DNA of 64,000 nucleotides from Podarcis vaucheri (GCA_965113315.1 OZ220368.1), one strand, 5' to 3'; shown: positions 1 to 64,000, numbered from the stretch's first letter. The notes: generated from the sequence alone by a model not told the origin. Made by a program: numbers and translations.

Positions 1-254
1 CCTGTAGTCCGTGAACCATAATATGTTCTTAATAGAACAGCTCTCACTTATGTGCTGAAAGGTCAGATATAGTCATTTCCCCACTTTTATTGTGAGTACA
101 GAAGGGAGTTAACATCTATAAAAAGGCAATTTAGTGATGCCATGTAAACATCCATAGACTCTACGCTTAATGGGCATATTCTGAATTTGCTACCAAGAGC
201 CAAAGAGAGGATCCAGTTTTCCTCCTGAGATTGCCAGGAACAAGCACGGGTATA

Positions 255-480
255 CAGTGGTACCTCAGGTTACAGAAGCTTCAGGTTACAGACTTTGCTA
301 ACCCAGAAATAGTACCTCGGGTTAAGAACTTTGCTTCAGGTTGAGAACAGAAATTGTGTGGTGGCGGCGTGGTGGCAGCAGAAGGCCCCATTAGCTAAAG
401 TGGTACCTCAGGTTAAGAACAGTTTCAGGTTAAGAACAGACCTCCGGAACGAATTAAATTCTTAACCAGAGGTACCACTG
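255..480. mobile_element. Tc1/mariner (pogo/Tigger-like) MITE
   Basis: TIRs CAGTGGTACCTC(AGGTT)...(AACCA)GAGGTACCACTG; TA at 253-254 and 481-482; internal repeats of gtacctcaggttaagaac. Confidence 0.85.
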
Positions 481-663
481 TATTTCTGTTCCTTCTTCAC
501 ACAAAACATAGTTAACATTGGGCATTTCCTGTCACAGGATACAGTTATGGTCACTGGCTTTTATAGGGCTTTGTAAAGGGCAATAAATAATTACAGGATG
601 CAAAGTCTCAACAGCTTAATGGCTTAAATCAGTGGTTTCTTAAATCAGCTCAATGGCTTAAAT

Positions 664-1284
664 CGGTGGTTTCTAACCAGTGTGCCTTGAATGATGGTCA
701 GGGGTGATGCGGGCAACACTGCCCTCTGTCCCTCTTTCCTTCCCTCCCTCCTCTGATCCCCTCCCATATCTACCTCCCAAAGGCTTGCATAGCTGTTTGT
801 TGAAGCCCTGGCTACAAGCTCCCCAGGCAACTGGTGCCTGTGGGGCTGGCCAGGAGGTGTTGGTTGCCAGGAGCTGAGGCAGCCTCGGAGTAAGCAAGCA
901 AGTGGATGAGGGAGCCCAGCCAGCCAGTCCGCCAGCCCTTGCTGTTGGGAATGGACAGACAATTGGGAGGCCGGGCGGGCAGGCAGGTGCTGCGCTGGGA
1001 TCTGAGTGCCCTGTGCTGAAGGGAAGCCTTTCTGCCATGCAGGCCCAGCGGCTCCTGCTGCCGCCTCCCAATGTAAGGTGCTGCCTGGAGGACCCCCAAG
1101 GAGAGGGAAGTGGAGAGGAGGCTGAGGGAACACTCCACAAGGGGAGGGTGTTTGAAAAAGGGTGTGAGGCTGCCAGCTCTGCAAGCAAGGTGACATAACT
1201 GGGCTCCTGAGCCCCACAGGGGTGCCGCAGAAAGAACGTAGTTGGTCAAGGGAGCCATGGACTCAAGAAGGTTGAAAACCTCTG
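664..1284. mobile_element. hAT-type non-autonomous DNA transposon
   Basis: Imperfect TIRs cggtggtttctaacc / ggttgaaaacctctg; 8-bp TSD gcttaaat at 656-663 and 1285-1292. Confidence 0.8.
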
Positions 1285-1826
1285 GCTTAAATGAAACCTC
1301 CACATGGAGAGTTCATTCATGAAGTAATGACATAAATCATTCAGATAAATCTGTAAATATCAGGTGCCAGGGACAAAACAACAAGTATCTTCATGAAGCC
1401 CCCCTCCCAGCTTGTGGGCTTCCCAAAGCAATTGTGCTAGCCACTGATGGAAGCAGTATACTGGGTTAGGTGGGGCTTGGTGTGGTCCAGCAGGGCTTTT
1501 CTGATGCCCTGATGGGCTTAGCTTCCCTGCCAGTGAGTAAAGGGATCTGCTTGCCTTTCCTGTGGCCTCTTGTGCTCCATCAGTAGGCAGGCAGAGGGAA
1601 CAGGCACAGAGGCTCCTTTGTGCTGACTCCTCTTATGCCTGCTTTGTATGGGCTGCAGCTGCCAGCTTCCCTACAGCCTGACCCAGGACTATTCATCTGG
1701 GCAGGCAGGGGGTAGCAGCCCCCTTAGCATAATCAAACTCTCCGCCCCCTGCCTGCTTTGCCTCCAGCTGGGGAAGGGGAGTGACTTTAAACCACCAGCA
1801 GCGCAAGCATCCAAAGTTGCAGAAGG

Positions 1827-1852
1827 GTGTGTGTGTGTGTGTGTGTGTGTGT
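1827..1852. repeat. (GT)n microsatellite
   Basis: About 13 GT units. Confidence 0.95.
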
Positions 1853-2038
1853 CCGTGTCCATCCATATGACTTGTTTTGTTATCTGCCTGTTGCCCTTTC
1901 TAAAGCCCCTCTTTTTGTGGGAAGACCTTACAGGACCGACAGTAGGGGAGACCCAGAAGGATGGAGCAGGATAACTTACCTCCGCCCACCCTCTTGCCAT
2001 TCCCCTACCTGCAATAACTGACTGTCCTCTTCTGGCAG

Positions 2039-10894
<8,856 letters not shown>

Positions 10895-13043
10895 ACATGA
10901 GCCTGGGAGGCAGGGCAGGGAGCCCTCCTTGCACCTCCCCTCTCCCACCTGCCCTGGTTCTCCAAACCCTACTCTGCTCAGATATATGACAGCGTCCCCC
11001 CACTGGGTGGGGGAGCCCTGGCTCCCGGGCTGCGCCGGACTCTGGGGGAGGGGCTGTGAGTTCCAACCCCACCCACCTCATTAGTGCCCCCGTGCCATCT
11101 TGTAACCCTCATGTTTACAGTCACGTTCGGATGGCCCCAATTCGCAACCAGGACCAGGGTCAGGGGTGGGGAGGGTGTGCACTGGCTGAACCGTTGGGGG
11201 TGCCTTGGGAAAAGGCACCAGGAGGAGGGTCGGTTGGAGCCTCGCTGGCTCAGCAACCCCTTTGGGGGTGGATTCTGGCAGCTGCACCTGGGCCCAGGGG
11301 GTCTGGTATCTATTGGGGGTGGTATGCCCCATACTGCCCTGGATCAGGGCCCTGGGGACTGGCCCCACAGATAAGCAAATGGGGGGTTGGGGTGGGGGGA
11401 GGGGGAGGGCAAGAGGGTTGGTTGTAATTGTAAATGTTAATCCTGACATTCTAGGCATCGCTTGGCCACAGGCTAGGCAGCCTTCAGCTAGGCTGCTGCC
11501 CCTGCGAGGGCTTTTCCAGAGATGCATTTAAGACTGCACCTCCCCCCCAACCCAACCACTGCACAGACCTTCCCAGCTTCCCCACCTAGGAAAGGAAAGC
11601 TAGCTTCCCCAGCACTTAACAATTTGCACTTCTCGCCATGGCCTCCCATGATAAGAAACGTTCCTGCTAGAAACTATGTATTGAATTTGGCAGGTTAATG
11701 ACTGGGGTGGGTGGGTAGGGGGCAGGAGAGCTCTCCTTAATTGGGTTGCAAGAGCATGGGAGGATCACAACTCCATGAACAAAAATATGCACTTGTCTCC
11801 CTTCTGATCTTAATATTGAGCCTTATTTGCACACCATCCAGAATCGCACACCTGCAGAGTGAAACATAAGCAAACAGCATCTCTCACAAATAGAAAACGC
11901 GACAGCTGAGAGGCTGGATGCACCGTATTATCATGATAGACATCTCGGGCAGCGCCAGAGACTCTGGGCAGCACATGCAGCTACTGGACAGATTTTGCCC
12001 AGGTGTGCATTCTTGGTCTAGACAGCATCTTCCGGATGCTCCCCCAAGCCTGTTATTCTGAAGCACTTTTCTACACTCTTCCCCTAAGAGGAATAAATTA
12101 ATTTGAATGGGGTCTCCACAAAGGCAAGAGACCATTGGGACCTAGCTCTGCCCTATCCCACAGGGAAAGGGACAGAGCCAACCATGGTGCTAAGAGCAGA
12201 TGATGTGCCAAGTCCTGCCCACACCATTGCAGGTGGGAAAGACACACACACACAGAGCAAAAGCACAAGCTTCCCTAAAGGCTATCCTGGCCAGGCCTGG
12301 CTTCCATGTGGCCCACTTCTCCACTAGTAGTGGGGGCAGAAGCTGCTAGCTTCATGGTGAAGCTTTGGAGAAGTTGGCCATAGGCACCAGCCCCGTCTCC
12401 AACTCCAAGGCTTTTCTCCCTAACACAAAGCAGGGCCTGTGCTGCCTCAGATGGGTAGGAGGTACTAATGGTTCCGTCTTTCGGCCTCACCGTCCCGTGT
12501 TTCCATGTCAGTGTTGCTGCCTGCACTTTACCCCCTAGAAATGCCTGGGTGGAGGAGACAGGAGACCCCGTCAGCCACAATCCTGTCTTGTACCCTGATG
12601 CCAATTCACTTAACCAATGCCAAACAGTGCATGTTGGGGGGCGCCCCTCAGCTCCCAGCCGTGCACGATTGCTGCGGTGTAGCCATGGTGCCAACAGCAA
12701 GGGCACACCTGGCTCCTACCCACGTGGTACCTGTTCCAGCCAGTGGCATGGGCATAGCAGCCAGCGTTCAAGTGCCAAACGTCTGCATCGTGAGCAGTTA
12801 AGAGGGAGAGGGGGGACAGATGGCTCCATGCCATGATGGTACTTTTGCCCTAAGCCGCCAGCCCCCAGACCTTCCCTCCTCTCCGCCGAGGCTGCACTAT
12901 TTAATGCATGGTTCCGTGTCTGTCCTTTCCTCCTGTGTCGAAGGCGGCAGCTAGCATTGCCGCCTCATTGTTCATAGCAATAATTGTGACACGTCTCCCA
13001 TACTGTGACTCTTCCAGTTGTAGATTTTTAAAGTCTGATAGAT

Positions 13044-13052
13044 TTTAATGAA
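13044..13052. terminator. Candidate overlapping poly(A) signals: AATGAA (+, SLC6A9) and ATTAAA (-, CCDC24)
   Basis: gattTTAATGAAattt: + strand AATGAA 13047-13052 followed by a GU-rich tract (~13071-13100); - strand ATTAAA 13044-13049, about 390 nt past the CCDC24 stop. Confidence 0.45.
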
Positions 13053-13434
13053 ATTTATATTCCTGAACCTTGGGTGGTACAGTTCTTTGGTGTGTGTGGA
13101 GGAATGGGGAAGGTGTGGGTTGGGTTCACAGCCTCACTGCCACAAGGCCCACTGCTCTGTGTTGTGGACAAGAAGGAGAAGAAGCATCTCACTGGCATGG
13201 GTCCCACTTGCAAGTAGTTTATCTACATTCATGGGTTGGGGGAGGTTGTGTGTATGCATTTCTTTGCCTTTTTGCTTTCCCTGGAATCCCATTGACCCTG
13301 TTCACAAGGATGAGCAAAAGGCAACAGCAGAAACTCTTGAGGCACAGGATGCTGCAGGGCTGGGTCCCTTGAAGACCCTGCAGCATGGGAGTAGGAAATG
13401 AGGTACTTAAGGGAAGGCGGCAGCTCTCCATTCC

Positions 13435-16400
13435 CTAGCTGGGTCCTTTGCATCGCAGCAGCCGAGTGCGAGGGCAGAAGCGGGGCACTGGGCATGGCTC
13501 TGTAGGAGGCGTGGGGTGGAAGACATGGTCCAACCCTGCTACTGCCAGCCCGCAGGCTGAAGCAATCCTGCCCCCTTTCAGAGGCACTTCCAGCACAGGT
13601 CTGGGCAACAGAACATCAATGTCCTTCCTGGCTTGGTTGGGTTCCTCAACATCTCGCTGCAGCCATCCATAGGACCCTCGTGCTGAGTGGCCCCGCCGGG
13701 GTAGTGCCTGATGGCATAAAGGAGAAGTCTGGTCTCTGAGAGTTGGTGAAGAAGCAGGACTGATCTCTCCAAAGCTTGGTCCTTTTGCCGAGCCTCTTAA
13801 GCCACTGTGAAAGGAAAGGAAGGGGTTACCAAGAAGCAGGAGGTGTTGCCCAAGCATCTTTCCATGTAAAGCGTCAAGGACAGAAGAGCCTTAGTCTCTA
13901 CAGCAGAACTAATGGGTCCTGCACAGAACAAACTCCAGAATTTTTACTTAAAATATGGCAGGTATGCTAGAGATCATACAGCACAAAGTGCCAGCAAGAT
14001 GCCCCCTCTAGATGTTAGACTCCCAACAGCCCCACTTGGAGGGCACCGCGTTGGTGACCCCTGCCATAGAATAATAAACCAACCCTAAACTATGCTTGCA
14101 CCTCTCTGCTGCAGGCGCCAGTTTGACAGCTCCCTCTCAGTTATAATATTATGCAGCTTCATGGTATCATAGCTTTGGTGCTTGCAGGCTCACCTGAATT
14201 GCGGCTGGTAGCTGCTACTCCCAAGATGTTTCGATATCAGGGAAGGACTGGTGCCTGGCTTAGGCTGGCTTAGCTGCAAATCCCGTTCCATGGCGCGCTT
14301 CTCCTCTTGTAATTCTGTGGAGATAAGACCCTATTTCATGGGGATTGGGGGAAGCAACAATCATGAAGAGCATTGGGGCTGGCACTCACAAAGAGACCAT
14401 GCCCCATTGCAAATGCCACTCCTTGGCAACACCTGCCTAAAGATGATGGCTATAGGTACGATGATGCTGCATCCCTTCCCCAATTCCCAGCATGGCCTTA
14501 TCCGAGACTCGGGTTCTGCATACCAGCCATGGTGGGCTCATGTGTTGCCTCTAGCAGCTCTGTAGCATGGTGATGCGCCTCCTCCAGTTGGCACTGTGGA
14601 ACATGAAAAATGCTATAGGAAACACAACACAGAAGAAAGAAGCTGCTTCTTCAATTATACCATTTCTCTTAAAGATGTACATGTCTCTGCTCAAAGGTTT
14701 TCCTCGTGTTGGAAAGCCTTCCCGTATTAAATACCTTACTTTTCCGCCTAGCCTTCTAGTTGCCCCAGTCACTGCAGAAAGCTAATGGATAGGCACCAGC
14801 ATATCCAGTCCCTTCAGCTGATGACGCTCATTTCATATTCTTCTGGAAAATAGTCTGTCAGGTTGCTGACTTAGAAACTTAGTGGGCTGACTTAAAAACC
14901 TCTAACAAATGAGAGCTTATTAAGCAGAGGCTAAATGGCCACTTCTCAGGGATGCTCTAGCAGTGAATAGCCTACATTGCCGGAGGCTGGAGTAGATTAT
15001 CATTGGGATTAGATGATCATTCCAGCTTTTGACCCTGATTCCGCAGTCACAAGTCACTGTGATTTCATAACTTGGCAGCTCTCAGCACTATGGGTGTACT
15101 GCTGCAAAGGTGTGTTTTTTAATAAATCATCATCATCATCAGACACTGTTGACATGAAGTACTCTTGCAGCAGTCCTGCAGCCCAATGTGATAGTGTTTA
15201 CACATCCAAATCATCATAACAGTTTTCCTGCCACTCACATCTTTCCTCAGACCCTCCCTGTCCCCCAGATTTGGGAAGGAGACAAAAAAGCTAGCTATTT
15301 GGGCAGTTGTAGAACTGGTAGAACTGGTATGGAAGCCAAACACCCTTGTCACTCCTCTCTTGATGAACTCAAGAGTTCTGTCCCAAGGCCTGCCCACACT
15401 CTGTTCTAACCCAGGCTGCCATAGCCATGGGAACATCTTTGTCGATACATCTCTGAGACCAAGCTCCTATGTACATGGGGAGGAGGGAAGACATGAGAGC
15501 GGTAATACTAGAACTTGGGTCCATCCAATGCAGAAGATGGTTGCAACATTCAGGACAAACAAAAGTAACTATGGAATTTGCCCCCATGAGATATAGGGAT
15601 GGGTGCCAACTCAGATGACTTGCTGTGGGGATATCCTGCATGCAAATTTACTATAAGCATCTGTGAGAACAGGGTGCTAGACTAGATGGGGCTTTGGTCA
15701 GATCCCACAGCGCCTTGCCTCTGTTCTTACACAATAGTCTAGAAGGGCTGAGGAAATGTGGCCACAGATGCTCCACCTAAACTGCAACAAAAACCAGTCT
15801 CACAGACCTATTGGACAAAACTTGAAGCAGATCCTTGGAAGTGCATGGGAGAAACACTGCTTATGAGGAACTCTAGAGACCCTCCTTGAGATGCGAAGGG
15901 TTTATTCCTTACCTGTAAATAGGGGATGTATCTTTCCAGATCACAGCACTCATCCTCTAGCAAGGTTCTAGGAAAAATAGTATAGCCAGTGAGACCCAAA
16001 GGAGGTGACACATTTGGGACAGAAAGCAATTGCCAGCACTGCAGACTTGGTGTCTCCACATCTTCCTCACTTTTTGTTTACGTTCCCAATGTAGGGGCTG
16101 GCAATTCAATTGAAAGTTAGATGTGAGGATAGCCACCATCTGCTTGCAGTGGCAGTTCATGTTGCTAGGGATGAGAAGAGAAAGCCACACTACTTTGAAG
16201 TAGTTCGTAACTAGGCACAAGTATCTCTAATGCCGACAGTGTTTCTAAACCTTGTTTTGTACTCTGCTGCTCTCCTTGTTCAGAGTTCCTGGCTGGTGAA
16301 CACTTTCTGGCATTTCTGGGGGTGGACTTAAGCAAGCTCCCTTCAATAACTATACATACTGCCTGGAATATGCAGGATGCCCACAAGATGGAAGAATCTT

Positions 16401-19400
16401 TACAAAGCCCTTTGTGTGTTCCCCACTGGAGACTGCACTGGGAGCCAAGACTATGTATGGCTTAGACACCACACTCCTGTGTTGCTTCTTGACCTTCTCT
16501 TGCAGTTCCCACATTTTTATGCTATGCCTTTCCCACCAAGTTCTGCCACAACTGCTGTTTGATCTGCTTCACTCCTTGCAATTACACAGAGCAAAATGTG
16601 CCACTGAAATTATATCTGTACCCAGAGGAAGTTTGGAAAGAGACTCTTGCCCCTCCTTCTCTTCATGATTGTGGTACAGGCCAGACTGGGAGACAGCTGA
16701 TGGGGAGAGTTAGAAGGTAGAATACAAGCTGCTTGGGTCCATCTGCACACATTTTCACACAATGCCATCCCCAGCTTCCCTTCTGTCTCTGCAGTGAGTT
16801 TACTGTTCTCAGACACAAGGCCTTCTGTTATATCTGCCTTCCAGACACCTGCAACGGATACCTGTAACCCTCTTGTGCCTTCTTCCCTCTTACAATATTT
16901 GTGCAAATAAAAAACCTAATAGAGCAAAAACTTACCGAAGTTGAGAGGCTACCTCACTGATATGGGCAATATTCAGTTTATTACAGAAGGATTCCAGATT
17001 AGCGGTTCTGGAGAATAATGGCCTAAGGAAACAGAAATTGGGTGAGACTTGCATTTTCCTGTGACCAGACGGGCTTGATGCCTGCAACTGGGCATTCCTG
17101 CACTAAACAAAGCTTGAATGGGACACTGGCACAAGGATCAGGTAACAGAATTTGGTTGGGGATGTCAGTCATTTTCTTTCCAGGACCCCTAGTCTCTTTC
17201 AATGAGTTGTACTCCCATCCTCTCTGTATGGCTGTCACAGGACAGGGATTCATCAAACTGAACTAGCATGCTTCTTAGGACTCAGACACAGAACATTAAA
17301 ATCACAGACCATGCCCCAGTGGAAGCAACCCTCATAATAGGAGAGGAAGCATAAACTACCCAATCATGATCCTTCAGCCCCATCCTAACCACAAACAAAC
17401 TACCTAGAGAGTCTCTTGAAAACTCTCCAAAACTACTTTAAGGACATCGAAGTGGACGACGTTGCAACCCCCCTTCTCTGGGACACAATGAAAGTGGTCA
17501 TCAGAGGAGCTTACATAAAGGAGAGGACATCCCTTAAAAAACAAACTTCCTCAAAAATTGGTAAATTAGAACAAGACATTTCAACCTTGCCACCACACTA
17601 CAAACAAACAGGAGCCAAAAAAACTCCTTAAATTCATAGAACAAAAAAGATGGGCAATTGACTCTCCAGAAATCAATAAAACAATGATTAACATCCTATA
17701 CTCTAAACAATGCTTTTACGAATATGGAGGGAAGAACTCCATACTATTAGCAAACAGATGCGGGGGGGGGGGAATCACTCAAAACAAGTATACACACTGT
17801 GTCACTATAAAAGACGGTAGTGCTAACATCCACCACCAAAGAAATAACCTCAGAATTTTGTGCCAACCTATACACCTCCCGCAACCCACCTGAACAGGAA
17901 ATCAGAAGATTTCTAACAGGGCTGGCCATGCCAACCATAACTGCAGAGGAACAAAAATTCATGGGGACACCATCAAAAACATCCCCACAACAGCACACCC
18001 ATTTCTCCAAAACAAACTAAAGTAAATCCCCACAACACTGATGCAATCAAAGAACAATGGGCGCATGATATAGGCTATGAAATTAACCCCACCCAATGGA
18101 CTAGAATGTGGTCTATACCTCCATATCAGCCAAAAGTCCATATCAGCCAAAAGAAGGGAACTCACTCTGAAACTCACCTACAGGTGGTACTTAGCACCAC
18201 AGAAACTGGAGCTGATATGCCCAGGAACCTCACCAAGATGTTTGAGAGACTGTACCTCCACATACCAACCTGCTCTTGGTTTCTTCAACTAGATATAAAA
18301 GGAAAACATACTAGGGGTGGGATTCACCTACATCTCTGTCAGTGGAAGCCCTGCACAAAGATTTCTGCTTGCTCAGTGAGTCTCCCCACCACACCCCATT
18401 GATATTGCCCCATCTTTGCTGGCTGAGTCTGTAATTTCACAGCCTCTCTGACTTAACATTAAGGTTCTATCCAAAATGGAGACTTATAATTTAAGTGGGC
18501 ACACCACTGCTAATTCTACATGTGCATAATTTGCATATCTATATAAATAATACAAACACATTTCTAGATTAATGCCACAATGGGACTGAAACCAGCACGG
18601 AGGCCAACTCACTGCAAGTCCCCACTCCTGGAACTTGTATGAGGATCAAATGAGATAAGAGTGATCAGTCCCAAACTGCCCATAGATGCAAAAAGTACCA
18701 ATCGCTGCTAGGTTGCTAAGTCTATGGCATATGGCACTCTGTGGTGATACAGTTCATGGTGTTCCGGGTAAGAACAAGTCACAGCCCAGAAGTTCATTGT
18801 GTGGAGGCTGCAGCTTCCTTCAGTCTTACCTGATTAGGGCACTGCTCCCAGATGAAGACTGACTATTGCCAGCATTTGCCTTCAGTGCAAAGGTGACCAC
18901 ATGAGGGCTGTATTTAGCGATGGCACAATCTTGGTTCCTGTGAAGCAGAAAACGTACACCCATAAGGTAATTGTTCATCTCCAGGACAAGGACAAGAGAA
19001 GACCAGTTGGTGGCAGTGCTGGGTCACAAAACCACCCAGTAGCTGGAATGAATAGAAGCCTAAAAGGAAAAACAACCTGGACTAAAGAGCCCAGTGAGGT
19101 CCAATTTTCCATACCAAGTAGACCACAAAAGTAGTTTGACACAGAACCAAGAGAACACATACTGTATTGTGCAGTGGGGAGACTGAGGCAAAATTTTGAT
19201 GCCACGCCCCAGTCCTTGCCCTGCCTTCCCAAAGCCAGCTAAGTGAGACAACAGGCTTTGGGAGAGTCCTAGAGCACTCCAGGGAAGCAGCAATTAGGCT
19301 TTGGGCAGGAGGCAGGAGGACTCTAGGACCCTGCCAGATCCTTTACACCTCCTTCGCCAATCCTAGTGCCTTGCTTATCTGGCTTTGGGAAGGCAGCATG

Positions 19401-20171
19401 AGGGCTGGGGAGGGTGTCAAATGTTGCCCAGGACCAACAAAACAGGCCTTGAGGGCTACATGCAGCCCTCAGGCCATTCATTGGACCCGGTTCTAGGCAG
19501 CACACAGGGAGCCATGACCTGTGCTCACGTCAATTCAACAAGAGGGGAGCTATTTGAAAGTACCGTATTTTTCGCTCTATAACACGCAGATTTTTTCTCC
19601 TAAAAAGGAAGGGGAAATGTCTGTGCGTGTTATGCAGCGAATGTGTGGTCCCTGGAGCCGAAAAATGAGGCAAAAATCAAACCGCGCTTCAGGGAGAAGG
19701 GAGCTCCGTGAGAGAGGAAGCTGTTGCTTTCCTGCATTCTGCCTCAGGGTCTTACCGCCCACCCGCTTCTGTTTCCTTGCTGTGTTTGCTCAAACGGAAC
19801 AAAGAGCAGGGAAAGCCCCTCCCCTCCAGGCAAGAAGAGAGGAAAAGCAGAGCGTCCTTGTCCTTCGTTCTATCCTCTCCCTGCTCCGGAGGGAACAATG
19901 TTTGTGAAGGGAAGAGAGATTGCAGGTTCGGCTTAAAATTCTGATTTGACTTCCTGCTTTTTGTTTTTGGAGACACACAGCATTCAAATATGCTTTCTTC
20001 CATTTAAAAGGATGAAATCCTTAAACAGTGTTTTGCCTGTAAATTCATGCGATCTGGAAGATTACAGTGTCTGTACCTCTTAAGGGATGGCAAAGCTTAG
20101 GTTTCGCTGCTAAATAGTTCTTAATGCAGTTAAAATGCTTTCTTCTGTCATGCTGGTGGGAGGGAGAGGGA

Positions 20172-20202
<31 letters not shown>

Positions 20203-23200
20203 CACGCTTGTGTGGGTGGGTGGGGGAAAACTTTTGCCTTCCTTTCCTCACGTTATAGCCCTCTCCTGCATTCTTAGCCTTCTGTGTTTTTCCTTCCTCC
20301 CCACTTAAAATGTGGTTACAAAGCATGGATCCACATGGATCCTCAGGATCTTTGCATTGGGTCACCCCAAATTCACCATCAGAGCACATAGCATGTCCAT
20401 GGCTACAGCCTGTCCCCCCCAAAAAAAAAATCACGCACCCACTGTTGCCTGGGGCTGCAATGGTGCAAAAACGTGGTTAAAAAGTATGGGTCCACATGGA
20501 TCCTCAGGATCTTTGCATTGGGTCACCCCAAATTCACCATCAGATCACATGTCTGTGGCCACAGCATGAAGCACAAAAATGATACGTCCACTGTTTCATT
20601 CAGAATATTTTTTCCCTTGTTTTCCTCCTCTAAAAACGATGTGCGTGTTATGGTCAGGTGCGTGTTATAGAGCGAAAAATACGGTAAGTAACAAATGCAG
20701 AATTTCAGGTTGTGACTGAGAGATAGTAGAAAGGTTTGAAGGGTGTGAAGGGATTCTCCGATAGGGCAACATGGTACAAACAACTCCAGCATGAGGAGTT
20801 TGAGAGCTTATCCCTTACTAGCCAGCCTGTTCTAATCCGTGCCTTCACTGAGCTATTCATTGGTTACACAGGGCTAAGGCAGGGAGCAAATCCTCAGGCT
20901 AGGGTTCCAGCAGGTGCTGATCCCAGTGCTCACTCGGATGAATGCTCACTTTGAACTTGGAGGTGAGACATAATCCCAGCCTCAGGCTATGGACTGGACA
21001 CACCATAAAAAACAAATGCACTAGCAGGACTGGCATTCTTGATAGAGGCGCTCAGCAATGTGATTCCTGCATGATGTAAGGGAGCTATGTGGGAATGACA
21101 AAGGCTATATGATTGAGACCCAAAGAATGGGAATGTAAGGCTAGAATTAATTCTACAGATAAAAAAGACTAGAGAGACACACAAACTGACAAGCTACACT
21201 TGAATGGGGAGCGCAAGTTACAGATGGAGGTGTACGTTGCAAACATGTGTTTGGTACAGGTTATTTTTGCTGGACATTGGCCATCTGAGTGGCAATCATG
21301 TTGAAGCTATACTGGAACTGCCAATTAAATTGCATTGGAGCTGATATTTCCTAATAAGCATTTCTGGAACAGTCACCCTTAAAAGGCAAAGGGAGAAAGA
21401 ATACTGTGTCACTAGTGTAAATATATAGTTTAGTCGCTAGGTGGCACTGGACTTATTTATATCTGAGTGGAATCAGAGATTTCCCCCATCCTGTTCTTGT
21501 TAAGAGAGACAATCAAGTTATTGTCTAGCCTCCTAACTGATTTGTCCCATGAAACTCTAAGCCTCTCGTAACAAATAGTTATGGCTTCCTCAATCTAGAC
21601 TGCTTTGGCCAAAAGATGATGTAAAACTCACCCATTCCGCACACATAAATACCACCAGGCACATCAGTTGGAAACTAATGGGCTCATTCTTATATCAAAT
21701 AGGCTTCAGGTCTTAATATAGTCTGCTTGCTTTTCTTCTATCCCTACTACCTGCTCCCCCTTAACTCAGCCCTTAATTCTCTCAAGTCCCTTCTCTTCCA
21801 ATCTCCAGTACCTGCCCTCCTGCGATGCCTTCTGCTGTAGGCCAATTAGAAGAAGGCGGATCTCCTCCCTCACCAGCTCCTTGAGGTTGGGGGGAGCTGC
21901 CAGCAAGGCCCAGCTGTCATCCGCTTGCAGTGGGCTTTGCTCCACTCCAAGGCGGCCTGACTGCAACTCCTGATGGAATTCCAACAGTGTCCACACCTGT
22001 AAATAGGGAAGGGGTTGGACTGCATTAGGGACAGTGCATTGCCACATGCAGAAATTCACACATGTGCACATTGGCACAAACTGCAGTAACTTTCTCAAAG
22101 TAATCTTTCCCCCACCCTCCACCTCCCCAAATGATGAAGCACTGACACAACCTAAAAATACAAGTTGCACTCCCATTCCCAGTATTGCTGGGAAATCAAG
22201 CCAGGTGCCTGCCTGCAAGAAAAGAAAATCAATACCTAGCCATGGTTTAGTTACTCACCTGATGGTAGACAATTACATTTCCTAAAGGCCACAGTCAGGG
22301 AACTGACAACTTTTCAGAAGTATGTCATGCATCAAGGAAATAAAAGATGCTTCAAATGTGATAAATGTGTGTGAGAGCACACTGAATTCAGTAAAACGTT
22401 GCATCCGCCGTAAGACTTGGAACAGACTATGAGGCTATTAGTTTATGTGAAGAGTATTTTAGGATTAAGAGTGAAGTTTTTAGGTTTTAAAAAAACAACT
22501 CTTTTGCAGAAAGTGGGCAAAGTTGCCTGCAGAAGATAAGAACACCAGCCAGGACACTGTCATTCCAATGTAGCTGGCAAGAGGGCACTGCATTGTTGCC
22601 GTCTGTACACTCCATAAAAGGTGCAAAGCTGCAGACAGCCCACCCACAATCATTCTCTCCCTCCCCCCATGAGGAAAGTCAAGGTCATGCCGCAAAAATA
22701 TCTGCAGGATATTTGTAAGGCAAGCGAGCGCCAGAACTCCCTTTCTGGCCCCACACATCCACAAGAGGAACGTTATGGTACAGCTGCTTCCCTGGGCGGC
22801 CTCTCAGATATCCAATTGGGGAGGGGAGCAGAGACACAGCAGGGACAGGCAGTACCTGGGCCACATTTATCAGGCTTGTGATGAAGGTGTAATAGACAGC
22901 CAGGTGAGAGAACCCATAAAGGCTGGGGAGGGGGTCACTGGCCACAATGGGGGGGGCTGGATCTCAAGCAAAGCTCTAACATGAAGAAGTGATAGAGAAA
23001 GGTGCCATCTTGTCAGGGTGTGCTGTGCTTGCTCTTCTGGTTTCAGGAGGAGGTAAGGCAATTACCATGTGAAAAGCCTCTGGGATGTTTACTGTTCTTC
23101 TCAGCTGCAGTCAGGACCATGCTGAATAAAGAAAGGGCATGAATGCTGGAGGAGAACAAAGGGCCTGGAATAGCATGGATTAGGGGCTCTGGCCAAGCAT

Positions 23201-23892
23201 TAGGAACCAGCTGAGCTGGGAGCTGGCAAATGGGGACCTTGTCAAACAGGGAGGGGGTGGTTGCAATATTTTATCCCCTCCTTGACTTGCCTTCTCAGAT
23301 ATGCTTTCCTTTCACTGAAATTAAACAGCACTCAAAGCAGATGTAAGTGGCAAACCAGAGGTTTTTTCCATACACACATGAATGCTACTCTATATGAAAA
23401 TGCATGTATGCCAAAACTAGTGGCCAGTGCTCAGTGGAAGGGGGCTTAATACAATTTATAAGCCCTCCCTTAGTGCCGCTCAATTTTAGCACTCAGTCCA
23501 CTCCACTCCACTCAATCTATAGACATGAAAGGCAGGCCCTTTCATCAGTCAAATCCCCTTACAAATTTAGTGCTGCCTCTTTAGCTGATGAGACCTAGAT
23601 TTTATGCTTTATTCAGATATCGTTTTGTCACCAGCCACTTCTAAATTGTGTAGTAAGAGGGGTGATTGGTTTGTTTGTTTGTTCTGCTCTTTTGTGAATC
23701 ATTTTGAATAGGAGATCCAGTATTTCGGTACTTAACCTCAGCATGAAGTTCCAAGCTCCGTTCCACAAGGCCATGACCCAAGATAGCTTTTGCCTCAAGC
23801 CTCTCACTGGGTGCTAATTGTTCCTCTACCATTGTCCAGAGTGATGGTATGGACTGCAAGGATTCCCCAGATGCACCAGGCAAGGGCAACAT
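13435..23892 (-). CDS. CCDC24: Coiled-coil domain-containing protein 24, ~383 aa
   Basis: Coding exons in transcript order: 23892-23737 (ATG; exon acceptor at 23922), 21996-21812, 18937-18830, 17022-16936, 15967-15913, 14593-14524, 14314-14194, 13804-13435 (TAG). 1152 nt, all GT-AG, phases consistent. Motifs [101 protein letters not shown] match mammalian CCDC24 as I recall it; synteny supports the call. Confidence 0.9.
14905..15045 (+). mobile_element. CR1-like LINE 3' fragment
   Basis: ttaagcagaggctaaatggccacttctcagggatgctctag...ggctggagtagat resembles degenerate CR1 3' ends. Confidence 0.45.
17290..18260 (+). mobile_element. Degraded, internally deleted L1/Tx1-clade LINE ORF2 fragment in a CCDC24 intron (antisense to host)
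   Basis: Frameshifted motifs IKITDHAPV (endonuclease C-terminal SDH-type), [43 protein letters not shown], then [22 protein letters not shown] (C-terminal Cys-rich region); A-rich sense strand. Confidence 0.8.
19563..20684. mobile_element. Tc1/mariner-superfamily non-autonomous DNA transposon
   Basis: Perfect 26-bp TIR CCGTATTTTTCGCTCTATAACACGCA; TA TSD at 19561-19562 and 20685-20686; internal ~90-bp direct repeat (~20311-20409 / ~20472-20565) and (GA)n. Confidence 0.9.
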
Positions 23893-24266
23893 GGGTGCTG
23901 TATCCGATTCCACGATAATGGGCTTTAAAGGAAAAAAAGATTGTGCCAATGAGACAGTGAGTAGAAGCTCCACATCACAACTATTCGGTGCCACATGCAA
24001 TGGTGCACCTAGGTAATTTTAGACACTGAACTTAATTGTTTTACACATGGGCTGCTGCCCTCCCAAGATTCACAAATATTATTGAAAAGCATTGAAAGTA
24101 TTCAATTATCTGAGGTTCTGCCCCCCCCCAACAGAAACCTGGCCCTCCGCAATGTCCTATTTATGAGGTATTTTTACCCATGATTCCCCAAGAAAAGCTC
24201 AATAACTTTGTCCCTCCCCAACTAAAATCCTGGCCACATCCATGGTTTTACACCCCTCTCCCATTA

Positions 24267-24640
24267 GGGACGTGGGTGGCGCTGTGGGTTAAACCACAGA
24301 GCCTAGGACTTGCCGATCACACAGAGCCTAGGACTTGCCGATCAGAAGGTCAGCGGTTTGAATCCCCGCAAAAGGGTGAGCTCCCATTGCTTGGTCCCTG
24401 CTCCTGCCAACCTAGCAGTTCGAAAGCACGTCAAAGTGCAAGTAGATGAATAGGTACCGCTCCGGCGGGAAGGTAAATGCCGCTTCTGTGCGCTGCTCTG
24501 GTTCGCCAGAAGCGGCTTAGTCATGCTGGCCACATGACCAGCTGTACGTCGGCTCCCTCGGCCAATAAAGCGAGATGAGCGCCGCAACCCCAGAGTTGGT
24601 CACGACTGGACCTAATGGTCAGGAGTCCCTTTACCATTTA
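24267..24640 (+). mobile_element. Sauria SINE (Squam1-type), full length
   Basis: gggacgtgggtggcgctgtgggttaaacc head, B-box ggtttgaatcc, gcagttcgaaagcacgtcaaagtgcaagtag core, (ACCTTT)-like tail; TSD cccattag 24260-24267 / 24641-24648. Confidence 0.92.
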
Positions 24641-24885
24641 CCCATTAGACAGCCACACATATTACATTTGTCAGTTGTCAGTTGTAAGGTAAGCCATTCC
24701 CATGTTTTATAACTGCTCCTACATTCCTGATACATTAGCACAATAGATAAATGGTTGTGAAATACTCTGAGCATGTACAGTTTCACATTCTAAACTCACT
24801 TAAGTCATAGCACTAGCATTACAGGAATACAATGGAATTTGCTTCTGCTGCCCTGATGTTAAACACATTTATGGGGGGGGGGGAG

Positions 24886-25314
24886 CAGGGGAGCCGACTT
24901 ATAAAAAATATGGGGGGGGCCATACCGGGGTCCTGCCCCGGGAAGTTTTCTAAATTTTAGATGAAAATTAGTGAGTTTTAAAGTATTTCGGCGGAGCCGG
25001 AGCGATTGGAGAGGAGGGGGCTTGTTGCCGGATTCTTCAGCTGGGCCGGAGATCCGCTGCTGGGGGGGTCCCTGGGCCGAGTTGTGAGCACGGCCTGCTG
25101 AAGGGAGATCCAGCCGATTGCGCGACGGGGACGGCCGGGGCTCTCCGGCTAGGGCGTGCGGCTGGCTGGCTAGGGAGCAGGTGGGGAGGAGGCGGGGGAC
25201 AGCGGCGGCGCTCTGCTGGAGGGGCGCCCGAGATTATTGGGGGGGGCAGAGGCCCCCAAATGAATTTTTGAGGGGGCTCGGGCCCCCTTAGGCCCCATGG
25301 AGTTGGCGCCTATG
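24886..25314. mobile_element. GC-rich hAT-like non-autonomous element
   Basis: Imperfect TIRs caggggagccgact / agttggcgcctatg; 8-bp TSD ggggggag 24878-24885 and 25315-25322. Confidence 0.7.
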
Positions 25315-25744
25315 GGGGGGAGCACCAAGGATGAAAGTAAAAGTAAAAAATAGAATTGAGTGCCATGTACATGCCTGGCTAACCACCCTCTGACTAAAAC
25401 TGTTGTAGAAAATAAGGATGCTGCTGTGACTACCATCAGCGCCAATAGACCACAACATGCCCATGCCAGCCCAGGTGCTGCCACAGGTCGTTTGTTCCTG
25501 ACTCCATCACCTGACACTCTCTAGATGGCCATTTGAGGGGGCCCAATTTTGTGGTGCTCTGTACTTTCCCCCTGAGTTGCACTACTGTCTACAAATCCTG
25601 TTACTTGCACTCACCTTTCTACCACGTGGGTCACCAGACAATAAGAGCATATAATTTTTCTTGCTCCCCATATACCAAACTCATCCCCTCACATTAACCT
25701 CAAGAGTCACATTAATTCTCGTTAATCGTAACCATTATTAATCA

Positions 25745-25860
25745 TTATTATTATTTATTTGTACCCCGCCCATCAGGCTGGGTTTCCCCAGCCACTCTGG
25801 ACGGCTTCCAACAAAGATTAAAAATACATTAAAATGTCACACATTAAAAACTTCCCTGAA
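25745..25860 (-). mobile_element. LINE (L2/CR1-like) 3' end fragment
   Basis: (TTA)n tail next to taccccgcccatcaggctgggtttccccagccactctgg; a shorter related copy at ~31015-31060. Confidence 0.55.
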
Positions 25861-25959
25861 GTTTGTATTCTGAATGTCAGGTAGTTGTTTATAGCCCCAA
25901 ATGTAACCTATTGCCCATTATCCCTCCCCATAGTTGCTCCCCAGTGCTTAACTCACCTA

Positions 25960-27240
25960 CGTCCCGGCCCACCGAGCCCACTTCCGCCCCAGACCTTTAA
26001 CTCTCCCCACACTTCCTCACTCCCTACGGACTCACGGACATAACTCTGCGGTAGCCCTCACCTGCGACACCGGGCGGAGGGGCGGAGGGGCGGAGGGCCA
26101 GGCGTCTTGCCCTATCCGAGCCCCCTCCACCCTTTAACTCTCTGGAATATAAACTCGCCGTCTCCATGGTAACGCCCCGCCGCGTTCCTCTGAAACCTCG
26201 CCTCTTAAAGGAGCCGTGCCCACGAGGCAGACAGGATGTCGGTCGAGCGTGGAGACGGGCGTCCCGGGGGAAGGAAGCGTGCGCGTTGAAGCTCTTGGCG
26301 CGCCCGCGCTTGCACCCAAGCAATCGGAGGTAAAGAGAAGCCACACGTCGGCCAGTTTTCATCCAGGAGGGGTCCCACTGGCTTTACGCTTTGGCAACAG
26401 TACAGTATTGAGAAACTTCTTTCTTTGCCTCTTAATGTTCCTAGGATTAAGATGGGGGGGGGGAGGGAGAGATCCAGCGCCGCGCGTGTTTTGGAGGCCG
26501 CGGAGACTGGGAACTGGGGAGACGCAACTTTCGCTGCCCGGATGAGTGTTCGAGGGGTCTGGAGAGGGAGCACAGTGGACTTGTCTTAGCAGGCTTTTCC
26601 TGAGGTGCAGATAGGGGGCCAGCTCCCTCCCACCGCCCCGGTCCCGCCCGCTCCGTTGGGGAGGGGGTGCTGTGCCCCTGGGCGGGCTCGGGTTGCAAGA
26701 AGGGGCGGGCCGGGCCGGGCGGCGGCTGCACAAAGGCCGAGAGGCACGCCAGGGCGGTTCTTAGCCGCAGCTTCAGCAGGCAACCTCCCGGCGGGACCCC
26801 GCGGGCGGCGTTGGGGCGGACTGGATGCCCACTTTCCCCGCCAGCTCTCCTCCGCTTCGTTTCCCTACTGCTGCTGCTGCTCTGCTCCTCCCTCTCGCCA
26901 ACTCCCATGCCCGGCATCTGTCCCTCGAGTTCAGCGATGCCCTTTCCGTTGGCACAGCTGAGCTTAGCGCTGCTGCTGCTGATTCTGGTGCCCATCCCAG
27001 GACTGGCAGGGCCAGTGACCACGTGCGATGCCAACGGGAGCCTGTACTACGTTGGGGAGTGGTATTTCCTGGACAGTGACCACTGCACCCAGTGCGAGTG
27101 CACAGCGGAGGGGCCTGCCTGCGCCCGCACGGACTGCACCGCTCTGCCACCTGCCTGCATTCACGTCAGCCACTACCCCAGTGACTGCTGCCCACGCTGT
27201 GAAAGGGTTGGCTGTGAGCACCGTGGACAAGTGTATGAGC
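25960..27240. promoter_or_regulatory. CpG island / bidirectional promoter for CCDC24 (-) and the VWC2-family gene (+)
   Basis: High GC and CpG density; tandem GC boxes gggcggagg at ~26072-26097; candidate CCDC24 non-coding exon-1 donor CAG|gtgagg at 26062/26061 on the minus strand; VWC gene ATG at 26907/26937. Confidence 0.8.
26160..26173. promoter_or_regulatory. RFX X-box motif
   Basis: GTCTCCATGGTAAC (reverse complement GTTACCATGGAGAC) fits the near-palindromic X-box consensus GTNRCC-AT-RGYAAC. Confidence 0.7.
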
Positions 27241-30200
27241 TGGGGCAGCATTTCCAGGTAAGGCATTTACGGGAGAATTAGGCAAAGTGGGGATGACATG
27301 AGAAGGAATCTAGAGCGAGGTGGGCAGGGATGGATAGGTGATGGATGGGCAAAGTGAGGATATTCTAAAGCAGGAGAAAAAGCGAATGCTCTTGAAAAAG
27401 GCACTGTCTAAGAATCGCAAGCGGTCACTTCTGTTTCTTAAATCTTGTTCTGAAAGGGAGGCCTAGGCAGGAGAGTAAGAGACTGGAAGCAGGAATGGCT
27501 ATCTCTTTATGGTTTGTTCATTACTGGCTGAAGCAAAAGAAAATACAAACAAAACTTTTCTAAAGTGGGTGAGAAGCACCAAATCAAAAGTGCTCTATGA
27601 AGCTGGAGGTGCTCTTAAGATGGTCCCATAAAACCAAAGTTTTTTGATAATTCAGAAGGCAATTTTATTGGCTGTAGTACCTAGCTGAGCATCCTTTGAC
27701 TAACTGAATTACATTTTCATCCATTTCTTAGGCCTGACATTGACCAGTTCAGCACCTTGCTTCTGGCTATTGTCTGTTGCTGCCAAAAATGTGTGTAGTT
27801 TATTTTAGGACTTGAGTCAGACCAAACAATCTCTAGCATGGCTGACTTGGACAATTGTGGGTGGATGGGGAAAGGAGTATTTTTGGCACTAAGCCTGCAC
27901 TAGCCGAAGGGAGTCAAATTCTAGCCCTGAGGCTGCAGGTGGAAGATCAAAGACCTCCATTCCTGGGCTCCATGCCTCTTTGGATAGCATGAATTGAGTG
28001 TTTGCAAAAAATAAGTGTATTGATGAAGAAAGGACCAGTTGCTACATATAGTCAAAGAATGGGCAGTGGGGTTCTTCCTAGGTGAATTGTCCGTTACCTA
28101 AACATCAAATTATTGTGTGATGACTTATCTCTTGGCCTGTCCCATTTACCCAAACACAAAATTCTGTTGAAAGGTACACAGAAAGTACCGTACTTTTCGC
28201 ACCATAGGACGCACCTTGTTTTAGAGGGGGGAGAACAAGAAAAAAAAATCTCCCCCTCTCTGCCCAGCGCCCCTTCAGCGAAGCGGCAGGAGGCGCTGCG
28301 CAGCGAGGGGGAGAATTTCCCCCCTCTTGTTTCCCCCCTCTAAAACAAGGTGCCGTTTAAGTTGCGTTCAGTCGCCTTAAGGCAGCTACCTTGGAAGCCT
28401 GGAGAGCGAGAGGGGTCGGTGCCCACTGACCCCTCTCGCTCTCCAGGCTTCAGGTTCCTTTCGACCTGCTCTTTGGGGCTGGCGGGGGGAAGCCCACCAC
28501 CAGCCCCAAAGAGCAGGTTGGGGAGCAGCGGAAAGCTTCTATGGCTTCTTTAGCCCAGCATGCGCTCTCCCAGCTGGAGAGGTGGCGCTCGACTAAAGAG
28601 GCTCCTGCCATAGCAGCGCGTCGTCTCTCCAGCCGGGAGAGGGTCACGGGGGGCTTCTTTAGCCCCGCGCGTGCTCTCCCGGCTGGAGAGGTGGCACGCG
28701 GCTAAAGAGGCTCCTACCAGCCAGGAGAGGGTCGCGGGGCTATGGCGTCTTCGCTCCATAGTACGCACACACATTTCCCCTTCATATTTGAAGGGGGGAA
28801 AGTGCGTCCTATAGAGCGAAAAATACGGTAAATGCTTTCTGCAAAGCCATATTGAGCCATATTTTCCCCCCAAATAATAACTTTATTATGTCCAACCAAA
28901 ATATCATAAAATAGCAAGCAAGCTTTTGATTATCCAGAACCATTCAGCTGGGGCCTAGCTTGCCCTAAAATACTTTGCTCAGCCAAAGCTTCTCAGTTCT
29001 TTACTAGGGATGGCCAGATTTTGCTCTAGGTCCATAACATCTGGGTTGTAGATACAGTAATATAGGGCTGCTTCCCAACACTTCCTGGAACTAGGTTATC
29101 TTGCATTTGCTTACAAGCAAGACAAGTGCTATAGATCTAGAGAGAGAAAAGTTCTGTAATTAGGAAGGGTAAACACTTTCCTTTGTACTGTAGGTTTGTA
29201 GTACGAACAAGATATCAACTTGCCAGTGAAGTTGTGCAATCTCCTTCCCTGGAGTTATAAAGATGATCATGGACAATTATATCATTAAGATATGATTTTT
29301 GGTGTTAAATGTTGATGTCATCTTCCAGTTTTGTTATTTTAAAGTATTGTGTCGAGTGATCTAGAGCAAGTGACCAATGTTTTTATCTGCAACCACTTGA
29401 GCTTCAGTGGAGACCAGTCTTTATCATCACCCACCCTGAAGGTGTGAAATCAGACAACCAACCTATTAGTTCAGGAGGGAGGGAATTTGACAGAAGGTAG
29501 AATCTTGGAACTTTCCCCTTAGGGCAGAGAACAAAAGCATGTGGCTTGGCTAGAATTAGCCTCATGTTTTGCAAGTGAGAAGGTGAATGAGAGGTGAGGT
29601 GCTGAAAATGACTTCAGTCTCCTTTGCTGGATATTTTAAGGAGGAGCTTGATTGGGTAATGGGTTCCAAAACACATTCATGGGCCTTTTTAGCATATTGG
29701 GATCCCTGATGGTTCTGCGCTACTGGGGACAATCTTTCACTCACTCAGAGTTTTCTCTATTCAACATTTTCTTATGACCAGTCAGTTTCCCCAGTGACCA
29801 GCCGCATGATTATTTGAGAGTAATCTTGAGTTGGCCAGAGCTGACAAGATACACAAAGTCAAGGGAGATTGGGACAGAAGCTTTTTCTCCCTCAATATCT
29901 ATCAATTCTTGGTTGATAGTGCCATCTGATGGTATAATCCCAGTACTGCCATGGCTATGCATTCAGTTTGGAATGCTTCTTCACACATTACAAAAAAAGG
30001 AAGATGATGGGCCTTATATTTCTTTTGTGATCACTCCTTCCCCTGATACTTAAAGCACAGATACAGGTAAGCAAAGATGCAGCCAGGAGCCTAATCCAAT
30101 TAAGTATCTGAGGCATGAGTTTCCCACCTGCTTGCATACGCACATCTCTTTTTGCAAGTTACAGACAAAAGACATGACTAATTCATTCTGGAACTGCAAA

Positions 30201-31353
30201 ATCCAGTCAATTCTGCAACATGGTGGTGTGGGATGGATGGGTAACCTATTTCTCTCAGCCTAATTTTATTAGGAGGAAAAGGGGGAGGGAAACAGGGTAG
30301 CAGAGGAGGTGCCCTACCTACTTTGACTCTGGACCAGCACACCACTGGCATGCAATTCTGAACAGATTCCCAAGGGAATGCAATTCTCAGAAAAGAATAA
30401 GCTTCTGCACCACTGATGCAAAATAGTTCTGGAGCTGCATCATCATCATCATAACCGTGTGCTGTCCACGTAAAGCTGCCTTGCTCTATTGACCAATATT
30501 TGTCTCTCACAGCCCTCAGAGTGTGAGCAGTGTACCTGTGACCTAGATGGCATCGCTCGTTGCCTAGTGGCTGACTGCGCCCCTCCGCCCTGCGTCAATC
30601 CAGTCTACGAGAAGGGCCACTGCTGCCCCACCTGTGAGGATGGTGAGAAAGACACACCTTCACAGCAAGGGACAAATGTTCCACTTCAAGCTGTCCAGAA
30701 GGGGGAGAGAACTTTGTCTCCCTTGCCGTTCAGGGCCCCTGTCCTAATGGAGCAGGGAAGTGAGAGGAATTGAGCCAAGCTGATCAGACACAAGCTTGCT
30801 TAACTGAACAGGAAGCCTCCTACTTAGAAATGATGGGGACACACCTGGTAGCCCCCACCTCATCTTGAAGGATTTGGCAGGTGTTTAGCCCTAGTGTTAG
30901 AAGAGGGGTCCCCCCAAAATGAAAAATGTCCTCCTGGTATAAAAGCAGCCTCTAGCACAGAACCTCTGCATGAGATGAGCTCTCCGTAGAGGATAGGGGT
31001 ACAAGGAGTAATAATTATAATTTTATTATTTATACCCTGCCCATCTGGCTGGGTTGCCCCCACCTACACATGTACTCTTAAACTGCTTGCCATTTCTGCT
31101 TCTAAGAGTCATGATGAGACTTCTGCAAACAATGGTAGACTCTGATGCATGGACATGTCTCTCCACAGGGCCCAACTGCTACGTGGATGGGAGCCAGCGA
31201 CACGTCATTCCTGCTGGGGAGAGCATATGGGTCGGGCCCTGCACCCGTTGCCGCTGTCATGATGGCCAGGATGCCGGTTACTGGGAAGGAAACCGCTTAG
31301 CTAAATGTGAGCGGCTACGGGGATGCCGGGCTACAGGTGCACATCACACCTGA
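26937..31353 (+). CDS. Secreted von Willebrand factor C domain protein of the Brorin (VWC2/VWC2L) family, distinct paralogue; 211 aa (221 aa from the in-frame upstream ATG at 26907)
   Basis: Exons 26937-27257 (CAG|gtaagg), 30513-30642 (G|gtgaga), 31169-31353 (TGA); 636 nt, phases 0/1 consistent. Signal peptide MPFPLAQLSLALLLLILVPIPGLAG; VWC1 and VWC2 each with 10 Cys ending CCPxC; 6-Cys partial third module. PSECEQCTC..CLVADCAPPPCVNPVYE..CCPTCEDGPNC..IPAG closely parallels VWC2L. AATAAA at 31828-31833. Confidence 0.9.
28188..28828. mobile_element. Tc1/mariner-superfamily non-autonomous element related to 19563-20684, opposite orientation, in intron 1 of the VWC gene
   Basis: TIRs ccgtacttttcgcaccataggacgcac / gtgcgtcctatagagcgaaaaatacgg; TA at 28186-28187 and 28829-28830; internal hairpins and tandem repeats. 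Confidence 0.88.
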
Positions 31354-31827
31354 GCTGCTCCAAACACCAAACAATTCCTGGGCCAGCCATTCTTCAGCAC
31401 CTGCAAGGCTTCTGCTTATCCAGACAAGCCCTAGTGTGCCCTTACACCCAGCCCTGGCCCAACTCCTTCAACCATACACATAAGCAATTGCCAGTCGCAG
31501 CCCCCTTTCCAGATCTACCCCCTTTCCCTTGACAATGTCTAGAGTTATTACGCAGGGGAATAGCTCATATGAGAAAGCCCGTTTTATTTAGGATGGGTGG
31601 GCAACCTGTGGCCATTCAGATATAGTTGGACTCCCAGCTCCCATCAGCTGTAGCCAGCATGGCTAATGGTTAGGAATAATTTAGCCACATCTCGAGAGCC
31701 AGAGGTTCCCCATATGATTTAGGGAATCACCCCTCAACCACCACCACATTCCCACTCCAGCTTCAACTTCAACTAAACATAGCATCTTTTGCTACTATTT
31801 AACAGTTTTTCTCTGTGTGTGAGCATC

Positions 31828-31833
31828 AATAAA
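31828..31833 (+). terminator. Poly(A) signal of the VWC2-family gene
   Basis: AATAAA about 475 nt after the stop, followed by U-rich ttctctcttgtcttctg. Confidence 0.7.
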
Positions 31834-32086
31834 AGAACCTTGTAGAAGAGTTCTCTCTTGTCTTCTGGGCTGAGTAACTACGCCCAGAGTTTCCTGGGCC
31901 AGAAAACCCAGTCCCTGCTTTAAACAAACTTGTTGGGGAAGCACAATGAGGTGCCATTCATTTGGAAACAAATTTAATTCTTAATTTTGTACCTTGCCAA
32001 GATAGATTGCATAAACCTGCAGTGTTACCTCTATCCACAGACCCCACCTGAATCCCATAGGCAAGGAGTCTCCCAAGTTTTGAAAC

Positions 32087-32092
32087 TTTATT
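32087..32092 (-). terminator. Poly(A) signal of B4GALT2
   Basis: AATAAA on the minus strand ~1.4 kb after the stop; alternative ATTAAA at 31973-31978. Confidence 0.6.
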
Positions 32093-33473
32093 GAATACAA
32101 AAGTCTGATCGTAGTGACCAGTGCTGCATTCACCATAGGCTTGAAAAGGGATCAAAACATTCAAATGTACAAAAGTCACCAACACCTGGGCTGCGCAACA
32201 CACTCGTGCCTGGCTTCAAGCCTGGCCCAGCTGCCATCCCAAAGTGGACCGGCGCAGGAGATTCTACCTGCCAGGCACCATAACCAGAGATGAGGGACAC
32301 CAGCAGCTTCCTAGCTCCAGGAATTAGGCACACGGCCGCCATGTGTCATGAGCAGACGGTCGGACCCAGGGGCCTGGCCTCAGGTGGTGGCAGATGGCAG
32401 CTTGACAAAGAGGGCACGATGAGTGGTCAACGGCAGGTTGCCTGGCAGATGGCGGGAAGGTTGATTGGTGAGTGAGTGAGGGTTGGTATGGGGTAAGTGG
32501 GTTGGAGGTGAGAGGTAGGGGACAGGCAGCAAGAAGCCAACTTCACCTTCCTCTGTTCTGTAGCCATGGCCATAGGCCCATCGGTGCCTGTGAAAAAGAG
32601 AAGCCAGCCCACACCAGAGAGTAGGCCGAACCATGCCATTTTGATTCCATCCTTGCTGAGAAGTGAAGCACACACTGCCCAACCAATATTCCCCATTCAC
32701 AGACAGAAGAGCAAACACTGCTAGAAAGAATGACCTGTTGTCCTTTGACAGACAGGCTACCTGTCACACTAACCCAGGAAGCACTCAAGTATTCTAATGA
32801 GGGTTTTGTATAAAACGCCCCTGTGTTACTGGAGCCAGAAGTGACACCCAGGGCCCAGCAGGGGGACAGCACCAAGCCATGAATGGAGGTGGGCAGTGGC
32901 CAGGCCCATGAGAGCTTCTCCTTTGGAAGAGCTTCTCCTCAGCTGGGCACGAGTGAACCACCTGGACACCTTGCGAGCTGGCATTTGTCGTAAGGCCAGG
33001 CCACCCCCTGGAAGAAAGGCTCAAACGGCACTCTTGCACACTGAGAGGAAAGGAAAACAACTACCTGTACTGTACTTCCGGGATCCTTAAGGGATGCCGC
33101 TCTGTGGAAAGTTCTGGGAGAGGATAGGGAGGTTCAAGAACCTGCACAAGGTTTCTCTGCTCTCAGTGCCTTCCAGCCAGGAGTGGGGCTTGGCTGTGTC
33201 CAGGACCCCTAAGCACTGCGCCAGGCACCATGACACACTCACACCTCCTCCCCAACCTGTGAAGGGCACTGTGGAGAACTGACTAGTGATCAGGAGATGG
33301 GCTTCAGCCAAAGGCTGGGGCAAGGCGAAGGTGTAGTCTTGGCCTTTCCCGCATCCCCACAAAGGAGGCAGACAGCTCCTCCAAGCCAGGACACAGTCCT
33401 CTGAACCAGTCAGGGCTGGGATCCGCACAGCTCCTCATGCATGGGGCCATGGGCAGAGCCAGGCAGCAAAGAG

Positions 33474-36400
33474 TCAGCCCCGAGGGGGGCGTGGTGGTGG
33501 GCGGCCAATCTCCACGGTTACATTGGTGTACATGGGACGACGAACCACCTCCACCAGGCGGTACTGAAGCGAGCCAATGCCATCGCGTTTCATGGTCACC
33601 TTGGTATTCTGGATTTTGGTGAACCTGCCAGGAGAACCAGAGAAAAACTCATCTTACACATGAAAGTAGGCAGTTAGGTTAATTCAAGTTAAACCTACAA
33701 TCCATTCCTTGATGAATGGAATAGAGCAGGCTTCCTCAACCTTCGCCCTCCAGATGTTTTCAAGACTACAATTCCCATCATCCCTGACCACTGGTCCTGC
33801 TAGCTAGGGATCATGGGAGTTGTAGGCCAAAAACATCTGTAGGGCTGAGTTTGAGGAAGCCTGGACTAGAGAGTCTAATGACAGCTCAGGCCACTTGGAA
33901 GGATTTTGGGTAGAGCCTTATGTGACATTATCCACGCACAATAAAGCAATTTCTTATGTAGAGTTCCAGCATACAAAGCACTGTGGGACTTCCGAAATGA
34001 AATTGTGTCTTCTGAACACATGAACGGACAGTCACTATGCACAGCCCTTCCAGGTTGAAAGTCCCAAGTAACAGAGTGAGCTTCTCCACCCAGAGCTCAG
34101 CTGTAAAACAACAGTCCCTGTCAAATGATATAGCAAGGTTGCAAAGTGTGATGGCGTCATAGGATCCTGGAGGGCCATGGATGGTGACTGCATTTAGTTC
34201 TCAAGATAGGTGATTACTACCACCACACAACCTTCTCAAGTGGAATGTCAGGGTCTCATGAAATACGGTTTAGCGTATTGTCCTGAAACCATGCCAGCTG
34301 TGGCTTTTCTCTGGTTCCAGACAATAAATGGTAGGGCACAGGACAGGAGTCTCTTTCTCTTTCCTTGCCTAAAACTAGCAGAACATAGATTTAACCAAAC
34401 ACACCTGGTGCGTGGTTGGGACTCTGATTCATGTCTGTGTCTCTTAGAAGTAAGAGGCAGAGAGTGGAATTAAAACGGGGGGTAGGTCAGAAAGAGAGGA
34501 ACGCACATGCAGTAATAGAAAACACTCTCTGGGGGAAGGCTAAGGACTTGTAGGCTATCTTGGTTTGTCTCATGGTCATTCTACAGGGAGGCAAACAAAT
34601 GTGGCCCCTCTCTCCTCATGAGGTGTAGAGTAAAGGTAAGGTAAAGGGACCCCTGACCATTAGGTCCAGTCATGGCCGACGCTGGGGTTGCGGCGCTCAT
34701 CTCGCTTTATTGGCCGAGGGAGCCAGTGTACAGCTTCCGGGTCATGTGGCCAGCATGACTAAGCCGCTTCTGGCGAACCAGAGCAGTGCACGGAAACGCC
34801 GTTTACCTTCCCGCCGGAGCGGTACCTATTCATCTACTTGCACTTTGACGTGCTTTCGAACTGCTAGGTTGGCAGGAGCAGGGACCGAGCAACGGGAGCT
34901 CACCCCGTTGCGGGGATTTGAACCGCCGACCTTCTGATCAGCAAGTCCTAGGCTCTGTGGTTTAACCCACAGAGCCACCCTCGAGGTGTAGAGTAGTATG
35001 CTATAAAAGGGAAGAGGCTTCTGGAAGATTTTTTTCCATTAGAAATCAGGATGGAAAGCCATTATGTGCCCTGGAAAATGGTGCAGAAATTTTGTGGGAG
35101 CTTTCCATATCCTTATGTAGCTTGCAATGGACTAGGTAGGGAGCTAGCAAGCACATTGTCTTTCTCACCGCTGGGGATTGGGCTCATTGTGTCGGTCACG
35201 CTCGTGCTTGATCATGCGGTAGCGCCCAATGCGGGCATCAGGACGTGACACTTTCATGCCATTAAGCGAGATCCTGTGCAAAGAAAAAGTGCAGCTCAAA
35301 GATCAGCAGACAGGTCGGGGGCAAACTCTAAATAAAGCAGGAGTTAGTCCTCACCCTCCAGTCCTCAGCACCCCCAACCCCTTCTGGCTTTCAGAGTATT
35401 GGCTCCCCAGGCCTGCTATTTGGCCCTGATTGTTATGTGCTGTGGAATACCTACCTGCCTATGTCCTCCTCTCTCAGATTTGGGAGCATTGTTATAGAAA
35501 AGGCAGGTGTTGCATATTGCCACCTGTCATTTGCACAGCTACCCCACCCCAGAAGAGAATGCTGTTCCCTGCCACTCAGCACATTCCCAGGAGACACCAC
35601 ATGGAAAAACAGACTACATGGCTACTACAACCAACTTGCAGAGAACAAGTTCTGGCTAGGCTTGGCCCAGCCTCTCACGCACCGGTTAAAGATGTCGTCA
35701 TCTTCCCCACCCCAGCCCCAGTACTCGTTAGGGAAGCCATTGATCTTCAGAAACTGTGTCTTGCTCAGGCCAGAGACACCTCCGAAGTAGCCAGAGTATG
35801 GCAGCCTGCAGAGGACAAGCAGGAGAGATGGGAATCAGTCAAGCCACGAATGGGTTCAGGAGCACAGAACCTGGGTGGTCCAAGCTACACCTGACACAGT
35901 CTAAATCCCTGTTTCCAAATCAGCCATGTGATGGCAACCCATTGCTCCCACTGCATCAGGTCTCTCCTAAATCCTTCCCATTTCCCTTCTCCTTAGCGGG
36001 AATGCAGGATTCCATTTTATACACACTGTACCTCCTCCATCTCCTTTTGCCATGTTTGGCAGGTAAGAATATAGACAACACGGAACATTCACGTGGGGAT
36101 CCTGTCTGCTTGTTTACATCACCTTCATATAGGTTTTGCAAGCGCCCATTCCATAATGTAGTATCACAAGGACTTCCCTGGAGCATTTCATCTAGTCATA
36201 TAAGAGGCAGCAAAGTTTAAATTAGGAGTGTGCACCAAACAGAAGATTCAGTTTGGCCCTTGAGTCAGTGCTTCAGAAAACAACATGCCTAAGTCCCAAG
36301 TGCTTCTGAGTTGGGGAAAAACAAGATTTCATTTCCCCTCGTTCACTATTGGGTTGTTGTTGTTTTTTAAGCTATACCTTTCCCCCTTTTTACAGTGGAT

Positions 36401-39400
36401 AAAATTTGCAGGCACATTAGCCGCTCCACAGCAGATTCAGCCAGCCAAATAATTCCAGGGTGGGGATTTTTTCTGTCAGGTATCTTTGAAATTTGATGGT
36501 TATTTTTTTAAGCAAACTTTCCCCCCCTTCCCCACTATTGGATGAAATTTGCAGGCATCAGAGTCTCCAAGAAAGATGAATCCTGTCAAATTTCTGAACG
36601 ATAGCTTCATTGGTTTTCCCACAAGGACAGCCTTCACAGTTTGGGGATGGGTAAAAAGTGTCCACTTAAACTTCCCATGTCTTTTGAGGGCAATTGTTCG
36701 GAAAGCAGACATGAAAGAAGTTTCCCTAGGTATGAAACTTGCCAATGGCAGACAAATTGGTTCAATTTTTGTGAAATAAGGACTTTTAAAGTTGATCTTG
36801 GGGTTCAGGGAACAGAACTAAAACGGATTTCCTTTCCTCCCCACAAAGCACTGGGGTTGAAGACTCCAGGTGAACTCATTCCCTCTGGTTACAAGCTTGA
36901 CCTGTCAGTCACAGCAGAATTCCCCCCCCCCCATTACCCTGGCATTTGTTCTACTTTTCTACTTCAGCCATTCCACGCCCCTTCTGCTTTCCTTATACAC
37001 TAAAGTTAGCTACATTAGTTTTGCTTTCAGCAGACAATTGTCAGAGTTGTCATGGTGCCATGAGGCATTTTGGGAAATCCCCACTTTGTCTCTGGATCCC
37101 TGAAGAGGTTCCACTTTGTCTCAGACCATCCCAGAATCTCTGCAAATCACCCTGCTTTGGCTGGGGATTCATCCAAAGCTGTTGTATATCCCCCACTTTT
37201 AAGTACAAAAACCCTGCAAATTATGAAGAAATGTGACATGGTAGTCTTAAGAATGGGGGAGGTTCCTGTACTGCAATCTAGATAAGAAACACATTTCACA
37301 GCTTGCAGGTCCCCACAAGGTCCAAGCCAACACAGAATGAGAGCACATATGTGTGCAATAAAGTCATATATTCCTCATTCCATTTTGCCTCTGACACTCT
37401 GAACAATTTCAAGGGGCCACTGGCATCTCAAAAAAGATCAAAGTGCACAAACTCACCGGAAGCCAAACTTATCCATGGCAACAGCAAAGTGCCGGGGTTG
37501 GTCATAACAGCGATAGAGATTCCGGTCATCCATGGGCACCAGGTCAACGTCGCTGAAGATGAAGCAGTCATAGCTCTCATCATCTCGAAGGGCTTCTAGG
37601 AAGCCCACATTCAACAGCTTAGCTCGGTTAAAGGTGTCTTCACCAAACTGTATGGAAAGATAATGAAGGGCGGGGTCACATCAACTGCCATGACCCTCTT
37701 ACTCTTTCTTACCTGATGCAGCTGGCCGCCCTCTCTCTTGAGGAGGAGGAGTTTGGATTTGATATCCCGCTTTATCACTACCCGAAGGAGTCTCAAAGCG
37801 GCTAACAATCTCCTTTCCCTTCCTCCCCCACAACAAACACTCTGTGAAGTGAGTGGGGCTGAGAGACTTCAGAGAAGTGTGACTGGCCCAAGGTCACCCA
37901 GCAGCTGCATGTGGAGGAGCGGAGACGCGAACCCGGTTCCCCAGATTACGAGTCTACCGCTCTTAACCACTACACCACACTGGCTCTTGTTACATTTCAT
38001 TGTAAATAGCATTCTATTTTTCCCCTATTTTTTTCTAGAACTGTTCTATCTCCCTTTATAGATCTTGCAAAGTCCCATCAACTGTATTTCAGGTGTATCG
38101 TCATGTCAGAGAGCAGGCCTGATTTTTTTAAACGAGAAGCAAGTGAGAAGCATCTACATCACATTCCACACTTACCATGGGTGCAAAGTTCATGGTGCAT
38201 TGTAAGGCCCACACTCTGCTTCCCCCACAAAGCAGGAAGCCTTTGCTTCCAATCAGAACAGAGAGGCATATATTCATGAAAACTAACATACCGCTTTCCC
38301 TAATCAGGTTCCTCTCAAGGAAACCGGATGGCACTATGTTCTAAATCCAACCATCTTGCTCTCTTCCACATCAGTGGTGCCATTGGGACAGAACTTTGGG
38401 TCAGATATCCAGGCCCTACTCCTTCTGCTTTGGAGGACAGCAGGGCTGGAACACCATATTTTGAAGTAATGCACATTACCATCTGAAGGGGATATCAATG
38501 AGACCATTCAGTCCAGAATGCTCAATGACCCAACTGCACCACTGCCCCCACATTATCATTTTCTACGCACCTGGTTAATTATATAGATGCTGTAAGACAC
38601 CTTCTGGCGCCGTAGAATCGGGTGCAGGTAGTGCAGCCAGTACTTGAGGTGGTGCTCCCGGTGCCGGAACGGAATGAGGATGGCCACCTTCTGGCGAGGC
38701 ACACAGTCTGGGGGAGAATACTTGCCGCCCTCCCGCACATCTGGGTTTTCCCGTTGCACCCGCTCCATGCTCATGGGAGTGCTGAACTCGATAAGGAGCC
38801 GGCCCACTGCAGGAGAAAGGACTCCATTATCTATGCATCAGCCACGGCCTCTTGACTTACACAAACAGCTCATGTCCCTTTCACTAGCCAAGTTGGCGGG
38901 GCACTGCCCAGAAAAAAATCAGCAAAGAAACCTAAAAACCGAAACATGTATCAAGCGTAGAGACAGCAAACAGTCAAAGCAGAGTTAACTCGAATACCCA
39001 GCTAAGTGATTCAGAGTTAACAGGAAAGGTTGTTGCTCATTGCAGATTGCATTGTTTAATAAAAGTTTTAGCCCCAGTTAAATATCAATACCAAAGCTTG
39101 TGCTTCAACTCTTTATCCACCTGTCAGGAATAAAGGTATTAAGTTCTCTATGCCTTAAATGTTTTACCCCCTAGGGTGAGGAGATGGTCTACTTTGGTCT
39201 TCACCAACCCAGTGCTCTCCTGATGTTTTTGCGCTACAAGTTTCAGCAGCAGCAGCCATGTTATAGTCCAATACATCTGGAGGGCATCAGGTGAGTGAAA
39301 GCTGGTCTACTTCATGCATTCATTCGAAGAGATCAGCATAAGAAGGAGCTAACCCTTGTAGCCCCTACTAAGCCATGTCTGTGCAGAAGCTGAGCCCTTT

Positions 39401-40155
39401 CCCCAATTACTTGTAGCCCACTTGCAGAAAGGCACCAGCTAGGTACAGTGGGGCTGGGAAAGAGACAAGGAGTTGCCATGGCAAAAAAGGAAATAATAAG
39501 TCCGCTATCTGATCACTGTAAATATACTAAGAACACTATTCAGTTTGCCAGCTTTCAACAAATACTGTCCACATATTCCCAACTGCTTTTCCACTGCAGG
39601 ATTGGCTCCAATGGTGGAGGCTATTGGAGCCTATGATTTGCAATACCATGCCTATTCTGCAGATTCCTAGATCTTCTAGTTCCTATTATCAGGAGCCAAA
39701 GCCACTTGACATATTTGCATTGACAGGGAAACAGCAGGTGGCAAGCAGGGCACAAATAAACCCAATAACTGCAATACAGTTTCCCCACTAAAGAGCCTTC
39801 TGTAGGACACGGCATGAGGCAGACAGAGCTCATCTGTAATCTTACCTAGGCCAGGAGGCATCTCTGGGCAAGGTGGTAAGGGCTTCTCGGTGACAGTGCT
39901 GTTCATACTGACGGACTTCACACTCGGGGCCAGGAGCTCAGGGCCCAGAGGCCCGGCGGTCCCATTAGGCCGAGAGACGTTGACGTAGGGCAGAGTGCGG
40001 GAGGAGTTGCGCATATTGAAGCGGCTGAAAAAGTCCAGGCGCTGGGCGTAGACATCAAAGTAGAGGATCATGATGATGAGGAAGTGCAGTAAACATAAGA
40101 GCAGCACAGCTTTGCAGATCCTCTCCAGGGTCACTCCCACCAGCAATCTGCTCAT
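33474..40155 (-). CDS. B4GALT2: Beta-1,4-galactosyltransferase 2, 371 aa
   Basis: Coding exons 40155-39846, 38806-38571, 37647-37457, 35805-35683, 35273-35169, 33624-33474 (TGA); 1116 nt. MSRLLVGVTLERICKAVLLLCLLHFL type II anchor, IPFRHR, FNRAKLLNVG, SDVD, YWGWGGEDDD motifs; synteny with ATP6V0B and CCDC24. Confidence 0.97.
33727..33863. mobile_element. Short hAT MITE (family of 5612-5747)
   Basis: TIR caggcttcctcaac / tttgaggaagcctg; imperfect 8-bp TSD gaatagag / gactagag. Confidence 0.85.
34633..34982 (-). mobile_element. Sauria SINE (Squam1-type)
   Basis: Reverse complement closely matches 24267-24640; 13-bp TSD gaggtgtagagta at 34620-34632 and 34983-34995. Confidence 0.92.
37740..37987 (-). 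mobile_element. Squam3-type tRNA-derived SINE
   Basis: On minus: agagccagtgtggtgtagtggttaagagc (A box), gggttcgcgtctcc (B box), gggtgaccttgggccagtcac core, (CCT)n tail. Confidence 0.8.
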
Positions 40156-41309
40156 CTTCTGGGCACAGGCCAGCCAGCATCAGGGGGGCACAGTGTAGGG
40201 GGCTCTGGCCCAGGCACCAAGCCTATTTGGGAAAGATGGAGGGGTCAGCAAATACACCTTCCCTACCAGCAGCACCCACCAATCACTCTCATAAGAGCAC
40301 AGTGTGTTAAAGGCAAGCAAGTACTACTCCTTCTGTCTTCCCCACAAATTTTGGGCATCTTTCATGGGGAAAGGGTGGCCATCCTATCACTACCATCACC
40401 CACAACCTGCAGAATGACTATGCATGCTTACACTATGGTACTGATTCCAGTCTAAGTAGATGAGCTTTTTCAATCTAATAACTCTCCTGGCATTCTATCT
40501 CCCCCTATAAAGAAATGTTGGCAAATGGGCAAGAAGCAGCCCAGCCAAAGAAACAAAAACAAAAGAGATGAAGGGCTGGCACTCAACAAGGGGTTATTAA
40601 GAAGGAAGGAGAGGGCTTCCCACTTGCCAGCACTGATATCCTCCTGCCCTTAACATCAGAAATGAAAGAAGGGCAGGTGTCCCTTGAGCTTGGGGGGGGG
40701 GGCAGACACAGGAATCAAGAGGTGAATGATCCAAGTTAGGCACTGCATCCCTTTCCAGGGATCAGGGCCTGTCTTATCTCTCCAACAACAGCTCAGGTAC
40801 CAGCTCTGGAACTAGACCTTTACCACACCAGACCAGCACCGCACCCATGCCCTCTTTTCTGTATTCAATTATCCTTTGCTTCCTCAAAGATCTACAGCCT
40901 GCACACACAGACATGACAGATAACACAGATCAATCACCCATCATCATACCTCTTATCAGAAAAAGGAACCAGTTCCACAGCATTTGGAAGGGAACAATTC
41001 TCAACAGGAGCTTTATTTAAGAGGGGCTGTTCCATTTTCACTTTGAAATCTGCTGTCCCATGCTGGAGTCCCTTTTTTGTGTGTGGAGGGGATAAAAAAG
41101 GCAAGCTGGATCTAAGGCACAATTGTACACATGTGAAGAGTATCTGATCTTATCCTTATCAGCAGGATCCCCCCTCATCTATGACAACGAATTTGTAGGA
41201 TAATAGCAGAAAGCAGGCAGAAAGAACAGAATGCAGAGCAGGGCTGTACTCCTAGCCCCACTTATCTGGGAGTAAGCCCCACTGTGTTTAATAGGACTTA
41301 CTTCTGAAT

Positions 41310-41672
41310 CGAGGGATGCGGGTGGCGCTGTGGTCTAAACCACTGAGCCTAGCGCTTGCCGATCGGAAGGTCGGCAGTTCAAATCCCCACAACGGGGTGA
41401 GCTCCCATTGTTCGGTCCCAGCTCCTGCCCACCTAGCAGTTCGAAAGCACATCAAAGTGCAAGCAGATAAATCGGTACTGCTCCGACAGGAAGGTAAATG
41501 ACTTTCCTTACGCTGCTTTCTGTTTTGCCAGAAGTGGCTTAGTCATACTGGCCACATGACCTGGAAGCTGTCTGCAGACAAACGCCGGCTCCCTCAGCCT
41601 ATAGAGTGAGATGAGGGCTGCAACCCCAGAGTCGTTCGCAATTGGACCTAACGGTCAGGGGTACCTTTACCT
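41310..41672 (+). mobile_element. Sauria SINE (more diverged copy)
   Basis: gggatgcgggtggcgctgtggtctaaacc head, (ACCTTT) tail; 12-bp TSD ttacttctgaat at 41298-41309 and 41673-41684. Confidence 0.9.
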
Positions 41673-43113
41673 TTACTTCTGAATAGGAATGGTTAGGATG
41701 GCACTCTTAGGAGTCCCAATGAGACTAAAGTCTAACTAGAGAAGTAACCTTAGGATTCCCAAGGAGCCTGAAGTCTAATTAGAGAAGTAAATTTCCTGGA
41801 AATATTGAAGCCATGATTAAAAAACCCAGGGTTTTTTCCACCACTACCTCAAAATAGACATTTATGGGGACCCTGAAACATTTGCAATACTTTTGAAATG
41901 CACTATGCAGATTGAGGGGTGTTAGGAGAGGAGGAGTACCTCTGGCAGCAGACTCGTAATGCTCTTTCTGGGAAAGTTTGTCCATGTTTGGTTCCCACCC
42001 TGCACTCAGCTCTCACCTGTGGCTCCTATAGGTTGTCAGAATGTGACAGTGGCACACTCCAGGAATGGCTTCAACTGGCTGGCTAAATCAGGTAAGGGTG
42101 GCCAATGCATCTCAAATCCTCAGTAAGTTAAGGACTTTCCCTGCATGCAAAGAAAGGCTCCAACATGTTCAGCAGAAGAGACCAATAGTGGGCCAAATGG
42201 TCAAGAAGGCTGTAAGGAACCTAGCATCTCTTTGGTTGCCAGTTTATGAGGAGCAGACAAAACACTATACAGAGAGAATAAATCATCAACATTATAGCAA
42301 GACAAAGAATATTATTGTCTCCTCCAGACCTCCAAAGTGTCAAGCAGACATAAAGCACTCAATTCCATAAAAAGAACTGAGAGGGGGAAAGAGGGTGACC
42401 AAGACTCAATGGATACTACATAGAATTTAATCAGTCTCATTTTCAGAGCTATTGCCATCAGTTTATGCTTCTTAATATCTGTCATTATATTTATCAGAGA
42501 CTTCTAAAACCTCTACTTTCTCCACTCACACCCACAGTCCTTTGAGGCCCAGGCAAGAGCACAGAAACAAACCCAACAACTGTGCCAACAAGAGGAAGCC
42601 CACAAGCAAAGTAACTGAATCTTTCACATGTTAATTGCAGTGCCTCACAGAGGTAGCAATGCAACTTGCTTTTGCATTTGAGAATTGTGCTTTCAGTGTG
42701 CAACTCGTGACCTGCTTATTCTAAGTGTACAGGAATAATATTGTAAGGATCTTGTACTGTACAAAGTCTTACATAAAAGTCTTCCTATTATGAAGTTTTT
42801 AGAAATCATTTTGGGGAGTAAAACTCTATCCACCGTTCCAAAAGAAAATGTTTCATAAGCCTATTTTTTCACTTTAGGGGGCAGGGTAAGGCTTTTTGGT
42901 GTGGAACTGGGTATCCCTTCCAAATATTTTTGTTTCCCCACCTAGACCTTCACAATCCCTGTGACGGAAAAGTGCAGAGTATAAATATATAATCATCATC
43001 ATCTCAAGTTACTGTGCATGAAATATCAGCTTAAAAATAATAATAAACCTGCTCCTTTAATTCATTCTAGCTGTACTGAACATGGGACTGTGTGAAAGTA
43101 GGTTTTGTTAGAA

Positions 43114-43248
43114 CAGGGGTGGATAACTTTTGGCCCTCCTGATGTTGCTGAAATACAACACCCATCATCCCTGTCCACTGTCCATTTCTGCGCTGGGGCT
43201 GATGGGTAGTTCAGAAACATCTGGAGGGCCAGGGGTTCTGCATCCCTG
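43114..43248. mobile_element. Short hAT MITE
   Basis: TIR cagggg / tccctg, palindromic interior; exact 8-bp TSD tgttagaa 43106-43113 and 43249-43256. Confidence 0.85.
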
Positions 43249-43664
43249 TGTTAGAAGAAGAATAAAGTCTCTATAACAATAGATTTATTTATTTGGAGTC
43301 TTACCTTATGCCAAAGTCAAACATTTCACTGCACTCACTGCCACTGATGGAAGGAAATAGGAGTTTTCAAGTAACTACTTCAGACACCAGGAGAAAGCAT
43401 CTGGCTCTCAGCTTAATACAGAGGAAAGTTATAATAAGCTGTTTCATTCAGGCAAATGCTGGGCTAATCACAAAGCATTTAGCACGTCAGACAGCTGCAT
43501 ATTCAGTACATTCACCCACATACCTTAATCCCATAAAATCTCTTTCATCCTTTGTGACTGAAACAGCAGACTTTATGCCTTACTACTGCACTATAGAGTT
43601 CTATGACCCTCACAAAAAGGGAAGAAGCCAATAACTCTCTCCTTACATGGGGAGGCAGTGAATA

Positions 43665-43740
43665 ACAGAATCATAGAGTTGTAGAGTTGGAAGGGACCAC
43701 GAGGGACCACCATCTATTCTAGTCCAACCACCTGCAATGG
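43665..43740 (-). mobile_element. CR1 LINE 3' end fragment
   Basis: agaatcatagagttgtagagttggaagggacc...tagtccaacc is the reverse complement of a typical CR1 terminus. Confidence 0.6.
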
Positions 43741-46700
43741 AATCTTTCACCCAACATGGAGCCTGAACCCTTGACCATGACCCTGAGATTATGAGTCTCA
43801 CGCTCTTTTAATTGAGCTGTCAGAATAAAATTTTGGTAGTGGGAGTGGGAGTAGTCACTCTTTCCAAAATATGTATGCACAAGAAAACACTCCTGTATTC
43901 ATTTTACAACAATCAGTTGATCATCACTACTTCCTTCTGCCTCCAAATTCACAATGACTGTGGGCAGTGTCCAATGCTCCTGTTCCACTGGTACAAAAGA
44001 CCTTGTGCTAATGGAATGGAACCTCCTCTCCCATTCAGCTCCACATACACTCTCAAAATCAGCTCTGGAGGATTGGGGAACCCTCTGGAGAAGATTTTGG
44101 GGGAACACCAGGGGTAGGAGAAGAAACAGAAGTGCCACTGTTGCCAGCAGGACTCTGTTGATGCTGCTTTGGATGCAACCCTAACGGATAGGAATCTTCA
44201 CTTCATCCAGGTCTAGATCACACAACCAAATTGTAACACTCTTTCTAAAGATCTATCATCTAACCTGAAGGTTGGGAGCGAGGTTGAATGCTTTCCCATG
44301 GGGAAAATGCATCCACAAAGTAATGTAAATGTCAGGGAAAGCATGGATTTCTCCCAAACACCCACATTTCTATGTGCAGGGAGTTTTTATATCAGCTGTG
44401 AGCTAGAGGTTGAAAAGAGTTGAACTAAAACGACAGTGTTCACCCTGGCACACAAACCACAGCTTTTCACAACTTCTGAAATACATGCTGGGACATTATA
44501 TGGGGGATAGAACAGAAGTCTTGAGTCCTAGATCTTTTGCACTAGGTCCTAGATCTCTTGCCCCCCTCTTTTTTTTCCCCAAAACCATTTTGCTTGCAGG
44601 CTAGCTTTCCCTTTGAAAGGGAGCCTAAATTTATACCTACACATGAAATTAACATATGCAAATATATATCATGGGCATGTGCGCTGAGTATTTTAAGGTC
44701 CTAGTAATGCCCCTGAGTATGTTTATTGTGAATGCAGCAGAGTGGAAAAAGGATTTATAAGGCACTCTCATTTAATTTTAACCTTGCATGTCCCAAACAC
44801 CCTACTTACTTGCTCCAGGACACAGTGAGGAAAGTGCAATGAGAGGAACAATATAAACAGCTGAGCTGAAGCAACAATTCCCATTCCAGAGATTCACACA
44901 TCTCACCTGCCACTACGGCACACCCAACAAAGCATACACTAAGGAGAGCTCAAGAGCAGAAGACAACATAGCCAGGGGAATTCTGATGGTTCAGGGAATG
45001 AATGAAGCCCCGTACAAATTTGCAGCTTCCTTGCCAATCCAACTGACACCAGCACCACTGCTGTATATGGGTCATGCTCCAAGCAGAAGCAGGCTGCAGA
45101 GCACATCACACTGGTCTCAGGGCCATGTAGCTTCCTAACGGTTTGCAATGGGCCGGGTGCACTTGCTCTACTCCAACCACATTGCAGAGCTGGAATCTCA
45201 AAAGTAGCCATTTCTCAGAACAGGACAGCATCCCAGTGCCTTGCTGAGTCTGCTGGATGAATAACCTCACCAGAGTTTGCTCTATTCGTGGTGAAGATAA
45301 CAAGGCCTTGCTTAAATGGAAGGGTGTGGGGAACCTCAGAGGTAGTTTTAAGGTAGCGCAGCCAGTTTGGCCGCACTAGGCACTGGCACCACAGGGGGGC
45401 ACCACAACAGTGATGTAGAATTCGGCATGAGAGGGGGGCACCAAAGTTTAGCATCACACAGGGTGCCACTGAAATTTGGGGATCCAAAGTCTGCCACTGG
45501 GAACCTGAAGATTAAGAAAACCAGTCCAGACACATCCTTGTTCACAATAAGATGGCTCCTCTTAAGGAACAAAATATCTCAAAACAGAATATGTGGATAC
45601 ACATTGGCATCCTAGAACCACTATGTTTTACCTGTCAACCAGATGTCTCTTGTCCTAAAGTAGCCTTTGTTAACATAGCACCCTCCAAAGTTTTGAACTA
45701 TAACTCCCAAACAGCCCTAGATGGCACATGCTAGCTGGGCCTGGTAAAGTTGTAGTCCATCATGTAATTCCTTCAAAATTATGGCTTTGCTGCACTCTGG
45801 CTAGTGGAGTGGGTGCCAAAGGAATATAATTATCTCCTCCCAGGAGCTTTGCTGGTCCCCGAGTTCATCCTCAGATACTTCCTTTGCCAACCTACATCCA
45901 CTGCATTCAAGAAAACCCCTGGTCTCCTCTCACACAAGAGGATGAGAAACAGAGGCAGAAGTCAGAAACTGCTTAAGTGGCAACTTGGCCCGTGTGTCAG
46001 AGACAGCTCATCTCTGGGGCAAGAAAGACTATTTGTGAAGCTAGTACACATTGCAGGAGCCCATTAGCCACCATCTTATTCCTAGGATATTATCTACAGC
46101 AGCCTCTTAAATGAGATGGCATCCCAGGTCTGCCTGTGTTTTCCCTCACAGGAGTCTCTCCATTCCTTTCCCCTCGATTAAGTATGTAGCTGGATATCCC
46201 ATTGTACAAACAGAGTACAGGCAAGCTGTGCAAAATACAAGTTAGCAAAGCTGGAGAGATGGGCTTTTGCAATGTTAACAATCCACTAATGGAGCCAGAC
46301 TGCAGCTGGGCTGCTCCTTGGCTGTGAATAATTTATCTGGAAATTCAGTCTTGTCTTCTGTCTGATGATCACCAGAGAGCAGACACCAATGTTTATACAA
46401 TTTGTGGGCATTAAAAAATATCCAGGTTTTAACTGGAGTCAGAAAACACAGTCTCGGGTCAATAATGTTCCTTGCTGACCTGACTTGGCATAAGCATCCC
46501 TAACAGTTACCTGTTTTGGAAAGTTACCTATCTACCTATCTGTGAAAACAGGAAAGTGAAACATTCGTAAATGGTGCCTGCAGGAAGGCACAGGCAGCAC
46601 AGAGCCCCCTGCTTCCCAGGCACACACATTTCTAGGCTATATATAGTGCTAGCCCCTAGTCCCATATGGCTCCCAAGGGGCCACAAAACCAATTGGCTGA

Positions 46701-47499
46701 AGAGAAGCCCATGGGGAAGCTCTGGGAAAGGTAAGTGGATGCCAGCCAAGGGTTGCTGTTGTGTGTGTGTTTATTCCTCTCTTCTTCTTTTTTGCAAAAC
46801 TGATCCAAAAGACAGCAACAAGGCCATTCTGTTCCACACAGAGCACACAGCCTGGTAAACATATACAAGCTCCATTATTTTCCGCCTGGGCTGCCTTGGC
46901 TGTGAGGCCCCTCGTTCCTAAAAGCAGCTGCCCCTTCCCTTTTCCTAAGAGAAAGGCTACATTGTTTCTCCACGGATCCCCCTGCCTGGAACAGGAAATC
47001 CCCCGTCTTGTCAGGAACCTCAAACGGGTAGAAGAACCTCAAAAGTGAGCCGGCCCAGAGGCGGAGGGGCTGAGAAGAAGCTTGTGCAGCAGGTGCCAGA
47101 GCGCCCCCCTCCCCAATTCCCAGGCGGCCCAGACACAGCCCCAGCCTTTCTCTGCTCGAAGAAGCGCCTTGGGGATTGTGCAGGAGCCATCTTGGGGGAG
47201 GGGGAGCGAGGCTGGCTGGGGGAGGGGCTCAAGTGCCAGCATCCTAGAGATACGCGCAGACAGCCAGCCAGAGGCACACCTTTACTCTCGCCCACGCACC
47301 TGCTTGTAAACAGACATCCGTGCACAACTGTTATCTAGAGACACGCATCTACGCTGCACACCACCGAGAACTGGTACACGCGAGAGCATCCATCCGCGCC
47401 TCTCGACACACCTATGTCCAAGCCCATCGGTCCACACAATGCCCAGTTTGCCCAGGAGTGGGTGATCAGACGAAACATGGCTGAGGTGCCGGAGGAAGC

Positions 47500-48260
47500 G
47501 CCCCGCCTGGGGATGCGCCCCTGAACCCCGGAGGTGGGTGCAGGTGATGGAGGCGCCGAGAGGAGCCGTGTGAGGAAGACCTGCTGGGAACACACCCAGC
47601 CCCTTCTCCACAACAAAAGGAGGCTGGCGGCCGCAAAGGCAGGGTCTCTCTCTTCGCCCACCCGCCCGCCCGCCCGCCATGGGTGCAGCCCCTCTGGGCG
47701 CCCCGCGCCCGAGCAGCGGACTCCCTCCCCGGCTCGGCCCCGCTCGCTCCAGCTCACCGCCTGCTCGTTCCCGGCCGCGCCGTGCGCTCGTGGTGCCGCT
47801 GTCTCTCGGCGCCCGGGCCGGGCGGCTCAGGGGACGGCGCGGCGGCTCCCCCGGCCCCAGCCCAGCCCGGCCCGGCCTCAGAGCGGGCGGCTGCCCGGCC
47901 AGCTGCAACAGCGGCTCCTGCGCCCCATCCCGGGCAGCACAGCGGAGCCCAGTCAGGACGATGAGCGGCGCCCACACCGGGGAGCGGATCAGGCCTGCTT
48001 GGGCGCGCCGGCAGCTCCGCCTCCTGCGCGCTCAGCGCCGCCCCTGCCAGCTCCGGCCAGCCATTCCCATCCAGCCCGCTCCCCGGGCCGCTGTCTCCGC
48101 CGCCGCCGCCCTCGTCAGCCCCGTTTAGTGCAACAGGACGGGGGGCTGCTCTCCAAGAAGTCACGTGTCAGATTAGGGAACGCGGAGAGAGCGTCTTCGG
48201 GATTGGTGGAGATCACAGGTTCCTCGCCGGCTCTCAGTCCCGATCAGAGGAGAAGATCCT
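47500..48260 (-). promoter_or_regulatory. CpG island promoter and non-coding first exon of B4GALT2
   Basis: Very GC/CpG-rich; minus-strand donor GCG|gtgagc at 47758/47757 could splice to the acceptor at 40222; E-box GTCACGTG at 48160-48167. Confidence 0.75.
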
Positions 48261-51200
48261 AGGGGGTGGGGTGGGGAGTACCCATTCATCACACACGCAC
48301 TCCAGCCAAGGCATGAATCTCATCACCCAGTGGTGATGATGCTCACCTGAGGGGTGAACCGGCGATGTATTGACCTCCTCTGCCGATCTGTGATGTATTT
48401 CGTACTTGTTTTGTGAATCTTATGTTATTGTTGATTTTATGCTGTTCGTCGCCATGATATTTTCCCATAATGTCAACTGTACACACCATATTGCAAATAA
48501 AATAAATAGAATCGCATATATTAAACGTTGTGGGCTCAGTTCCATGGGACACACACGTTTTCAGTCGTGGGCTCTGGAGCATGTGAAGATGCAACAAGGG
48601 AACGGGTTTGACTGCATACAGAATGCATCTCCCTCCCTTCTAAATAGCCCACTCCTTTTTCTCACTTTTGAACTTAGCAGCAGGGCTCCCAGGTATGCAG
48701 GGTCCAGGCACGCAGAAATCTAGGCCCCACTCTTACAAAGGGACAGGAGGAGTTGGGTTGCCACATCAAAAAAAGGAGCATTTAGTTGGTATTCCAAAAT
48801 TAATGTTTTCTGTGGTTGTGAGTTTTTGACATGCGAGATAGGGTGGTGGCCCATCTGTCCCTTCCACAGAGCTTGCCACCCTGACCCATTTTCTGTGGCA
48901 CTGTGGTTCATCCTAGGCCACTTACTAGTCCTGCCCGCTATGTTTTAAGCTAGAATATGGTGTTACTTAGGGTAACCAAAACCATCAGGGAGCCTGAGCC
49001 CAACTGGTGAAATGCAACAAAGAAGGAAGTTTGGGTCTCCTTCCAATCTGCAGCTCTCTAGAATTAAAAAATAATAATCTCGCTTTTAAGATTCCTTTCA
49101 AGTCTAGGGTACTGCAAAAGCAAAGGCGAAGGTCCTTCCATTTCCTGATGCCTCTCCACTCTTCTCTGAATTTGGCATATAAATGGTCAGGTGGCAAGTT
49201 TATAAGCACATCTGCTGAGGCCCCAGGACAGTGTTAGCTGAATGTTTCCACTAAATGTGGCTTCACAGGACCCGCCTCTCAGCAGGGTTATATAGCCAGA
49301 AATGTAAAATGTGGCTGTCACCATGTTGGTGCTTGGTTAGGCAACTTGGAAATGAAGTGGAGATGCAAGGGAAATTCAGGCTGCTGAAGGTATGATAGGG
49401 TGATGCCAATGCTGCCCACAGAAGCGGCACACAGAAGTCACACTTCTAGGCATGCTGGAGTAGAACAGAACCCAGCAAGTGGCAGTTGCCTCTCCCCGAA
49501 GCAAGCTCTGTATTAATGAGAACTTTGGGCTATCACTTGGATAAGGCGGTGCATAATCAGACCCATGGAATTTGGTAGGGTATAGATGTGCCTAACACCA
49601 GAGATTTGGGCTCTTCATTTCCAGCACTACATCAGTAATCAAAATATGCAAAATAAATAAAAATAAAGCATACATAAAATGTAACTCATCGGCTATAGCA
49701 AGGTATTAACTTGCTTAGGGTTTCCCAAAATGTCCATATGTTTAGGAGACTGTTATCCAACCTGTGTCTGCTAGTGCACTGTCACCTTCCTACCTGGCAT
49801 GGACCATTCAAATGTGCTCTGTCTTGGTCTGTCTGTCTGCCGCCGCCCCCCACCCCACCAGGTCAGTTCAATTTGTGACTCCTTCCTCCCAAAGTTTCTC
49901 TTTCCAGCGGTACTATAGAATGCTTTTGGGATACATTTCCAGGTAACTGTGAAATGAACCGAGCCTTCTTCATTCTAGGAGAGAAGGAGCTCATTAAATG
50001 AGAATATGGTTTGGCAGACATGCTACATGTTAACAGTGGTGAGAGGCCCAGGAAATTTGAACGATGAACTTGTCATAGTTACATATATTTAATGCAAATG
50101 CATCTTTCTTTTTATTTCATCTCTGTATCCTTTTCTTTAATAAATAGGATTGAACTTTAACTTGGGTAAACTATGGCAGGGCTGATGGAACATCACCCTC
50201 TCTGAACATTTTTGTTCAGACAAGCAAATAAATGCCACTTGTTTGTATGTTACACTTCAGAATGGCTGTTCTTGCAACTACACAGGTAGGCCTTGGGAAG
50301 AACTCACAATAGACAGCACTGTCTATCTTAGCAGTGGCAGTCCAAGGTTCTTCTTTTTCTCCACTTGGTATTTTTCAGTTGGAAATGCTAATTATTGAAC
50401 CTGGGGCATTCTGCATGCAAAACACGTTTTCCTCCAGGGAACTATAACCTCTGCCAATAGGACTATGCTGCTGTTGCCAAGACAGTGCCATTAACACTAG
50501 CCTCCAAAATCTCCACACCCTAATACCCTCAAGAATCATCGGGAAGTATTGTCTGTTCCTCACTAGAATTTGGAGAACCCTGTAAGTTCTGAACAAAGAG
50601 CTTCTTTTGTTTTTCCTCCCTCTCAGCCACCCAGCTCCACCCAGCCTTCCCCTCCAACTATCATGTAACGTAACCTAATGAGTTCAGTGCTTCCAGGCAC
50701 TCTGCAAGCCATGCCAACATTCTTGCCCAAGCACATCTGAGCTCCTTCAGTCCCAGTGCAATATTGCGGGGCTCATGTGTTTATTATTCTCTCTCTGTGT
50801 GAGAGCTGTCAAGCTCCCCAGCTCTTTGCATGCCAGCCTAGTGCCTCGATCTGGCAATCTTTACCTTCCTACCACACCCAGCAACTTGCATGCTCATTAA
50901 GTGGGAGGCAGGATACAAATATCCTGGAAGACTCTCCCCACAACACCCACCCATGATGCTACAAGGATCCCTGCCAGCTCATTAGTCTGATGAGCCAGCT
51001 TGGCTCCTTATGCCGGGCACTCTACAAACATCCAAAGTGAGTGGATTTTCTGCATCTTACAGCAGATTTGCAGGGATGTGGCAGAATCACCCAGGGAGCC
51101 AACACTAAGCCAGCAAAAGCACTGCGATTGTACTTAAGCCTCCTAGAGAGGAAAAATGGAGGACTTCACTTTCACTCCTTGTGTAGGCTCAGGCCCAGTC

Positions 51201-53925
51201 TGCACCGCCTCAGAGGTCATCCACATGAGACACAGGACCTCATTGCACTAAGGAAAGAAACACCCTCAGAAAAATGGTGTGGCAAGATTCCTGAGGACAA
51301 CAGCTCCTAACATAGTGCTAGGAGGCAACACCATTTCAGTGTAGGAAAAAACACAGCAGGTGGCAGGTGGGGACTACAGAAAGGGCCTTCACCATTTTAG
51401 CACATCACTGGAATGCTTTCCCAAGAAAGCACACCTAGTGCCAACTACAATGCCTTTTTGATGTGACGCACATAGCCTTTTAATTTCCTAGACTTTTATT
51501 TTCCTAGCCTTTTAAATATCAGTTGAGTGTTTTGTAGTTTGCTGCTGTTTTTATTTTCAAGCATTTGATTGTGCTGCCACTTCCATAGCTCACTAGTCGG
51601 AATCTGTTCTTCTTTTAAGCTGCTTTTATTACCATCAGCCTGGCACATAGCAGACAGGGCAGGGCACACATTTATTAAATAGAGAGAATTATCTGCAGCA
51701 CAGAAACACGCAAGGCCAGTGTAAGGTTCCTAAAAAGCAATGGGCTTGCCAGGGTTATGCCTCTGCAAGATAAGCCACCTCAAGGCAGTAACCACAACAT
51801 GTTTTGAGGGGGGAAATGTGGAGCTACAGTGTAGCAGGCCCTACTCATGCCACAGAACAGCAACCTGTCCTGATCTGAAGGAACCCTCACAACTTCTCCA
51901 GCATATTTCCAATGAGAATAAAGCCAAACTACCCCATTTCTTGGAACAGTGACACTTACTATGATTTCACATATGACAATCAGAATGTAGGTGTTTTGTT
52001 TGGATCAAGATTCATCTTGTGACACTGACTGCTCACCCAATGACTGTATTTAAATACACAGAAGTGGGGTATGTAAAATCAAGGACCTGAGGTTACGTGT
52101 ACAGGTCAAATTTTGAGTTATTATCTATGTAAAGAAAAGCCCCCCCCCCCTGAGCTGCAATCACAATGAGAAGAACATTAAGAGTATGAACTGCAGGCAA
52201 ACGAAGCCATCACAAGTAACAGATGCAGACCTTGAAGAGACTTGTTATACATATCTCAGTGCTTAAGAAATGTTGTGTAGGGACCACCGGGCTGCATTCA
52301 AAAGCAGGTAAGTCTTGTAGCGCAGCTTAAAGGTTAAGAAAATAAATCCCTCATCCCCACCTATAGCAACTCCAGTTTGTGTTAAGGCTATTCTGGACAT
52401 ATTGTTATAGTCCTATATGTTTTAAATAGGAAAGATTTTGTAAATACATCACCAGGAAAGAATATATGTGGCACTAGACAAAACAATGTTGTCTTTTGAA
52501 ATCCGTTTTGCCCCACAGCAAGATGTTAGGCTTGTCAGTTATCAAGCTGAACTGAAATTTGAGGCTCTATGTCCTCTAAATTTACACAAGCCATCACATC
52601 TAGCTATCAAAACATGTACAGATCTGAACTGAAGGAAACGTCCTTGACAGAGCCATTTACTGGAGGGCTTCTTCCACCACCTGACCTACATCATTTTTTA
52701 AACACTAAATGAATCCATTTCAGTCAGCCTATGAGAGAGCATCGGGGTATCATCAACATAAAGATGATGTTCTCTATCCTTTGATGACTTTTATAACCAC
52801 ATGCTGATAAAGCTACAGTTTGACAATCAAATTATGGAGAGCAAGGGAACATGCAACCCCATCTGGTAGCCCTGCACTAGCTTATATGGGTCAGATCTTG
52901 CCCCACTAGCAATGTTCTTAAAAGCTTTATTTAGATGAACACCAGTTATGTCATTGAGAAGTGCCGAGAGTGTCCCAAAGGAACATCTTTGCCTTCAGAA
53001 CAAACAGCAGAATGGCTCACACATGTAAATTCAAGTGTTTTTACTCAGAGTAGTGGGAAACGTGGAAAAGAGGCTAAATATACAGTTGTCAAAAGTGTTT
53101 CAGGAAATCTCCCGGGGTGGGGCTCTGTCCCAGCAAGGAACCCAAAAGGTGACACTAAACACCCTGCCACAAATTTTTTTAAGTTCCTGTAGAAAAATAA
53201 TCACAGCTCTGTTGCTCTCCAAAAGCACTGAGCCAATCAGAACAGTGAAGACTTGCTGTAAATAATGAAATAACAAACAAAAACGGAATCAGTTTTCTTT
53301 TTTATATATTCCTTAAAATAAGAATATATCACAATACCCCCCCCCCATTAGACTATCTAAACTTTGCAGGGAAAATAACAAATTTTGTTGCCTGGAATCC
53401 AGCTCTTTCCTCCCACCCTTACAGTTACCAGGTAAGGCTGGCATGGGATTGGATTACAGAAGGCAAATCCTGCTCAGGGCTTAAGCTATAAGATCTTTAG
53501 ATTCATCCTACCATAAGAAGTGTTTCCCCTTCTGCAATGTGACTCTCTGGCTTCTAATTTTCAGCTAAGTTTTGCTTTAACTGAAAGCTACCTTTGGCAA
53601 CTCCCAAGATAGGATACAAATACAGTTTTGTAAATTAATATGCTTCATGGTCCTAGGACTGCAAAACTACCCACCCCTGGGAAGAGGTAGCAGGAATACT
53701 CTTTATCCTGGGAGAGGGAACCTCCAATCCATGGGGGTCCAGTGTAGAAACTCAGATATATAAGCTAATTGCTAAATGGTAATTTAAACCTAGGTTGTAG
53801 CTGCCACAATGGAATGTCCAGGTCTCATTTTCTTTCTCAGGGATGATGTTGATGATGATTAATTTCATTTCTATACCGCATTATAAAGGAAAAAAACCCT
53901 TAAAGTTTACAACACTTTAAAACTT

Positions 53926-54005
53926 CAGGGTTCAAATCCCCACTCAAGTCATGAAGCTCACTGGGTGACTTGGGCCAGTTACAGCCTTTGCAGCTACCTC
54001 ACAGG
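53926..54005 (+). mobile_element. Squam3/MIR-like SINE fragment
   Basis: agggttcaaatccccactc..gctcactgggtgacttgggccagttac..ctacctcacagg. Confidence 0.55.
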
Positions 54006-54654
54006 CTCTATCAAACCTCTGAGTGATTTGCAATCAATCAGCAGGGCTTTTCAACTATCAGTTGTCTAAAGGAAATAACAAAATGACCTTTCCCATCTAA
54101 ATTTGGCTGCTGAAATGATGAAAGTTACGCAGGAGAAGACTTGGGCAAAAGGACTATAAGCTCCATTCTAGTACTGAAAACCAATTCCTAGGATTCAAAG
54201 TGGGCTCAGAGGAACCCCTTCTAAAAAAAAAAAAAAATCTATATTTTGCCCCTGGTTAGTAGATTTTGGATTCCAGTTAAAGAAACAAAGACAATCAGAT
54301 AAGCCTGAAGTTTGCCCACCCCTGCATTGAGCAGTTTGATGAACAGCAGGCACACCACAGAGAAACAGCAACTATTAATCACAGTACAAGACATTTCCCA
54401 TAATTAATTTTAATTAACCAATCATTTGTGAAGTTTCAGGGAACTCAAAAAATCACAACTTTTAGCTCCTATGCACCCCTTCAGTATGGAACAGATGTGC
54501 CTAGGAGGGCACCTCCCATAGCCTGCAGAGCCAAATCTTCAGCCAGTACCACTGGCTGTTCCAGAAAATGTGGACTGTGAGAGGCAGCAGGAGCCGGGGT
54601 AGCAGGAGGGGCACAGCAGCACAAGGAAGGGAAACCACTTGGGACACGGATGAG

Positions 54655-54660
54655 TTTATT
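54655..54660 (-). terminator. Poly(A) signal of ATP6V0B
   Basis: AATAAA on minus, about 310 nt after the stop codon. Confidence 0.65.
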
Positions 54661-54966
54661 TCACAGAACATGGCATTGCTGTTGGCAGTGGTTGCCACAA
54701 AGAGTGCAAGGGCTGGAAGACTCTAGGCTCCTTCTCCTAGGTCCATCCAGCCCCTTCTTTCAGGGGAAGTGGAGCAGGAAAGGATGGAAGGAAAGGAGGA
54801 CAGATTCTTTCTCACACACACATCAATTGGTCAGGTTCTTTCACGGCCTCGCAAGGAAAGATCACGGGAATAAATTTATACACCAAGCTCCATCCCAAGC
54901 CAACAGAAGACATTAAATAAATATGTACAGAGTCTGCAGGTGGCAGACAGGCTGGTGGCAAAGGGC

Positions 54967-60583
<5,617 letters not shown>

Positions 60584-62489
60584 CTGAAAAACAAGAGAAA
60601 CACAGAATGATTCCACTTTTTGCCTTGGTCTCCTCAAAGCCCAATCTGTGATGCTCACACCTTGCCACCGGTGCTGAACCCCCCCCCCCCCACAGGGAGA
60701 GCAGAAAGGGTTTATATAGTCTTCATACAGCTTACACCACAAATTGCCCCTTTCCAAATCACCTCTTTCATGGGGAAACTATCACTTATTCCTTTCTGTT
60801 GTGCTCTGTTTAACAAGACCCAAAAGGTCACTACATACTAGAATTAAGAGACAGAAAAGGACTCCTATCCTACAGGCTTCCTACCAGCACACTTTTTAAA
60901 ATCCTTTCAGCACTAACAGGAAGTCTTGCCCCTCTCTGTTCCAGGGTAGCCAATGTGAGCATCCTCTAGATGCTGTGCAACTCCAGTTCTCATCATCTCC
61001 AGTCAGTAGTGCAAAAATAACATTTGGGGTACCATACTGGCTACCTCACTCTTTATCTTCTGAGTGCTGCAGCACTGACCCACATAGGAATACAACACCT
61101 TGGTCCTCAAACAATCACTTTCGACTTCTGCCAGGCCCATGCAGAAGCCAGGCTCAGCCAAAGGAAAGATAACAGCCACCAATGTATGGGCAGGACGTTC
61201 TGTGTAGCTATGATGGAAGCTTCCTAATGGCACAATTGGCAGTTATAGAAAAACTCAAGAGATGTAACCATTCCACCTATCATTAATGTATCTTTGTCTA
61301 TGTCTATCCTCAAAATCTAAACAACAGCTCCTGACACAACACATTGGCTTGGGTAACAAGTGATTTAGATCTTTATCAATATTTAGAAAGTTTCAGTTTA
61401 CTGGAAAAATGTAACGAAGATCTCCTATGATCGCCTATAAAGAAGTCACAGGTATCTTGGAGGCAAAGAATATGGCCTTTTATCCCTATATTCATAATTT
61501 GACTCTACAAAAAGAAAATGCAATGTTCAGAGAGATAATGGCTATGAACTCTGGTTAAAAAAACCACCAACCACCCTTGTTTCATCTTCCATTAGTGCAT
61601 ATGGTCAAATTCTTTTATGACAAATTGAACAAGAAACTTACAAAAATTCTGTGGAAGTGCAGACATTTTTATTTACGGAAAGGTCAATGTTTTCATTGTG
61701 CTTGAATTTAAGGGGAAACTGCTATAACATGGCAATTCAGTGGCATCTCATGCCACAGAAATGTGTAAACCAGATACTGGGTACCTTTTTAGCATCAGGG
61801 GAAAAAACATTTTCTCTGCAGGTAGTGGAATTGTATAAGAACTAGAGAATTTGGGAAATGCTAGTGGGACTGATAAAATGAAATGTAGCTGCCATTTGAT
61901 CCTCCCTCTTTTGAATTATGTAACAGAAGAATATGCGAAAGATTGCATGAGCTGATTTCAAATTTATTGGTTGCTGCAAAGTTGATTTATGCCAAACAAT
62001 GGGAAGGACAATCTATATTATCAGGGAAGGATCGGTGACAGTCTGGGAATCATCTTATTTAGCCAAAATGTCGGCTTTCAGGAGAAATGATGTACTGCAA
62101 TTCCTAAAATAAATATGGAGCAGGGTGATTTAATATAATGCTTAATAAAGCTATGTCTATAGATTTGCTGATTTTACTGTGTGCAGTAATGGAAACACTT
62201 TTCTGCCCCGCCCCATTTTTTCTGTACGTATAAATGAAAATCTTTCTTAGTTTAATATTCATTGAAATATTATGTTTATGTATAAAAAATAAAATACCCA
62301 TGTTCACACAGCTAACTGGAAGGGCACGGCCCCTTTGTGGTAGCCCTAATGGGCATTGCTATGAAAAATGTTATCTAACTGCTGCAGTCTGAAGCACATC
62401 CATCTGTGACACTACTCGTGACCAACCCAAATAAGCAAAGTTATTCATGAAGTCTTTTTATAATCAGTCATTCTTTTCTGTGATGTTCC

Positions 62490-62800
62490 CAACCGCCTCA
62501 CCTGTGGAATGCTCTTTTTAGGGAGATGCGCCTGCCACCATCTTTGTCAATTTTTAGGTGCAGCAAGCCAAGACCTTTGGTTAATTAATGTTGCCTCCTA
62601 TGGTGGCGCCCATCTTTTAGTGGGGTGGGTAGGACTTGGTCCTTATTAATTTGTTGATGAATGTGCATTTTATATACTATATATTCTCGCTGTTTTAAAC
62701 TTTTCTGGCTTTAAATGGTGTTGTAATTTAATTTGTCAAGTTGCTTTGAGACTTTTTATTGCATAAAGTGACTGATAAATGTTATTATTGTTATTAACAA
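62490..62800 (+). mobile_element. L2-like LINE 3' fragment
   Basis: cacctgtggaatgctct..gagatgcgcctgcc..ccaagacc, then an AT-rich UTR ending tgataaatg(TTA)n. Confidence 0.45.
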
Positions 62801-64000
62801 TACCAAAAGGATCCTCAGCAGCTTTCATTCTTAGATAAGCAAGAATGCTGTACCTTCACATCCACAGCAATCTTGGCTCTAGGGGCCTTTTTTCATCCAT
62901 AAACCATTTTCTCCTTTTAAAGGGCTGGATGAAGAACATGCATGGGGAAGAAAACCAGCTGTGAAAAAGTTAGCAGTATCACATACTGCAGACAGGAAGG
63001 GAAAATCACCCCACAACCTCAGACTGGGAAGCAGAGTGGAAGAAGATGAGTCAATGACATGATGATGGGAACTGTATTTCGGGATATATGAATAGAATAT
63101 GATGGGACAGTCACAGGATGCAAATGTTCCACTTGCAAGGTCCAGGCAGAACTATCCTCCTGTGAGCCTGACAATGTGAAAAAAGACACAGACAGACACA
63201 GAGGTGGGAAGGAGCTGAGAAAGAAAGAGCAAGGCTGCAGAAGCAGAGCATCATGGGGCAGGATAGAGAACAAATGAGCCACAGAACTGGGGAAGAAAGG
63301 ATAGATTGGCTCCCATGGAGAATAACTAAAGAGAGAATGCAAGTAGGGTGACCCTTTGATCTATTTTTTAAAAATAGCGTTGACATTAGGAAGTGTTAGA
63401 CAACAAGGCAGTTCAACAGAGGGTGTGAAGTCCCTATCAGTAGACATTGTAGATATAATACACCACACCAAAAACAAGTCTGGTAGAATTAACCATGTAT
63501 GGGGAAGCAGAAGAAAGTGGGTCAGGAAACTGGAAACTCTATTCAATGGCTCAGAGCTCATCAGGGTCATATTCACATCCCCGTGAGCAGAAGCCTATCT
63601 GCTCATAGGTGTGCAGCCTGCTCCAAGCGACAGCTTTAAGCCCCAGGCACTGCCAACTCCAGACCCTTCACTCAGCAGCAGCAGACTCTGATCTCAGGAG
63701 CCGACAGCCTGCTGCCTTTCCCTGCACACGCAGGCTTTGAAAGCAACACTGGTGAGAGAGAGAGAGATAATGGGCATATACACCCAGGGAGAGCTACACT
63801 CTTCCTGACATTTAGGTAAGAACTAGGAGCAGAATCTATTAAAATTTGTATGCTGTGCAGGTTAATAGTCTATGCACAAGGGGAGAACGGGGCCCCATGA
63901 AGGCAAAGTGTTCTTTTGGAGCAACCCAGGTGAAGGTTGGAGAAGAGGGGAGTGTGGCATAGCATCCTTCCTTGCCAAGCGATGACACCAACACTGAGAG

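Follow-up and report, generated by a model that had tools for sequence, protein, structure and literature searches.

The stretch of Podarcis vaucheri DNA that we analysed (64,000 nucleotides of GCA_965113315.1 OZ220368.1, hereafter the window) carries a three-exon gene on the plus strand, oriented head-to-head with CCDC24 and tail-to-tail with B4GALT2. The coding exons of CCDC24 lie upstream and are divergent (21769-24000, minus strand; Pfam CCDC24, 3.8e-10 on 21769-22218), with the ORF at 23641-24000 resembling what we take to be the CCDC24 N terminus. The 5' coding exons of B4GALT2 lie downstream and are convergent (38559-40155, minus strand; Pfam Glyco_transf_7N, 3.3e-31 on 38559-38807), and the ORF at 39676-40155 in this region has an N-terminal membrane anchor. 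Pfam matches further identify an SLC6A9-type exon (2048-2323, plus strand) and an ATP6V0B exon (55745-55990, minus strand). The placement of the gene inside a B4GALT2-CCDC24 block, which was part of the original prediction, is thus supported by Pfam matches to both neighbours.

The promoter and 5' UTR region (26000-26906, no strand assigned) is a CpG island, with a GC content of 0.61-0.68 and a CpG observed/expected ratio of 0.65-0.87, values that hold over 26000-27000 and that bear out the predicted CpG-island start; the gene is transcribed from this island, which it probably has in common with CCDC24. Coding exon 1 (26907-27257, plus strand; Pfam VWC2L_1st, 1.8e-14) encodes the alternative starts, a putative signal peptide, VWC domain 1, which has 10 Cys residues and an NGS sequon, and the opening 15 residues of VWC domain 2, and it ends in phase 0 at the boundary CAG/gtaagg, the donor GT being at 27258. 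Intron 1 (27258-30512, GT..AG, 3255 nt) is followed by coding exon 2 (30513-30642; VWC2L_2nd, 4.7e-10), which is bounded by cag/CCC and ATG/gtgaga, encodes the remainder of VWC domain 2 and ends in phase 1, its last base being the G of a Gly codon. After intron 2 (30643-31168, GT..AG, 526 nt), the coding part of exon 3 (31169-31353; VWC2L_C, 6.8e-17; acceptor cag/G) encodes a 6-Cys C-terminal module with a clade-specific GQDAGYWEGNRLAKC loop and closes with a TGA codon at 31351-31353. The 3' UTR (31354-31847, plus strand, to the contig end) has its own AATAAA at 31828-31833. On re-reading the sequence, we found the exon coordinates, the GT-AG sites, the frame and the AATAAA to be as originally described. 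The introns are in phases 0 and 1, and the frame stays open across all three exons, which were concatenated for the frame check and codon numbering only. Translation from the ATG at 26907 gives 221 residues and from that at 26937 gives 211; the latter has the better Kozak context (G at -3) and agrees with the snake start MPFPL, whereas the NCBI Podarcis models begin at the first ATG (26907).

Intron 1 contains a MITE-like insertion (28188-28828, no strand assigned) with 27-nt terminal inverted repeats at 28188-28214 (plus) and 28802-28828 (minus), which match perfectly (chance expectation 0). The element is high-copy, with a depth of 36,000-236,000 in a DNA run, and is missing from the allele of a sister species, in which an X5 contig jumps from 28184 to 28828.

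The original prediction named the splice junctions 27257/30513 and 30642/31169 and dN/dS as points to check. The gene is spliced. Both joints occur in RNA-like contigs from three studies (X1, X5 and X9), these being contigs rather than reads, from a sister species and from runs of concealed tissue whose RNA nature is guessed; intron 1 is absent from the spliced contigs, those across the second joint have sides reaching 132 nt, and neither joint was seen in the DNA run X19. At the 5' end RNA-like contigs extend upstream of 26600, by 769 nt for X5 record 16 and by approximately 415 nt for X1 record 1, and at the 3' end contigs stop just past the AATAAA, at 31836 (X9 record 28) and at 31847 (X1 record 7).

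The gene is also under purifying selection: the mature coding part has 8-9 synonymous versus 1-2 non-synonymous differences, giving, with sites counted exon by exon, a dN/dS of 0.03-0.06, far from about 1. Models of 221 residues from Podarcis muralis and P. lilfordi are identical to the window's exons at 207-208 of 210 positions, exon 2 matches lacertid proteins at 43/43 residues, and exons 1 and 3 are, respectively, 94% and 90% identical to a Phrynocephalus protein (P0004). Between lizard and shark or teleost, identity is 64-71% over the whole protein and 74-85% over exon 1. Of 96 full-length clade members, 91 have all 26 Cys residues and 88 have the NG[ST] sequon, and the Cys columns are invariant across 41 aligned family members. 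That the locus holds a decaying or silent relic, a chance ORF or an annotation artefact, for which the sole argument is that the RNA evidence for P. vaucheri itself is indirect, is hardly credible given the open frame across three exons with canonical splice sites, the spliced contigs in three studies, the dN/dS value and 26 Cys residues that are invariant from sharks to lizards; we reject a pseudogene on the spliced contigs and dN/dS in particular.

The predicted product has the three Brorin-specific domains in order (VWC2L_1st, VWC2L_2nd and VWC2L_C), which score 53.8, 40.0 and 61.6 bits, exon by exon, against cut-offs of 27, i.e. above the gathering scores. The exons were searched singly, and the near-identical database proteins P0389 and P0004 stood in for the window protein in the tree, the alignment and fold prediction. 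Ahead of VWC1 lies a hydrophobic stretch, LAQLSLALLLLILVPIPGLAG, which was modelled as a lone low-confidence helix; it is a putative signal peptide, and VWC1 begins 5 residues past the predicted cleavage site. The acidic D-Y-R-G-K-G/W region found before VWC1 in VWC2, VWC2L and the si:dkey-283b1.7 group is missing, the alignment having a gap across the whole region; it is missing in Ciona too, and may define only the clade formed by those other genes. There are 26 Cys residues after the putative signal peptide, arranged 10+10+6, and the NGS sequon follows immediately after the first Cys of VWC1. The protein features of the original prediction, i.e. a VWC1 adjacent to what would be the signal peptide without the DYPADE..FDDYRGKG region, the pair of 10-Cys VWC domains and the 6-Cys module, the sequon, and a separate C-terminal segment, were all recovered, with the last being a clade-specific loop whose signature occurs in 132 fetched proteins. 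The AF2 model of the stand-in protein has a mean pLDDT of 83, exceeding 90 across residues 41-190, and resembles VWC domains in NEL/NELL2, collagen IIA, CCN3 and the CV2-BMP2 complex, with fold matches to 3bk3, 5nir and 5nb8; a family profile matched chordin (9rd6, 1.9e-5) and CV2 VWC1 (2mbk/3bk3, approximately 1e-4) in the PDB. The product would comprise a putative signal peptide and, immediately after it, two 10-Cys VWC domains of the chordin type and the C-terminal module, so that the secreted protein would be small (approximately 186 residues), disulphide-rich and N-glycosylated.

Phylogenetic analysis separates this gene from both of the studied Brorin family members. In a maximum-likelihood tree of 48 proteins, with the window gene represented by stand-ins 94-99% identical to its exons, the clade that includes zebrafish zgc:113531 has support of 99/98; its sister clade (100/99) comprises VWC2, VWC2L, a fourth group of fish and ray genes (si:dkey-283b1.7) and all the cyclostome copies. 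The VWC2L clade (100/98) leaves out the window gene, VWC2 groups with the si:dkey-283b1.7 group in the other main clade, and the root depends on the long branches of four outgroup sequences (support 92/79). The window gene carries the features of the zgc:113531-type clade, i.e. the YWEG[NS] loop, a 3-residue insert and C-x-x-C-x-C in VWC1, and three indel states common to this clade and Ciona, unlike those of VWC2/VWC2L, agree with its placement outside VWC2 plus VWC2L. The coding introns lie at the VWC2L positions and in the VWC2L phases (QHFQ/PSEC and EDG/PNC in the window gene, EEFK/PSPC and KNG/PNC in VWC2L, the latter from the breaks in its read-through ORFs), which demonstrates common descent. 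The sequence data are best explained by a split from the VWC2/VWC2L lineage that is older than the duplications that made those two genes.

The NCBI name, 'VWC2-like', together with the same three Pfam domains and intron positions, might suggest that the gene is simply the VWC2L or VWC2 orthologue of this species at a new location, with no extra gene involved. This is very improbable, and relocation of VWC2L is rejected on three observations: true VWC2L is present separately in squamates (Anolis, Pantherophis, Sphaerodactylus and Varanus), where it is 90-92% identical to bird VWC2L; the separate clade already includes sharks; and an AU test moderately rejects a joint clade with VWC2L (p 0.027). 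The differing indel states, and an identity of only 38-43% to VWC2L and VWC2, likewise stand against it. The core of the original prediction, a separate paralogue, is upheld by this evidence, but with that identity and a branch point outside VWC2 plus VWC2L the gene is less close to VWC2L than the original prediction suggested for exon 2 and the start of exon 3, and its description as the third gene of the family was an undercount, since the si:dkey-283b1.7 type constitutes a fourth group.

Named orthologues are found in sharks, rays, sturgeon, gar, teleosts, lungfish, amphibians, tuatara, turtles and squamates, with the zebrafish orthologue being zgc:113531 (LOC541359, NP_001013504.2). Among the named matches in a collection of 5.8 billion proteins, no mammal, bird or crocodilian copy was found, a statement that concerns annotated proteins rather than genome searches; some of the short unnamed Logan fragments (e.g. 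P0076, which is turtle-like) may be of crocodilian or bird origin. The proposed history of retention in reptiles and loss in mammals is hence consistent with our results for mammals but not as a reptile-only pattern, because the gene is pan-gnathostome and the reptilian set is without birds and crocodilians. Similarly, the description of the gene as uncharacterised holds for the literature, in that our search found no paper mentioning zgc:113531 and nothing relevant on VWC2L/VWC2 loss in mammals, but annotations of such genes already exist for more than 100 species, under the names 'VWC2-like', zgc:113531 or LOC541359, including the same 221-residue Podarcis model. Overall, the window gene is very likely the lacertid orthologue of a Brorin-family gene that is ancient, functional and as yet unstudied.

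Chordin-type VWC domains are classic BMP binders, and in Crossveinless-2 an N-terminal clip at the start of VWC1 touches BMP-2. By analogy with Brorin, Brorin-like, chordin and Crossveinless-2, the window protein would act extracellularly, its VWC domains binding BMP-type ligands and altering their access to receptors. On the same analogy, the chances that it binds BMPs in some way appear evenly balanced, and net BMP antagonism is less likely than not. Because the conserved N-glycan lies at the start of VWC1, where the CV2 clip contacts BMP-2, the choice of ligand could differ. Both Brorin and Brorin-like antagonise BMPs (PMC5407822), and they also co-purify with AMPA receptors, where their role is unexplained (PMC6502786); an AMPA-receptor-associated role for the window protein would be a guess by analogy.

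It is also possible, though on balance unlikely, that this is a secreted Brorin-family protein whose main job is other than BMP antagonism; it could, for example, promote BMP signalling or shuttle ligands in the manner of Crossveinless-2, partner AMPA receptors or CD36, or bind other TGF-beta-family or unrelated ligands. The missing acidic N-terminal region, the clade-specific glycan at the first Cys of VWC1, the 3-residue insert and GQDAGYWEGNR loop of the C-terminal module and the deep divergence from both studied members are all consistent with such a role, as are the unexplained AMPA-receptor association of the relatives and the binding of VWC2L to CD36 in a receptor screen (PMC9578707). 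Against this, the closest PDB matches of VWC1 are CV2 VWC1 and chordin, of the classic BMP-binder type, and both studied relatives inhibit BMP signalling. A broader reading takes the gene for a branch of the Brorin family that is of ancestral type, older than 2R and Ciona-like in its indels, and that has been lost independently in mammals and archosaurs; its conserved N-glycan, at the end of VWC1 that contacts BMPs, and its distinct C-terminal loop would give it a ligand or receptor other than that of Brorin and Brorin-like, in a pro-BMP, non-BMP or receptor-associated role. In its entirety this reading is rather improbable; if true, fishes, amphibians and lepidosaurs would have a complete extracellular modulator of signalling that has been overlooked because mammalian models do not have the gene.

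Irrespective of ligand, identification of the window gene as a separate Brorin-family orthologue bears on studies of Brorin and Brorin-like, including those on forebrain BMP antagonism and AMPA-receptor complexes, which presume that the family consists of two genes, since that is the number in mammals. There are at least four gnathostome lineages of the family, one of which is deep-branching, very strongly conserved (26 Cys residues and, between shark and lizard, approximately 70% identity) and known from zebrafish, Xenopus-type frogs, axolotl and lizards. The extra paralogue is relevant to the reading of zebrafish knock-down and knock-out phenotypes, for which redundancy within the family was suspected earlier (PMC5407822), and zgc:113531 is an easy target for direct knock-out and assay in zebrafish. 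The group lacks a proper name, and the 'VWC2-like' label is misleading and conceals the gene from orthology-based analyses. The gene does not represent a new kind of system and paralogue loss in mammals is common, so the surprise is limited.

In comparison with known systems, the window protein most resembles the zgc:113531 and 'VWC2-like' models of fish, amphibians, turtles and squamates, to which it is 64-98% identical, with the same length, the 26 Cys residues and the YWEGN signature; there is no essential difference, and the window gene is one more orthologue. With VWC2L (Brorin-like), which it would also resemble in its putative signal peptide, it shares the two 10-Cys VWC domains plus 6-Cys module, the three Pfam VWC2L domains, a similar size (222 residues for VWC2L, 211-221 for the window protein) and the coding introns, in phase 0 at F[QK]/PS and in phase 1 in the Gly of G/PNC. 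It differs in having no acidic DYPADE...DDYRGKG region before VWC1, in the C-x-x-C-x-C of VWC1 (C-x-C-x-C in VWC2L) and two other indels, in the insert and longer W-loop of its C-terminal module, in the conserved N-glycan sequon of its clade and in its CCDC24/B4GALT2 neighbourhood. Brorin (VWC2), which is secreted, antagonises BMPs, is expressed in neural tissue and is encoded with two coding introns (PMC5407822), has the same core architecture and Cys framework, but has an N-terminal extension of approximately 130 residues (310-326 residues in total) and is approximately 38-39% identical to the window protein. As in Crossveinless-2 (BMPER), VWC1 lies a few residues from the predicted mature N terminus; however, Crossveinless-2 and chordin are large multi-domain proteins, whereas the window protein is small, and its likeness to them is one of sequence profile and fold.

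The three-exon gene at 26907-31833 (+) is a separate and ancient member of the Brorin family, to which VWC2 (Brorin) and VWC2L (Brorin-like) also belong; it is genuine and intact, is spliced and is under constraint. Exon 1 opens with an ATG at 26907 (second in-frame ATG at 26937) and ends at 27257, where gtaagg follows; exon 2 (30513-30642) is preceded by a polypyrimidine tract and cag and followed by gtgaga; exon 3 starts after cag at 31169 and closes with a TGA at 31351-31353, the AATAAA signal lying at 31828-31833 (all +). Checking the exon frames gives intron phases of 0 and 1. The product has 221 residues from the first ATG, which NCBI's lacertid models use, or 211 from the second, whose -3 G context is the better of the two and which lies where snake proteins start (MPFPL). 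Exon-by-exon translations match Pfam VWC2L_1st (1.8e-14), VWC2L_2nd (4.7e-10) and VWC2L_C (6.8e-17), all above gathering scores, and reveal a hydrophobic leader followed by 26 cysteines (10+10+6), with an NGS sequon directly after the first. The original prediction of exons, splice sites, poly(A) signal, domains, cysteines and sequon is thus borne out, and, since the translations are identical to Podarcis and Zootoca proteins at 207-208 of 210 positions, its gene model equals the RefSeq model in close relatives.

Evidence for splicing and selection came from a search in which 24 runs matched, four of them being compared over 26600-32000. Three, from different studies of one organism (X1, X5 and X9; contigs rather than reads, from a sister species ~97-98% identical to the window, their RNA nature being a guess), all contain both predicted GT..AG joints (27257/30513 and 30642/31169); neither occurs in the DNA-like run X19, which is probably from the window's own source species. 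The contigs stop at 31836-31847, just downstream of the AATAAA. In X5 the amino acid differences (S9P, I26T, I30V, H172R) match the Podarcis muralis protein exactly, so the organism is a Podarcis and the window comes from another lacertid. Between this Podarcis and the window, the mature coding part shows 8-9 synonymous and 1-2 non-synonymous changes, giving a dN/dS of 0.03-0.06 (per-exon Nei-Gojobori site counts) and not a value near 1.

The surroundings were assigned mostly by Pfam on ORFs: an SLC6A9-type exon (2048-2323, +), exons of CCDC24 (21769-22218, -), B4GALT2 (38559-38807, -) and ATP6V0B (55745-55990, -), together with two assignments from ORFs, a B4GALT2 membrane-anchor exon (39676-40155, -) and a frame at 23641-24000 (-) that resembles the N-terminal sequence of CCDC24. 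The original account has B4GALT2 and CCDC24 as immediate neighbors in human. A CpG-island start had been predicted, and 26.0-27.0 kb indeed has a GC content of 0.61-0.68 and a CpG observed/expected ratio of 0.65-0.87; given the neighbors' strands, the gene lies head-to-head with CCDC24 across this island and tail-to-tail with B4GALT2. On the upstream side, the exon 1 contigs continue past 26600 by ~415 nt in X1 and 769 nt in X5 (window ~25830-26906), into the island facing CCDC24 (-); as these contigs are unstranded, they could represent either an extended 5' UTR or overlapping transcripts that diverge from a bidirectional promoter. GC content has another strong peak (0.68) at 47000-48000, ~7 kb upstream of where the B4GALT2 coding exons begin (-), which may mark the promoter of that gene or a first exon without coding sequence. 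Within intron 1, a 641-bp MITE-like or DNA-transposon-like element (28188-28828) shares the 27-nt terminal inverted repeat CCGTAYTTTTCGCNCNATAGGACGCAC (four matches in the window, none expected) with another such element at 19563-20684. The intron 1 copy is one of a very high-copy family, for which the DNA run gives a summed depth of 36,000-236,000. The contig of the sister species lacks this copy, skipping 28184->28828, so the insertion is young or polymorphic.

To place the gene, a comparison set was assembled from a phmmer scan of 1.84 billion representatives, cluster names and a bird VWC2L search. It includes true VWC2L from mammals, birds, turtles, squamates (Anolis, Pantherophis, Sphaerodactylus, Varanus), fishes and sharks; Brorin/VWC2 of teleosts plus one mammal-type sequence; six cyclostome proteins; and Ciona and mollusc outgroups. 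In an IQ-TREE analysis (LG+C20, 48 proteins, 228 columns), in which, as in the alignment and fold, near-identical database proteins stood in for the spliced window protein, the gene and its orthologues, 15 rows from shark to lizard, form a clade with support 99/98. Its sister is a 100/99 clade of VWC2L (100/98), VWC2 (100/99), the si:dkey-283b1.7 group and all cyclostome copies. That the gene is simply a moved VWC2L is rejected by this clade, by a cost of 26.5 log-likelihood units (AU p 0.027) when the clade is forced with VWC2L, and by the separate true VWC2L of squamates; the separate paralogue proposed originally therefore stands, whereas the claim that it tracks VWC2L closely was too strong, identity to VWC2L and VWC2 being 38-43%. 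Common descent with VWC2L follows from identical intron positions and phases, VWC2L read-through ORFs breaking at EEFK|PSPC and KNG|PNC and the window gene at QHFQ|PSEC and EDG|PNC.

Three indels, as independent characters, agree with the tree: the clade and Ciona have C-x-x-C-x-C in VWC1, HYPSDCC and RV--GC, versus C-x-C-x-C, H--NGCC and EVKNFC in VWC2, VWC2L, the fourth group and the aligned lamprey copy. The clade is likely the earliest branch of the vertebrate family, a placement short of certain because the root rests on long outgroup branches (92/79). The si:dkey-283b1.7 proteins (P0148, P0136, P0130, P0111, P0231, P0232, P0234), from ray, bichir and teleosts, constitute a fourth gnathostome Brorin group, sister to VWC2 (97/91), which is also mislabeled 'VWC2-like' and has no tetrapod member in the comparison set.

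With the open frame from 26604 as query, residues 135-218 alone being scored, exon 1 retrieved 68 proteins (62-98% identity) from geckos, agamids, snakes, a turtle, caecilians, frogs, many teleosts (some labeled zgc:113531), gar and sharks, and, among the named matches, none from a mammal, bird or crocodilian. A search with a divergent turtle protein, chosen to favor archosaur matches, brought in lungfish, rays, sturgeons and further turtles; here too no annotated protein came from those three groups. Cluster listings place annotated orthologues in >100 species, including Anolis carolinensis (XP_008107712.1), tuatara, sea turtles, axolotl, Pleurodeles, Protopterus and zebrafish (NP_001013504.2, 'uncharacterized protein LOC541359 precursor'). 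Retention in reptiles with loss in mammals, as first suggested, is thus too narrow in its first half, sharks, fishes, lungfish and amphibians having the gene too; on annotated proteins, mammals do appear to lack it. Turtle orthologues (P0066, P0404-P0412) are GC- and Ala-Pro-Arg-rich, with a divergent VWC1 (67%, against 90%+ among squamates), a lost sequon and a composition flagged as deviant by the tree tool; this may reflect GC-biased evolution and may suggest a way in which copies in archosaurs might be missed. The N terminus of the Phrynocephalus protein P0004 (…SLEFSDAL…) fits the +2 frame of 26825-26960, not the lacertid frame, implying either a frameshift between lineages in the start region or a mis-annotated model. 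The gene is already in databases, only mislabeled, and our literature search found no paper treating it or its clade. It is of value mainly as a ready zebrafish target and for correcting the two-gene view of the Brorin family.

For the near-identical protein of Podarcis lilfordi, AlphaFold2 with a 41-sequence alignment gave a confident model, with a mean pLDDT of 83 that exceeds 90 for residues 41-190 and dips to 60 in the clade-specific loop. Its Foldseek matches are the VWC tandem of NEL/NELL2, the VWC domain of collagen IIA (5nir, with an rmsd of 2.6 Å across 58 columns), CCN3 (5nb8) and the Crossveinless-2 (CV2) VWC1-BMP-2 complex (3bk3); among PDB sequences the family profile matched chordin, collagen IIA, CV2 VWC1 and NELL2, and no solved Brorin-family structure. 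Brorin and Brorin-like inhibit BMP signaling (PMC5407822) and are detected in AMPA-receptor complexes (PMC6502786), and a receptor screen showed binding of VWC2L to CD36 (PMC9578707). As the best reading we infer that the gene encodes a secreted, glycosylated VWC protein that would bind extracellular BMP-type ligands; another ligand, or a pro-BMP role, may also fit a protein that lacks the N-terminal region and has a predicted glycan at the CV2-type clip position.

Whereas VWC2L and VWC2 have an acidic N-terminal region with a DYRGKG motif, the clade is without it, and in the window protein VWC1 starts five residues past the point where the signal peptide is predicted to be cleaved. The sequon at the first cysteine is kept in 88/96 clade members, its losses being in turtles and one shark. 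Compared with VWC2L and VWC2, the clade's C-terminal module carries three inserted residues after G-P-N-C-Y-x-D and a longer loop, HDGQDAGYWEGNR[LV]AKC. P0092 (a 341-aa Logan protein) and P0088 (Ciona) have a W-A-G-[NS]-x-x-A-x-C loop resembling the YWEGNRLAKC of the clade, a likeness which suggests that the long loop is the ancestral state and the 'WWKPAQC' of VWC2L a shortened one.
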